From: Gammaproteobacteria bacterium
GTDB taxonomy: Bacteria > Pseudomonadota > Gammaproteobacteria > UBA4575
Direction of reading: 5' to 3'
DNA length: 64,000 nt
Assembly: GCA_965222615.1 (NCBI GenBank)
Contig: CBDCUI010000009.1
Coordinates: 896,001 to 960,000 of the forward strand
A program made the translations under genes and the position numbers. Shown piece by piece: positions 1 to 64,000 of the stretch (its first letter is position 1; the number at the start of each line of letters is the position of its first letter). The notes beneath the pieces are model-generated. The model made no database searches. It had not been told where the DNA came from and was given only the letters and a program-made list of their open reading frames with translations.

Positions 1-288
1 ACGAGCACTTTCTTCAATATTATTTTGCGAAATCTGATTTGGCTCGATATGCACAACTGATATCGGAATTTGCCAAGTTTCACAAATCGTTTTGCAATGT
101 TGATCCCATTGTGCACTGTTTTGATGCAAATGATGATTTACATGCACCGCATGAATCGGTAATTGAGCTTCATGCATGATATGTAATAAAACCGTTGAGT
201 CTAACCCACCACTAAATGCAACAATATATTTAGATATAGGCGGAAAGGAATGAAAAATTTGTTTAATCGCCGTGACAGATAACGACAT
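1..288 (-). CDS. tilS: tRNA(Ile)-lysidine synthetase, N-terminal part (runs off window start)
   Basis: Manual translation from ATG at 288: MSLSVTAIKQ...IVAFSGGLDSTVLLH...HVNHHL...IEESAR (PP-loop SGGxDS); downstream of accA as usual. Confidence 0.9.
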   Translation of the reverse strand, partial: MSLSVTAIKQIFHSFPPISKYIVAFSGGLDSTVLLHIMHEAQLPIHAVHVNHHLHQNSAQWDQHCKTICETWQIPISVVHIEPNQISQNNIEESAR

Positions 289-320
289 ATAACTAAGCAC
301 TCATAATAATGAGTGAAGTA

Positions 321-1283
321 CTACACTGAATCTTTAAATGCACCATACTTAGTAAGGCGCTGATAACGAGCAGCTAATAAATCATCCAAAGTTTGTGACT
401 TAAAATATTCTAATGCAGAACGCAGCGTCACACGAACATTTTTACAGGTTGTATCAATATCACGGTGTGCACCACCCAAAGGTTCTTCAATAACCTCATC
501 TATTAATTCTAATTCTTTTAAACGTTGCGCTGTAATTCCCAAAGCCGTAGCCGCGTCTTCAGCCTTATTGGCATCTTTCCAAAGAATAGAGGCACAACCT
601 TCCGGAGAAATCACTGAGTAAGTGCTATAACTTAACATCGATAAATAATCACCCACACCTATTGCTAAAGCTCCACCAGAACCACCCTCTCCAATTACGG
701 TACATAAAATAGGTGTACGCAAATTGGACATGCGCTGCAAATTCACCGCAATAGCCTGGCTTTGACCACGTTCCTCTGCCCCGATTCCAGGATATGCCCC
801 TGGAGTATCGATAAAAGTTAATACCGGTAATTTAAACCGCTCTGCAAGCTCCATAACTCTTAATGCCTTACGGTAGCCTTCTGGGCGCGGCATACCAAAG
901 TTGCGGCGGATATTTTCATTGGTATTACGACCCTTTTGATGCCCAATGACTGCAACCGACGCGCCTTCGAATTTAGCCAAACCGGTTACAATTGCAGTAT
1001 CATCTGCATACATGCGATCGCCATGTAATTCAATAAAATTAGTAAACAGTCTTTCTACATAATCTAAGGTATAAGGTCGTTTTGGATGACGTGCTAGCTG
1101 GGCCACCTGCCAGGGAGTTAGATTAGAGAATATGGACTCGATTAAATTCTTAGACTTTGCTTGTAGCTTGGCAATTTCTTCATTTAAATTGAATTCATTG
1201 TCGCTCTCGACTAATCTCAATTCATCGATCTTCGCTTCTAGTTCAGCAATCGGCTGCTCAAAATCTAAATAATCTGGGTTCAT
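321..1283 (-). CDS. accA: Acetyl-CoA carboxylase carboxyltransferase alpha subunit
   Basis: YLDFEQPI N-terminus, [33 protein letters not shown]; follows dnaE. Confidence 0.98.
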
Positions 1284-1339
1284 ACTGTAAAAATTTTTAA
1301 TATCATTATCTGTACTTGTAACATACTATTAATACTAAA

Positions 1340-4300
1340 CTATACGTTAATCGATTGCTTCTTATATACGACGCTTGTATCTTGAACTTGAGACACTTTA
1401 CTAAGTCGTTGTAATAATTTTTCATCGAGAGAAATGTTCCAATCTTCAGAAAATTTCATTTTGGTAGCAATTGAGTCATTTTGATATTCAACTAAAATAG
1501 AGCAGTTACCATCTTTAAACGGAAATAATAATTGTTGCAGATCTTGCACAATTGTGGTTGCCATGCCTCCCGCCTTGATTTTGATATTCAACATAGTGCC
1601 ATAATCTTTCAAATATTGATCAAAGTTCCAAATTTCACTTGCTCGAATACGAACCCGGCCAGTATATTCGTCCCAGCCTAAGCTGCCTTTAATAATCAAA
1701 ATTTCGTCTTTTTTCAGTAAATGATCAAATTTAGCATAATCTTTAGCAAATACTGCTGCATCAATTCGGCCAGTATTATCATCAAGGGTTAAAAATGCGA
1801 TACGCCCTTTAGGGCTATTTCGCAACCTAATTTGATCCAATAGTCCAGCAACTAAAACTGTTTTCTCATCTGCACGTGACTGCCAAGCCTCTTTACTACT
1901 ACCACTGTAGCCTGTACTCAAGTACTCACTAATATTCTTATTAGTTATCTTTTTTAATTCGCCTTCATAACGTTTTATTGGATGGCCTGTTAAATAAAGA
2001 CCTAGTGTTTCACGTTCACCTTGTAATTTCTTTTCATCTTCCCACTCCGGCACAGACCGCACCTTACTTGTCTTCATGCTGGTCTCAGCATGTCCAAACA
2101 TATCATTTTGCCCGGTATCGCTATCACGTTGTCGCTGCTCGGCATGTCGTAACGATTTTTCAAGGTGTTGAAATAAGCTTGCACGGGTATATCCAAAACA
2201 ATCCATAGCTCCAGCTCGTATCAAGGCTTCAATACAACGACGGTTTACTTTTTGCGTGCCCAAGCGCATACAAAAATCATCTAAGTCTTGATATCCACCA
2301 GATTCATCTCGTATCGCCACAATTTGCTCAACAGCAGCCTGGCCTACACCCTTAATTGCCCCCAAGCCATATAGAATTATCTTTTCTTCAGGTACGGTAA
2401 AATTGTAATCCGAGCTATTAATATTTGGGGACTGCACTTCAAGACCCATACCACGGCACTCTGCAATGAGGTTGACCACCTTATCGGTATTGTCTAAATC
2501 TGATGACATTACCGAAGACATGAACTCTGCGGGATAATGAGTCTTTAGCCAGGCAGTTTGATAGGCCAATAAGGCATAGGCTACAGAGTGCGATTTATTA
2601 AATCCGTAACCTGCAAACTTTTCCATGAGATCAAAAATATAACTAGCAAGTCTTTGTTGTACGCCCCGTTTTGTAGTACCAGATATAAATATCTCGCGTT
2701 GTTGTGCCATTTCTTCAGGCTTCTTTTTCCCCATGGCACGACGCAATAGATCTGCACCTCCTAAGGTATAACCCGCCAAGACTTGTGCAATCTGCATCAC
2801 TTGCTCCTGGTATAAAATTACCCCATAGGTCTGTTTTAGAATAGGTTCTAAATCCGGGTGAAAATAATCTACACGTGCGCCATGCTTACGCAAAATAAAA
2901 TCATCCACCATACCTGACTGCAGTGGCCCAGGACGATACAAAGCGACTAATGCAACAATATCGTCAAACTTATCCGGTTTTAGTTTCTTTATGATGTCTT
3001 TAATACCACTAGACTCAAGTTGAAAAACAGCAGTCGTTTGCTGCCGTTTTAATGTTTCATAGGTAGCAACATCATCTAAAGGAATTTCATTTATATCAAT
3101 TAAAGTCTCATGCCGCTGTTGAAGATTTCCATTAACAAGCCGTATGGTGTTATCAATAATAGTTAAAGTACGTAATCCTAAAAAATCAAACTTAACTAAA
3201 CCAATCGCTTCAACATCATCTTTATCTAGTTGGGTAACAATATTTGTACCACCAGCCTCACAGTATAAAGGAGTAAAATCTGATAACTCTGTCGGTGCGA
3301 TGACAACACCTCCAGCATGCTTGCCAGCATTACGCGCCAGACCTTCTAGGGACATCGCCATATCTAAAATGGCACTTACATCTTCTTCATTTTCATATTG
3401 CTCTTGTAACAAAGGCTCTCGGTCTAAGGCCTTTTGTAAAGTCATCCCCACTTCAAATGGAATCAGTTTAGCTATACGGTCTACAAAACCATATGGATGC
3501 CCTAACACCCTTCCGACATCGCGCACTACTGCACGTGCTGCCATACTGCCATAAGTGATAATTTGACTCACATGAGTACGACCATAACGTTGCCCTACAT
3601 ATTCAATTACGCGGTCGCGATTATCCATGCAGAAATCAATATCAAAATCAGGCATGGACACACGCTCTGGATTTAAAAAGCGTTCAAAAAGTAAGTCATA
3701 ACGTAGCGGATCGATATCAGTTATCCCTAATGCATAAGCTACGAGTGAACCAGCACCTGAGCCACGGCCCGGCCCTACGGGTATAGCATTTTCTTTGGCC
3801 CAACGAGTAAAATCAGCAACGATAAGAAAGTAACCTGCATAGCCCATAGAGTTTATTACTTCCAATTCTGTATTTAGACGCGTTTGATAAGCATCAAGCT
3901 GTAACACATAATCATCACTTAGCTTCTGCAAGCGCTTTGCTAGTCCTTTTTCCGCCTCAGCCTGCATAAATTCTTGAGGAGTTAGTGCATTCGGGATTGG
4001 AAATTCCGGTAGAACATTACCCCCAAGTGTTAGTGTGACATTGCAACGTTTTGCGATTTCAACACTGTTGGTGATGGCTTCCGGTATATCTGCAAATAGC
4101 TCTGCCATTTCTTCACTACTGCGCAGGTACTGCTGCTCTGAATATAAGCGTGGCCGGCGTGGATCATTTAACACTCTTCCAGTTTGAATACATACACGAG
4201 TTTCGTGTGCAGCATATTGATCGCGGCGCAAGAAACACACTGCATTACTGGCCACTACTGGTAGTGAACGTTTTACTGCAAGTTGTAAAACATTATGTAT

Positions 4301-4843
4301 ATACAATTCCTCTTCTTCACGACCTGTACGTTGCAATTCAATATAGTAATTATCTTTAAAGTGCTTACACCAAAAATCTACATACTGCTCAGCCAGCTTA
4401 TAATTACCAGAAATAATAGCCTTACCGACATCTCCATCTCGAGCACCAGATAAAACGATGAGATCCCGTCCAACGTTGATTAGCCAATTACGTTCCAGGG
4501 TTGGGCCACTACCATGCTGACCTTCCAAATAACTTCTAGTGACTAATTTGGTAAGTGTTTTATAACCTTTTTCGTTTTTGCATAAAATAATAATGCGTGA
4601 AGTAGGCTCCTTAGGTGTTAGACCGGTTACTAGAGCATCAAGTCCAATGATTGGCTTAATGCCATTTTTTAACGCGGCTTGATAGAACTTCACCAAAGCA
4701 AATAAGTTATTAACATCTGTTAATGCAACCGCAGGCATGCCGAGTTCACTAACCATACTCATGAGCTCAGGAACTCGTACAATGCTATTTACGAGCGAAT
4801 ACTCAGTATGTATATGTAAATGTACAAATTGCGTCATTATCAA
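1340..4843 (-). CDS. dnaE: DNA polymerase III alpha subunit
   Basis: PHP motif HLHIHTEYS, GRGSGAGS, FERFLNPER, PDFDIDF, KFDFLGL, YGFNKSH. Confidence 0.98.
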   Translation of the reverse strand: MIMTQFVHLHIHTEYSLVNSIVRVPELMSMVSELGMPAVALTDVNNLFALVKFYQAALKNGIKPIIGLDALVTGLTPKEPTSRIIILCKNEKGYKTLTKLVTRSYLEGQHGSGPTLERNWLINVGRDLIVLSGARDGDVGKAIISGNYKLAEQYVDFWCKHFKDNYYIELQRTGREEEELYIHNVLQLAVKRSLPVVASNAVCFLRRDQYAAHETRVCIQTGRVLNDPRRPRLYSEQQYLRSSEEMAELFADIPEAITNSVEIAKRCNVTLTLGGNVLPEFPIPNALTPQEFMQAEAEKGLAKRLQKLSDDYVLQLDAYQTRLNTELEVINSMGYAGYFLIVADFTRWAKENAIPVGPGRGSGAGSLVAYALGITDIDPLRYDLLFERFLNPERVSMPDFDIDFCMDNRDRVIEYVGQRYGRTHVSQIITYGSMAARAVVRDVGRVLGHPYGFVDRIAKLIPFEVGMTLQKALDREPLLQEQYENEEDVSAILDMAMSLEGLARNAGKHAGGVVIAPTELSDFTPLYCEAGGTNIVTQLDKDDVEAIGLVKFDFLGLRTLTIIDNTIRLVNGNLQQRHETLIDINEIPLDDVATYETLKRQQTTAVFQLESSGIKDIIKKLKPDKFDDIVALVALYRPGPLQSGMVDDFILRKHGARVDYFHPDLEPILKQTYGVILYQEQVMQIAQVLAGYTLGGADLLRRAMGKKKPEEMAQQREIFISGTTKRGVQQRLASYIFDLMEKFAGYGFNKSHSVAYALLAYQTAWLKTHYPAEFMSSVMSSDLDNTDKVVNLIAECRGMGLEVQSPNINSSDYNFTVPEEKIILYGLGAIKGVGQAAVEQIVAIRDESGGYQDLDDFCMRLGTQKVNRRCIEALIRAGAMDCFGYTRASLFQHLEKSLRHAEQRQRDSDTGQNDMFGHAETSMKTSKVRSVPEWEDEKKLQGERETLGLYLTGHPIKRYEGELKKITNKNISEYLSTGYSGSSKEAWQSRADEKTVLVAGLLDQIRLRNSPKGRIAFLTLDDNTGRIDAAVFAKDYAKFDHLLKKDEILIIKGSLGWDEYTGRVRIRASEIWNFDQYLKDYGTMLNIKIKAGGMATTIVQDLQQLLFPFKDGNCSILVEYQNDSIATKMKFSEDWNISLDEKLLQRLSKVSQVQDTSVVYKKQSINV

Positions 4844-4869
4844 ACAGCTCTTATATATGGTTTCCTATA

Positions 4870-5478
4870 TCAGGCTAACGATTTTTCCTGTAATACCATC
4901 GCATCTCTAACAGGCTTATAACTACGTCTATGCAATTCACATGGACCAAACTTTTTCAATGCTGCTATGTGTTGCGAAGTGGGATAACCTTTATGTCGGT
5001 CAAAACCATACTCCGATATTCGTTTATGATGTTCTAACATTTCTACGTCTCGCGTTACCTTAGCAAGTATTGATGCAGCACTAATAGCCGGAATCGTTTC
5101 ATCACCTTTTACAATTGCCGTACAACTAGTATTTATTTGCGGACAATGCAGACCATCTATAAATACTTGTTTTACTTCTAGCTGCATAGCAATGAAGGCA
5201 CGCTGCATCGCGCGTAGCGTTGCATGGTGTATATTAATTTCATCAATCTCCTCTGCCGTTGCGTGTCCGATCCCCCACGCTAAAGCATGGTTTTTAATTT
5301 CCGTAAATAACCGAAGTCGCTTAGTGTGTGAAATCTTCTTAGAATCTGCCAAATCCGCAATATGCTTTTTAGGATGTAATACTACTGCTGCTGCCACCAC
5401 GGGCCCAGCTAAAGGTCCTCGACCGGCTTCGTCTATTCCGGCTACCAGTTCGCAAGTTTCTATATTTTCCCGCATCAA
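4870..5478 (-). CDS. rnhB: Ribonuclease HII
   Basis: GIDEAGRGPLAGPV, DSKK, AASILAKV, HKGYPT. Confidence 0.97.
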   Translation of the reverse strand: MMRENIETCELVAGIDEAGRGPLAGPVVAAAVVLHPKKHIADLADSKKISHTKRLRLFTEIKNHALAWGIGHATAEEIDEINIHHATLRAMQRAFIAMQLEVKQVFIDGLHCPQINTSCTAIVKGDETIPAISAASILAKVTRDVEMLEHHKRISEYGFDRHKGYPTSQHIAALKKFGPCELHRRSYKPVRDAMVLQEKSLA

Positions 5479-5520
5479 GAATGACTGATTAAATAATGAC
5501 CGCTGTGATTGGATCTAAGG

Positions 5521-5556
5521 TTAGGCGTTAGAACTTAAACTTCGTATACTGCGCGC
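5521..5556 (+). promoter_or_regulatory. Candidate sigma70 promoter for the gnnA-gnnB-lpxB block
   Basis: TTAGGC-18 bp-TATACT followed by GC-rich GCGCGC in the divergent rnhB/gnnA gap. Confidence 0.35.
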
Positions 5557-5584
5557 TTGATTTTTAAAGGATACCGGAAATAAA

Positions 5585-6517
5585 GTGCCAGAGATACAAA
5601 CCGCAGTCATAGGTGTTGGCTATTTAGGCAAATACCATGCACAAAAATACTCTCTGTTGAAAAACAGCAAGTTACTCGCTGTTGTTGATGAGAACATTAA
5701 AAAAGCTCACGAAATTGCTACAGATTGTGAATGCAGAGCACTTACCGATTATCATGAGTTACTCGGTGAAGTGGAAGCCGTGAGTATTGTGGTACCTACG
5801 GATCTACATTTTAAAGTCGCTAAAGATTTTCTCGAGTCTCACACTCATGTGCTAGTAGAAAAACCGATTACCACAACTCTTGAACAAGCGGATGAATTAA
5901 TCGAACTTGCTAAACAAAATGACTGTATATTACAAGTTGGACATTTAGAACGATTTAACCCGGCGATCGTTGCTTTGGAACAAGAGCTTTCAGAAGCTAG
6001 ATTCATTGAGTCTCATCGACTGGCCCCTTATAACCCACGCGGGACAGATGTGAATGTTGTACTTGATTTGATGATACATGACATTGACATTATTCTTGAT
6101 ATCGTAAACTCTGAAGTCGAAAAAATTGATGCAAGTGGTACTCCTGTGCTATCTAAAGACATAGATATTGCAAATGCTCGTATCGTTTTTAAAAATGGCT
6201 GCGTTGCAAACGTAACTTCCAGTCGCGCAAGCAATAAAACTGATCGCAAAATGAGAATCTTTCAACATGACGCTTATCTTTCAGTAGATTTTCAAAATCG
6301 AGAGCTATCCGTATATCGAAAAGGTAAAGGTGAGATGTACCCAGGTATCCCTAATATAGATATTCAAAACTCAAAATTTGAAGAATCAGACGCTTTACTG
6401 ACAGAAATCGAGCATTTCCTAACTTGTATATCTAGTGCAACTGCTCCAAAAGTAAGTGGACAAGACGGAAAACGTGCGCTAGCAACTGCAATTCAAATTA
6501 GCGAGATGCTTACGTAA
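5585..6517 (+). CDS. gnnA: Gfo/Idh/MocA oxidoreductase, probable UDP-GlcNAc 3-dehydrogenase GnnA
   Basis: GVGYLG Rossmann motif, VLVEKP, VGHLERFNP, DLMIHDID; adjacent to a DegT aminotransferase and lpxB. Confidence 0.75.
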   Translation: MPEIQTAVIGVGYLGKYHAQKYSLLKNSKLLAVVDENIKKAHEIATDCECRALTDYHELLGEVEAVSIVVPTDLHFKVAKDFLESHTHVLVEKPITTTLEQADELIELAKQNDCILQVGHLERFNPAIVALEQELSEARFIESHRLAPYNPRGTDVNVVLDLMIHDIDIILDIVNSEVEKIDASGTPVLSKDIDIANARIVFKNGCVANVTSSRASNKTDRKMRIFQHDAYLSVDFQNRELSVYRKGKGEMYPGIPNIDIQNSKFEESDALLTEIEHFLTCISSATAPKVSGQDGKRALATAIQISEMLT

Positions 6518-6547
6518 TTACATTTATTATTAACCTTAGGTTTCCCT

Positions 6548-7648
6548 ATGATCCCAATGCTCGACTTGAAGCTGCAGTATAAACTGCTGCACGATGAAAT
6601 TAATGATGCCATTTCTTCGGTGTTACAAAATACACAATTTATTAACGGACCAAATGTCAAGGAGTTTGAAAAAGAAGCGGCAACCTACCTAGGCGTTAAG
6701 CATGCAGTTTCATGTAACTCTGGTACGGATGCTCTACATCTAGCACTACGAGCTTGTGGGATTGGTAATAATGATGAAGTTATTACGACTCCGTATAGCT
6801 TTGCTGCAACGGCCGAGGCAATTTGCTACGTTGGTGCTACACCTGTGTTTGTAGATATTGATCCAATCTCTTTTAACATTACAGCTGATAACATTAAAAA
6901 AGCAATCACTGACAAAACACGTGCTATCCTACCCGTACATATATTTGGTCAAGTAGCCGAAATCGAAACTATTTGTAGTATTGCACAACAAAATAATCTA
7001 CGCATCATTGAGGATTGTGCACAATCGTTTGGAGCCAAAACTCAAAATCAATACACTGGCACGTTTGGAGATGCAGGTTGTTTTAGTTTTTTCCCAAGCA
7101 AAAATTTAGGCGCTTATGGTGATGGTGGATTGTTTACTACAAATTCAGATGAACTTGCCGAACAGTTTTCGCTATTAAAAAGCCACGGCAGCAAGGCAAA
7201 AAACCAACATCAAATCATTGGATGGAATAGCCGTCTTGATGAAATTCAAGCTGCAATATTGAGGATTAAATTAAAGCATATAGACAAATTTAATCAACAA
7301 CGTATCCATGTTGCTACTCGATATGCCGAGTTACTGGATGTTTTACCTATACAAACACCGATTGTTAAAGACAAAACATCACATGTATTTCACCAATACA
7401 CCATACTGAGCGGAAAGCGCGACATAATCAGCAATCAATTAATGCAGCGAAATATAGGGCATGCATTTTTTTACCCCATACCATTATCTGAGCAAAAAGC
7501 ATTAAACAACAAATCTCGTGAATTGGATTTACAAAATACTCGAAAAATTTGTTCAGAATGTATTTCTCTGCCAATTTTTCCAGAAATGACGGACCAGCAG
7601 ATCAATACGGTAGTCGAAGCAATTAAACAGGCACATGCCGAGCAATAA
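6548..7648 (+). CDS. gnnB: DegT/DnrJ/EryC1/StrS aminotransferase, probable GnnB
   Basis: SGTDALHLAL, IIEDCAQSFG, SFFPSKNLGAYGDGG, NSRLDEIQAA; overlaps lpxB start. Confidence 0.75.
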   Translation: MIPMLDLKLQYKLLHDEINDAISSVLQNTQFINGPNVKEFEKEAATYLGVKHAVSCNSGTDALHLALRACGIGNNDEVITTPYSFAATAEAICYVGATPVFVDIDPISFNITADNIKKAITDKTRAILPVHIFGQVAEIETICSIAQQNNLRIIEDCAQSFGAKTQNQYTGTFGDAGCFSFFPSKNLGAYGDGGLFTTNSDELAEQFSLLKSHGSKAKNQHQIIGWNSRLDEIQAAILRIKLKHIDKFNQQRIHVATRYAELLDVLPIQTPIVKDKTSHVFHQYTILSGKRDIISNQLMQRNIGHAFFYPIPLSEQKALNNKSRELDLQNTRKICSECISLPIFPEMTDQQINTVVEAIKQAHAEQ

Positions 7649-8813
7649 TAAGCAACCAACTAACTCTTCACGCTTGATGATCATTGTGGGTGAAGCCTCT
7701 GGAGACTTACACGGTGCCAAATTAATCCTTGCACTCAAGAAAATTCTTCCACATATTAAATGCTACGGCTTAGGCGGCGAAAAAATGCAACAAGCTGGTG
7801 TTGACATTCGAGTCAATGCCTCGGAACTCTCTGTTGTCGGTTTAGTAGAAGTAATTAAACATTACCCTCGACTGCGAAAAATTCTAACTAAAATGAAACA
7901 GGAGTTAAAAAATAACCCGCCGGACCTATTAGTGCTGATCGACTCTCCTGATTTTAATTTACCTCTGGCAAAAACAGCAAAAAAGTATGGCGTTAAGGTG
8001 ATGTATTACATCAGTCCACAAATTTGGGCATGGCGATCTTCACGGATAAAAATCATAAAAAAATATGTCGACTTAATGGCAGTAGTATTCCCATTTGAAG
8101 AACAATTTTATAAAAATGCCGATGTTCCAGTTGAGTTTGTTGGACATCCATTAACAAAAGATGCGGTCAGTACCACTACAAGGGATATTTTTTTTACTAA
8201 TGAGAAGTTAGATGTTAGCAAAAAACTAATTGGCATTTTTCCAGGAAGCCGAGCCAGCGAAATTGATAATAATTTTTCGGTATTGTTAGATGCGGCTTCA
8301 GAGTTATTGAAACGCAGAAACGATATTCAGTTTATAACTCCTATCGCCAGCACCATATCTAAACAGCACTTACAAAAATATATCACCGATTCTGGCATTG
8401 ATGTTACAACAACCACAGCAAATATCTATGATGTGATCAATGCCTGTAATGCCATTGCAGCTGCATCTGGTACGGTTACTCTACAGATAACTTTAATGCA
8501 AACGCCTATGCTGATTGTGTATATAATTTCACCATTGACTTATCGAATATTAAAAAATATTGTGAACTTTACTTACGCCGGCATTGCCAACGTAATCGCT
8601 GGAAAAGAAATCTGTCGAGAATTTATCCAAAATGATGCAACATCAAAAAATATTGCAGATGAACTTGAAAGACTTTTAACGGATACGAACTACGTGTCTA
8701 TAATGAAAAGTGAAATGCAAAACATTAAAGAAAAATTAGGCAGTCGGGATGGTGCCACTGAAGCTGCCAGACTAGCTGCAAATTTAATAGTACCCACCTC
8801 AAAATGCATCTAG
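7635..8813 (+). CDS. lpxB: Lipid-A-disaccharide synthase
   Basis: GEASGDLHGA, IDSPDFN, SPQIWAWR, FPFE, VGHPL, PGSR, SGTVTL. Confidence 0.96.
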   Translation: MPSNNKQPTNSSRLMIIVGEASGDLHGAKLILALKKILPHIKCYGLGGEKMQQAGVDIRVNASELSVVGLVEVIKHYPRLRKILTKMKQELKNNPPDLLVLIDSPDFNLPLAKTAKKYGVKVMYYISPQIWAWRSSRIKIIKKYVDLMAVVFPFEEQFYKNADVPVEFVGHPLTKDAVSTTTRDIFFTNEKLDVSKKLIGIFPGSRASEIDNNFSVLLDAASELLKRRNDIQFITPIASTISKQHLQKYITDSGIDVTTTTANIYDVINACNAIAAASGTVTLQITLMQTPMLIVYIISPLTYRILKNIVNFTYAGIANVIAGKEICREFIQNDATSKNIADELERLLTDTNYVSIMKSEMQNIKEKLGSRDGATEAARLAANLIVPTSKCI

Positions 8814-8851
8814 TCTGCTATTTTTAGATAGACTCTTATATCTAGATAAAA

Positions 8852-9652
8852 TTATTGAACAATTCCTCTTTCACTGGCAAGAATAAACTCTAAAAATTTC
8901 TTTACTTCTGGATATTGTTTTGCAAGTTGCTCAACTTGTGCTATGGACTCACTTCTTGAAGCTTTATTGCGAATAAGCAATTTATAAGATTTGTGCAAGG
9001 CTTGAATACTATCTTCAGTAAAATTCCTACGACGCAAACCTTCTTTATTAAGCCCATGCGTTGTTGCGTAATTGCCCGAAGCCATAACATAAGGAGGGAG
9101 ATCCCTGTTTAAGGCGGTACCCATAGCACAAAATGAATGTTCACCAACTCGACAAAACTGATGTACTAAGGTAAATCCACCCAATATTGCAAAGTCTTCT
9201 ACATTTACGTGGCCTGCCAAGGTTGCGCCATTTGCAAAAATTGTATCGTTACCCACATTGCAATCATGTGCAATATGTACATACGCCATGATCCAATTGC
9301 GATTTCCTAGTTTTGTAAAACCCTGATCCAGATCGGTACCTCGATTAATGGTGACATATTCTCTTATGGTGTTATCGTCACCAATAAATAACTCACTCTG
9401 CTCGCCTTGATATTTTTTATCTTGCGGAATTTCGCCAATAGAAGAAAATTGGAAGATTCGATTCCCTGAGCCTATCGTGGTAGGCCCATTAATTACTACA
9501 TGTGGCCCAACCCAGGTGTTTTTACCTATCGTTACATTGGCGCCAATTATTGAATAAGGCCCAATGGTTACATTTGGTGCAAGCTGCGCACTAGAATCAA
9601 CTATTGCTGTTGAATGTATGTCTCGATTTTCCTTGACCATAGCTGAAGACAT
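8852..9652 (-). CDS. lpxA: Acyl-ACP:UDP-GlcNAc (or UDP-GlcNAc3N) acyltransferase
   Basis: Hexapeptide repeats, PQDKKY, HIAHDC, LAGHV, VHQF, GLRRR. Confidence 0.97.
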   Translation of the reverse strand: MSSAMVKENRDIHSTAIVDSSAQLAPNVTIGPYSIIGANVTIGKNTWVGPHVVINGPTTIGSGNRIFQFSSIGEIPQDKKYQGEQSELFIGDDNTIREYVTINRGTDLDQGFTKLGNRNWIMAYVHIAHDCNVGNDTIFANGATLAGHVNVEDFAILGGFTLVHQFCRVGEHSFCAMGTALNRDLPPYVMASGNYATTHGLNKEGLRRRNFTEDSIQALHKSYKLLIRNKASRSESIAQVEQLAKQYPEVKKFLEFILASERGIVQ

Positions 9653-9664
9653 AATGCTAGCAAG

Positions 9665-10129
9665 CTATTTAGTTTCTACTTCCTTAAATACACACATCAA
9701 TTCAGCAGTAGTAGCAACTTCGCCATCTACCGAGGCAGTAGCATTAAATACTCCATAACTACGCTTATGTCTGAGCAAACGGACATCTAATAGCAGCTGA
9801 TCTCCCGGTCCAACCTGTCTTTTAAAACGTGCTTTATCAATCCCTACAAATAAGTAAAGACTGTCGTCATCTGGACGCCATTCGGGATTACTCAGCGCCA
9901 ACAACCCAGACGCTTGCGCAAGCGCTTCCAAGATTAACACTCCTGGCATAACTGGTGCACTTGGGAAATGACCTTGAAAAAAAGGTTCGTTATAGCTTAC
10001 ATTTTTTAATGCGACAATGGATTGACCGATATTATTTTCAACCACTCGATCGACTAATAAAAACGGATAACGATGTGGCAAATATTTTAAAATATCATGA
10101 ATAGTCAATTCGGCCATAATCTTACTCAC
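9665..10129 (-). CDS. fabZ: 3-hydroxyacyl-ACP dehydratase
   Basis: [31 protein letters not shown]. Confidence 0.97.
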
Positions 10130-11133
10130 ATCTTCTCTAGCTTTTTAATTCGCTCAGCTAACTCATCAAGTTTATTGAAAAGCGCTGAACTTTTTAACCA
10201 TTTTTTATAAGGCTGCACTGGCGTGCCAGAAACATAAGTACCGGCTTCTTTTATTGAGCGAGTAACTCTAGCCATAGCGCCTATAGTGACACGATCGGTA
10301 ATTTCAAGATGCCCTCCAATCCCCGCAGCTCCACCAATTCCACAAAACTTTCCAATAGTTGTGCTACCCGCTATGCCCACACAAGCGGCAATAGCAGTAT
10401 GTGCACCAATTCTAACGTTATGCGCGATTTGAATTTGATTATCAAGTTTCACTCCCTCTTCTACAATGGTGTCTCCCAATGCGCCTCTGTCAATTGTAGT
10501 ATTTGCTCCAATTTCCACATCATCACCAATCTGAACTTTGCCTAGCTGAGGAATCTTGACCCATTTGCCCTGATCATTAGCTAAACCAAATCCATCGCTT
10601 CCTAACACACAACCAGTATGAATTGTAACGCGATTACCAAGTACCGTTTTATCACATAGAGTTACATGATTAATCAATCGACAACTCTTTCCAAGAACAC
10701 AAGATTGATGAATCACACAATTAGGGCCAATATAGGTGTTGTCTCCTATTTCACAATTCTCTTCGATAACTACATAAGGCCCAATATAGCAGTTTTTACC
10801 AAGCGAAACGTTATTGGGAACTATCGCCGTTGAATGGACACTAGACTCATGTGTAGGCAATGGATTTAATAATGCAGCGATTTTCGCGAATATTAAATAA
10901 GGATTATTAGAAATTAAGGCGTGTGTGGGGCAAAGATCTAAATATTCTTCATTTAAAATAACTGCAGAAGCTTGAGTACCTAGCAGCTGATCTTTAAGCC
11001 TTGGATTAACAAAAAAAGAAATTGATCCTGTGTTGGCCCTTTCAAGGCTATCGACACTATAAATTTTACAAGATGGATCACCTTTTATTGTTGTCTCAGT
11101 TAACTCAGACAATTTTTCCAGCGTGAATGTCAC
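10126..11133 (-). CDS. lpxD: UDP-3-O-acylglucosamine N-acyltransferase
   Basis: [28 protein letters not shown]. Confidence 0.97.
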
Positions 11134-11148
11134 TATTGAATGAAGTCG

Positions 11149-11652
11149 CTACTGTGTGTTTTGCAGCGCCTGCAAAACACGGCCTGTAAGATCAATACGG
11201 TCACTTGCAAAAAGTACAGGTTGCGTAACTACTAAGTCGTAGTTTTCATTTTTAGCTACTTCAACTATGACCTCGTGAACTTTTTTTTGCAATTTCCCCA
11301 AAGCTTCATTCCTACGAATATTAAAATCTTCACGTAATTCATCTTGTTGGCGATTATATTCTCTCTTTTTATTAAGAATTTCTTTTTCTACACTGGAACG
11401 ACGGCTATCGCTCATAATAGCCCCATCTTGTTTTAATGTTTCTTCAAGTTTTAAGATTTCATCACGCACTGCGGTTAGCTTTTTATCGCGACCCGAGAAC
11501 TCCTTTTCCAAAGCCTTACGTGCCGCATCAGCCTGAGGCGACTTCTCCATAATTTCTGCCATATTTACAAATCCAATTTTTACTTCCGCACTAACTGCCA
11601 TAGGAAATAGAAATAGTGTAATCAGCAGATATTTTAAAATATATAATTTCAC
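11149..11652 (-). CDS. skp: OmpH/Skp periplasmic chaperone
   Basis: Signal peptide, KIGFVN, coiled coil, YDLV...DLT; between bamA and lpxD. Confidence 0.93.
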   Translation of the reverse strand: MKLYILKYLLITLFLFPMAVSAEVKIGFVNMAEIMEKSPQADAARKALEKEFSGRDKKLTAVRDEILKLEETLKQDGAIMSDSRRSSVEKEILNKKREYNRQQDELREDFNIRRNEALGKLQKKVHEVIVEVAKNENYDLVVTQPVLFASDRIDLTGRVLQALQNTQ

Positions 11653-11674
11653 TTATTTCTCCTATTCATTCAAT

Positions 11675-13963
11675 CTAGAAACTCGTTCCAATATTAAATT
11701 GGAAAGTTTCAGTATCATCTCCTGGCTCATCATTAAAAGGCGAAGATAATGCAGCACTGACACCACCAAGCCCTGTAATCAAATTCAGCCCTATTCCAAA
11801 AGATCCTCGAAGTTCACCTGAATCAAAATCATCAAACTCTTCAAAAACATTTCCAGCATCAACAAAAAAGCTTAAACGTGCCCTATTTTTATCCTCAATA
11901 AATGGTGGAGGGAAACTTAATTGAGCTCTAGTGACAGTTAAAAAATTTCCTCCAAACGGATCATCAAATGAATCTCTTGGCCCAAGACTGCTACTCTCAT
12001 ACCCACGTACTGAATCAAAACCACCAGCTCGAAATTTTTCAAAAAATGGCAAATCTGTTGTATTTGCATATTCTTTACCATAACCGATTTCCCCACCTAG
12101 TGATAGTGTGAATGTTTCGCTTAATTGAAATAAAGTAGTGTTTTCATAGTTAATTTTATAATACTCAAGATCACTACCGGGAATAGCAAATTCTACGGTG
12201 AATGTTTGCCTATTTCCTTTTTGTGGAAATAAACTTCTGTTGCGGGTGTCATGCGTAAAATTTGCTGTTGCAGTTAAGTTTGTATAGTTATCTCCATTTT
12301 CTTCAATAAAATTGAATATTTCTAGCGGTGTATTCATGCTCGTATCAATACCTGTTTGCTGTATTCTTAATGAGCCTAAAAATCTGTCATTTTCTGTTAC
12401 CGGTATACCATAGCCCAAACTTACAGAAAATTGGTCTGAATCAAAATCAGAAATATCGGCTTCATCTGCCTCAGTTGATACATATGAAAAACCAAAGCTA
12501 CGACTAACTCCATCAATAGTATGGTAAGGATTTGTATAATTAAGACGATATATTGTATTTACTTTGCTTGTATTAATGCTAAAAGCAACAGCTTTTCCCG
12601 TTCCCAAAAAATTTTCTTGACTCACACTCGTAGTTACAACTGCACCTTGACTGTCAGAAAATCCTGCACCTAGATTAAAACTACCTGCCAATCTTTCCTC
12701 TACTTTTATCTCTAAATCTACAAAGTCATCTACACCAGGTATTCGTTCAGTGTCAATTTCGACAGATTCCACATGCGGCAAACGATTCAGCCTGCGTCTA
12801 GAAAGTTCGATGTTAGTTTGCGAGTACCAGCCCCCTTCCATCTGTCTTAACTCTCGCCGATATACCTCGTCACGTGTTAACTCATGACCACGAAAGTTAA
12901 CTCTCCTCACATAAACTCGTTTCCCAGGATCAATGAATAAGGTTACATTTACCTTTTTATTCTCTTCATCTATTTCAGGAACTGCATTGATGTTCGGAAA
13001 TGCATAGCCCTCATCACCGAGCCGGCGAGTAACTGCATCTGTGAATTTGACAATTTTTTCTCGCGAAAAAGTTTCTCCTGGAGTGAAATCAATCAATGAC
13101 TTTAATTCTTCTTCGGGTAGCAAAAACTTTCCAGCCAAGTCAATGCTTTCCAAACTGTATTGATCACCTTCATCTATATTAATTGTAATAAATATATCTT
13201 CTTTATCGGGGCTAATGGAGACTTGTGTAGAGGTAATATCAAATTTTAAATGTCCATGGTTCAAATAATGTGAACGGAGAATTTCAAGATCTCCTTGAAG
13301 TTTTTGTTTTGCATAACGATCACGAGTACCCCAAAATTTATACCATGGTTTTAAACCTGATTCGAAATCATCGATTAAATCATCTTCTTCAAAAACGCTA
13401 TTGCCAACTATTTTTACTTGCTTGATCTTAGCAACATCGCCCTCAGCTATCCGAATTGCTACATCGACACGATTTCTTTCTAATTCTTTAACTTGAGTAT
13501 CGATATTTACACTGTATTTTCCAAAAGCAAAATATTGTTGCAATAACTCATTTTCTAAGCGCTCAAGTACGGAGCGATTAAACACGCGACCACTCGCGAT
13601 ACCAACATCCGTTAATACCTCGGTTAATTGCTCATCATTAAGGATTTTATTTCCTTCAAAATTGATGCTTGCAATTGCCGGTCTTTCTTTTACTACTACA
13701 ACTAAAATATTTCCTTCACGGCGTAATTCAATATCTTTAAAAATGCCTGTTTTATACAAGGTGCGAATGATATTTGCCGTTCGCTGCTCATCCAGTTGAT
13801 CACCCACCTTTACAGGCAGATAAGTAAAAACAGTGCCAGCTTCTATGCGCTCCAAGCCTTCAATTTGAATATCTTGAACTCGAAATGTTTCTGCGATAGC
13901 AGATGAACTGATAATCAAAAAAAGAAACGCAAGCGTAGTACGCCTGATCAAAAAAAACATCAT
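11675..13963 (-). CDS. bamA: Outer membrane protein assembly factor BamA
   Basis: POTRA repeats, VRGY motif, C-terminal FQFNIGTSF. Confidence 0.97.
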   Translation of the reverse strand: MMFFLIRRTTLAFLFLIISSSAIAETFRVQDIQIEGLERIEAGTVFTYLPVKVGDQLDEQRTANIIRTLYKTGIFKDIELRREGNILVVVVKERPAIASINFEGNKILNDEQLTEVLTDVGIASGRVFNRSVLERLENELLQQYFAFGKYSVNIDTQVKELERNRVDVAIRIAEGDVAKIKQVKIVGNSVFEEDDLIDDFESGLKPWYKFWGTRDRYAKQKLQGDLEILRSHYLNHGHLKFDITSTQVSISPDKEDIFITINIDEGDQYSLESIDLAGKFLLPEEELKSLIDFTPGETFSREKIVKFTDAVTRRLGDEGYAFPNINAVPEIDEENKKVNVTLFIDPGKRVYVRRVNFRGHELTRDEVYRRELRQMEGGWYSQTNIELSRRRLNRLPHVESVEIDTERIPGVDDFVDLEIKVEERLAGSFNLGAGFSDSQGAVVTTSVSQENFLGTGKAVAFSINTSKVNTIYRLNYTNPYHTIDGVSRSFGFSYVSTEADEADISDFDSDQFSVSLGYGIPVTENDRFLGSLRIQQTGIDTSMNTPLEIFNFIEENGDNYTNLTATANFTHDTRNRSLFPQKGNRQTFTVEFAIPGSDLEYYKINYENTTLFQLSETFTLSLGGEIGYGKEYANTTDLPFFEKFRAGGFDSVRGYESSSLGPRDSFDDPFGGNFLTVTRAQLSFPPPFIEDKNRARLSFFVDAGNVFEEFDDFDSGELRGSFGIGLNLITGLGGVSAALSSPFNDEPGDDTETFQFNIGTSF

Positions 13964-13973
13964 ATTTATTATT

Positions 13974-15332
13974 TTATTGCAGTAATCGATGTATATCGTT
14001 ATAAAAAGCCAGGACCATTAAACCAGCCAACATAGCGATCCCTATACGCTGCCCCATCGCTTCAAATTGTTCTGATACTGGGCTACCTTTTATAATCTCA
14101 ATTATATAATAAAATAAATGTCCTCCATCGAGTACAGGTATTGGAAGTAAATTAAGTACACCAATGGCAATACTGATAAAGGCCAATGCCCCAACAAAGG
14201 CAGAAAATCCTATTGCCGCAGAGATACCAGCATATTCGGCAATCGTTATCGGTCCACTGATATTTTTCAGGGAAGCCTCACCGATGATCAGCTTCCACAA
14301 TAGCTTTAAGGTCAATATAGAGTAGTCCCAGGTTTCAATTACGCCTTTAGCAAGTGCCTCCATGGGGCCATAACGAACCATTACTCGATGCGCTTTGAGC
14401 TGTTCTTCATCAACAAATGGATAGGCTCCAATTCGCCCAATCGTTTTGCCATTTTGCTCTTGCGAATCTGGTACAAGATTAAATACTAAATGCTCAGCAT
14501 TACGTTCAACTGCAAGCTCAATAGAAACATCTGGTTTTGCTTGAATATATTTAACTAATTCAACCCAGGTCTCTACTTGTTTACCATCAACACTAATTAC
14601 ACGATCTCCAGGTTGAATCCCCGCAGATTTTGCAACGCCAGACTTAATCTCTCCAAAAATAGGTTTATATTGATATCTCCAGGGTGTGATACCAATTTTT
14701 TCTAATAAATTTCCTTCAGACAGTAGTTGCTTAGTATCACTCAAATCTAACGTTACTACTTTTTTATTGGTTTCCTTGTCTTGCACAGTTGCATGTACAA
14801 TGCCATTTTTTAACGCCTTATCTAACAATTGTATTGTAGTTTGTTGCCACGTCTGTACCGAAACATCTTCCACAGACACAAAACTTTGATTCGGAGTTAT
14901 TTGCGCTTGTTCTGCAATACTACCCGCTTGCACTTCACCTACCGTAGGTTTAACCCCATCAACTCCAACTATAAAAGTTAGCCAATAAGCTAATATTGCA
15001 AAAATAAAATTGAATATTGGTCCAGCTGAAACAATTGCGAATCTTTTCCATACAGGTTGTCGATTAAAAGCACGATGTACTTCACTCTCTTGCACTTCAC
15101 CTTCGCGCTCATCCAACATTTTCACATAGCCACCAAGTGGAATACTGGCAACGACATATTCCGTGTTATCCATTCCAGCCAATCTTTTAAACAGTGGCTT
15201 TCCAAACCCTACAGAAAAGCGCAAGACTTTGACACCAAGCTTTTTAGCAACCCAATAATGTCCAAATTCATGCACTGTCACAATAATGCTAACAGCAATA
15301 ATAAAGGCTAATATATATGTCAACATTTCCAC
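13974..15332 (-). CDS. rseP: RIP metalloprotease RseP
   Basis: HEFGH, PLGGYVKM, PDZ domains, NLLPIPVLDGGH. Confidence 0.97.
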   Translation of the reverse strand: MEMLTYILAFIIAVSIIVTVHEFGHYWVAKKLGVKVLRFSVGFGKPLFKRLAGMDNTEYVVASIPLGGYVKMLDEREGEVQESEVHRAFNRQPVWKRFAIVSAGPIFNFIFAILAYWLTFIVGVDGVKPTVGEVQAGSIAEQAQITPNQSFVSVEDVSVQTWQQTTIQLLDKALKNGIVHATVQDKETNKKVVTLDLSDTKQLLSEGNLLEKIGITPWRYQYKPIFGEIKSGVAKSAGIQPGDRVISVDGKQVETWVELVKYIQAKPDVSIELAVERNAEHLVFNLVPDSQEQNGKTIGRIGAYPFVDEEQLKAHRVMVRYGPMEALAKGVIETWDYSILTLKLLWKLIIGEASLKNISGPITIAEYAGISAAIGFSAFVGALAFISIAIGVLNLLPIPVLDGGHLFYYIIEIIKGSPVSEQFEAMGQRIGIAMLAGLMVLAFYNDIHRLLQ

Positions 15333-15334
15333 AA

Positions 15335-16552
15335 TTAATGCCTCAACAAGGATTGATTAATAAAGTTTTGCGCATAAAGTCGCGCTTGTTCGTCTATTGC
15401 AAATACTAATTCCAGATCATGCACATCTTCATGATCTAAATTTTGTAACACGGCATCGATTACTGTAGGAATATCTGTAAAACTTATTTTATTATTTAAG
15501 AAGTTATCTACTGCGATTTCATTTGCAGCACTCAATACAGTTGTAGCGCTTTGTGCAGCATGCAATGCATCATAGGCTAATTGCAAACATGGAAACCGAT
15601 TTAAATCTGGACTAATAAACTCAAATTTACCTATCTTGGTCAAATCCATGGTATTTACTCCTGAGCTTATTCGCTGCGGCCAAGCTAGAGCATGCGCAAT
15701 AGGAACGCGCATATCCGGATGCGCTAAATGTGCCAACAAAGATCCATCAGGATATGCAACTAATGAATGAATAATAGATTGTGGATGAATCACAACTTCA
15801 ATATCCGAATAATTTTTTTTGAATAACTTACACGCTTCAATAACCTCAAGTCCTTTATTCATCATCGTGGCCGAATCTACAGATATTTTCTTACCCATCT
15901 TCCAATTGGGATGGGCACAGGCTTCATCTGGAGTAATATCTTTAAATTCCTCTAAAGGCTTATACAAAAATGGCCCACCAGATGCGGTCAGTATAATTTT
16001 CTCAACTGTAGTGTTTTCACCGTTTTTTGGTAGACACTGAAATACGGCATTATGTTCACTATCTATCGGCAATATTAATGAATTATTATTTTCAACGACT
16101 TCCATCAACAAGTTACCTGACATTACCAATGCCTCTTTGTTGGCAAGTAAAATCCTTTTACCTGCTTTTGCCGCAGCAAGTGTAGCCGATAAACCTGCAG
16201 CACCAACAATTGCTGCCATCACAAAATCCACCTCTGCCAAACTGGCTACTACTTCTAGCCCTTCTCTACCAGATAGAATTTCTGGCTTCAGCTTAGTATT
16301 AGTAAATTTAGCATTAAACTCATCAACCAAATTCTCATTTACAACTACTGCTACTTTAGGATGAAATTGCAAACATTGCTGATACAAAAGATCGATTTGA
16401 TTATTTGTCGTAAGCGCAGTTACAGAAAATTTTGTAGGGTGTTGCTTTATTACATCCAATGTATTTACACCCACAGAGCCAGTCGCTCCCAATATAGAAA
16501 TATTTACCACATCATCTAATGTGGGTTCTTGAATTGCCGTCAGTTCAATCAT
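15335..16552 (-). CDS. dxr: 1-deoxy-D-xylulose-5-phosphate reductoisomerase
   Basis: LGATGSVG, LANKEAL, PIDSEH, HPNWKMG, NKGLE. Confidence 0.97.
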   Translation of the reverse strand: MIELTAIQEPTLDDVVNISILGATGSVGVNTLDVIKQHPTKFSVTALTTNNQIDLLYQQCLQFHPKVAVVVNENLVDEFNAKFTNTKLKPEILSGREGLEVVASLAEVDFVMAAIVGAAGLSATLAAAKAGKRILLANKEALVMSGNLLMEVVENNNSLILPIDSEHNAVFQCLPKNGENTTVEKIILTASGGPFLYKPLEEFKDITPDEACAHPNWKMGKKISVDSATMMNKGLEVIEACKLFKKNYSDIEVVIHPQSIIHSLVAYPDGSLLAHLAHPDMRVPIAHALAWPQRISSGVNTMDLTKIGKFEFISPDLNRFPCLQLAYDALHAAQSATTVLSAANEIAVDNFLNNKISFTDIPTVIDAVLQNLDHEDVHDLELVFAIDEQARLYAQNFINQSLLRH

Positions 16553-17355
16553 GTTACCCAGTATAATCCAAGTGCAAATCCAGGGGCAGCCGCCGTTAAA
16601 CTATCAATTCTATCCAACACACCACCATGGCCTGGCAATAATACTCCACTATCCTTTACTCCAGCTTTTCTTTTTAACAAACTTTCATATAAGTCCCCAA
16701 CTACTGATATTAATGCCGTGAGTAAACATAAACATCCAAAATAAAACCAAACATTTTTACTCAACTCAAATAGATAGACACCAACCATGGCTACAATGAC
16801 TGATGCGGCTAATGCTCCCCATAAACCTTCCCGCGACTTTCCGGGACTGAGTTCAGGCGCCAATTTCGTTTTACCAAATCGCTTTCCTACAAAATAAGCG
16901 GCAATATCTGCAACCCAGATTAACACTAGTAAATACATCAAAATGATTGGGCCCTGTTTATGCAAAATTGTAAGCGCAAGCCATGCAGGCACCAATACTA
17001 TAAAACCCGAAAACTCTAATAGATATTGCAACCAGCTTGCTTGCAACCAATTTGATTCAAACACTGCAAGCAACATTACGACTAGCGCCCACCACAACCC
17101 TGCAACAAACAAAATAATTCTTATATGTTGTGACTCGGCAAATAACCAAGTGACTAACAACAATGCAGCCATGAATACAACATAAATAATTCTTCGTATT
17201 AGATTATTCGGTTCAACCAAGTTGGCCCATTCCCAAGCACCTAACAGAGTAATGATTGCAAACAACAGAGCAAGCCAATGATTTGGCAATTTAAACACCG
17301 ACAGTACAATAGCCGCCCCAAGTATAACTGCCGTAATTACACGTTGTTTTAGCAT
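16549..17355 (-). CDS. cdsA: Phosphatidate cytidylyltransferase
   Basis: SPGKS, KDSG, PGHGGVLDRIDS. Confidence 0.97.
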   Translation of the reverse strand: MLKQRVITAVILGAAIVLSVFKLPNHWLALLFAIITLLGAWEWANLVEPNNLIRRIIYVVFMAALLLVTWLFAESQHIRIILFVAGLWWALVVMLLAVFESNWLQASWLQYLLEFSGFIVLVPAWLALTILHKQGPIILMYLLVLIWVADIAAYFVGKRFGKTKLAPELSPGKSREGLWGALAASVIVAMVGVYLFELSKNVWFYFGCLCLLTALISVVGDLYESLLKRKAGVKDSGVLLPGHGGVLDRIDSLTAAAPGFALGLYWVT

Positions 17356-17357
17356 GA

Positions 17358-18083
17358 CTAGCCTAGTATTTGTTCTTGAGTTTGACCAAATCTTCTCTGT
17401 CGAAGCCTATAGCTATCAAATGCTTTCTCTAATTCTTTTTTATCAAAATCTGGCCACAGCACATCGCAAAAATATAATTCCGTGTATGCCAACTGCCACA
17501 ACAAAAAATTACTGATGCGCTGCTCACCTCCAGTACGAATAAATAAATCAGGCGGAGGTATATTTTTAGTGGACAGGGCTTTTTCAAGAGTATTTTCAGT
17601 TATGTCCTCGAGCTGTAACTTTCCTTGTTGCACATCTTGGATTGTCTTTTTTGCAGCCTCTACGATATCCCACTTCCCGCCATAGTTTGCAGCTACATTT
17701 AAAAACAATTTATCATTTGAAGAAGTTCGTGTCTCCGCGTCTTGAATTTGCTCTTGCAACTTCTTTGAGAAACCATCTTTTTGGCCAAGGAATTGTAGGC
17801 ATACCCCATTGTCATTAAGATCTTTAACTTCATTTTTAAGTGATTGCATAAATAAATCCATTAAAGCAGAGACTTCATTTTTTGGTCTTTGCCAATTTTC
17901 ACTACTGAACGCAAATAAAGTTAAATACTTAACACCAGCTTCCCCACTTGCTTTAATAATTTCTTGAGTTGCATCCACACCCTGTTTGTGACCAGCTGTG
18001 CGCGGGAGTTTGTGCTGTTTTGCCCATCTGCCATTACCATCCATAATAATAGCAACATGTGTTGGAACTAATTCATTAGACAT
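17358..18083 (-). CDS. uppS: Undecaprenyl diphosphate synthase
   Basis: IIMDGNGRWA, FSSENW, RTGGEQRISNF. Confidence 0.97.
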   Translation of the reverse strand: MSNELVPTHVAIIMDGNGRWAKQHKLPRTAGHKQGVDATQEIIKASGEAGVKYLTLFAFSSENWQRPKNEVSALMDLFMQSLKNEVKDLNDNGVCLQFLGQKDGFSKKLQEQIQDAETRTSSNDKLFLNVAANYGGKWDIVEAAKKTIQDVQQGKLQLEDITENTLEKALSTKNIPPPDLFIRTGGEQRISNFLLWQLAYTELYFCDVLWPDFDKKELEKAFDSYRLRQRRFGQTQEQILG

Positions 18084-18111
18084 CTCAGGCCTAGCAAGCT
18101 GGTGCAGTAAA

Positions 18112-18327
18112 GAGGAAGCTTTGATTTATTAGCCCATAACATAAATGTGCACGGCTAAGACAAGGCAAAAAATGTTGAGACAAATTTGCCGGGAGCAAAT
18201 TTGGGAAGCTTTGCTAGCCGTATGCCGAACACCAGGATGGTGTGAGTCAAAGCAGAGTTTACATGTGAGTAAATGAGCATTTTGAAACATTTTTTAACGA
18301 CGTATTAGAATAAATCAGAGCTTCCTC
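18112..18327. repeat. Palindromic intergenic repeat, family A copy 1, with a nested ~70-bp insert
   Basis: Terminal IR gaggaagctttgatttatt (18112-18130) / aataaatcagagcttcctc (18309-18327); core shared with 50741-50859. Confidence 0.75.
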
Positions 18328-18883
18328 AAACTTCCATAAGATCTTTTTCTTTTTCATCCAGTATAGTTTCAATTTCTTTAATAAACTGATCAGTTAATTT
18401 TTGAATTTCATCTTGTGCTTGATGTTCTTCGTCTTCTGAAATTTCTTTTTCTTTTAAAAGTTCCTTAAAATCCGCATTAGCATCTCGGCGAATATTACGA
18501 ATTGCAACTCGGCCTTTTTCTGCTTCTTGCTTCACAACTTTAACTAAATCCTTACGCCTTTCTTCTGTCAGTGGCGGCATGATTACTCTGATTACGTTAC
18601 CTGCAGTGGTAGGATTAAGCCCAAGATCTGAACTCATAATAGCTTTCTCTAGCACCGGCACTAAAGATCTTTCCCAAGGTGTGATAGCTATGGTGCGTGC
18701 ATCTTCTACTGCGACGGTTGCTGCCTGATTAATGGGGACTTCGTTGCCGTAGTATTCCACCATTACATGATCTAATAACCGTGCATTTGCACGGCCTGTA
18801 CGAATTTTAGAAAGCTCATTGGACAGTGCATCAATACTTTTACGCATGCGTTCTTTTGCATCTTTCTTGATATCTTCAATCAC
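18326..18883 (-). CDS. frr: Ribosome recycling factor
   Basis: [30 protein letters not shown]. Confidence 0.98.
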
Positions 18884-18885
18884 GT

Positions 18886-19611
18886 TTATACTCCTGTCAC
18901 CACAGTCCCGATCGTTTCGCCCTGGATTATTTTTGTAAGATCGCCCTCATTAAATAAATTAAACACACGTAACGGGATATTATTGTCTCTGCATAGCACT
19001 AATGCCGTGGCATCCATCACTGCAAGTTTTTTATTTATTGCATCATCAAAATTAATTTCTTCATACATCACCGCATTTGGATTTTTATGTGGATCATCAT
19101 CATAGACTCCATCTACTTTAGTTGCTTTAAGCATGATATCGGCATTGATTTCCGAGGCACGCAAGCTTGCTGCAGAATCGGTTGTGAAATATGGATTACC
19201 TGTCCCAGCAGCAAATACTACTACTCTACCTTTCTCTAGATGTCGAATCGCACGTCTACGTATATAGTCTTCACAAACCTGATTAATTTTTACTGCAGAC
19301 ATTACTCGACAATATACTCCCAAATTCTCCAACGCATCCTGTAATGCCAAACTATTCATTACCGTTGCCAACATACCCATGTGATCCGCTGTCACTCGAT
19401 CCATACCAGCCTGAGCTAAGCCAGCACCACGAAAAATATTACCACCACCAATCACTATCGCTACCTCAACTCCGAGTTGAGTGACATGTACAATCTCTTT
19501 GGCAATACGCGTGATAACTTCGGGATCGATCCCATAATCATACTTCCCCATAAGCGCTTCGCCACTGAGCTTCAATAAAATTCGTTTATATTTAATATTT
19601 GTACTCGTCAT
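18886..19611 (-). CDS. pyrH: UMP kinase
   Basis: [26 protein letters not shown]. Confidence 0.98.
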
Positions 19612-19625
19612 ATTATTTTAGGTAT

Positions 19626-19652
19626 AAAAAAAGGGGCGATGCCCCTTTTTTT
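19626..19652. terminator. Intrinsic (likely bidirectional) terminator after tsf
   Basis: aaaaaaaggggc-gat-gcccctttttt: GC stem flanked by A/T runs. Confidence 0.85.
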
Positions 19653-19662
19653 AAATATCATC

Positions 19663-20550
19663 CTAATCATCTTCGCTCTGTTTAACTTGTGCCATGACTT
19701 CATCGGCAAAGTTTTCTGATCTTTTCTCTAGACCCTCACCTACTTCAAAGCGAATAAATCTATGCACCGAGGCACTAGCGTTTTTGAGATATTTCTCAAC
19801 CGACTGGCTATCATCTTTAACAAATGGCTGACCCAATAAAGTACTTTCTTTAATAAATTTATTCACTTTACCTTGTACCATTTTTTCGACGATTTCTGGT
19901 GGCTTACCACTTGCATCGGCCTGTGCCTTTGCAATATCTCTTTCCTTATCTAATATATCACTTGGCACTTCGTCAGCACTTACACAAATTGGATTTACTG
20001 CAGCAATATGCATCGCGATATCTTTGCCAAGCGCTTCATCTCCACCAGAGTAATCAACCAATACCCCAATACGTTTACCATGCGCATAGCTTGCCATTAC
20101 ACCCTCTGCATTTTGTTTTTCAAAACGTCTAACCTGGATGTTTTCGCCAATTTTAGTCACTAACTCTAAGCGTGTTTGTTCGACTAATTGCCCCGTATTC
20201 ATAGATGTTTTATTTAACTCATCAACCGAATTCAAATCATTTGCAAGTACTATATCTGCTAATTGCTTGGTAAATGCTTGGAACTGATCGTCTTTAGCAA
20301 CAAAATCAGTTTCACAATTAACTTCTACAATTGATGCCTGCTTTCCATCCTTTGACACGGCAATCGCAATAGCGCCTTCGGCTGCAATACGACCAGCTTT
20401 TTTATCCGCTTTGGCCTGACCTGATTTACGCATCTGTTCTATAGCAGCTTCCATGTCTCCACTACTATTGGTCAAGGCTTTTTTACATTCCATCATGCCT
20501 GCACCTGTACGTTCACGCAGCTCTTTAACCATTGTTGCTGTAATTTGCAT
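19663..20550 (-). CDS. tsf: Elongation factor Ts
   Basis: VKELRERTGAGMMECKKAL, EVNCETDFV, RFEVGEG. Confidence 0.98.
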   Translation of the reverse strand: MQITATMVKELRERTGAGMMECKKALTNSSGDMEAAIEQMRKSGQAKADKKAGRIAAEGAIAIAVSKDGKQASIVEVNCETDFVAKDDQFQAFTKQLADIVLANDLNSVDELNKTSMNTGQLVEQTRLELVTKIGENIQVRRFEKQNAEGVMASYAHGKRIGVLVDYSGGDEALGKDIAMHIAAVNPICVSADEVPSDILDKERDIAKAQADASGKPPEIVEKMVQGKVNKFIKESTLLGQPFVKDDSQSVEKYLKNASASVHRFIRFEVGEGLEKRSENFADEVMAQVKQSEDD

Positions 20551-20595
20551 TATTCTTCCTAAATCTATTTTTGTGTGTGAGTAATAAAACTGTAC

Positions 20596-21855
20596 TTAAA
20601 ATGAAAGCTTGGCTGGCAATGACTTTGCTTGAGTAATCCAAGCTTCTATCTCAGTTTTTTCCGGAACGTTTGGCGCAAGTGACTTTTCCTTATTAGTTGC
20701 TTTGAGCTTCTTTAGCACATCATTAGCATCTGCACTTGCCAACTCATCGACAGAACTAAATCCACTCACTTCTAATAATTCAGCTTGGTTACCGCTAACC
20801 CCAGATAGACGAAAGAAATCGCTCATCTTTGCCCAGCGCTGAATTGATTTTTCACTCAAACCTGAAGACTCCGCACACTTAGCACGGGCATCAGGTGTCA
20901 CACATGCCTCTAATAATTTACCTACAGTAGTAATACCAATTTTCCCCAGGGCATCGGCATATTTAGGCCCGATACCTTCAATGTCAGTGATATTTACGCT
21001 GTCATCGATATTAGATTTTACGGTATCTTTTTTTACAGGACTTTGCTTAGTAGATTTTTTCTTAACCGTTATCTTTTGCTTTGGTTTACTTTTTGTTTTT
21101 TCGTCTGCCTCGGCAACTTTTCCCGTATCATCGATTTCTACGAAATCGTCTTCGTCTCCCGACATGATACGTGAGCTTTCTTTACCCTCTATTATGGCGT
21201 CAGCAATATGCGAGGTATATAACTTGATTGCACGTATAGCGTCATCATTACCAGGTATCACATAATCAACACCATCTACTTTATTGTTGCTATCTACAAT
21301 AGCGACTACAGGAATTCCAAGTTTGTTTGCCTCATTTACTGCAATCGCCTCATAACCTACATCAATCACAAACAAGACATCGGGTAAACCTGATATATTT
21401 TTTATGCCGCCTAAGCTGCGATCCAACTTAAAGAGCTCACGTTTCAAAAGTAATACTTCTTTTTTACTTAACCGCTCTATTCCATCACCACTTGCAGTTT
21501 GTTCAAGGTCATGCAACCGTTGAATTGATTTTTTAACAGTATTAAAGTTGGTTAACATTCCACCTAACCAACGATGATTGACATATGGCATTCCACATCG
21601 AATTGCCTCTTCTCGTATCACATCTCTTGCGGAACGCTTAGTACCAACAAATAAAATAGAACCCTTATTAGCCGCCATATTTCCTAAAAATGTTGCGGCC
21701 TCAAGAAACATCGGCAATGTTTTCTCAAGGTTAATAATGTGGATCTTATTTCGTTCACCGAAAATATAAGGACTCATTTTCGGATTCCAGTATCGGGTTT
21801 GATGCCCGAAATGCACGCCTGCTTCTAGCATCTGACGCATTGTGACATTCGCCAT
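20596..21855 (-). CDS. rpsB: 30S ribosomal protein S2 with an acidic/Lys-rich linker and a C-terminal DUF4332-like HhH domain
   Basis: [30 protein letters not shown]; ~190 extra C-terminal residues including IEGIGPKYA. Confidence 0.96.
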
Positions 21856-21872
21856 GATATGTAATGCTCCTA

Positions 21873-21948
21873 TGGGTTATACCTCCGCGCACCCCATGTG
21901 GAAACTCTTATACGAGCACCCAACCACATGTGACGATACGCGTGTGGA
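21873..21948 (-). ncRNA. rpsB 5' leader (t44 / S2 autoregulatory element)
   Basis: Minus strand reads CACACGCGTATCGTCACATG...GGGTGC...CATGGGGTGCGCGGAGGTATAACCC, matching the enterobacterial t44 layout upstream of rpsB. Confidence 0.75.
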
Positions 21949-22001
21949 TTATATGAGAATCTGAATAATTCAGATTCTACTTAAAAGTGTATTTGCGCTG
22001 A

Positions 22002-22021
22002 GCGCGGGCGCTTTATAACAT
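22002..22021 (-). promoter_or_regulatory. rpsB extended -10 promoter with GC-rich discriminator
   Basis: Minus strand TGTTATAAAGCGCCCGCGC, similar to the conserved gammaproteobacterial rpsB promoter. Confidence 0.6.
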
Positions 22022-22090
22022 GATTAGTCATTAGGAACAATCACTTAAGCAATTATTCACTCACCTGCTGCAGCTTAGCTTCAAACTACA

Positions 22091-22858
22091 ATGAACGTCA
22101 CTATCAAATCCCTTGAAGAAATCAAAAAAATGCGGGTTGCCGGCAAACTAGCATCTGAAGTACTGGAAATGATTGAGTCGCATGTTGTAACCGGTATCAG
22201 CACAGACGAGCTAGACAGTATCTGCCACGAATACATCGTCAATGAACTTAACGCCATTCCTGCACCACTTAATTATCGTGGATTTCCTAAATCGATATGC
22301 ACCTCCGTAAATCACCAGGTTTGTCATGGTATTCCGGGAAATCGCACGCTTAAAAATGGTGATATTCTGAATATCGACATCACCATCATAAAAGATGGCT
22401 TCCATGGGGACACCAGTAAAATGTTCTTTATTGGCAAACCGACAGTACGAGCAAAACGTCTTGTAGAACTCACTTATAAAGCATTAAAAATTGGTATACA
22501 GCATGTACAACCCGGTGCAAAACTTGGTGACATTGGCCATGCCATTCAAAGCTTTGTAGAAAAAAATCGATGCTCTGTGGTACGTGAATATTGTGGGCAT
22601 GGAATTGGTCGCATGTTTCATGAAGACCCTCAAATCCTTCATTATGGCAAACCCCATACTGGCTTGGAGTTAAATCCTGGAATGACCTTCACAATCGAGC
22701 CTATGGTAAATGCGGGGAAACGGAATGTTCGTCTTTTGCCCGATGGCTGGACTGTTGTCACCAAAGACCACAGCTTATCTGCACAATGGGAGCACACTGT
22801 TCTAGTCACAGATAATGGCTATGAAGTACTAACACTGCGTAGCGATGAAAACTTATAA
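22091..22858 (+). CDS. map: Methionine aminopeptidase type I
   Basis: CTSVNHQVCHGIP, DGFHGDTS, CGHGIG, FTIEPM, SAQWEHT. Confidence 0.98.
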   Translation: MNVTIKSLEEIKKMRVAGKLASEVLEMIESHVVTGISTDELDSICHEYIVNELNAIPAPLNYRGFPKSICTSVNHQVCHGIPGNRTLKNGDILNIDITIIKDGFHGDTSKMFFIGKPTVRAKRLVELTYKALKIGIQHVQPGAKLGDIGHAIQSFVEKNRCSVVREYCGHGIGRMFHEDPQILHYGKPHTGLELNPGMTFTIEPMVNAGKRNVRLLPDGWTVVTKDHSLSAQWEHTVLVTDNGYEVLTLRSDENL

Positions 22859-22906
22859 GTGACCAGAAAAATTTTCAAAATTAATTTTTAAAATGTATTT
22901 ATATAA

Positions 22907-25591
22907 ATGCTGAATGTAAATGTATTTGATGTATTAGCTCCAGAAGCACCGATTTTAAAATATTTAAGCCCATCTGCACGCTTAGAACCGACGGTTTCTA
23001 ATTATAAACAGTTTAGAACTGAACTATTGGAACTGCTAAGAGAACGTTTTGAAAGCAACTCAGACATCTATGAACTTATTTCACTCAATACTTGTATCAT
23101 GGATACTGCACTAAAGAATTTTTGGATAGATTTCAAAATTCCAACCAATGAAGGTGCACTTATTGCGATTGGTGGCTATGGTCGTCGCGAACTTTTTCCA
23201 GAATCCGATATAGATTTGATGATCGTACTTAAAGAAGACGTTAATGAAGAAGTAAAAACGAAAATTGAAGAGTTTCTAACTTTTTTATGGGATATAAATT
23301 TACCAATTGCTCAATCAGTACGAACAGTAAGAGATTGCCTCACCGAAGCCAAAAAAGATGTCACCGTTATGACAAGCCTAATGGAATTATATTTCCTTTC
23401 TGGCAGCAAAAATCTATATACTCAAATCCATAAGTTAGTAAACGATGATAAAATTTGGCCTAGCAAAAAATATTTCAAAGAAAAAACTCTAGAATTAGAC
23501 AGCCGTCATCACAAATATGGAGACACTGCCAATCACCTTGAACCAAATGTTAAAGAAAACCCAGGGGGCTTACGTGATATCCATACTTTACGATGGTTAA
23601 CGAATCGTTATTTTAAAACTAATTCATTTGAAGAATTAGTAACAAAAAAATTTTTGTCTGCTAATGAACTAAATTTAATCCAACAAGCATATAAAGTAAT
23701 CGCAAAGATAAGATTTGCTTTGCACCTGCATGTGCAGCGGAGCGAAGATCGCTTATTATTTGACTACCAATACGATATTGCCTCTTTACTAGGTTACTAC
23801 AACGATAATAGAAACCTACGTGTAGAAGAATTTATGCAGGTCTTCTATAGGAATAGCAATCAACTTTCCACACTTTCTGGAATTATCATCAATCGATTAC
23901 GCTCAAGAATTTTTCCAGGAATATTTAAACGCAGAGCAAAACCCATTAATGAGCGTTTTCAAATACGTGCAAATTTGCTCGAAGCAACACACTCAAATAT
24001 TTTTGCTAAGACACCTTCAGCCATGTTGGAATTATTTCAACTGCTGCAGCAACACAGCAATTTGTCAGGACTCAGTGATCAGCTTCAACAACTCATCATT
24101 GATAATTTACATATAATTGACGAAAAATTTAGAAACGACTCTATAAATTGCAGTCTTTTTGTTTCAATTTTAAGCCAACTACATACTAATCATCGTGAGA
24201 TAAGGCGTATGGCACAATTAGGTGTATTAGGAAAATACTGGCCAAGTTTTGATGAGGTCACGGGCAGAATGCAGTTCGACTTGTATCATGTTTATACTGT
24301 AGAAGAGCATACCCTTAGAGTTTTTGAAAATACGTGTGCATTTAGCGAGCCCAACCCCAATTCAGAATTCGAAACCTATCATGATATTTTTACACAAACC
24401 CCAAAAGCGTTATTACTATATGTTGCAGCATTATTTCATGACATCGCTAAAGGCAGGGATGGTGATCACTCAGAACTCGGTGCCAATGAGGTTATAGCTT
24501 TTTGCCAAAAACATGATCTAAGCAATTACGACACTAAACTTGTGAGCTGGCTTGTAAAAAATCATCTTCTTATGTCGATGACTGCACAAAACAAAGACAT
24601 TAGTGACCCAGAAATAATAAAAGAATTTGCTGATAAAGTAGTTAACCTAACACGTTTAAATTATTTATACCTATTAACCATCGCTGACATTCGTGGAACG
24701 AATCCAAAGCTGTGGAATAATTGGCGAAGCGCTTTACTAGCAGAGCTTTATCAAAGCACTTCAAGACATTTAAGACGTGGTATAGATACTCCGATTAATC
24801 GTGATGAATTAATTAATGAAGTCAAAGAATCTGCACTACTTGGCTTACGAAAACGAGGATTCGATCAAAGCGGCTGCTTAACATTTTGGCAAGAACTAGA
24901 TGATGAATACTTTTTACGGCACTCTGATGAAGAAGTGATAAGGCATACTCAAGCAGTATTAGAGCACCAGGAATATGATGAAATTATTATCAATATACAT
25001 CAGTACAGCGCGAGAGGCGCAACAGAGATATTCATTTATTGTAATGACAGAAATTATTTATTTGCACACATTACTTCAACGTTAGCCAAACTTAATATTT
25101 CGATTGTGCATGCCAGAATTATCACTTCTAAAAAGGGACATGCCTTAGATACATTTTTGATTTTAGATGCTAACAACGAACCCATAAATGATGCCAAACA
25201 ATGTAATTTAGTAGCAAGTAGATTAAAGGAGGCACTCAAAAATCCTGAGCAGATAAACGATACCCCTTCACAAGGCTTACCTCGTCGCATTAGAGAGCTT
25301 AGAGTACCAATTGAAATTCAATTTGATGAAACTTCAAACAAGGCCTACACTAGTTTAGAAATTAAAGCACCAGATTTCCCAGGATTACTCGCCAGTATAG
25401 GAAGCGCATTTGTAGACTGCAATGTCGCTGTACATAATGCACGCATATCAAAACTAGGCGAGCGAGTTCATAATATTTTTCAACTTACAAATCTTGCCAA
25501 CCACCCATTAGATCAATCACAACAAGATCAGCTTGCGTGTTCCATAAACGAGTATTTGCTGCAACCTAAGCAAATACTACTCGCTGTGTAG
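22907..25591 (+). CDS. glnD: [Protein-PII] uridylyltransferase
   Basis: GGYGRREL..SDIDL, LEPNVKENPGGLRD, HDIAKGR, C-terminal ACT domains. Confidence 0.96.
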   Translation: MLNVNVFDVLAPEAPILKYLSPSARLEPTVSNYKQFRTELLELLRERFESNSDIYELISLNTCIMDTALKNFWIDFKIPTNEGALIAIGGYGRRELFPESDIDLMIVLKEDVNEEVKTKIEEFLTFLWDINLPIAQSVRTVRDCLTEAKKDVTVMTSLMELYFLSGSKNLYTQIHKLVNDDKIWPSKKYFKEKTLELDSRHHKYGDTANHLEPNVKENPGGLRDIHTLRWLTNRYFKTNSFEELVTKKFLSANELNLIQQAYKVIAKIRFALHLHVQRSEDRLLFDYQYDIASLLGYYNDNRNLRVEEFMQVFYRNSNQLSTLSGIIINRLRSRIFPGIFKRRAKPINERFQIRANLLEATHSNIFAKTPSAMLELFQLLQQHSNLSGLSDQLQQLIIDNLHIIDEKFRNDSINCSLFVSILSQLHTNHREIRRMAQLGVLGKYWPSFDEVTGRMQFDLYHVYTVEEHTLRVFENTCAFSEPNPNSEFETYHDIFTQTPKALLLYVAALFHDIAKGRDGDHSELGANEVIAFCQKHDLSNYDTKLVSWLVKNHLLMSMTAQNKDISDPEIIKEFADKVVNLTRLNYLYLLTIADIRGTNPKLWNNWRSALLAELYQSTSRHLRRGIDTPINRDELINEVKESALLGLRKRGFDQSGCLTFWQELDDEYFLRHSDEEVIRHTQAVLEHQEYDEIIINIHQYSARGATEIFIYCNDRNYLFAHITSTLAKLNISIVHARIITSKKGHALDTFLILDANNEPINDAKQCNLVASRLKEALKNPEQINDTPSQGLPRRIRELRVPIEIQFDETSNKAYTSLEIKAPDFPGLLASIGSAFVDCNVAVHNARISKLGERVHNIFQLTNLANHPLDQSQQDQLACSINEYLLQPKQILLAV

Positions 25592-25599
25592 TTTTTCCT

Positions 25600-26796
25600 A
25601 TGAATCCCAATTTGCAAAAACTACAGACTTATCCTTTTGAAAAATTAAAGTTGCTCATTAACCAACCTCCCTCTAGCAACCAATTAGACCCTATTTCGTT
25701 GGCAATTGGTGAGCCGAAGCATGCAACACCTGAAATCATTAAAGTGGCATTAGCAGATAATCTAAACCAACTTGACAAATATCCTACAACACGTGGATCC
25801 AATGCCCTACGTGCAAGCTGTGTTAATTGGTTGATAAATCGATTTAAACTGCATACGGAAAATATCAACGAAAACGACAATGTGTTACCGGTAAACGGTA
25901 CGCGTGAAGCATTGTTTGCCTTTGCACAATGTGTCGTGAACTCAAATGAAAAACCTATCGTTTTAATTCCAAATCCCTTCTATCAAATTTATGAGGGTGC
26001 TGCATTACTCGCTGGTGCAGAACCTGTTTATTATGATTGCAAAATAGTGAATGGTGACATCCCTGCATTGTGGGAACTAGGCAACGATGTATGGCAACGT
26101 TGTCAATTGTTTTATATATGCACCCCAGGAAACCCAACTGGTGAAGTTGCTCCCGCTTCTACTATGCAAAAGTTAATTGAGTATTCAATAGAATATAACT
26201 TTATTCTTGCATCCGATGAATGTTACTCAGAAATATATCCTAGCAATACCACTCCTCCTATGGGACTGCTTTACCATGCCCAACAAGCGGGTAATACGGC
26301 CATGCAAAACTGCTTAAGTTTTTTCAGCCTCTCAAAGCGATCCAACGCACCCGGGCTACGTTCTGGTTTTGTAGCCGGTGCGAATAAATTAATTGAGCAG
26401 TTTTTTCAATACCGCACCTACCATGGCTGTGCCATGTCGTTACCCATACAGGCCGCTAGCATTGCTGCCTGGTCCGATGAAAAACACGTTGAAGAAAATC
26501 GCCGCCTGTATGATGAAAAGTTTATAGCAGTATTGGAAATATTCAAAGATGTCCTACCTTGTGACAGACCCCAGGCAGGTTTTTATCTGTGGCCAAAACT
26601 TGTTCTAGATGATGAGCAATTTGCACAATCACTATATATAAAGAAAAATGTCCTCACCTTACCTGGTAGCTACTTAGCTCGTACTGTAAATAACATAAAC
26701 CCGGGTAAAAACCGAGTGCGCCTTGCCTTAGTTGCAAAAAAACAAGAATGCATACAAGCTGCTACTCGGATAAAAGAATACCTACAAAAAATATAG
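25600..26796 (+). CDS. dapC: Succinyldiaminopimelate transaminase
   Basis: YPFEKL, IGEPKH, NPFYQIYEGA, SLSKRSNAPGLRSG; precedes dapD. Confidence 0.92.
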   Translation: MNPNLQKLQTYPFEKLKLLINQPPSSNQLDPISLAIGEPKHATPEIIKVALADNLNQLDKYPTTRGSNALRASCVNWLINRFKLHTENINENDNVLPVNGTREALFAFAQCVVNSNEKPIVLIPNPFYQIYEGAALLAGAEPVYYDCKIVNGDIPALWELGNDVWQRCQLFYICTPGNPTGEVAPASTMQKLIEYSIEYNFILASDECYSEIYPSNTTPPMGLLYHAQQAGNTAMQNCLSFFSLSKRSNAPGLRSGFVAGANKLIEQFFQYRTYHGCAMSLPIQAASIAAWSDEKHVEENRRLYDEKFIAVLEIFKDVLPCDRPQAGFYLWPKLVLDDEQFAQSLYIKKNVLTLPGSYLARTVNNINPGKNRVRLALVAKKQECIQAATRIKEYLQKI

Positions 26797-26825
26797 TAAA
26801 GAAATAGATAATGACAGGAGAAACA

Positions 26826-27653
26826 ATGAGTAGCTCAAATCAAGAAATAATTGAATCGGCATTTGAGAATCTTTCGACCATAACCCCGACTTCTATCGAT
26901 CCAGATATACGCAATGCGGTGGAATCAACACTACAACAGCTTGACAAAGGCGATGTACGTGTTGCCGAAAAACATGGCAGCGATTGGAAAGTAAATGAAT
27001 GGCTTAAAAAAGCGGTACTACTTTCATTCCGTATGAATGAAAACCAAATCACTGACACGGGTTTTACTAAATATTATGACAAGGTTGCAACAAAATTTTC
27101 GCAAATGAACGATGTTGAAATTCAACAGTTAGGCGCACGCATTGTACCTCCAGCAATGGCTAGACACGGAGCCTATATTGCGCCCGATGTAGTATTGATG
27201 CCCAGTTATGTGAATATTGGTGCCTATGTAGATTCGGGAACTATGGTTGATACTTGGGCAACTGTTGGATCATGTGCACAAATTGGAAAAAATGTACATT
27301 TATCTGGTGGCGTAGGCATTGGAGGGGTGTTGGAACCATTGCAAGCCTCACCCACCATCATTGAAGACAATTGTTTTATCGGCGCTCGTTCAGAAGTTGT
27401 GGAAGGTGTTATTGTAGAGCAAGGATCTGTCATTTCGATGGGGGTATATATTGGTAAAAGCACAAAGATATATAACCGAGAAACCGGAGAAGTAAGTTTT
27501 GGCCGAATTCCAGCTGGCTCCGTCGTAGTTTCAGGAAACCTGCCTTCAAAAGACGGAAAATATAGCTTGTACTGTGCCGTGATCGTAAAGCAAGTAGATG
27601 AAAAAACACGCAGTAAAGTTGGCATTAATGAATTACTACGTTCGATAGATTAA
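26826..27653 (+). CDS. dapD: Tetrahydrodipicolinate N-succinyltransferase
   Basis: [30 protein letters not shown]; second ATG chosen because AGGAG precedes it. Confidence 0.97.
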
Positions 27654-27664
27654 AGCTCTAGAAT

Positions 27665-28009
27665 ATGGTTAAAGTATTCGGTATTCCTAACTGTGATCAA
27701 GTAAAAAAATCTCAAAAATGGTTGAAAGACCAGAATATTAATTTTGATTTTCACGATTACAAACAACTAGGCATCACTAAGAAGCAACTCAACGATTGGT
27801 GTAAAACCGTTGATTGGGAGTTGCTGCTGAATAAGCGTAGCAGAACGTGGAAAGAACTTAGCGAGAAAGATCGGTCTAACCTCAACCAGACAAAAGCTAT
27901 TACTTTAATGCACCAGCATCCTACTTTAATCAAACGGCCTGTTGTTCAGAAAGGTAAAATCATTGAAGTAGGGTTTAATAGCAAAATATTTCTCCAAAAA
28001 TTTACATGA
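27665..28009 (+). CDS. ArsC/Spx family protein (YffB-like)
   Basis: GIPNCD, FHDYK, LIKRPV; typical position before dapE. Confidence 0.88.
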   Translation: MVKVFGIPNCDQVKKSQKWLKDQNINFDFHDYKQLGITKKQLNDWCKTVDWELLLNKRSRTWKELSEKDRSNLNQTKAITLMHQHPTLIKRPVVQKGKIIEVGFNSKIFLQKFT

Positions 28010-28024
28010 ATCACTTACATAAGC

Positions 28025-29152
28025 ATGTCTGCCACACTTGATCTCGTCAAACAATTAATTCAGAAAGCATCGGTAACACCCGATGATGCTGGGTGCCAGT
28101 CGTTAATTAGTGAATATTTACAATTTTCGGGATTCGAAGCTGAAGTCATGCAGTTTGAAAATGTTACCAATCTTTGGTTACGACGTGGTGATGAAGCTCC
28201 GCTATTTGTTTTCGCAGGACATACCGATGTGGTACCTACAGGACCGTTAGAACAATGGCATTCCGATCCTTTTATACCTGAGATTCGTGATCATCAAATA
28301 TTTGGACGTGGTGCAGCCGATATGAAGTCCAGCATCGCAGCCATGGCCGTCGCCTGCAAAAATTTTGTGGCATCAAATCCTGATCATAAAGGATCTATTG
28401 CTTTTCTACTTACCAGCGATGAAGAAGGCCCCGCGGTGAATGGCACTGTCAAAGTTATTGAAGAGTTGCAAGCACGACATGAAAACATCGATATGTGTAT
28501 TGTTGGTGAACCCAGCAGCACTAATACACTTGGCGATACTCTTAAAATAGGACGGCGTGGCTCACTCTCTGCAACACTTTTTGTCTATGGCGTGCAAGGT
28601 CATGTTGCTTACCCTCATTTAGCAAAAAACCCTGTGCATGAATTTGCACCTGCTCTTACAGAATTAACCTCGCTTCAATGGGATGCCGGTAATGAGCATT
28701 TCCCTGCCACAACTTTTCAAATCTCAAATATCAATGCAGGCGCCGGTGCAAGTAACATTATTCCCGGAATGTTACAAATTGATTTTAATTTACGTTTTTC
28801 TACAGAGATTTCTGTAGATGAAATTAAAACTAAAATCCTAAGTATATTGGATAAACACAGTTTAGATTACGAGATTGAATGGCATCTTTCTGGAAATCCT
28901 TTTTATTGTGAACCAGGCGAATTAACTCAAGCCTGTGTACAAGCCATTCAAGAAACGATGAATATTAAACCGGAACTTTCAACAGGTGGCGGTACTTCAG
29001 ATGGGAGATTTATTGCACCGACTGGCGCACAGGTAGTAGAACTCGGGCCAGTCAATGAAAGCATTCATAAGGTAAATGAACATATTGAAGTTGAAGCATT
29101 GGATCAATTAACAGAGATTTATCAGCGAGTTTTGGAGAGGTTGTTGGTTTGA
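28025..29152 (+). CDS. dapE: Succinyl-diaminopimelate desuccinylase
   Basis: GHTDVVP, GRGAADMK, SDEEG, GGGTSDGRF. Confidence 0.97.
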   Translation: MSATLDLVKQLIQKASVTPDDAGCQSLISEYLQFSGFEAEVMQFENVTNLWLRRGDEAPLFVFAGHTDVVPTGPLEQWHSDPFIPEIRDHQIFGRGAADMKSSIAAMAVACKNFVASNPDHKGSIAFLLTSDEEGPAVNGTVKVIEELQARHENIDMCIVGEPSSTNTLGDTLKIGRRGSLSATLFVYGVQGHVAYPHLAKNPVHEFAPALTELTSLQWDAGNEHFPATTFQISNINAGAGASNIIPGMLQIDFNLRFSTEISVDEIKTKILSILDKHSLDYEIEWHLSGNPFYCEPGELTQACVQAIQETMNIKPELSTGGGTSDGRFIAPTGAQVVELGPVNESIHKVNEHIEVEALDQLTEIYQRVLERLLV

Positions 29153-29157
29153 TTTTT

Positions 29158-29187
29158 GGTGTTTGGTAGCGGGCTAAAGCAGTCATT
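29158..29187. repeat. 30-bp palindrome copy R1 (right arm intact, left arm degenerate)
   Basis: aagcagtcatt (29177-29187) identical to 30990-31000; contains the stop codon of ORF 29183-29482. Confidence 0.5.
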
Positions 29188-29482
29188 CGATATTGTAAAT
29201 AAAAGTAAACATTGATCCTAAAATAATAATTACTGCAAATAATGTTATTGGTAACCTTGCAAGTCGTTTGTACAAAATACCTCTATCAGTAAGAGCTGAA
29301 TTTGGCGCTAAAAATAAGAGGCCAAAGTTAAATTGGCCTTTGCATCGTTCATTTAAATAAGCTCTTTCAGTTTCATTTATAATGTGGCCACTTATTTTTC
29401 TATCGAAATAGCCATGAGCAAACAAGAAAATTGCTGAAATTGATATTAGGAATAATGTCATTACTAGTAACAATTTAATCAA
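29183..29482 (-). CDS. Small hypothetical membrane protein
   Basis: 99-aa ORF with hydrophobic N- and C-terminal segments; no recognisable family. Confidence 0.55.
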   Translation of the reverse strand: MIKLLLVMTLFLISISAIFLFAHGYFDRKISGHIINETERAYLNERCKGQFNFGLLFLAPNSALTDRGILYKRLARLPITLFAVIIILGSMFTFIYNIE

Positions 29483-29499
29483 TAACTATCAAACGATTA

Positions 29500-29529
29500 T
29501 ATGTCAACTTTGGATCGTTACCGGACATT
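29500..29529. repeat. 30-bp palindrome copy R2
   Basis: tatgtcaact-ttggatcgtt-accggacatt; spacer 8/10 identical to that of R5. Confidence 0.6.
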
Positions 29530-29572
29530 TTAGGCTTGTAGTGTATTGGTTCCAACCTAGTCAGTCCTAAAT

Positions 29573-29601
29573 ATTGTCAGTTTCGGTCAGTAGCGGTCAT
29601 C
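29573..29601. repeat. 30-bp palindrome copy R3 (29 bp)
   Basis: attgtcagtt-tcggtcagt-agcggtcatc. Confidence 0.5.
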
Positions 29602-29637
29602 TCAAAACTGATTAATATTATAAATTTCACCGCGCCC

Positions 29638-30015
29638 CTACTTTTCAAACATCAGCATTGAACCTACTAGAGCAATAGCAAAAAGCACAGTTAACGGTTC
29701 TGCTGAAATAAATTTTTTCTTTGCTGCGTCATTAATATTCATAACTTTTAGCCGTAGTATATTCCACCCACTCTCAAATATAGAGATGGCTAGCAATATA
29801 GTGCCTAATATGACGCCATATCCAGTATCTAGCTGAAACATGAATACAACAAATATGACTGCACTGAGACCAATTAAAAACTTAGAATTAACGCTTTTAT
29901 ATAAATCTTTTTCTGACTCATTCAATGAACGTTGAGTCTTCATATTCCAAGATATTTGAATGATGACAATAAAAATTGATGCTACTACACCAATAATCCA
30001 ATAGCTATTATTCAT
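29638..30015 (-). CDS. Hypothetical membrane protein (about 4 TM segments)
   Basis: 125-aa hydrophobic ORF, ATG start. Confidence 0.6.
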   Translation of the reverse strand: MNNSYWIIGVVASIFIVIIQISWNMKTQRSLNESEKDLYKSVNSKFLIGLSAVIFVVFMFQLDTGYGVILGTILLAISIFESGWNILRLKVMNINDAAKKKFISAEPLTVLFAIALVGSMLMFEK

Positions 30016-30029
30016 ATAGCTTGTGTATT

Positions 30030-30059
30030 AATGTGCGCTTTCGTTTGTTAGCGCCCATT
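30030..30059. repeat. 30-bp palindrome copy R4
   Basis: aatgtgcgct-ttcgtttgtt-agcgcccatt, arms 9/10 complementary; contains the stop codon of ORF 30048-30578. Confidence 0.65.
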
Positions 30060-30578
30060 TTTATTTTTCTGTAATTCTTTTAATTTCTCTTCGGCAATCT
30101 TCAGCTCTTTATCTAATAGCTCAACTCGATCATGGTACTCCTGCGTTAATCGAGCAGCTGGACCAATGAAAACATGATTTGTACCAAGTCTTTCTCCTGG
30201 TAATGGAATTTTACCTTTTTCTAAAGCTTCTTTTTTCTTAGCTACTTCTTGTCTTGCTGCTCTAATTTCAGCAGCGCGTTTTTCTCTGTCACTAATTCTC
30301 TGTTTAATTCGATTAGATACACGATCATGCTTTTGTATGACCTCATCTTGCTTTGCTTTAATTTGCAGAGGGGAAGTCGTGTTAGCTTCTTGTAACTCAA
30401 TTTCTTCAATGTTATTTAAATGATTGGGCGGGTTAGATGTGTAAACGACTTTGCCATTTTCATCGATATATTTATAAACCTTGGTATCAGCATTAACTAC
30501 TGAAAGGATAATAAATAAAAGCGTAAAACAAAAAAACGCAACTATTCGACAACTATTTTGCAAGTGTTTTAAGCCCAT
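30048..30578 (-). CDS. Exported DUF4124-domain protein with coiled coil
   Basis: Signal-like N-terminus then VYKYIDENGKVVYTSNPP. Confidence 0.8.
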   Translation of the reverse strand: MGLKHLQNSCRIVAFFCFTLLFIILSVVNADTKVYKYIDENGKVVYTSNPPNHLNNIEEIELQEANTTSPLQIKAKQDEVIQKHDRVSNRIKQRISDREKRAAEIRAARQEVAKKKEALEKGKIPLPGERLGTNHVFIGPAARLTQEYHDRVELLDKELKIAEEKLKELQKNKNGR

Positions 30579-30718
30579 ATTTTAATTACATAATAATTAT
30601 TGTCAGGCAAATGAGACTCAAGTCATAAAAATAATCTTTAAACTCAAATACATTAGTAATTATAGGGATATGTAAATAGCCTCTAATGCTTTTCTAATTT
30701 TATTTAGATTATTATTTT

Positions 30719-31000
30719 AATGTCTGCTTTGGGTTGTGGTCTCAATAGGTCGATGCAACACTTTGAAATAGAGTGAAAAAAGGTTGCAAAAGCTAAGAGA
30801 AATGCAATTACATCAACATCTTAAGAGTAGATCAATAAAAGATGGCTCGAAGCAAGTAATAATGCAGTATTTAATGTAACCGGTTCATCCAAAAACAACT
30901 CAACACTAAATGGTCATCCGTTTGAGTCAACCTCTTTATTACTAAAAGTTTAGCAAGGTGTTGCATTGACCGATTGAATCGGCAGTCGTAAGCAGTCATT
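30719..31000. repeat. 30-bp palindrome copy R5, split by a MITE
   Basis: aatgtctgctttgggt (30719-30734) + gtcgtaagcagtcatt (30985-31000) rejoin to aatgtctgct-ttgggtcgta-agcagtcatt. Confidence 0.7.
30735..30984. mobile_element. 250-bp non-autonomous IS30-family derivative (MITE)
   Basis: 27-bp TIRs tgtggtctcaataggtcgatgcaacac / gtgttgcattgaccgattgaatcggca (21/27), 2-bp GT duplication, TG...CA ends, no transposase ORF. Confidence 0.7.
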
Positions 31001-31065
31001 TTGAACTCTCGTTTTGATATTCCCAACCTGTTCTTCATTTTAACCTGCCTGACTTTAATTTGTTG

Positions 31066-31109
31066 CATCGTCCCTGATGGACCTCATATTCGCACATCCA
31101 TGTGCTCAC
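31066..31109 (-). repeat. GGA-loop hairpin repeat (family B)
   Basis: Minus strand gtgagcacatggatgtgcgaat...catcagggacgatg; homologous to 46243-46307. Confidence 0.5.
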
Positions 31110-31123
31110 TACCTTGCGCTCAT

Positions 31124-31891
31124 TTATTGCCAGGCTTCTAAAAACTCTGCAAAATGTTTTTCACTAGATTCAGATAAATACTCTTTCACCTGCTGACATT
31201 TATTATCATATTCTTTTTCATAGAGCTTTCCACGTATTAATTCAAAGCGCAAATAAATTAGATAAGTATTTAATACATCCGTTTCGCAGTAATTACGTAT
31301 CGCTTTTAAATCACCATTTAAAAAGGTTTCGCAAACCTTACTGCCATCCATACCTAGTTTGCCCGGAAACCCTAACATGGTCGCAACGTGATCAAGTTTT
31401 GCCGAAGCACGCATTTGATAACCTGCTAAAACATCCATTAAATCGATATGCCGCCAATGGAAACGCCCTAAATAGTTGTTATATCGAAAGCTTGTATCTT
31501 CATCCCCAATTTGCCAGTAATGATGTGCACTTACTCCATGCAATAAAGATCGAAAATGCATTACTGGCAAATCAAAACCACCACCATTCCAGGAAACAAT
31601 AGTGGGATTGTATTTTTCTAATCCATCATAAAAACGTTGTAACAGTTCTTTTTCAGATGATTTTTCTGCGCCTAATGACCAAACCTTAAATGAATCATGT
31701 GTACTAAGAACTGCGGATATTGCCACTATGCGTTGTAAATAATGCGGCATAAATTCACTACCGGTTTGCTGATTCCGCAAATGTTCAATGGCCTTGATGA
31801 CCTCTTTATCCGGCAAACCATCTAAATCATAAATCTTTTTCCCTGACTCCACATCAGGTACGGTTTCAATATCAAATACGAGTACATTCAT
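31124..31891 (-). CDS. PolB-like 3'-5' exonuclease family protein
   Basis: FDIETVPD, SWNGGGFDLP, HIDLMD, YCETDV (DEDDy); start moved to MNVLV just after cysM. Confidence 0.88.
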   Translation of the reverse strand: MNVLVFDIETVPDVESGKKIYDLDGLPDKEVIKAIEHLRNQQTGSEFMPHYLQRIVAISAVLSTHDSFKVWSLGAEKSSEKELLQRFYDGLEKYNPTIVSWNGGGFDLPVMHFRSLLHGVSAHHYWQIGDEDTSFRYNNYLGRFHWRHIDLMDVLAGYQMRASAKLDHVATMLGFPGKLGMDGSKVCETFLNGDLKAIRNYCETDVLNTYLIYLRFELIRGKLYEKEYDNKCQQVKEYLSESSEKHFAEFLEAWQ

Positions 31892-31892
31892 T

Positions 31893-32801
31893 TTATTCTT
31901 CTGCAAACAATCCCGTTGACAGATACCGATCCCCGCGATCACATATAATGACGACAATCACTGCATCCTGTACTTGTTTTGACAGCTCCAAAGCAGCCAC
32001 AACTGCGCCTCCTGAAGATATACCACAAAAGATCCCTTCTTCTTTACCGAGCCGTCGCATCATGTCTTCGGCTTCCTGCTGGGTCACTTCCATGACTTGA
32101 TCAACCGCCTTCGCATCAAATATTTTCGGAATATATTCTTCAGGCCATTTACGTATGCCTGGAATCTTAGAGCCCTCTGATGGCTCCACACCAATGATTT
32201 GAATCTTGGGATTTACTTCCTTTAAATATTTCGATGTACCCATTATCGTACCCGTGGTTCCCATTGAACTTACAAAGTGAGTAATCTTTCCATCCGTGTC
32301 TCGCCAAATTTCAGGACCGGTTGTTTGATAATGTGCTAGTGGGTTATCCGGATTGGCAAATTGATCTAACACTTTACCTTTACCGTCTGCTTGCATTTGT
32401 AGAGCCAAATCACGTGCACCTTCCATGCCTTCTTCGGCAGTAACTAATATTAATTCTGCACCAAAGGCTTGCATGGATTGACGACGTTCAAGGCTCATAT
32501 TTTCTGGCATAATTAGTTTTAAGTTAAAGCCTTTCATTGCCGCTACCATTGCGAGTGCAATTCCGGTGTTACCACTAGTCGCTTCGATTAAATTATCTCC
32601 AGGTTTAATATCACCGCGTTTCTCTGCCTCAACAATCATGCTTAAAGCCGGTCGATCTTTCACCGATCCCGCAGGATTATTGCCTTCTAACTTTCCCAAT
32701 ACCAAATTAGAAGTTTTTCCTGGAAGACGTTGCAAGCGCACAAGCGGTGTATTGCCAACGAATTTTTCAATAGTTGGGACCTCTATAGTAGGAACACTCA
32801 T
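31893..32801 (-). CDS. cysM: Cysteine synthase B
   Basis: KLEGNNPAGSVKDR, ATSGNTG, CDRGDRYLS. Confidence 0.96.
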   Translation of the reverse strand: MSVPTIEVPTIEKFVGNTPLVRLQRLPGKTSNLVLGKLEGNNPAGSVKDRPALSMIVEAEKRGDIKPGDNLIEATSGNTGIALAMVAAMKGFNLKLIMPENMSLERRQSMQAFGAELILVTAEEGMEGARDLALQMQADGKGKVLDQFANPDNPLAHYQTTGPEIWRDTDGKITHFVSSMGTTGTIMGTSKYLKEVNPKIQIIGVEPSEGSKIPGIRKWPEEYIPKIFDAKAVDQVMEVTQQEAEDMMRRLGKEEGIFCGISSGGAVVAALELSKQVQDAVIVVIICDRGDRYLSTGLFAEE

Positions 32802-32803
32802 TT

Positions 32804-33190
32804 TCATTCCTCCAGTTTAATTATTAATGCCTGTGCTACAGCGTAATTTTTTTCATCTGAAATACTAATATGTATATCTAAATTATCTGCCTCAATTTCT
32901 TCGGCAAATTCACTTGTAAATGCTAGCGATGGCTTGCCATGTTCATCATGCCGAACATACATATTACGCCAATTTACTTCACCTCGTATACCGGTTCCCA
33001 ATGCTTTTACAAAAGCTTCTTTTACTGCAAATCGTTTTGCAATAAATGCCACAGTATCATATGAATTCTCTAACTCTTTTAATTCTTCGTCATGCAAAAT
33101 CTTTGCTGCAAATTTACTTTCATAGCGATTATAGGTTTTTTCAATACGCGCTATTTCAACAATATCAATTCCAGTACCAATTATTTTCAT
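32804..33190 (-). CDS. acpS: Holo-ACP synthase
   Basis: GTGIDIVE, RFAVKEAFVKALGTG, SISDE. Confidence 0.96.
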   Translation of the reverse strand: MKIIGTGIDIVEIARIEKTYNRYESKFAAKILHDEELKELENSYDTVAFIAKRFAVKEAFVKALGTGIRGEVNWRNMYVRHDEHGKPSLAFTSEFAEEIEADNLDIHISISDEKNYAVAQALIIKLEE

Positions 33191-33191
33191 A

Positions 33192-33926
33192 TTAGTTAAT
33201 CGTTTCTATTGTTTTTTTCATTTTTCTAACTGCTTCTTCTAATCCAACATATAATGCGTGTGCCACAATTGAATGGCCAATATTGAGTTCATACATGTTT
33301 TTTATACTTGCAATTGGTAATACATTTTCGTAATGCAGCCCGTGACCAGCATTTACCACCATACCTAGTGAATGTGCATACTTTGCCGCTTCTTTAATCC
33401 TATTCAATTCCTGTTGTTGATCGTTATTCATTGCGCTAGCATAAGTTCCCGTATGCAATTCTACAACTGTCGCGCCGGTTGCAGCAGAGGTTTCTACCAC
33501 TTTTTTATCAGGCTCAATGAACAGTGATACTGCGATGCCCGCTTCTTTTAATGCGACAACTAAATCCTTTAATCGAGCTTGATGCTTGATCACATCTAAG
33601 CCACCTTCAGTTGTAAGCTCTTGTCTTTTTTCAGGAACGATACAACAATTTTCAGGTTTGACATACAATGCAATATCACGCATCTCATCAGTTGCTGCCA
33701 TTTCTAAATTCATACTACTTTGAATTACCTGTTTAGCTAGATAAACATCTTCATCTTGAATATGCCGACGATCTTCACGTAAGTGCATCGTGATGCCATC
33801 GGCACCTGCACGTTCCGATAGTTCAATTGCTTGTTTTAAATCTGGGTAGGGAGTGAAACGAGCCTGACGAATTGTCATCACATGGTCGAGATTGACACCA
33901 AGCCTCACTTTAGGTTGAGCAGACAT
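33192..33926 (-). CDS. pdxJ: Pyridoxine 5'-phosphate synthase
   Basis: LGVNLDH, HLREDRRHI, TTEGGLD, ELNIGH. Confidence 0.97.
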   Translation of the reverse strand: MSAQPKVRLGVNLDHVMTIRQARFTPYPDLKQAIELSERAGADGITMHLREDRRHIQDEDVYLAKQVIQSSMNLEMAATDEMRDIALYVKPENCCIVPEKRQELTTEGGLDVIKHQARLKDLVVALKEAGIAVSLFIEPDKKVVETSAATGATVVELHTGTYASAMNNDQQQELNRIKEAAKYAHSLGMVVNAGHGLHYENVLPIASIKNMYELNIGHSIVAHALYVGLEEAVRKMKKTIETIN

Positions 33927-33961
33927 GTTATAAACAATGCTTTTAATTTCAATTGACAGAA

Positions 33962-34663
33962 TTATGTTTGCATAAATTGCAAGATTTCTCGACTATGTAA
34001 AGGTCTATTATTAAGATGCCAGTTTATAACCCCGCGCATTAGCCGCTTTGCTTCAACTAAACAAGATGCATCCATATTCATAGGAGATCGCAAGCCAAGC
34101 AAGGTAGCACCTTTGATTACATTCCAAGCTGAACTTTCTTGTTGTACTCTTGCAGGACCCAAACCCATATCATAGCGATAGACTTTATCTTTTTGAATTG
34201 GTGTTTCATGATCAACTTCCTTATCCAAAGAAAGGCCATGTCCCACTAAACCAAGTAATTCAATCTCAAATAAGCGCAATAATTTTTCTTGCTTATCGTC
34301 GTTATCAAGTGAGTGAAGAATATTTTCGTATAAGTCGAAAATCTCCCTGCTAGGAGATGACTTAGGAACAAGTTTGAGTATTAGCTCATTTAAATACAGC
34401 CCAAGAATATACATGTTTGGCAAGTTAATATGTTTTGCGCCTGCTGTTTCAATATTAGTAAGAGTAAAAAGATCGCCTTTGCCTCCCCATGAAATCAGCA
34501 AAGGTGTAAAAACTATTCCCATAGCTCCACTATTTTTCTTCTTAGACCCTCGAAACACACAGGAAATCAAACCATGCTCTGGGGTGAGCATCTCCATAAT
34601 CTGACTTGTTTCACGATATTGCCTGCTATGTATGCAATAAGCTTGTTCTAATTGTACTCTCAT
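33962..34663 (-). CDS. recO: DNA repair protein RecO
   Basis: AYCIHSRQYRETS, GLYLNEL, LRLFE; era-recO-pdxJ synteny. Confidence 0.93.
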   Translation of the reverse strand: MRVQLEQAYCIHSRQYRETSQIMEMLTPEHGLISCVFRGSKKKNSGAMGIVFTPLLISWGGKGDLFTLTNIETAGAKHINLPNMYILGLYLNELILKLVPKSSPSREIFDLYENILHSLDNDDKQEKLLRLFEIELLGLVGHGLSLDKEVDHETPIQKDKVYRYDMGLGPARVQQESSAWNVIKGATLLGLRSPMNMDASCLVEAKRLMRGVINWHLNNRPLHSREILQFMQT

Positions 34664-34678
34664 ATTCTTTTAAAACTT

Positions 34679-35566
34679 TTATTGCTCAAACTGAGCCACA
34701 ATATTTTGTTGATCCTGCCAATTCTGTTTAACCTTAACCCAAGTTTTGAGCATAACTTTTTTATTAAAAATTTTTTCTAATTTTCTACGTGAATGTTCGC
34801 CAATAGCCTTCAATTTCGAACCTTTTTTACCGATGACAATGGCCTTCTGACTTTCCTTTTCCACCCAAATAATTACACTTGTTGTTAACATATTCTTCTC
34901 GAATTCAAGCTCTTCTACTTCAGTGTAAATTGCATAGGGTAATTCTTTTTGTAGTTGCAACATTGCAGCTCCACGTACCACTTCACTTACTATAAACGAA
35001 TCATCTCGATCCCATTTAATATCTTTAGGAAACAAAAATTCTGAATCTGGACAATATTTTGATAGTTCATCTACAAGCATGTTTAAATCGCTATCATACA
35101 TAGCAGAGAGAGGGATAATGCTTGCAAAATTATGGCGAGCTTTTACTTTATCTAAAATAGGTAACAACTGAGATTTTTGTTTTAGCTTGTCTACTTTGTT
35201 AACTATCAGAATAACAGGTAGATTTGTTTGTTTTACGTGTTCTAATAAATACTCATCCTCTTCAGTCCAGAAATCTAATTCAACCAACATCAAAATAACA
35301 TCGACGTCTTGTATAGATGAGAGCGCATTGCGTACTAAAACTTTATTCATTAAACGCTTGTTACCCAGCTGAACCCCTGGCGTATCTACTAAAATTATTT
35401 GACATTTATCTAGGGTTAAAATCCCTCGAATAGTATGACGCGTAGTTTGCGGCTTGTGTGTCGTTATAGATAGCTGCTCATCAAGCAATTTATTGAACAA
35501 AGTAGACTTACCAACATTTGCACGTCCGATGATTGCGACAAAACCACACTTTGTTTTGTTAGCCAT
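34679..35566 (-). CDS. era: GTPase Era
   Basis: GRANVGKST, KPQTTR, DTPG, NKVD, KH domain VIGKKG. Confidence 0.97.
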   Translation of the reverse strand: MANKTKCGFVAIIGRANVGKSTLFNKLLDEQLSITTHKPQTTRHTIRGILTLDKCQIILVDTPGVQLGNKRLMNKVLVRNALSSIQDVDVILMLVELDFWTEEDEYLLEHVKQTNLPVILIVNKVDKLKQKSQLLPILDKVKARHNFASIIPLSAMYDSDLNMLVDELSKYCPDSEFLFPKDIKWDRDDSFIVSEVVRGAAMLQLQKELPYAIYTEVEELEFEKNMLTTSVIIWVEKESQKAIVIGKKGSKLKAIGEHSRRKLEKIFNKKVMLKTWVKVKQNWQDQQNIVAQFEQ

Positions 35567-35574
35567 TAAAAGTA

Positions 35575-36246
35575 TTAAAAAGATTTTTGACTAACCACAT
35601 AGGTATACGCCTTTTCTGCAGCATCTTGTTCTGCTCGACGTCGACTTTTCCCTGAACCCTCAAATTTACTCTCACAATTTTCAATAATACATTCTACAGT
35701 AAACGTCTCATTACCTGATTTGCCTAGCTTACCTTGTAGTACATATTTTGGTAATGCCACTCCCTTTGACTGCAAAAATTCTTGTAGTCGAGTCTTGGCA
35801 TCTTTGAGTTCATCAACTGTAGGAATATTCCGCAAACGTTCAGAATAAATAGCTTGTATAAATTTCTTCGCTACATCAAGACCTTCAGATAAATACAAAG
35901 CACCAATTAAAGCTTCCAGAGCATCTGCCAAAATGGAATCACGTTGATTCCCACCTGATTTCAGCTCTCCTGGACCTAATACAATTAGCTCATTAAGATC
36001 CTGCTCAAGTGCAATTTCCGCAAGGGTTTCCTTTCTTACTAAATGGGCTCGCAAACGCGTGAGATCGCCCTCTGGATAATCTGGGTAATTACTAAATAAC
36101 CACTCAGCAATAAAAAACCCCAACAATGAATCACCAAGATATTCTAAGCGTTCATTGTTTTGTGAACTGACGCTACGATGAGTAAGCGCTTGGCGATAAT
36201 AATCTGAATCTAAGAAGTGGTTACCTAATTGCTTAACAAGACCCAA
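35575..36246 (-). CDS. rnc: Ribonuclease III
   Basis: ALTHRS, NERLEYLGDS, ADALEALIGA, dsRBD. Confidence 0.97.
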   Translation of the reverse strand: MGLVKQLGNHFLDSDYYRQALTHRSVSSQNNERLEYLGDSLLGFFIAEWLFSNYPDYPEGDLTRLRAHLVRKETLAEIALEQDLNELIVLGPGELKSGGNQRDSILADALEALIGALYLSEGLDVAKKFIQAIYSERLRNIPTVDELKDAKTRLQEFLQSKGVALPKYVLQGKLGKSGNETFTVECIIENCESKFEGSGKSRRRAEQDAAEKAYTYVVSQKSF

Positions 36247-36250
36247 GGTA

Positions 36251-36628
36251 TTATTTTTTTGTATTTATAGCTTGGCGTTGATCAAAATTCACGACGGCAT
36301 CAAGATTAGCAATAATCGGCACACGAAACTCGTAATCTAACCCAAAATTAACTACTCCTTGCTTCCCTTTTTCATAAACAAAAGCTTCCTTCCCTACGCC
36401 GTAAATACTATTAATGTTGAGACGTTTATCAATAGCATCCCATAACTGACTTTTTGTCGGCTTTTTGCCTTGCATTTCTGCTGCTATGTCTTCGACAATT
36501 TTTTCTGTAGCAAAGCCCTTATAATAGACGGGAAATAACTTTATCCCAATCATAATAAGAAAACCGATCAAAGCTAAAAAGAATACCCAGAATACAAATG
36601 ATGCGCCCTGCTGTTTTTTAAAATTCAT
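36251..36628 (-). CDS. DUF4845-family protein
   Basis: KQQG followed by a TM helix (pilin-like N-terminus); between lepB and rnc; start moved to MNFKK after a GGGAG RBS. Confidence 0.82.
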   Translation of the reverse strand: MNFKKQQGASFVFWVFFLALIGFLIMIGIKLFPVYYKGFATEKIVEDIAAEMQGKKPTKSQLWDAIDKRLNINSIYGVGKEAFVYEKGKQGVVNFGLDYEFRVPIIANLDAVVNFDQRQAINTKK

Positions 36629-36647
36629 AATATGATCTCCCTTAACT

Positions 36648-37493
36648 CTAAATAATTTTCTTACCAATTCGTTTAAAGTTATACTTTTTACCCTTAAAAT
36701 CAGCATTCATCCACACTAAAAATGCGCGGCCAACTAAATTCTCTTCTGGAACAAACCCCCAAATACGACTATCACTACTATGATCTCGGTTATCACCCAT
36801 CACAAAATAATGATTATCAGGGACACTAAATTCACCCGGTGTGTTGTAACGTGTTTGCTTGATTAATATATCATGTAACACAGTTTCTAAATCTTCCTTC
36901 AAAATAATGGCACCATTCATTACACTATTTGCTCCCGAACCTTTATAGATACCATTTTTTTGCTGCCCAATTTGTTTGCCGTTAATATATAAGGTCTTAT
37001 CTTTATATGTAATGCGATCACCAGGCAGACCGATAACGCGCTTAATATAGTCGTCCGATGGGTCTTTTGGAAAACGAAATACAGCTACATCCCCACGCTG
37101 AGGGGATCCTGTATCGAGTATTTTTGTATGCAATACAGGCAGCCTCACTCCATAGGAAAACTTGTTCACTAAAATAAAATCACCATGCAACAATGTTGGC
37201 ATCATGGAACCGGACGGTATACGAAAAGGCTCTGCAATAAAGGAACGAAGTATTAGTACTACTAACAATATCGGAAAAAAAGATTTACATATCTCAATAT
37301 ACCAGGGCTCTCTATAGGTTTTATTAGATTTGCGAACATCACCTTGCCCATGACTTGCGTTATAGGATTTTTCCAAAGCCCGTTTCCTGCGTTTATCTCC
37401 TAAAAACATTTTATCCGCTAACCAGATCAACCCAGTTAAGACTGTACCTAAAACCAAGAACAGCTCGAGATCAAAATGAAAATTAAATTGCAT
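36648..37493 (-). CDS. lepB: Signal peptidase I
   Basis: PSGSMMPTL, YIKRVIG, MGDNRDHSSDSR. Confidence 0.97.
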   Translation of the reverse strand: MQFNFHFDLELFLVLGTVLTGLIWLADKMFLGDKRRKRALEKSYNASHGQGDVRKSNKTYREPWYIEICKSFFPILLVVLILRSFIAEPFRIPSGSMMPTLLHGDFILVNKFSYGVRLPVLHTKILDTGSPQRGDVAVFRFPKDPSDDYIKRVIGLPGDRITYKDKTLYINGKQIGQQKNGIYKGSGANSVMNGAIILKEDLETVLHDILIKQTRYNTPGEFSVPDNHYFVMGDNRDHSSDSRIWGFVPEENLVGRAFLVWMNADFKGKKYNFKRIGKKII

Positions 37494-37982
37494 GATTAGA
37501 TTTCAACGATAATAAGTTTTGACAAGACATCCCTGCCCACTGATTTGTACGATATTCAACCGAAATAAGTAAATATTTTAGACCCTGATTCACTCGGGGC
37601 CCAAGTATAGAAGCTAAATCTCGCCAGTGCGAGCTTACTTTCGACTATTCGTAATATATTTTAACCAGGATGACACCTTGCGCATACGTATTATGGACAA
37701 AACTAAGCATAGTGTAGCTATTTGGATGACCCAATGTACATAATCCTCCATATATTGTTCCTAACGTAACTCATATGGCCTTGGTTCTGACTCGACTCTG
37801 CCAGCCTTATCTTTAAACATGCTTCAGCATTGCAATCTCCCTCTCAGCTCATTTCAGCTTTACCACTAGGCTGACCTTTAAAAATTTACCTTAAAATCGC
37901 TTACCCCCCTACACTATGACATCTGTAGGCCATACTTTACCGTTAACCGATAGAAGGTAACATATATAAATAGATTCTTTGT

Positions 37983-39536
37983 TTATAGAATTTTTAAAAA
38001 CTCAACTAATTCATCAATTTCTTGTTCAGAGAGTTCAAGGGCTGGTAATTCGTGAGGTACTTTGTTTGTATCAGGCGGATTATTATAAAACTTGACGACT
38101 TCCTTTAACGTTTTAAATCTACCATCATGCATATAAGGCGAGGTTAATAAAACATTGCGCAATGATGGCACTTTAAACGCACCTGCAGCAGTAGATGGTA
38201 AATTTACTTTCTTGCCAAACTCTACATGTTCACACTTATTCGACGCATCACTAAATTTACCACTGCAGTTGAACACATCATATGCAACGGCTTGTATTCC
38301 AAACAAGTACCCATAATCAAAGTTGTTATCCGAGTCGGGACCCGTTCCTATATTATGAAATCCATGATTTGTGAATAAAGGTCCGTTATGGCAGCGAAGA
38401 CAATGTGTTTTTTCAACATCAAAAAATAAACGCAGTCCATTATATTGTTGTACGGTTAAATTAGTGTTTTTATTTTTACGTATTAAATAGACAGCATCAT
38501 CAAATTCAGATGGAGTATGCTGGATTGTTGTTAAGTAAGCAGCAAGTGATTTTCCTATTAAAACAAAAACAGAGTTAATTGCAATTTTCTGTTCTTCAGT
38601 CAAATTATGCCAATTTGCTTTTTCTGTCTTATTACCAAAAGGTGATGCATCTTTTGGAAAGCTAACAAATTCTGACTCATCAAACGTGTTATCTAACTCC
38701 TTAAGCAAGGATCGATAATTTCCATTAGACAATAGATAATGGACAACAGCTGCACGATTGTTATCCATTTCACCTTGAGTCTCTATCGGTGTCACGGCTT
38801 GAGCCCAAAGTGAGTCACGCCTACCATCCCAGTAATACCACTGAGAATGGGATATACCAGTTAATGCAGGGGCATGGCGTTTTGTTTCAGCGGTGCCAAA
38901 AGATTTCTTGCGACCATCACTAAAGCCAAGTTTTGGCTTGTGGCAAGTAGAACAGCTCACCGTATTAGAACGACTCAGTTTGGTATCAAAAAAAAGTTTC
39001 TGCCCGAGTGATATAGCTGCTTGATGGTAAAGATATTTATTGGTGGGGTCTTGTGTAGCTTCAACTTGATCGATATGCATAGAAGATACTAATGCTTGAT
39101 CAATCGCATTTTTTTCTGAGAAAGCTTTATGATTTTGGACCTCAAGAGGGAAAATTACGGTATCGAGACCTTCAGGCCCAGTAAAGGTGAGTCGAATCTC
39201 CCACTCGCCCCTCATATTAAAAAGCACACCACTTAAAAGTAGCTTGCCTTTGTCTATTGCACGCGTGAACCTGGGCTCACTTGGTAGTCCATGACCATGT
39301 GCAGGCATTCCACCATCAATAGATACTTGTCCAGGTATAAAAAGTTTCCCATTTTTTGTTTTAAAACTTACATACCAATTGTGCATAACACGTAAAGGAA
39401 TATAAGTTTGCTCATTAGTAAATGTAAGTGTGTATACATCTCTTTCAGATGTAATAACTTTCTGATAAGCAATACTATTAAGAGGAAATAGTAAAAAAAT
39501 CACACCCACACAAATAAGTGTATTTTTCATAAGCAT
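37983..39536 (-). CDS. Exported diheme cytochrome c peroxidase/MauG-family protein with an N-terminal YtkA/FixH-like domain
   Basis: Signal peptide, GGMPAHGHG, LGQKLFFD, CSTCH, WDGR, CLRCH, FKVPSLRNV, PYMHDG. Confidence 0.88.
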   Translation of the reverse strand: MLMKNTLICVGVIFLLFPLNSIAYQKVITSERDVYTLTFTNEQTYIPLRVMHNWYVSFKTKNGKLFIPGQVSIDGGMPAHGHGLPSEPRFTRAIDKGKLLLSGVLFNMRGEWEIRLTFTGPEGLDTVIFPLEVQNHKAFSEKNAIDQALVSSMHIDQVEATQDPTNKYLYHQAAISLGQKLFFDTKLSRSNTVSCSTCHKPKLGFSDGRKKSFGTAETKRHAPALTGISHSQWYYWDGRRDSLWAQAVTPIETQGEMDNNRAAVVHYLLSNGNYRSLLKELDNTFDESEFVSFPKDASPFGNKTEKANWHNLTEEQKIAINSVFVLIGKSLAAYLTTIQHTPSEFDDAVYLIRKNKNTNLTVQQYNGLRLFFDVEKTHCLRCHNGPLFTNHGFHNIGTGPDSDNNFDYGYLFGIQAVAYDVFNCSGKFSDASNKCEHVEFGKKVNLPSTAAGAFKVPSLRNVLLTSPYMHDGRFKTLKEVVKFYNNPPDTNKVPHELPALELSEQEIDELVEFLKIL

Positions 39537-39685
39537 TTTAAAACCATGTAAAACTTCATGTGGTGCAGTTAACAGTTATGCAATTATAGAGTAGTTCTTG
39601 TTTGTTTCGTTTGTTAAGTTCACAAAATAGGAAGGAGAGTAATACCTAACGGGTATTACAAAAAATAATTGCAAAGGAATGCATT

Positions 39686-42600
39686 ATGGGGAACTACGTT
39701 TCTAATAAGCTATACAGCTTTACAAAATTACCAACAAATTTTCTTTTAGCTTGCATACTCTTTTTATTTTTCATTACTCAGTCATATGTGCTTGCCGGTC
39801 CGGAAGATCCACAAGATGGAGGTGCATGGGGACCGATAACGAGTTGGCCGATGATTCCTGTTTCTGCGGCCAACTTACCTGATGGGCGAATTATTGCCTG
39901 GGCATCCAATGAACGTACTACATTTCCTTCTTCAGTAAATAATGAGTCAACTTATACTGCCGTTTGGGATCCCCAAAGTAATTCTTTTATTGAAATACCT
40001 CACCCCAGTCATGACATGTTTTGCTCTCATCATGTCATGCTTGAGGATGGGAACGTGTTTGTAAGTGGTGGTCGGAATCAAGGTAACACTCCTTTTACAA
40101 GTATATTCAATCATCAAACTAATCAATGGGAACAACTTGCAAATATGAACCGTGGCCGCTGGTATCCCACATCCGTTGCCCTGGCTGATGGCACAATCAT
40201 GACAGCGATTGGTTCCGGCGGAGGCAACACTGCAGAGCTATGGGATGGTACTTCAAGTTGGAATTTATTAGGCGGTCTTAACTTCGATGTTCCAATACTC
40301 AATTATGGCCATGGCGAAAGAGACTGGTGGCCATTATTGCATCTAGCACCAGATGGGCAAATCTTTCATTCCGGACCAACTCCAGACATGCATATGATTA
40401 ATACTTCTGGTAACGGTTCAATTACGCAAACCAATACCCATACGGATTGGTATCCAAAACACGGTGCTACAGTGATGTATGACGAAGGGAAATTGTTAAC
40501 TGCTGGCGGCTGGGTTGGCGCAAATAATGTTTCAAGTTCTAATCAAGCGATGGTAATCGACTTGAACGGTCCTAGCCCACAAATCACACCCATCGCTTCC
40601 ATGCATCATGCACGTAAATTTCAAAATGGCGTTACCTTACCCAATGGCGAAGTATTAATTGTCGGCGGTAATACTTCAGGTCTTAAATTTGATGATTCAG
40701 GCACAATTTACTCAGTAGAGATTTGGAATCCTGACACTCAATTATGGCGTGAAGGCGCATCGATGGATGTACCTAGAAACTACCATTCTGTCGCACTGTT
40801 AATGTTAGATGGAAGAGTGTATTCAGCCGGAGGCGGATTATGTGGCTGTAGTGCTGATCATCAAGATCACCAGATTTATTCTCCACCCTATTTATTTAAT
40901 GCGGATGGATCACATGCATCGCGTCCCGTAATTCTTCAAGTTCCCGGAGTTGTTGAAGCAGGTCAGACTATAAGCGTAGCAGCAACTGCAGGGTTAGCAG
41001 AATTTTCTTTAGTGAAAATGTCCTCCACCACACATGCAATTAATACTGACTTGCGTTATTTGCCTGTCACCATGAACGAGGTTACACCAGGCAATTATCA
41101 ATTAAACTTACATGCAAATACGAACGTGTTGACTCCCGGTTATTGGATGTTATTTGCTTTGAATGCACAAGGCACACCATCAATTGCCAAAGCAATTCGT
41201 GTCTCAACACAAGGTTTGCAATCTGGCCCGCCAACAATTAAACAAATGAGCGATCTTGCAAATCGCATACAGGAAACGGTTAACTTAACTTTAGTAACTA
41301 GTGATCCCGATGGTGAAGCATTAACATTCACGGCTACAAATTTACCACCAGGTCTCACACTCAATTCACTCAGTGGAACGATTACCGGTGCACCGAACCA
41401 AGCCGGGACCTACAACACTACGATTACGGTTGCCGATAGTTCTGGTGGAACGGATGCAACGAGCTTTACTTGGAATGTTCTAGCTGGCGCTGGACAGCAA
41501 GGTGTGCGCTATGAATATTACCAAGGCGACTGGAATACTTTACCTAATTTTGATCAATTGCAGCCTATATCGACAGGTATCATTCCAAACTTCAGTATTT
41601 CTCCAGCTGCACAGGCAGATTACTTTGGATTCCGTTATAGCAGTCAAATAACCATTACTACTGCTGGAAATTATACTTTTTATACCAACTCAGATGATGG
41701 CAGCCAATTATTTATTAATGATCAACTTGTCGTAGACAATAACGGCTTGCATGCCCCTCAAGAACGATCGGGTTCAATTACTTTGGCTGCGGGCAACCAT
41801 GATATTCGAGTTACTTTTTTTGAAAAAACAGGTGGTGCTAATTTAGTAGTCAGCTACGCCGGCCCAAACATAGCTAAACAAACAATACCCAATTCGGTTC
41901 TTTTTGTCCCTACCTTTCAAGGTGTTCAATCGACAAGATACGTACGCCTTACGGCATTGTCGGAAATCAATGCAAAACCTTGGACATCTGCTGCGGAAAT
42001 TAATTTATTAGATACTAATGGACAAGCACTAACGAGATCAGCATGGACCGTAAGCGCAAGCAGCATGGAATTGACCGGAGAAAACGGAGCGGCTTCGAAT
42101 GCCATCGATGGAGATGTAAATACGATTTGGCATACGGAATGGTTCAGCCAAGCAGGTGATGACAATGATCCAGCGCATCCACATCATTTTATAATTGATT
42201 TGGGTGCCGTAAATGATATTTCTGGACTTACTTACTTACCAAGACCCGGCGCAGGTAATGGCACAATCAAAGCCTATGAAATTTATGTGAGCGGCGATGG
42301 AATAAACTGGGGCACACCTATCCATGTCGGTGAATTCACATCGACAGGTTTAAATACGGTGACCTTTGTGGATGAACCACAACCAACTAACAATGCTCCT
42401 ACAATTGTCAATCCTGGCACACAAAATAATTCAAGCGGTGACACGATTGCGCTATCAATAAGTGCAGCGGACAGTGATGGTGATATTCTTACTTACAGTG
42501 CTACTGGTTTGCCAACTGGCTTGTCGGTTAACTCAGCTACCGGCTTGATTTCGGGAACAGTAACAACGGCACAAACTTTTAATACCACGATTACCGTATC

Positions 42601-45600
42601 GGATGGACAAGCAAGTGCAAACGCCAACTTTAGTTGGCAGGTACTTTCATCAAATAGTGCCCCTGTGGTTACCTCACCGGGCGATCAAAACAACCAAGTG
42701 GATGACACGATATCACTCACAATTACAGCTACGGATATTGATAACGACCCACTGACTTATCAAGCAACGGGCTTACCGACAGGCTTAGTCATTAACGCCA
42801 GCACTGGTGTAATTAGCGGTACGCTTACAGAAGTGGGACAGTACACCACACAAGTCAGTGTGAGTGATGGACAAGAGGCGACAGTAATACAATTTACTTG
42901 GTCTGTACTAGTTAATAATTTACCGCCAACACTAGACCCAATTGCAAATCAAAATAATGTAGTGGGCGATAGCATATCTTTACAATTATCTGCAACAGAT
43001 CCGAATAACGACCCCATCGCCTATAGCGCCACCGGCTTACCAGATGGATTAAACCTGAATACACAAACAGGATTGATAAGCGGGCAAACATCGCTTGCCA
43101 ATGTATTTAATGTAAGCGTTTCCGTTAGTGACGGAGAATTAGCTAGTAACCGTAGTTTTACTTGGACCGTCACTGCAGCACCGGAGCCTATCGTAATTAA
43201 TCCACTGTCTTCTGCACCAGTAGAGACAGGAGTCACGCAGAACTATGTCGGCTCCGCACAAGGTGATGGAGTACTTGAATATAGTTGGTTATTTGGTGAC
43301 GGTAGTCCGGCCACCAGCTTTTCAACCGATTCAAGTGCTTCGCATGTGTTTAATGCACCCGGTCGTTATCTGGTTACCTTAACGGTGAGAAACCAAACCT
43401 CACAGGCCAGCACGACATTCACGCAAGCGGTACATTTGCCTCTAGCAAATGGTACAGCAAGTGGCGATGCAACAATTGTCTATGAAGATACTACAGGGGT
43501 TGCGCGAGTTTGGGCCGTGAATCCAGATAATGACACCGTTACTGTTATCAATGTTGCTACTCAAACAAAAATTACGGAAATTGCAACTGGTACAAAACCG
43601 GTTTCCTTAGTGCTTGATGCGGCAAATAATGAACTGCTTGTTGTTAATAAAAAATCAGCTTCTATTACACGCATATCATTGGCAACTTTAGCTTTAGTCG
43701 ATGAAATAAGCTTACCTAGAGGATCGCAACCGCATGGTATCGCGATAAATGCAGGAACTGGATATATTTATGTAGCTTTAGAAGCATTAAAGCAAGTTAT
43801 TCAAATTGATTCGATTACTAATCAAATTGTCAATACTCTAAACTTATCCAACAACATCCGGCATTTAACACTATCGCCTGATGGATCGGTTTTGTATGCA
43901 CCATTATTTAAAACCCCTAAAATTCCAGGAGAAGATACTTCCTCTCCATCTGTACTCGACGGCAATAATCAAATCGTCGGTGGCATAGTTAATCGTATTT
44001 TGACCGACAGTTTCACACTGGATAGTCCTATTGTCTTACCTCATAGTGATGCACTTGTCTCGGAGCATTCGGGACCCGGTCTACCAAACTATCTACGCAA
44101 TTTGTCGATTTCCCCAGATGGAATTAATGCCTATGTTCCATCCAAACAAGATAATATTTTAGCCGGAACCGCACGCAGCTCGACATTACTTGATCATGAT
44201 CACACAGTACGTGCCATTGTTTCTCAAGTTGATTTAGTTAATGCCATGGCTTTGTTAAATAACCGAGTCGACATTGACAATTCCAGTGTTGCTTCTGCAG
44301 CAGCTTATGGCCCATTTGGAAATTATTTATTTGTTGCACTTGAAGGAAACCGCATGGTGTCTATTGTAGATGCCTATCGAGGCGAAGAATTGTTTAGATT
44401 TGTAACAGGTCGCGCACCGCAAGGATTAGTGACTAGCCCAGATGGCACTATGTTGTTTGTACATAACTTTTTAGATCGTACGGTGAGTATTCATGATATA
44501 TCAAAAATTACTCTTGAAGGTGTCAACCAACTAACTAATGTTGCTTCGATTCCCTTAGTCGCGAATGAAAAATTGTCACCAACAGTTTTACTTGGTAAGC
44601 AACATTTCTACGATGCACTAGATCCACGTTTAACTCTGGAAGTCTATATGAGTTGTGCAAGCTGTCATAACGATGGTGATGACGACGGACGCATTTGGGA
44701 CTTCACTCAATTTGGTGAAGGCTTGAGAAGTACAATCAGTCTGATTGGTCAAGCAGGTGCTTTACATGGCCCGGTACACTGGACCGGTAACTTTGATGAG
44801 ATTCAGGATTTTGAAGGACAAATTCGATCTTTCGCCGGTGGATTGGGACTAATGGATGATGTCGACTTTAATCAAGGTACTCGTTCGCAACCATTGGGAG
44901 ATACAAAGGCCGGAGTTAGTCCAAACTTAGATGCACTGGCGGCGTACTTGGAATCTCTATCCACTGTGGAACCCAGCCCTTATCGCGAAAGTGATGGTGA
45001 ACTCACCGCGAATGCACAAGCCGGTAAACAATTATTTGCCGATAATAACTGTGCCGATTGTCATAACGGTAGTCGCTTTAGCGATAGCGCACTGGATACA
45101 CGCCATGATGTAGGAACCCTAGATGCGGATAGCGGACAACGTTTGGGAGGCTTGTTGGATGGTTTGGATACCCCAACCCTTAGAGGTTTATGGATGAGCG
45201 CCCCTTACTTACACGATGGTTCGCAAGATACTCTTGAAGGCGCTATTCTTTCGCATACCACTTTGAACATCAGCACATCTGATGCTGCCTTAATCGCTGA
45301 ATATCTATTGCAGCTGGACGAAGAAGAAATTGCGCCTACAACACAAGAAACTTTATTGCAATCAATTTCAATACCCGCTGTTGGTACAGATTGGGTACCG
45401 GTAACGGTTACCGGATCTTACACCGACATGGTTGTCGTCTGTTCCATTGTGCAAACAAATAACTTTGTGCCACAAATCACACGTGTACGCGTAACTGCAA
45501 ATAATCAATTCGAAGTAAGACTACAAAGTCCATCTAATAATATTTTGTTAAATGAAAGAGTAGACTGTGTAGTTGCCGAGCAAGGCAATTGGTTATTACC

Positions 45601-46207
45601 TAATGGTGATCAATTTGAAGCGAGGCTGTATCAAAGTTCGATTACGGATAGAAAAGGTTCATGGATAGGTGAGCAACAAAACTACTTAAATAGCTACATT
45701 AATCCGGTAGTGATTGGCCAAGTCATGTCTTATAACGATTCGAATTGGTCAACATTTTGGAACCAAGGTTCTGCGCGTAGAAATATTCCATCCAATACAG
45801 TGATAAAAACAGGCAAGATGGTAGGTGAAGATCCAAATACAACGCGTAGTACCGAGACAATCGGCTATATGGTGTTTGAGCGCAATTCAGGAACGATAAA
45901 TGGAATTGAATTCGAAACAGCGGTTGGAACCGATAGCATACGAGGATGGAATAATTCTGCATCTGGAAATACTTATAGCCTACTCAATTCATATGCAACC
46001 ACATCGATTTCAATTGCATCGATCACAGCCATGGATGGCAATAATGGTGGTTGGTCTACAATAAGAGGACCGGTTTTTGGCAATCAATTAACTATAAGCA
46101 TCGATGAAGACCAAGTGTTGGATACAGAAAGAAATCATACCACGGAGCAAGTTAGTTATTTAATAATGAGTGAAAGCGGAGTGGTACCTCTTACAAAAGT
46201 GGAGTAA
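39686..46207 (+). CDS. 2173-aa exported multidomain protein: galactose-oxidase-like copper radical oxidase, Ig-like repeats, PA14, F5/8-C (CBM32-like), PKD, YVTN propeller, diheme cytochrome c domain, C-terminal repeats
   Basis: HDMFCS, RWYP, RNYHS, STTHA; ATGLPTGL Ig repeats; SDDGS (PA14); AIDGDVNTIWH; WLFGDG (PKD); CASCH and CADCH. Confidence 0.85.
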   Translation: MGNYVSNKLYSFTKLPTNFLLACILFLFFITQSYVLAGPEDPQDGGAWGPITSWPMIPVSAANLPDGRIIAWASNERTTFPSSVNNESTYTAVWDPQSNSFIEIPHPSHDMFCSHHVMLEDGNVFVSGGRNQGNTPFTSIFNHQTNQWEQLANMNRGRWYPTSVALADGTIMTAIGSGGGNTAELWDGTSSWNLLGGLNFDVPILNYGHGERDWWPLLHLAPDGQIFHSGPTPDMHMINTSGNGSITQTNTHTDWYPKHGATVMYDEGKLLTAGGWVGANNVSSSNQAMVIDLNGPSPQITPIASMHHARKFQNGVTLPNGEVLIVGGNTSGLKFDDSGTIYSVEIWNPDTQLWREGASMDVPRNYHSVALLMLDGRVYSAGGGLCGCSADHQDHQIYSPPYLFNADGSHASRPVILQVPGVVEAGQTISVAATAGLAEFSLVKMSSTTHAINTDLRYLPVTMNEVTPGNYQLNLHANTNVLTPGYWMLFALNAQGTPSIAKAIRVSTQGLQSGPPTIKQMSDLANRIQETVNLTLVTSDPDGEALTFTATNLPPGLTLNSLSGTITGAPNQAGTYNTTITVADSSGGTDATSFTWNVLAGAGQQGVRYEYYQGDWNTLPNFDQLQPISTGIIPNFSISPAAQADYFGFRYSSQITITTAGNYTFYTNSDDGSQLFINDQLVVDNNGLHAPQERSGSITLAAGNHDIRVTFFEKTGGANLVVSYAGPNIAKQTIPNSVLFVPTFQGVQSTRYVRLTALSEINAKPWTSAAEINLLDTNGQALTRSAWTVSASSMELTGENGAASNAIDGDVNTIWHTEWFSQAGDDNDPAHPHHFIIDLGAVNDISGLTYLPRPGAGNGTIKAYEIYVSGDGINWGTPIHVGEFTSTGLNTVTFVDEPQPTNNAPTIVNPGTQNNSSGDTIALSISAADSDGDILTYSATGLPTGLSVNSATGLISGTVTTAQTFNTTITVSDGQASANANFSWQVLSSNSAPVVTSPGDQNNQVDDTISLTITATDIDNDPLTYQATGLPTGLVINASTGVISGTLTEVGQYTTQVSVSDGQEATVIQFTWSVLVNNLPPTLDPIANQNNVVGDSISLQLSATDPNNDPIAYSATGLPDGLNLNTQTGLISGQTSLANVFNVSVSVSDGELASNRSFTWTVTAAPEPIVINPLSSAPVETGVTQNYVGSAQGDGVLEYSWLFGDGSPATSFSTDSSASHVFNAPGRYLVTLTVRNQTSQASTTFTQAVHLPLANGTASGDATIVYEDTTGVARVWAVNPDNDTVTVINVATQTKITEIATGTKPVSLVLDAANNELLVVNKKSASITRISLATLALVDEISLPRGSQPHGIAINAGTGYIYVALEALKQVIQIDSITNQIVNTLNLSNNIRHLTLSPDGSVLYAPLFKTPKIPGEDTSSPSVLDGNNQIVGGIVNRILTDSFTLDSPIVLPHSDALVSEHSGPGLPNYLRNLSISPDGINAYVPSKQDNILAGTARSSTLLDHDHTVRAIVSQVDLVNAMALLNNRVDIDNSSVASAAAYGPFGNYLFVALEGNRMVSIVDAYRGEELFRFVTGRAPQGLVTSPDGTMLFVHNFLDRTVSIHDISKITLEGVNQLTNVASIPLVANEKLSPTVLLGKQHFYDALDPRLTLEVYMSCASCHNDGDDDGRIWDFTQFGEGLRSTISLIGQAGALHGPVHWTGNFDEIQDFEGQIRSFAGGLGLMDDVDFNQGTRSQPLGDTKAGVSPNLDALAAYLESLSTVEPSPYRESDGELTANAQAGKQLFADNNCADCHNGSRFSDSALDTRHDVGTLDADSGQRLGGLLDGLDTPTLRGLWMSAPYLHDGSQDTLEGAILSHTTLNISTSDAALIAEYLLQLDEEEIAPTTQETLLQSISIPAVGTDWVPVTVTGSYTDMVVVCSIVQTNNFVPQITRVRVTANNQFEVRLQSPSNNILLNERVDCVVAEQGNWLLPNGDQFEARLYQSSITDRKGSWIGEQQNYLNSYINPVVIGQVMSYNDSNWSTFWNQGSARRNIPSNTVIKTGKMVGEDPNTTRSTETIGYMVFERNSGTINGIEFETAVGTDSIRGWNNSASGNTYSLLNSYATTSISIASITAMDGNNGGWSTIRGPVFGNQLTISIDEDQVLDTERNHTTEQVSYLIMSESGVVPLTKVE

Positions 46208-46242
46208 TACTCGTTATATGGCTTCGCCATTATTAAACGGTT

Positions 46243-46307
46243 CGTATCTTCCCTGATGCGGGCTCTCACTCGTGTATCCTTACACTCGCCCGGCGATTTT
46301 GTGAACC
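46243..46307 (-). repeat. GGA-loop hairpin repeat (family B)
   Basis: Minus strand acaaaatcgccggg...gtgtaaggatacac...cgcatcagggaagatacg. Confidence 0.5.
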
Positions 46308-46391
46308 TCTGTTCGGCTCCACTCTATCCCCACCAACGTCTTTAAAAAAGAAACTTCACTTTTGGTGAAAGCTTCTTTTCATAAATAGAGA

Positions 46392-46433
46392 ATGGCTTCG
46401 CCATGCTTAACTTGCGACTAATACCCAGTCGCA
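46392..46433. repeat. tRNA-3'-linked double-hairpin unit (family C)
   Basis: atggcttcgccat-gc-ttaact-tgcgact-aataccc-agtcgca; homologous to three units at 55919-56050. Confidence 0.55.
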
Positions 46434-46437
46434 TGTG

Positions 46438-46514
46438 TGGTCGGGGTGAGAGGATTTGAACCTCCGACCACCGCAACCCCATTGCGGTGCGCTACCAGGC
46501 TGCGCTACACCCCG
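46438..46514 (-). tRNA. tRNA-Pro(GGG)
   Basis: CGGGGTGTAGCGCAGCCTGGTAGCGCACCGCAATGGGGTTGCGGTGGTCGGAGGTTCAAATCCTCTCACCCCGACCA. Confidence 0.97.
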
Positions 46515-46555
46515 ATATTAGAAAAAACCGAATATGAATTAAATTATAGAGTGAT

Positions 46556-46915
46556 TTATTGACGTTTTAAAACTTGCAGCAAGTCTTCTAGTTCTACGCG
46601 CATCTGATGAACAAGTTGCTGACTTTGATTGTTATCTTCTTTTGCTGAAGATCCAGCGAGCTTAAGTCTCGCACCACCAATAGTGTAGCCTTGCTCATAC
46701 AAGAGACTACGAATTTGGCGAATTAGAATGACATCATGACGTTGGTAATAACGACGGTTGCCACGTCTTTTTACTGGCTTTAATGAAGGGAATTCTTGTT
46801 CCCAATACCGCAACACATGTGGTTTAACCCCACATAACTCACTCACTTCACCAATTGTAAAATAGCGCTTCCCAGGAATCGCCGGCAATTCATTATTGTT
46901 ATTAATTTCCAGCAT
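46556..46915 (-). CDS. MerR-family transcriptional regulator
   Basis: [23 protein letters not shown]; conserved gene after ihfA. Confidence 0.93.
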
Positions 46916-47195
46916 ATGCCTCAACTCTTGCTTTTAATTTTTGCCCAGGACGAAAAGTTACTACACGTCGTGCTGAAATAGGAATCTCTTCTCCAGTTTT
47001 CGGATTTCGGCCAGGTCGTTGATTTTTGTCCCGCAAAATAAAATTCCCAAAACCTGAAAGTTTAACTTCATGGCCTTGCTCCAATGCGAGCCGAACCTCC
47101 TCAAAGAATATTTCGACTAATTCTTTTGCTTCTCGCTTGTTGAGGCCTAACTCCTCAAACAAGTTTTCTGCCATTTCAGCTTTGGTTAGCGCCAT
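46902..47195 (-). CDS. ihfA: Integration host factor alpha subunit
   Basis: [29 protein letters not shown]. Confidence 0.98.
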
Positions 47196-47200
47196 TGCAG

Positions 47201-49588
47201 TTATGTTCTTATTTCCGCTCCAACTTTATTACTAAGTTGAGAAATAATTAATGAGATTGTTTGTTCTATTTCTTTATCCGTAAGGGTGCGTGAAAACTCT
47301 TGCAAAATCAAGCCTAAAGAGACGCTTTTCTTAGAATCTGCTACACCTTTACCCGTATAAATACTGAAAATTTCGATGTTTTGGAGACATGAAATTTCCA
47401 TTTGTTCAATGTTTGTGCAAATTTCTTCGGCACTGATTGTTTCATCAACAATTAAAGTGATATCCCGACGGATCGAAGGGTATTTAGACAAGGACTGAAA
47501 TACAATCTCAGCAGATTCTCCCAGCAAATTATTTAACTGTAATTCAAATAAGAAAATGGGCTGGTCAATATCTAGCTTGGATTGAATACGTGGGTGCAAC
47601 TTACCAATTCGGCCAATAATTTGATTATCTACAATAACTTTAGCAGCTTGGCCAGGATGCAATGCCGGATCATTTAAAATTTCAAAATTAACCTTGCTGG
47701 TTGGCAAGAAAGCTATATCCAAGATTCGTTCTACATCACCCTTTAAGTCATAAAAATCTACTACTCTAGCTTCCTCCGACCATTGCTGCGGGTAATTTAA
47801 ACCTGTCACTAATCCAGCAAGAATCGGTGTTTGTTTTAGCCCCTGCTTAGTCTGCAGAAACTGTAGTCCATGCTCAAAAAATCGAATGCGGGTTTGTTGG
47901 CGATTCAAATTATATTGTGCCGCCTTAATCAAACCTGGCCATATACTGCTGCGCATCACCGCAAGCTCTTGAGAAATCGGATTCGCTAATACTTTAGACT
48001 TATGTTCAGGGTTCAACATGGATTCTATGCCCTGATCGACAAAGCTAAATGAAATGATTTCATGGTAACCAGATGTAACCAAAGCGCGTTTGATCAAAGT
48101 CAGCTTGTCAAAATTTGATGTTGCAGCTTTGTTTTGATAGGAAATATCATTTACTTGACCAGGTATGTTTTCATACCCTACCAGACGCACCACTTCTTCA
48201 ATCAAATCAACATCCATAGTTAAATCAAAACGAAAGCTTGGTGGAATAACTTGCAAACTATTGCCTGTTACTTGTACATCACAGCCTAAGCGCTTTAACA
48301 AATTCTCTACTTCTTCAATTGATATTTTTATACCCAGTAGTGATTCAACTTTAGAATGATCTAGTTTAATTTTGACAGGCCCCGTTACTGCAGCACCATT
48401 TTCTTCAAGAATTACCGGACCCGCCGTACCGCCAACCAATTCAAGTATTAGCTGGGTAGCTCTTTCTATTGCAAGTGGACTTAATTTAGGATCAACTCCA
48501 CGCTCAAAACGATGCGATGAATCCGTATGCAAACCATAGCGTCTTGCTTTACCAGAAATTGTCTCTGGCTTAAACGATGCACTTTCTAAAAAAATATCGG
48601 TAGTTTGATCATCAACTGCAGTACTACTTCCCCCCATAATACCTGCCAGAGCAATAGGTTGTTTTGCATCGGCGATTAGCAAATCATCACTTGCCAGCTC
48701 AACTACTTGACCATCAAGTAACTCTAGTTTTTCAGAGGCATCAGCAAATCGTACTGTGATCCCTTCTTCAAGTTTATTTAAATCAAACGCATGCATGGGT
48801 TGACCCAGTTCTAGCATTACGTAATTGGTTATATCAATGATGGCATTTAAGGACCGCAATCCAGCGCGTCGCAGTTTTTCCTGCATCCACATCGGACTTT
48901 GCGCTGATCCGGAAATACCTTCAATCACTCTACCCACATAGCGTGGACAATCCTGTTCAGTACGGATTGATACTGGAAAAATTGTTTGGCTGACACTATC
49001 TATCACGGCTGCAGGAATCGGGTTGTGTAAAGAAGTATCTAGCAGCGCAGAGACTTCCCTCGCCACGCCTTGAATACTTAAACAATCAGATCGATTTGGG
49101 GTTAAATCGATATCAATGATTGAGTCATCAAGTAAAAGAGCTTCGTACAACTCTGTTCCTAACGGATACTCGTTTGGCAATTCCATAATCCCTTGCGAAG
49201 ATTCAACCAAACCTAATTCCGATGCGGAACACAACATGCCAAAAGATTCAACACCACGTATTGTTTTTGCTTTAATTTTAAAGTTATCTAGAAGAACTGC
49301 ACCAACTTTTGCATAGGCAACTATAAGCCCTTTGCGTACATTAGCAGCACCACAAATTACTTTATGCGTTTCTCCCTGGCCGTCATCCACATCACATACA
49401 TACAATTTTTCAGCATCTGGGTGTTTTTCTGCGCTTAGTACCTTAGCTACCACCACACCTGAAAATTTAAGTGCTGCAGGCTCTACACTATCGACTTCCA
49501 ACCCAGCCATAGTCAAGCTATCTGCTAATTGCTGTGTGTTGACTTTGGGGCTTACCCATTCACGTAACCAGTTTTCACTTACACGCAT
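47201..49588 (-). CDS. pheT: Phenylalanine-tRNA ligase beta subunit
   Basis: [30 protein letters not shown]-terminal FDX-ACB domain. Confidence 0.98.
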
Positions 49589-49598
49589 AACCCATACC

Positions 49599-50606
<1,008 letters not shown>

Positions 50607-50657
50607 CTAACTAAAGCTATTTTTGTATGCTTTGAATTATTCATCGATTTTTCAAAC

Positions 50658-50689
50658 AAAAAAGGGAAAGGCATCGCCTCTCCCTTTTT
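50658..50689. terminator. Intrinsic terminator between rplT and pheS
   Basis: aaaaagggaaaggc-atc-gcctctccctttt hairpin with U-tract on the minus strand. Confidence 0.75.
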
Positions 50690-50740
50690 AAACTAAATTT
50701 TAATATTTTGCGCTGCAATTAATATGTAACGAATTTATTT

Positions 50741-50859
50741 TGAAGTTCTGATTTGATTTGAGACGAGGCAAAAAATATTGAAAAAGCGGAGTTTACACGT
50801 TAGTAAATGAGTATTTTGAAATATTTTTTAACAAAGTATCAAATCGAATCAGAGCTTCA
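50741..50859. repeat. Palindromic intergenic repeat, family A copy 2
   Basis: 21-bp terminal IR (19/21); core aggcaaaaaat.ttga...aaagc.gagtttaca...gtaaatgag.attttgaaa.attttttaac shared with 18112-18327. Confidence 0.75.
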
Positions 50860-51219
50860 GGAACTTGATAAGCTGGCTTTTGCTTGTTCTGCAATCTTAC
50901 CAAATGTATCGATGTCGTTAACCGCTAAGTCAGCTAATACCTTGCGATCAATTTCAATAGAGGCCTTGTTCAAACCATTCATTAAACGACTATAGGATAA
51001 ACCAAACTGTCTTGCAGCCGCGTTGATACGTACGATCCATAAAGATCGAAATTGGCGTTTGCGTTGGCGTCGATCACGGTATGCATACTGACCCGCTTTA
51101 ATTACTGCCTGCTTGGCAACACGGTACACATTTTTGCGTGCGCCATAATAGCCTTTGGCCTTTGCACGTACTTTTTTATGCTTAGCATGCGCAACTACTG
51201 ATCGTTTAGCTCTTGGCAT
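50857..51219 (-). CDS. rplT: 50S ribosomal protein L20
   Basis: [23 protein letters not shown]. Confidence 0.98.
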
Positions 51220-51246
51220 TTATTCTCTCCAAATTCTTTTCATTAC

Positions 51247-51444
51247 TTACGCATAGGGAAGCATTTGCTTCACAGACTTATTATCCGATTCTGCAATTAA
51301 AGCACTCGAACGCAACTGTCTTTTACGTTTGGTACTTTTCTTAGTGAGGATATGTCTTCCATGTGATTGAATACGTTTAAAACCACCTTTGGCAGTTTTT
51401 TTAAAACGCTTTGCAGCACCTCGATTAGTCTTTAATTTCGGCAT
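51247..51444 (-). CDS. rpmI: 50S ribosomal protein L35
   Basis: [21 protein letters not shown]. Confidence 0.98.
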
Positions 51445-51455
51445 TAGTATTCCAA

Positions 51456-51977
51456 TTACTTTTTACGTAAAGGTGCAAATACCATAACTAGCTGTCGCCC
51501 TTCAAGTTTTGGTCTTTGCTCTACTTCACCATATTCTTTTAAATCATCTTCTATTCGATCAAGTAATCTAGCACCAAGTTCTTGATGCATCATTTCTCGA
51601 CCTCTAAATCGGATCGTTACTTTGGTTTTATTATTATTCGTTAAAAATTCAATAATCTTTTTTAGTTTTACCTGGTAGTCACTTTCTTCAGTTCCCGGAC
51701 GAAATTTAATTTCTTTAACATGAATTGTTTTTTGTCTTTTGCGCGCTACTTGAGCTTTTTTACTTTGTTCAAACTTAAATTTGCCATAATCCATCACTCG
51801 GCAAACTGGTGGACTGGCATTGGGAACAATTTCTACTAAATCAAGATCAGCATCTATTGCTATTTGTTGAGCTTGATCGATATCTACTACCCCAACATTT
51901 TCTCCATCACTTCCGATCAGGCGTACTTCCCGATCAGTAATTTCTTCATTTAAACGGTTCTCTTTCGCTGCGCTGAT
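51456..51977 (-). CDS. infC: Translation initiation factor IF-3 (non-canonical ATC start)
   Basis: Frame extends 60 codons upstream of the listed ORF ([13 protein letters not shown]...VRLIG...DLVEI...[11 protein letters not shown]); GGAGG RBS, with an in-frame TAG two codons before ATC. Confidence 0.93.
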
Positions 51978-52000
51978 ATCCTATTCCTCCAAACAAAAAA

Positions 52001-53911
52001 CTAATGGCCGCGGTGCGCGCTTTCTTCGATAAACATTTGAGTAATAGTACTCATATCCATCGATCCCAGGTCTTTACCACTGCGCGTACGAACGGCCAAC
52101 TGATTCGCGGTGACTTCACGATCACCTGCCACTAACATATAAGGTATATGGGCAAGTGTGTGCTCGCGAATCTTAAAGCCAATCTTCTCATTTCTCAAGT
52201 CAGAAATGACTCTGAACCCTTGATTTTTAAGCGTTTCTTGCATCGAACCGACATAATCCGCTTGTCGATCGGTAATATTAAGCAAAACGGCTTGCGTCGG
52301 AGCAAGCCAAAACGGCAAGTCACCCGCATAGTTTTCAATAAGAATCCCAATAAATCGCTCCAATGAACCCAAAATGGCGCGGTGGATCATTACTGGAACT
52401 TGACGCGTTCCATCCTCAGCAACATAAGTGGCATCCAAGCGCCCAGGCATGGAAAAATCAACTTGGATAGTCCCACATTGCCATATACGCCCAATGCAAT
52501 CATGTAGCGTGAATTCAATCTTAGGACCGTAAAACGCACCTTCACCAGGTTGTAATTTGTATTCGAGACCTTGGTTTTTAAAGGCCATCTCTAGAGCTTC
52601 TTCGGCCTCATCCCAAAGCTTATCTTCTCCAACACGTTGTTCAGGTCTGGTTGAAAGCGCAAGCTCAATATCTTTGAAACCAAAATCATTATATACATCG
52701 AAAGTAAGTTGAATCAGTTCCGCTACTTCTTGTTGTAACTGTTCGCGCGTACAAAATATATGCGCATCATCTTGTACAAAGCGACGACAGCGCATCAAAC
52801 CATGCAATGTGCCTGAGGGTTCGTTGCGATGCACCAAGCCAAATTCAGAAAGCTTAAGGGGCAAATCGCGATAACTTTTTAAGCCTTGATTATAAATTTG
52901 CACATGCCCTGGACAGTTCATAGGTTTAATTGCGTACTCACGATTTTCAGATTGCGTAGCAAAAATCATGTCACCAAATTTATCCCAGTGACCAGATTTC
53001 TCCCATAATTTACGATCAAGTACTTGCGGAGTTAACACCTCTTGATAACCATGTTCGCGTATCTTATTACGTATATAGGTTTCAACTAGCCGATACAATG
53101 TAAACCCGCGGTCATGCCAAAATACCATTCCAGGCGCTTCATCCTGAAAATGAAACAAATCCATTTGCTTACCCAATTTTCGATGATCACGTTTTTCCGC
53201 TTCTTCTAACTGAGTTAAATAGGCCTTAAGTTGTTTTTTATCTGCCCAAGCTGTGCCATAAATACGCTGCAACATTTTGTTATTGGAATCACCGCGCCAA
53301 TAGGCGCCAGCAAGCTTGGTTAACTTAAAAGCACGCAAGTGCTTAGTGTTAGGGACATGTGGTCCTCGACACATGTCGGTGTATTCTTGATGATGATATA
53401 ACGCAATGATTTCATCATCTGGAATCTCAGATGCAATTTCGACTTTGTAATCTTCATCGCGGCCTTTGAATGTATCTACGGCTTTTTCTCGACTAACCAC
53501 TTCACGAATCACATCATAATCTTGCTTAATCAATTCCTGCATGCGTTTTTCAATAGCTTCTAAATCCTCTGGCGTAAAGGGACGTTCATATTCAATGTCA
53601 TAATAAAATCCATTTTCAATGACCGGGCCGATGGCCATCTTGGCAGTAGGATAAAGTTGCTTAATGGCATGCCCCATTAAATGCGCAAAAGAGTGGCGAA
53701 TAATATCGACCCCATCAGGATCCTTATTAGTAACGATCTCAACATTGGCATCGTCGGTGATATCGACACAGGCATCGGCAAGTTGGCCATTGATGCGCCC
53801 AGCAATAGTCGCCTTGGCAAGCCCAGGACCAATGGATTCCGCAACTTGTTGGATGGTTACAGGATGAGAAAATTCTTTTTGAGTTCCGTCAGGGAGGGTA
53901 ATGGTTGGCAT
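52001..53911 (-). CDS. thrS: Threonine-tRNA ligase
   Basis: TGS domain, [34 protein letters not shown]. Confidence 0.98.
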
Positions 53912-53930
53912 TCTATTTCCTTTGTCAGTG

Positions 53931-53951
53931 GTGACCTATACCAAGGGCCAC
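53931..53951 (-). promoter_or_regulatory. thrS translational operator hairpin mimicking the tRNA-Thr anticodon arm
   Basis: Minus strand GTGGCC-CTTGGTATA-GGTCAC then CACTG and the RBS; loop contains the Thr anticodon GGU. Confidence 0.65.
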
Positions 53952-54250
53952 ATGTCAGAATGTCTCTTTTGTTCTAATACGGCATTGCAGTTATTTTTGT
54001 GAAGCTCATTTACCTACTTGTAAACTTCACTTCCTAAAAATTCCCGCGCCTTGTATAGGAACAAACAAACTATTCTGATAATTAGTCAAAAAAGTTGGTG
54101 CAATTGTAAAGCTTCGGTTGCGAACACTCCACCCCATTCACCCGTTGAATGTCCATTACCAGCTGCCAAAAGCAGACTTTTGATTAATTTTATGAGCGCA
54201 AACTGATCATACCCTGGTTTGGTGGAGTCCAAGAAAGAGGATGGTTTAGT

Positions 54251-55114
54251 TTAACTGCTTGCATGTTGTCGTTCAAATTGTACAGGTGTTAAGTAATTCA
54301 AGTAACTGTGTCTACGCTGTCGATTGTAAAAAATCTCTATATATTCAAAGATACTGCGTTTAGCTTGTTCGCGTGTTTTATACTGACAATGATGAGTCAG
54401 CTCTGTCTTTAGTGTATGAAAGAAACTCTCCATCGCTGCATTATCTAAACAATTGCCTTTACGGCTCATACTACAAGTCATGCGATGGTCTTTCAGTAGT
54501 TGATGATATTCAGAGGTGCGATATTCCATGCCTTGATCCGAGTGAATCAGTAAGTCTCGTTTGCGTGAGCGTTGACTTAAAGCCATCCTAAGCGCATCCA
54601 ACGTTAAGTGTTTATTACGTTTGTCTGACATCGACCAACCAATGATTTTTCTAGAAAATAAATCCATAATCACTGCGACATATAACCAACCGGCCCGAGT
54701 GGGCACATAGGTGTAATCGGATACCCAGCGTTGATTCGTGTGTTGCGCAGAGAAGTCACGTTGCAATTGATTGGTTTCTATATGTTCAAACGTCTTACCT
54801 CGCTTGCTTCGCTCCCATAAACATTTCATGCGCGTCTTTAACCCGGCTTGCTTCATCAAGCGTGCCACACGATGTTTGCCACATGGAACACCTGAGGCGT
54901 TCAGCTCAGCATGAATTCTAGGATAACCGTATGTCTGTCTTGAAGATTGATGAATATCGATAATCAGCTTCAGCAATTGTCGATTGGCTTTAGTACGCGC
55001 ACTCATCGGCCGATCTCGCCATGCATAGTAACCACTCTCAGAGACTTGCAGTGCACGACATATCCAAGCAATTGGATAATCATGGCGATGCTGATGAACC
55101 CACTCAAACTTCAT
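54251..55114 (-). CDS. IS3 transposase OrfB (DDE integrase core)
   Basis: YGYPRI, WVSDYT, HSDQG, DNAAMESFF. Confidence 0.95.
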   Translation of the reverse strand: MKFEWVHQHRHDYPIAWICRALQVSESGYYAWRDRPMSARTKANRQLLKLIIDIHQSSRQTYGYPRIHAELNASGVPCGKHRVARLMKQAGLKTRMKCLWERSKRGKTFEHIETNQLQRDFSAQHTNQRWVSDYTYVPTRAGWLYVAVIMDLFSRKIIGWSMSDKRNKHLTLDALRMALSQRSRKRDLLIHSDQGMEYRTSEYHQLLKDHRMTCSMSRKGNCLDNAAMESFFHTLKTELTHHCQYKTREQAKRSIFEYIEIFYNRQRRHSYLNYLTPVQFERQHASS

Positions 55115-55407
55115 TCCGATAGCTTGGTGAAGTGGTGGGTCGCTTTTTTTAAAATCTCATTCTCTGCACGCAAACGTTCGTTCTCTTTACGCAGTTTCGT
55201 TAATTGCGCAGCTTCACCACTTTGTTGACCTTTACCAGGAAAGGAATCTTCGCCTTTAATGGCCAATTGCTCTTTCCATTTGTATATTTGATTGACGCGA
55301 ATACCAAGTTCACGCGCCACTTGAGTGACTGATTGGTCACTTTCTTCCGCTAATCGAATCGCTTCTAACTTAAATTCTTTTGTGTATTGACGATATTGTC
55401 GTGGCAT
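55111..55407 (-). CDS. IS3 transposase OrfA (HTH)
   Basis: YTKEFKLEAI, VARELGI, ENEILKKA; A7G slippery site at about 55143-55150; ATGA overlap with orfB. Confidence 0.93.
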   Translation of the reverse strand: MPRQYRQYTKEFKLEAIRLAEESDQSVTQVARELGIRVNQIYKWKEQLAIKGEDSFPGKGQQSGEAAQLTKLRKENERLRAENEILKKATHHFTKLSE

Positions 55408-55482
55408 TGAGTTCTCCTTATCAGGGTAGTTTAACCCCTTTCAAGAACTCCATTAAACCGGGGGAAGATCAAACACTTGCTC

Positions 55483-55890
55483 TCATATAAATAAACTCAA
55501 ATATTCACTCTTCTCTCCATAAACGACTTTTATCAATTTCAAGCTAATATCACTCACACCTTTAATATAAGGTCTTTTTACCATGCTCTCAATTTCGTGT
55601 CTGCTTACAAACGGCCGCAATAAAAGTAATCCAATTAAAGTGCCAAAAATCATCCCAATAATGAATATAAAAAGAACGATGGGAAGTAGAACAAATAACT
55701 CAAAAAAACTTGGTTGATGTGGTTCTTCAATGGGTATTCCAATTATTGGCTCTATGACAAAAAAGATAAAAAGAAGCATTAATAATGTTCCAAATAATAT
55801 TGCACAAGAAAGTAATATCCATTTTGCTAGGCTTTCTTTTTTTTCATAACTCATTCTTGTGAAACTAACTGTCGTCTTTGCATCATCCAT
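55483..55890 (-). CDS. Hypothetical membrane protein
   Basis: 135-aa ORF with two long hydrophobic segments. Confidence 0.55.
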   Translation of the reverse strand: MDDAKTTVSFTRMSYEKKESLAKWILLSCAILFGTLLMLLFIFFVIEPIIGIPIEEPHQPSFFELFVLLPIVLFIFIIGMIFGTLIGLLLLRPFVSRHEIESMVKRPYIKGVSDISLKLIKVVYGEKSEYLSLFI

Positions 55891-55918
55891 GATGTTGTTT
55901 TAAGGGTATCTATTATGT

Positions 55919-56050
55919 GTAGCTGCGCTACCATTAATTTGCGGGTAATAGCCACCCGCATTGTATAGCTTACGCTATTCTTAATTTGCGTAAGAATATA
56001 TACACGGAATTGCTATGCAATACTCAATCTGCGTGTAGTACCTACACGCA
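55919..56050. repeat. Three tandem double-hairpin units (family C), ~45-bp period
   Basis: Units start at 55919, 55965 and 56009: 5-bp mini-hairpin + 2 nt + TTAATTTGCG...CGCA. Confidence 0.55.
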
Positions 56051-56069
56051 AAGGTCCCACACGCAAGGG

Positions 56070-56162
56070 TGGTAGGCGCGATCGGTGAGAACCGTGAGGC
56101 TGCAGGCTAATAAAAAATATTATATCACTCAGGCCTCGCACACTTTACCTCTACCATGTCAA
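56070..56162 (-). repeat. Duplicated tRNA-Val 3' half (att-like), interrupted in the T arm
   Basis: 56070-56085 = 58396-58411 and 56147-56162 = 58425-58440 (16/16 each); 61 nt replace 13 nt between them. Confidence 0.8.
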
Positions 56163-56220
56163 AATTGCGCTTGGAATCGCGCATGAATTTGAATTCTATC
56201 AACTTTCATCTAAAACACTA

Positions 56221-56260
56221 TGTGTGATTTTGAGTGATTATGAGTGATTTTGGATGACTT
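56221..56260. repeat. Four imperfect 10-bp tandem repeats
   Basis: tgtgtgattt tgagtgatta tgagtgattt tggatgactt. Confidence 0.55.
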
Positions 56261-56323
56261 TGATATAAATTAACTTAAACAATTTTAAGATTGTTTCGGG
56301 CCACATTAATAGCCATTAATAAT

Positions 56324-58105
56324 TTATTTTTGACTAAATTGCGTAGTTAGATAACCACCTAGTTTTTTTACAAAATCCCAGACATCATTTTGCTGCACAT
56401 TATTCTCACGGATATATCGAGCAGCTTCATTTGCCCATGCCCATTTATTCTTTTTCTTTGATGCACTAATACCACATCCTACCAACCATTCTTCAAGTTC
56501 CCCAAATGGGACCATAAATATTCCATGATTTTGAAGTTCCACAAGTAACTTCTCTAACGGATCTTTGATATGTTTAGGTAGAGATAATATTCCACCATCT
56601 TTTAAAGCTCTCATTCCATTTAATGAATTACTTAAGCTGTTAAGCTCTGGTCTGAGTGTTTTATCATTACCTTCACTCCAGTCGTAATTCTGATCAGCTA
56701 ACTCTTTTAGTTTTGCAACTGTTTCTTGTTCACTGATCGTTGGCGGTAGTAACCTTATTTGCTCGCTAATTTCATTTATTCTTTTAATGTAGCCATCCAC
56801 AACTTGTGTATCATCACAGAGACTTTTAAGAATCCGTTTTATTTTCTCTTTATCAACAAGAACATCTAAGTCAGCAATGATTGCAACTGGAATACCAAGA
56901 ACTCGATAAAGTTGGCATGTATCAGCTATCCCTCCCGTTCCACCAACTGTGGCAAAATGTATATCAAAATTATTTTCCGCTCCAACCTTATCCCAAGTGG
57001 CTTGATATACAATTCGATCTCCATCTCCTTCCACGATAGTAACTGCTTGAGAGAAAATACCATCGAGAACTGTTTCTGCTCTAACTGTTGGCTTCTTCAT
57101 AGCATCCATAAGCACATCAGAATCTACGAGTTTTGCATCAAATACATTTGTAACTTTAGAAAGTCTTACTATCTTTAATTTATCAGCAGTTTGGATGACA
57201 CCGCGGAGCACATGACTACTATGTGTCGCAACAAAAGTGGCAGTATCTAAAGATGTTGCATGTTCACCAATAAATTGGCCAAGACTGTAGGCCTGAGGTG
57301 GATGAAGACACATTTCAGGTTCGTCAATTACACATACAGGTCGACGGCCAAGTAAAATTGAAATGCATGTAGCAACATACGATTTCATTCCATCACCTTC
57401 ATCTTCTATTGTCCTAAATTTAGACATCTTTTTTACAGAGTGGCGATCTTCTGCGCTAGGTAATTCATTTTCTTGACCTATGCGCAAACATAAAATACTT
57501 CCTCTAGAAATATCAGACCAAATTGCTTTAGAGAAAGCGCGTTTAATTTCTTTAGTTAAAGATTCGCGAGCCAAGTCATTTAGATGCAATGCATGAAGAT
57601 CTTGTTGTGGTGGTTGTTGCTGATAATCAATATTGTTTACTGATTTAAGAGCTGTTAATCGATTTTCTAGAAATAGAGCAGAAACAAGAAATGGTGAATA
57701 CCAGTTAAGCAACTCATTCCTTCGCTTTCCTCGTGATGGTTGCCTAAAAGTAGTATTCCATTGCTCTGCTTGATTAGACTGGATATTTTGTCCTGGTTGC
57801 CCCATACCTAATAAAGGCGTCTGTGGAATATACTGCTCTTGATCATTATCGTCGAAGAAACTGGATATATGGCCTTCCGCTTTGAGACAACTAATAAATG
57901 GTTGAAGCTCTGGTGCCTCTATTTCTATATCTGTTGCTACAACTAAATCCCTTATTTCACCAGCAACTCGAGCTTTGATATCACGGAGAAGCTGAGTCTT
58001 TCCAGATGAGTTAGAACCAACAATTACTGTCAAACCAGAACAGTCTAATTCTCCCAAGCCAGGTATCACTACTCGTTTAAGTGGTTTGAAATCGTTTAAT
58101 TTCAT
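56324..58105 (-). CDS. OLD-family ATP-dependent nuclease (ABC/AAA ATPase + TOPRIM)
   Basis: Walker A GSNSSGKT, signature-like EGDGM, Walker B VIDEPE..LHP, ATHS, TOPRIM IVEGDGD and ADLD. Confidence 0.82.
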   Translation of the reverse strand: MKLNDFKPLKRVVIPGLGELDCSGLTVIVGSNSSGKTQLLRDIKARVAGEIRDLVVATDIEIEAPELQPFISCLKAEGHISSFFDDNDQEQYIPQTPLLGMGQPGQNIQSNQAEQWNTTFRQPSRGKRRNELLNWYSPFLVSALFLENRLTALKSVNNIDYQQQPPQQDLHALHLNDLARESLTKEIKRAFSKAIWSDISRGSILCLRIGQENELPSAEDRHSVKKMSKFRTIEDEGDGMKSYVATCISILLGRRPVCVIDEPEMCLHPPQAYSLGQFIGEHATSLDTATFVATHSSHVLRGVIQTADKLKIVRLSKVTNVFDAKLVDSDVLMDAMKKPTVRAETVLDGIFSQAVTIVEGDGDRIVYQATWDKVGAENNFDIHFATVGGTGGIADTCQLYRVLGIPVAIIADLDVLVDKEKIKRILKSLCDDTQVVDGYIKRINEISEQIRLLPPTISEQETVAKLKELADQNYDWSEGNDKTLRPELNSLSNSLNGMRALKDGGILSLPKHIKDPLEKLLVELQNHGIFMVPFGELEEWLVGCGISASKKKNKWAWANEAARYIRENNVQQNDVWDFVKKLGGYLTTQFSQK

Positions 58106-58395
58106 TTATCAGCTTTGGTGTGGATGGAACATATAAATTCAGACTTTATTAGCTAAACATTATCTTCATAAATCTTACATTATCGAACAGTAGGTTAGGG
58201 GATTTCTGGCATGAATAGTTTTCAAGGTGGCGCTCTTCTTAGTTTCTCATTTAATTTGCATTAGCGTAAATGTAAGACATTGAAAATTAAGAGGGCTAAA
58301 GTCTGAAGGCTTACAGACTTTTTTATGTAGACACAAATGTTGTGTCCACTCGTTTTATGTAAGGTTTTTTAATCTATTGAATAAATTGAAGTTAC

Positions 58396-58472
<77 letters not shown>

Positions 58473-58534
58473 ACTAAAGTACAACAAATTATCATAGTTC
58501 CGATTAACGTGGTACCACGAAGCTTCTCTTGAAA

Positions 58535-58732
58535 CCCCATCCAACTTGGTGAGTAACATCGAAAGCAACGGCAGGTAAAACAACCAGGGATGGTTGTTTT
58601 AGACATGTTGCGCCTGGATGGCGTCATCATGCCGACCAACGTTGTTCGCTGTTGCGAACGTATCTGCAGGACAAGTTGGTAGGGTGTCTTTTCTTTTGGT
58701 TCGTTTTCTTTGGACAAGCAAAGAAAATGAAC
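58535..58732. repeat. Multi-hairpin REP-like intergenic element
   Basis: aaaacaacca-ggga-tggttgtttt, cgcc-tggat-ggcg, gttcgttttctttg-gacaag-caaagaaaatgaac; outer ccaactt/aagttgg pair. Confidence 0.6.
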
Positions 58733-58770
58733 AACTTAACCTGATGAATTCTAATCAATGAACTGAACGT

Positions 58771-59007
58771 TCATTTCTTGCGGGAATCAATTTTATGACT
58801 TTTCATTAATTCAAAAATTCCATATGCAATTATTAGTATCCCAATTAATATTGATATTAGATGAAAAGATCCAAATGCACCTTCCGAAGAAAATTTATCT
58901 CCCCATAGATAGTTCGATTCTCGCCAATTTTCAACTGTAAAATAAATCAAAATAAAACCTATGAAAATAATCACCCAAGGCTTAATCATTACAAAAACTT
59001 CTTTCAC
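58771..59007 (-). CDS. Small hypothetical membrane protein
   Basis: 78-aa ORF with two TM segments directly after uvrB. Confidence 0.5.
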   Translation of the reverse strand: MKEVFVMIKPWVIIFIGFILIYFTVENWRESNYLWGDKFSSEGAFGSFHLISILIGILIIAYGIFELMKSHKIDSRKK

Positions 59008-59019
59008 TTTTACTGCGGA

Positions 59020-61050
59020 TTAACTAACTTTCGTCTCCGGCTTACCTAATATTATGTCTTTCAAACGAATAATCTCATCACGAATCTTAGCCGCTTCTTC
59101 AAACTCTAAATTCTTGGCATGTTCATACATTTTTTGTTCTAACTGTTTTACTTTTTTCATGCCATGTTCTGGACTCATTCGTGAGTATTCAATGACATCT
59201 TCTGCCACTTTGGCTCGTGATTTCCCCATGTCATATTCATAAGGTGTTCTTCTTGCACCTTCCATAATATCTGCAACTTTCTTTTTGATTCCTTTAGGTG
59301 TGATGTCGTGTTCTTTGTTGAACGTTATTTGTTTTTCACGACGACGATTGGTTTCTTCAATAGCGCGTTGCATAGAACCTGTGATTTGATCTGCATACAT
59401 GATGGCTTTGCCATTTAGATGGCGCGCGGCACGACCTACCGTTTGTATGAGCGAACGTTCTGAACGTAGAAAACCTTCTTTATCAGCATCTAAGATTGCC
59501 ACCAGTGATACTTCTGGAATATCTAAGCCCTCGCGCAATAAATTAATACCAACTAACACATCAAAATCGGCTTTGCGTAAACCTCGAATAATTTCTACAC
59601 GTTCAACTGTATCGATATCGGAATGCAAATAACGTACTCGCACATTATGGTCAGCCAAATACTCAGTAAGATCTTCTGCCATGCGTTTTGTCAGTGTCGT
59701 GACTAATACCCGTTCACCCAGTGCGACACGGTCATTAATCTCAGAAAGCAGATCATCAACTTGAGAAGTGACAGGACGTACTTCGATTTCTGGATCGACC
59801 AAACCGGTGGGGCGCACTACTTGCTCGGCAACGGCATCCGATTTTTCGGTCTCATAAGGACCCGGAGTTGCCGAGACATAAATCATCTGAGGTGCAAGTG
59901 CCTCAAATTCTTCAAACTTCAAAGGGCGATTATCTAATGCCGAAGGCAAACGAAACCCATATTCAACTAGAGTTTCCTTACGCGAGCGATCACCACGATA
60001 CATGCCACCAAATTGCGGTGCGGATACATGACTTTCATCCATCACCATAAGGGCATTGCTTGGCAAATAATCTAATAAACAAGGTGGAGGTTCGCCTGCA
60101 GCACGTCCTGATAAATAGCGCGAATAATTTTCTATACCGGCACAGTAGCCAATTTCTTGAATCATTTCTAAATCAAAACGCGTGCGTTGTTCCAGACGTT
60201 GTGCCTCGACTAAACGATTTGCGTTATTCAGTTCTTCAAGCCGTTCTTTTAACTCTTCTTTAATTTGCTCAATGGCATTTAATAGAATTTCTCTGGGAGT
60301 TACATAGTGCGTCTTTGGGTAGATCGTCAGTCGTGGAACGCGCCGAATTAGCTCACCTGTTAATGGATCAAAGTAACTTAGATTTTCAATTTCATCGTCA
60401 AACAGCTCTATACGAATACCTTCACGTTCGGATTCTGCCGGGTGCACATCGATGACTTCGCCATGCACTCGAAAGGTGCCACGCCGTAATTCAAAATCAT
60501 TGCGGCTGTATTGCAGTTCGGCCAGTCGTCTTAACAATTTTCGCTGATCTACACGGTCTCCACGATCCAAATGCATCACCATACCGAGGTAGGCTTTGGG
60601 GTCGCCCAGCCCATAAATAGCCGAAACCGTCGCCACAATGATAGTATCTGGTCGTTCAAATAATGCTTTAGTAGCGGATAGACGCATTTGCTCGATGTGA
60701 TCATTTACTGAGGCATCTTTTTCGATAAAGGTATCGCTAGAGGGTACATAGGCCTCGGGCTGGTAATAGTCGTAATACGAAACAAAATACTCCACCGCAT
60801 TACTTGGGAAAAACTCCTTCATCTCTCCATATAATTGGGCAGCTAGAGTTTTATTGGGCGCCAAAATTATGGTTGGTCGCTGCACTTGTTCAATCACGTT
60901 AGCAATTGTGAAAGTCTTGCCCGATCCTGTGACACCTAACAAGGTTTGATGGGCCAGACCATCATTGAGTCCTTCTACTAGTGTTTGAATGGCGGTGGGT
61001 TGGTCTCCTGCCGGTGCAAACTTTGTATTAATTTGAAAATTTTCCACCAT
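59020..61050 (-). CDS. uvrB: Excinuclease ABC subunit B
   Basis: [37 protein letters not shown]-terminal UVR domain; ATG at 61050 chosen. Confidence 0.98.
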
Positions 61051-61157
61051 ATCTATCTCTTTTTGGCTTATCTCTTTTAGCAAATTCCCGTATGATAGCC
61101 CGCCGCTGTAGAGTAGCCATTATCAAATCATCCAATAACTAACTAGGGAAAACTTCT

Positions 61158-62336
61158 TTGAAAAGTTCATTAGCGGATCGTGTCTCACGCATCAAGCCAT
61201 CTGTCACTTTAGCCATAACTGCTAGAGCAAATCAAATTCGCGCAGACGGCGGTGATATTTTGAATTTGGCGGCTGGCGAACCCGATTTTGACACCCCTGA
61301 ATTTATAAAAGAGGGCGCCCATGCAGCAATGCAAGCGGGTAAAACCAAATATACACCTGTACCGGGCACCGCTACATTAAAGCAAGCAGTTATTGAAAAA
61401 TTCAAGCGAGACAATCAACTCAATTATGAACCAGATGAAGTGATGGTATCCAATGGCGGTAAACAAATATTTTATAATTTATGCCAAGCACTGCTGAATC
61501 AAGGTGATGAAGTATTAATCCCTGCGCCCTATTGGGTATCTTACCCTGATATGGCACTACTAGCTGATGGCAAACCGGTGATCATCCCTAGTAAAAATGA
61601 AAATCGATGCAAAATCACGGCAGATGATTTAGAAAAGCACATTACAGATAAAAGTAAGTTATTTGTAATAAATAGCCCTTCCAATCCATCTGGAATTGCT
61701 TATAGCCATGAGGAGTTAGATCAACTTGGTTCAGTACTTGAGAAACATGATCATGTTTATGTGATAACTGACGATATTTACGAACACATCATGTTCGGTG
61801 GTCAAAAATTTGTAAATATTCTCAATACGACGCCATCATTAAAGGACCGCACTATCATTTTAAATGGTGTTTCTAAAGTCTACTCCATGACCGGATGGCG
61901 AATTGGTTATGCCGCAGGGCCGAGTGATCTTATAAAAGCCATGACCAAGATTCAGTCACAAAGTACCTCAAACCCAAGCTCAATTTCTCAAGCTGCAGCA
62001 GAAGCCGCTTTGACAGGGGACCAAGCGTGCGTAAGTACCATGTGTAAAGCTTTTGAGGAGCGCCATGAGTATATCGTTAAGGCCTTAAACGAAATCGACG
62101 GAATTCACTGCTTATCCTGTGACGGAACTTTTTATTGCTTCCCAAATATTGAAGGCTTGATCAATAGAATTGATGGCGTATCGAATGACGTTGAGTTTGC
62201 TGAATATTTGCTTAATGAAACAGGCATGGCAGTAGTACCTGGGACAGCTTTTGGTTCACCCGGGCACATGCGTATTTCATTTGCCACCAGCATGGATGTA
62301 CTCAAAGAATCAGTTAGTCGCTTTAATAAACTTTAA
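61158..62336 (+). CDS. Class I/II PLP aminotransferase (aspartate aminotransferase-like)
   Basis: GEPDFDTP, PYWVSY, NSPSNPSG, DDIYEH, SKVYSMTGWRIG. Confidence 0.93.
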   Translation: MKSSLADRVSRIKPSVTLAITARANQIRADGGDILNLAAGEPDFDTPEFIKEGAHAAMQAGKTKYTPVPGTATLKQAVIEKFKRDNQLNYEPDEVMVSNGGKQIFYNLCQALLNQGDEVLIPAPYWVSYPDMALLADGKPVIIPSKNENRCKITADDLEKHITDKSKLFVINSPSNPSGIAYSHEELDQLGSVLEKHDHVYVITDDIYEHIMFGGQKFVNILNTTPSLKDRTIILNGVSKVYSMTGWRIGYAAGPSDLIKAMTKIQSQSTSNPSSISQAAAEAALTGDQACVSTMCKAFEERHEYIVKALNEIDGIHCLSCDGTFYCFPNIEGLINRIDGVSNDVEFAEYLLNETGMAVVPGTAFGSPGHMRISFATSMDVLKESVSRFNKL

Positions 62337-62416
62337 CTATAAAAATTCAACACGCGCAAAATCGATCCCAGCACCAACTAGAATCGATTTAGTTATTTCT
62401 AAGAAGTATTGGCTAT

Positions 62417-62806
62417 CTAGCCTTGGCTCGCACGCATGGTAGGTGAACTACCATTAGAAAGGTTTGGCAAAACTTCGCGCTGAACATGTTGTTTAAAACG
62501 TTGAATATCGATACTGTCAGAGATACGTAACATTTTATGCATGCCATCTTCCGACAAAATCATCATATCGATCCAGGGATTTTTAGGGTTTTCTGGTGTA
62601 TCGATACGGTATTTACGTTTTTGCTCATCGCTAAGCTCACGTGTTGCTACGGTAACATTGGGCTTACCTGTGCGTTTATTGATTGCTAAACCAAGACAAC
62701 GACAAATATCCGCCGCAACAAACCACGGCTCACCGGTCTCTTCCTTGACGATCCTTATCTTGTAGCCGCCATAATCAAATAGCGATATATTTCCCACTTG
62801 TGTCAC
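62417..62806 (-). CDS. Bro-N domain protein (phage antirepressor-like)
   Basis: IRIV...GEPWFVAADICRCLG...LSEDG...FKQHVQREVLP. Confidence 0.8.
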   Translation of the reverse strand: MTQVGNISLFDYGGYKIRIVKEETGEPWFVAADICRCLGLAINKRTGKPNVTVATRELSDEQKRKYRIDTPENPKNPWIDMMILSEDGMHKMLRISDSIDIQRFKQHVQREVLPNLSNGSSPTMRASQG

Positions 62807-63100
62807 TCCTTGTTTTCATACACGACACACTGCCGCGCTCGAGGAATATTTATAGTGCGATCAAAGACCTACAGACGATGCTTGCCGCTTATTGGTACTA
62901 TCAGCCAGACGATCTGGAAGCAGATATTTAATTCACCTTAAAATCTGCAACTCATGCCCCAAATCCAGATAGATTAGATTGAGCCTAGCGAAAGCCGAAA
63001 AAAATCGAATTTGGCACTAGTGGTAGAAATTACGAGCCAAGTGGCTAGATATAGATTTGGCTCTAAATTTTCTGATTTTTTGAAAAATCGGCTCTATTTA

Positions 63101-63136
63101 TTGACCGACTTTATGAGGATCGTTACCATCTCCCGC
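63101..63136 (+). promoter_or_regulatory. sigma70 promoter of tRNA-Asn
   Basis: TTGACC-17 bp-TACCAT then GC-rich CTCCCGC. Confidence 0.65.
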
Positions 63137-63146
63137 TCCCTTTAAT

Positions 63147-63222
63147 TCCCCGGTAGCTCAGTTGGTAGAGCGGGTGACTGTTAATCACTAGGTCGGCGGT
63201 TCGAGCCCGTCCCGGGGAGCCA
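63147..63222 (+). tRNA. tRNA-Asn(GTT)
   Basis: TCCCCGGTAGCTCAGTTGGTAGAGCGGGTGACTGTTAATCACTAGGTCGGCGGTTCGAGCCCGTCCCGGGGAGCCA. Confidence 0.97.
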
Positions 63223-63617
63223 TAAATTCAATCACTTATCAATTTAGCTAAAGATTGTATTTTCTGTGTAGACATTTTGTAGACACATATTTCCCACTAA
63301 AAATAATATAGATTAATTTTAAATTTGTAGACAATTTTAAGATTAAAATGACAGTCAGAGTGAATTTTTGAATAAAACGTCGATTTGCTACTATTTATAT
63401 GTCGCTATTCATTGAAAACCCCTGTAAGGTGTTTCTAGATTAGAATTTCCTATTCCGACATTCTTCCAGAGTTTCATTTCTCCGCCAGTTTTCGGCAATC
63501 AGTTCTAACTATCGATTCTGTTGATCATATGTCAATGGAGCACTAATACACGTGCAAAAAGATTGAAAACCGGGAATGCGCACAATACAGCTCAAGCATC
63601 GAGCAAGGACTTAAATT

Positions 63618-63872
63618 ATGAAACTATATGTAGGTAATTTGCCTTGGAGTGTTACTGAATCGGATCTAAAAGAACTTTTTAGTGAGGTTGGCGAAGTTGT
63701 CAGTGCCACGCTTATCACTGACCGAAATTCTGGACAATCCCGCGGGTTCGGATTTATAGAAATGGCTAAAGAGGCGGGTCAACAAGCGATTAAAAAATTC
63801 AGCGGGCATGTAATTGACAACCGTGCATTACGTGTTAACGAAGCTATAGAGAAAAAATCTCGTCGCGCCTAG
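63618..63872 (+). CDS. RRM RNA-binding protein
   Basis: RNP2 LYVGNL and RNP1 RGFGFIEM; AAGGA RBS. Confidence 0.93.
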   Translation: MKLYVGNLPWSVTESDLKELFSEVGEVVSATLITDRNSGQSRGFGFIEMAKEAGQQAIKKFSGHVIDNRALRVNEAIEKKSRRA

Positions 63873-63966
63873 AGTGGTTTATTAACTTAGGTATGGGCAA
63901 GAGACACTCGAGCGGCATATTTGTGCTGCTCGAGGTCCTTATGTTTCTTACAAAGGAGTTACTTAA

Positions 63967-64000
63967 ATGACCGAAGAAGACAAAGAAGTTGATGGATCAA
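63967..64000 (+). CDS. Start of a truncated ORF (MTEEDKEVDGS...)
   Basis: AAGGAG RBS followed by ATG; runs off window end. Confidence 0.4.
   Translation, partial: MTEEDKEVDGS

Follow-up and report, generated by a model that had tools for sequence, protein, structure and literature searches.

The window analyzed here, a 64-kb stretch of the source genome (G000), holds a variable interval between two conserved genes. Its left flank is dapE (28025..29152, plus strand), encoding a succinyl-diaminopimelate desuccinylase that scored 556.5 bits against TIGR01246 (cut-off 361.8) and had orthologues in all five relatives searched. Its right flank, on the minus strand at 31124..31957, encodes a PolB-like 3′-5′ exonuclease (PF10108, E=3.4e-91), again with orthologues in five of five relatives; the true start is probably near 31891, judging from the relatives' proteins, which begin MNVLVFDIET. 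Between the two genes lie three small ORFs, all on the minus strand. ORF-A (99 aa, 29183..29482) and ORF-B (125 aa, 29638..30015) are orphans: neither had a homologue in the 40 other genomes of the family, ORF-A matched no Pfam or NCBIfam model and could be assigned to no family, and ORF-B matched no Pfam model above the cut-off. From the hydrophobic stretches in its translation, we judge ORF-B to be a putative membrane protein. ORF-C (176 aa, 30048..30578) has an N-terminal hydrophobic stretch, in our reading a putative signal peptide, followed by a DUF4124 domain (PF13511, E=1.1e-8); homologues occurred in two of the 40 other genomes (G007 and G040).

Across six genomes, the dapE-exonuclease interval contained from zero to about seven genes. 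The flanks are separated by about 8 bp in G002, and the interval holds one gene in G007, three each in G006 and G000, about six in G001 and seven in G014. Contigs from four sequencing runs covered 28400-31900 as short fragments only, which broke at the repeats; single loose ends in run X3, at 29105 and 29217, were too sparse to be taken for strain variation. A first-pass annotation had placed five copies of a palindrome, R1 to R5, around the small genes, and its description of their geometry proved accurate: the stop codons of ORF-A and ORF-C (29183 and 30048) fall inside R1 and R4, and distances of 18 and 15 bp, respectively, separate the starts of ORF-A and ORF-B (29482 and 30015) from a unit.

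A dispersed family of 30-bp inverted-repeat units

The profile scan of the genome and its relatives that the annotation had recommended recovered a repeat family whose members flank variable small genes. The unit is 30 bp long, AATGTCCGCT-N10-AGCGGACATT, in which arms of 10 bp enclose a conserved centre of 10 nt. The profile built from its copies has the consensus TATGTCCGCTTTGGGTCGTTAGCGGTCATT, and the units start with (A/T)ATGTC or sometimes ACGTC. Two subtypes are distinguished by their loops, L (TTGGGTCGTT) and R (TTCGGCCAAT), and most often occur together in L-linker-R composites of about 100-115 bp; 24 such composites gave one consensus, with a TCCAACC block conserved in the linker. Most units in the loci that we examined lay between ORFs, and a few overlapped ORF ends or fell inside ORFs called by the simple finder.

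At E≤0.01, we counted about 19 units in G000 and at least 35 in G001, 108 in G014, 111 in G007 and 150 in G006, figures that rest on 150 candidates scored per genome (G006 had about 1250 candidates, and all 150 scored were matches). Units were present in 24 of the 41 family genomes, and 13 of the 41 were unit-rich, that is, had at least 40 units; in g3, a genus of small genomes within the family, only two of ten genomes had any, with two to three matches each. The exact unit pattern occurred in at least 117 contig stretches across the genomes searched, compared with about 2-4 expected by chance at equal base frequencies. Among the matches listed, these stretches were mostly alphaproteobacterial, and their loops were conserved. 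The units are REP-like in being imperfect palindromes of 20-40 bp that are extragenic and of high copy number in the relatives, with only the 19 or so copies in G000.

With the profile from relatives, R2, R3 and R4 were the sole significant CM matches in the 64 kb, and an HMM profile matched the same three; blastn-short of R1-R4 against the genome had returned chance-level matches only, though the profile reveals a real family. The repeat family proposed by the annotation therefore stands for R2, R3, R4 and, with its insertion removed, R5. The copies are not five equivalent sites, however, as R2 and R3 belong together in one element and the match of R1 falls short of significance. Nor did the proposed consensus, AATGTCYGCT-N10-AGCRGWCATT, hold: only R4 matches it in the window at up to three mismatches. 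Arm complementarity was 5/10 in R1, 6/10 in R2, 5/10 in R3 and 9/10 in both R4 and the ends of R5.

Alignment shows that R2 and R3 are not separate sites but belong to a single composite element (29500..29601, plus strand), of which they form the ends. It consists of an L unit (29500-29529), a linker (29530-29571) and an R unit (29572-29601), scoring 37.1 and 31.8 bits for the L and R units, respectively, both of which were in the training set of the profile; the element, about 102 bp long, can be aligned end to end with copies from G007 and G014, and it agrees with the 24-composite consensus. R4 (30030..30059, plus strand) is a single degenerate unit overlapping the stop codon of ORF-C; it was outside the training set and scored 25.5 bits (CM, E=2.2e-5). 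DNA homology to G007 starts at window base 30031; its counterpart in that genome is the R unit beside the ORF-C homologue. The sole recognizable parts of R1 (29158..29187, plus strand) are the right arm and a portion of the loop. It had no CM match at E≤10 and an nhmmer E of 2.8, and chance alone should place about 0.5 such solitary right arms in a window of this size (the genome has 53 arms vs 23.8 expected). A weak unit match (E=0.029) lies 4 bp past the dapE stop in G006 (L012:1876-1903), and R1 is possibly, if doubtfully, the remnant of a decayed unit.

In R5, an IS30-derived MITE of 250 bp, with a 2-bp (GT) duplication, interrupts an L unit at the centre of the loop. The left half of the unit (30719..30734, plus strand), comprising the left arm and half of the loop, ends in the GT target duplication, and the right half (30985..31000, plus strand) runs from the second GT through half of the loop to the right arm; joined without the MITE, the halves scored 25.3 bits as a unit. 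Beyond them, at 31001..31111 (plus strand), a linker-like stretch leads into a dispersed repeat of about 60 bp, family c (31048-31111), which had 13 matches each in G000 and G007, 30 in G014 and 8 in G011. The longer composite, of a unit right half and family c, appears again at C9:675176-675333 and C9:787348-787502.

The location of units at stop codons and 11-24 bp before the next start might mean that they are signals for gene expression only, such as hairpins at mRNA ends, terminators or operators, and that they lie at gene ends for reasons of regulation and not of mobility. A consensus scan did detect a promoter-like TTGGAA-17-TAAAAT in the window's linker (29527..29555, minus strand), pointing through the L unit toward ORF-A, and the TCCAACC block of the linker is conserved. 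However, only one of the five composites in L016, a locus of G007, passed the same scan, which makes the linker-promoter reading weak. The terminator scan, in keeping with the annotation, found none at the window's units (two matches there were both inside ORFs) and none anywhere in L016, and no T-run follows the units at either locus. There was no Rfam match at E≤1 over 28500-31500, and covariation of the arms was not above that of shuffled controls (80.7% paired vs 79.6%). Regulation would also leave the recurrence of modules and the targeting by insertion sequences, described below, unexplained. We therefore regard a purely regulatory role as highly improbable.

Transposable elements insert specifically into the units

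The element that splits R5, with a core at 30735..30984 (plus strand), is present in five full copies in the genome, 95-97% identical and each within a different unit, and four of the five have a perfect 2-bp duplication. It has the attributes of a MITE: it is short and non-coding, has terminal inverted repeats and target duplications, occurs in several copies and has an autonomous partner with like ends. This partner is a 1.28-kb IS30-family element, which resembles the MITE at about 80% in its terminal inverted repeats and whose ORF encodes HTH_38 and rve domains. The insertion point of the MITE, like that of the IS30 element, is the centre of the unit loop.

Two types of IS110-family element, with proteins that have the DEDD_Tnp_IS110 and Transposase_20 domains, were also found in units. 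Type B lies at ...CAATAGC^GGTCAT in six of six copies. Type A lies at ...CGACCCAA^AGCGGACA, with the junction fixed in five of five copies; a right arm was present in all five and a clear left half unit in three. Occupation of one fixed position in a repeat, without terminal inverted repeats or duplication, is what characterizes an IS110 target site. The units are thus specific insertion targets of two IS110 types and of an IS30 element. Rfam searches of the IS-rich loci gave no match at E≤0.1. The first-pass annotation had noticed neither the MITE insertion in R5 nor that units serve as IS110 and IS30 targets.

Gene modules bounded by units recur in different contexts

We counted by hand, on genes from a simple in-house ORF finder, how many intergenic gaps are filled by units. 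Units filled 6 of 6 gaps in L016 and 10 of 11 in L159 of G007, 5 of 7 in the dapE-exonuclease interval of G014, and, counting significant units, 3 of 4 in the window. Genes are co-oriented in the arrays of the window, G007 and G014; the unit-rich stretches of G006, unlike a cassette array, have genes on both strands. As the annotation had anticipated, the repeats bracket small genes that vary between strains, and the relatives hold whole arrays built alike. Of the three outcomes that it had named as contrary to its reading, namely repeats placed at random relative to gene ends, small genes fixed in synteny among relatives, and sites scoring as ordinary attC sites or terminators, none was observed.

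Its proposal of a gene-shuffling array also gained support, in that segments bounded by units recur in other contexts. A 496-bp segment is 100% identical at two sites in G006, and its ends coincide with the outer unit edges. An 884-bp module of two genes recurs at 100% identity in G006, with a third copy at 84%, and all copies are unit-bounded. In the same genome, two adjacent modules have one degenerate unit in common, and each is copied elsewhere at 99.6-100%. A module with a CBS-domain gene is common to G000 and G006, from unit to unit, at 82%, and units flank the ORF-C copies of G000, G007 and G040 on either side in three of three cases, each in a different context. In the module copies, identity reaches the outer edge of both units, the degenerate one included, and no target duplication was seen at module ends. 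One module junction falls within a unit, at the border of arm and loop, and not at an edge; therefore, the module events are not uniform. No duplicated module was found within G000, all 100%-identical copies being in G006.

Much of this could be expected of ordinary selfish or structural REP-like repeats that fill non-essential gaps, mostly behind monocistronic small genes. The cassette-like look would then be a by-product, and the duplications would stem from occasional homologous recombination between repeats. The very high copy number in relatives, with at least 150 matches in G006, accords with such a spread, as do the two-stranded arrays of that genome, the junction within a unit and the lack of a co-varying recombinase among those searched (see below); dense occupancy could follow from high copy number in gaps between monocistronic genes. 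Moreover, CGTC-type REPs that have no link to a transposase form large clusters in Neisseria and Wolbachia (Di Nocera 2013, PMC3733652). Against this, a stretch of eight larger metabolic genes in the same region as arrays (L154:11414-19165) is without units. Homologous exchange fits poorly as well, since the units flanking single modules, for example an L unit and a degenerate R unit, are too short and dissimilar for efficient RecA exchange and since identity runs to the outer edges of both. We consider this explanation unlikely, though it deserves weight.

Search for a mobilizing enzyme

Among the candidates profiled in the 41 family genomes, we found no mobilizing enzyme for the modules. The annotation had taken the palindromes for core sites of a site-specific recombinase encoded elsewhere. 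PF00589 had no match in the window and six elsewhere in the genome. The sole IntI of G000 (TIGR02249, 490.9 bits; C9:397309-398292), about 530 kb from the array, has an array of its own, with canonical attC-like repeats ending in GTTAGG or GTTAT, in which the unit profile finds no units. IntI scored above the cut-off in 5 of the 41 genomes (G000, G002, G037, G041 and G044), of which only G002 is among the 13 unit-rich ones; G037 has IntI and no units. Seven of the 41 genomes had the Y1/RAYT family (PF01797), with 2 of the 13 unit-rich genomes among them; it was absent from G006 and G007, and no unit lay near its gene in G000 (C8:549 kb). IS110 did not co-occur with unit abundance either (0 of 13 unit-rich genomes). 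The Rpn nuclease (PF04754) was found in none of the 41 genomes, nor was the IS91-type Y2_Tnp, for which the search control was equally silent. The integron integrase and RAYT are unlikely movers, because neither co-varies with unit abundance.

These results bear on an integron-like system in which the 10-10-10 unit is the core site of a tyrosine or other recombinase encoded elsewhere, with crossover in the spacer. The window, G007 and G014 all show cassette-like packing with genes in one orientation, which would suit such a system, and so would the unit common to adjacent modules, the junction at the arm/loop border and the module ends without target duplication. Yet the search provided no evidence for tyrosine-recombinase core sites, and the one integrase of G000 is served by other repeats. 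Core sites of tyrosine recombinases usually have a spacer of 6-8 nt, which the 10-nt spacer of the unit exceeds. Furthermore, module copies retain both flanking units entire, whereas crossover in the spacer with a different target unit would not leave them so. A system of this kind is thus very unlikely.

Discussion

We conclude that the palindromes at the dapE-exonuclease interval are probably variously decayed copies of a dispersed 30-bp inverted-repeat unit that fences small genes into modules. The units would behave like REP, BIME or neisserial dRS3/NIME repeats and yet fence accessory genes into modules that run from unit to unit. Variable hotspots between core genes, the present interval among them, would accumulate arrays of such modules. 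Insertion into the same units is sequence-specific for two IS110-family elements, each of which uses one subtype, and for an IS30-family element and the 250-bp MITE related to it. A putative trans-acting activity may copy modules as whole unit-to-unit segments. More tentatively, and with the odds rather against it, the units could be the ends of a widespread, integrase-independent cassette system of Proteobacteria, in which a putative trans-acting enzyme copies any segment bounded by two units whole to new sites, building small-gene arrays at hotspots between core genes, and IS110 and IS30 elements have evolved homing to the units.

If unit-bounded modules truly move, they would represent a further route, beside integrons and dif modules, for assembling and shuffling small accessory genes, one that would need no linked recombinase and would be present in both Gamma- and Alphaproteobacteria. 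Three unrelated transposable elements that converge on one 30-bp target also make a natural example for studying site choice by IS110 (bridge-RNA) and IS30 elements. For annotation, the units account for many small ORFs and spurious peptides that start or end in repeats, and they mark variable hotspots such as the interval described here. Our literature search on REP-flanked gene cassettes and mobile insertion cassettes did not find an arrangement like the present one. Two unit-specific 14-15-mers were not found in any paper, and the matches listed for other unit words were unrelated primers.

Integrons and CALINs resemble these arrays in that their small genes are tightly packed and mostly co-oriented, with a repeat after each, and in that array content varies from genome to genome; attC sites, moreover, are known targets of IS1111-type elements. 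The units are nonetheless not integron components. As the annotation had held, they are not attC sites: they are 30 bp long and form composites with two units in direct order, not a single long imperfect hairpin (attC sites are 57-141 bp), and RYYYAAC/GTTRRRY boxes are absent by inspection. No IntI is adjacent to them, IntI does not co-vary with them, and G000 has a true integron with different repeats elsewhere. What they do is fence small accessory genes into modules found at differing places.

The Acinetobacter pdif sites are dif-like 11-6-11 XerC/XerD sites that occur in alternating orientation on plasmids. They and our units alike bound small gene modules as short palindromic, IS-targeted sites without a linked recombinase gene, but the units are 10-10-10, chromosomal and in one orientation. 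The pdif modules are palindrome-bounded sets of small genes that shuffle between replicons without a linked recombinase gene, and insertion sequences target the sites (PMC6449649, PMC13141974, PMC10132070).

As extragenic imperfect palindromes of 20-40 bp that reach at least 100 copies in relatives, often form spaced doublets and are frequent targets of the IS110 family, the units resemble REPs, BIMEs and REPINs. They differ in lacking a RAYT association, in a doublet that combines two different subtypes, directly ordered and separated by a conserved linker, and in bracketing genes. The REP families of Di Nocera (2013, PMC3733652) are described as having a GTAG or CGTC head, CGTC often becoming TGTC, and stems of 8-9 bp that enclose loops of 4-5 nt; the units begin with (A/T)ATGTC or, in some copies, ACGTC, and have 10-bp arms and a 10-nt centre. 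Comparable by its description is QMITE2/GTAG REP of Coxiella burnetii (Wachter et al. 2018, PMC5896051). This small REP-like element occurs at ORF 3′ ends and in intergenic regions, is an IS1111 target and IS110-family hot spot, and contributes a promoter element. Its 83-100-nt relatives in Bradyrhizobium, Rhodobacter and Rhodopseudomonas give it a taxonomic spread similar to that of the units, but it is not described as bracketing gene modules.

The neisserial NIMEs are arrays in which dRS3 repeats (20 bp, 6-N8-6), classed among the CGTC-1 REPs (Di Nocera 2013, PMC3733652), flank RS elements and which differ between genomes (PMC1797815). According to the latter source, dRS3 has been proposed to act as a site for specific recombinases or as a substrate of homologous exchange, a phage integrates into it by means of a phage-encoded transposase or recombinase, and NIME arrays are stated not to have been seen outside Neisseria. 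Here too, short inverted repeats bound variable segments in arrays that differ between genomes. The present unit is, however, of another size and sequence (30 bp, 10-N10-10), and ATTCCC-N8-GGGAAT is not matched; it bounds whole genes or a 45-bp linker where dRS3 bounds non-coding RS elements; and its family spans Gamma- and Alphaproteobacteria. The units are thus a cassette-like variant of REP/NIME-type repeats.

Results

Variable genes between dapE and an exonuclease gene

In the source genome (3.10 Mb, nine contigs, 39% G+C), of which the window covers C9:896001–960000, dapE (28025–29152, plus strand; TIGR01246, 556.5 bits) is followed by a minus-strand gene for a PolB-like 3′–5′ exonuclease (31124–31957; PF10108, E = 3.4e-91). 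Between them lie three small genes, all on the minus strand, in keeping with the single orientation reported by the first-pass annotation: ORF-A (99 aa, without a family match), ORF-B (125 aa, hydrophobic) and ORF-C (176 aa, with a DUF4124 domain). The content of this interval differs in every relative compared. In G002 about 8 bp separate the two flanking genes; the interval has a single gene in G007, three genes in G006, about six in G001 and seven in G014, and the source genome shares none of these. Homologues of ORF-A and ORF-B were found in none of the 40 other genomes; those of ORF-C were found in two (G007 and G040), each in a different neighbourhood. Compared across genomes, the interval is thus a hotspot whose genes are not fixed.

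A family of 30-bp palindromic units

The same annotation had bracketed these genes with five copies of one palindrome, R1 (29158–29187), R2 (29500–29529), R3 (29573–29601), R4 (30030–30059) and a split R5 (30719–31000). With up to three mismatches its consensus matches R4 and none of the other four; arm complementarity from R1 to R5 is 5, 6, 5, 9 and 9 of 10, and blastn-short found no relatives of R1–R4 in the source genome. Had that genome been the sole evidence, the five copies would have seemed an over-reading. By contrast, a DNA search covering 31 genomes matched R2 and R3 together (29499–29605) to several places in G007 and G014, which both belong to another genus. Alignment of eight copies revealed a single composite element, in which two palindromic units of 30 bp are joined in the order L–R by a conserved linker of about 45 bp; each unit has 10-bp arms and a 10-nt loop. 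Twenty-four composites from extracted loci agree, with the loop TTGGGTCGTT in L, TTCGGCCAAT in R and a near-invariant TCCAACC in the linker.

A covariance model trained on 25 units gave only three significant matches in the 64-kb window: R2 (37.1 bits) and R3 (31.8 bits), which had been used in training, and R4 (25.5 bits, E = 2.2e-5), which had not. R4 stands as a unit, R2 and R3 as the two ends of one composite and R5 as an interrupted unit (see below), and R1 was not found by the model. A lone right arm like that of R1 is expected by chance about once per two windows; because G006 has a weak unit match (E = 0.029) 4 bp after dapE, R1 may be a decayed copy. The ORF-C homologues in G007 and G040 are each preceded by a unit and have another at the stop, and DNA homology between the source genome and G007 begins at base 30031, immediately inside R4.

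Scoring 150 candidates per genome at E ≤ 0.01, which yields lower bounds, we counted at least 19 units in the source genome, 35 in its congener G001, 111 in G007, 108 in G014 and 150 in G006. Units occur in 24 of 41 genomes of the family, with none or very few in small-genome genera. The exact pattern AATGTCYGCT-N10-AGCRGACATT is present in at least 117 stretches of a species-representative collection, against about 2–4 expected by our own arithmetic with equal base frequencies. Among the matches listed, the majority are from Alphaproteobacteria (Pseudolabrys, Hyphomicrobiales, Sphingomonadales, Rhizobium), others come from a Coxiellaceae MAG, a Thiotrichales MAG, Pantoea and Dyella, and the loops are kept throughout; some loci hold 9–11 units within 8 kb. 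A separate dispersed repeat of about 60 bp, family c, lies at 31048–31111 and at C7:373237, C9:664098, C8:163701 and other places in the source genome (13 matches there, 13 in G007, 30 in G014 and 8 in G011), often beside units or linkers.

The linker in the window carries a promoter-like TTGGAA-17-TAAAAT directed into the downstream gene; since only one of five composites in a G007 array passed the promoter scan, this reading is weak. Scans of the window and the G007 array found no terminators at units, no Rfam family matched, and the arms gave no sign of covariation.

Units are packed between small genes

By our own simple ORF calls, a unit or composite occupies six of six gaps in a G007 array of seven co-oriented small genes, units occupy 10 of 11 gaps in a second G007 array adjoining a putative rpoD (read from its N-terminus), and five of seven gaps in the G014 dapE–exonuclease interval are filled. 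The R unit has TGA in its reverse complement, and gene stops lie within it or at its end; the next gene starts 11–24 bp beyond the L unit. The cassette-like packing noticed at the outset is real. Unlike the G007 and G014 arrays, unit-rich stretches of G006 have genes in both orientations. No unit lies in a series of eight larger metabolic genes of that genome.

At loci L064, L061, L156 and L159, the reverse strand of the unit translates as peptides such as MSANDPKRT or MSANGQKRT and the other as ...LTQSGH. Unit-derived peptides stand at the start or end of many called ORFs, and units therefore give rise to spurious or extended ORFs. In the source genome, a phage-like or integrative island (C9:76–87 kb), with a 353-aa tyrosine integrase at its end, contains a short array of small plus-strand genes (RRM RNA-binding protein, CBS-domain protein) with five units between genes.

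Units are targets of transposable elements

The 282 bp at 30719–31000 recur at four other places in the source genome with 95–97% identity, plus one partial copy. Only a 250-bp core is constant; the 16 nt flanking it on each side together make up a unit, a different one for every copy and in either orientation. Four of five copies have a perfect 2-bp duplication at the core (GT in the window), and with the core removed four of the five sites score as units at 19–28 bits (25.3 bits in the window), the fifth at 3.8 bits. R5 is thus a unit carrying a MITE. The ends of the core resemble, at about 80%, those of two 1.28-kb elements whose HTH_38 and rve protein belongs to the IS30 family; these two elements likewise lie inside unit loops.

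Eleven IS110 DEDD domains were matched in the source genome, mainly of two types. In all six of its copies, type B (344 aa) is flanked by ...CAATAGC and GGTCAT from an R unit. Type A (347 aa) is flanked by ...CGACCCAA and AGCGGACA from an L unit, with the left half unit clear in three of five copies and the right arm present in all five. At C9:~256.7 kb, the L unit of one composite is occupied by the IS30 element and the R unit by IS110 type B. Units are therefore specific targets of three transposable elements.

About 0.8 kb beyond the window end (C9:960810–962227), a 78%-identical subtype of type B also occupies an R-type unit. Nests of IS110 A, IS110 B and IS30-family elements, all in units, are found at C9:252.5–262.8 kb (L033) and C7:812.5–822.9 kb (L034, extending into the contig end); they may be the reason for the few intact units of the source genome.

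Unit-bounded segments recur

All near-identical segment copies came from G006. One segment of 496 bp consists of a 117-aa gene with a unit on either side and occurs with 100% identity at two sites separated by 42 kb; similarity ends at the outer unit edges, and no target duplication was seen at either site. An 884-bp two-gene segment, unit to unit at all three of its sites, is 100% identical at two and 84% at the third. Two neighbouring segments that have a degenerate unit in common are each copied elsewhere at 99.6–100%, with the common unit present in each copy. Between genomes, a CBS-domain gene occurs together with its two units in both the source genome and G006 (82% identity), amid unrelated flanking sequence. 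Units are thus a sequence family that fills the gaps of small-gene arrays and bounds segments recurring elsewhere.

We infer that segments bounded by two units would be copied whole by a trans-acting activity. Plain homologous exchange could also move genes between repeats, and we disfavour it: identity extends to the outer edges of both units, copies include degenerate units, and the two units of one segment can be too dissimilar for RecA. Against whole-segment copying stand a junction inside a unit (at the left arm/loop border in one copy pair of the 884-bp segment), the mixed strand use in G006 and the fact that no enzyme was found. Among listed matches on the G006 chromosome (C1), most units at 0.13–0.43 Mb and past 2.16 Mb lie on the plus strand and most of those at 0.6–2.02 Mb on the minus strand, with local exceptions; such a replichore-like pattern would fit a strand-specific mechanism.

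The source genome's integron is a separate system

The source genome does encode an integron integrase (C9:397309–398292, 327 aa; TIGR02249, 490.9 bits). Upstream of it, in a chromosomal integron outside the window (L165, C9:380001–398292), attC-like repeats with GTTAGG or GTTAT at their ends lie between about 25 minus-strand ORFs; two of these repeats are 69-mers with 99% identity. The unit profile gave no match on this array, and IntI is present in one of the 13 genomes holding at least 40 units; we reject an integron reading of the units.

The recombinase that had been proposed to act from elsewhere did not emerge as a companion of the units either. Among those 13 genomes, two have a Y1/RAYT transposase and none has IS110; across all 41, no Rpn nucleases were found and the search for IS91-type transposases was empty, as was its control. 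The source genome's sole Y1_Tnp gene (RAYT-like, 230 aa; L017, C8:548432–550158) directly follows a 328-aa ORF that is IS30-like in look, with no units near it.

Discussion

The first-pass annotation described an integron-like cassette array. Its observation is partly confirmed and its interpretation partly supported: the cassette-like packing holds, and an integron-like recombinase system is unlikely. Our literature searches gave no description of the 30-bp unit or of genes fenced by such units. Among their nearest parallels are the neisserial dRS3/NIME arrays, as presented in PMC1797815, and the REP/BIME repeats, including the transposase-free CGTC families of PMC3733652. QMITE2 of C. burnetii is characterized in PMC5896051 as a REP-like target of IS1111 with relatives in Bradyrhizobium; we liken it to the units by that description, not by sequence. 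For gene modules bounded by short sites, the closest analogue is seen in the dif modules of Acinetobacter. We conclude that the sites are a cassette-like variant of REP/NIME-type repeats, not an integron.
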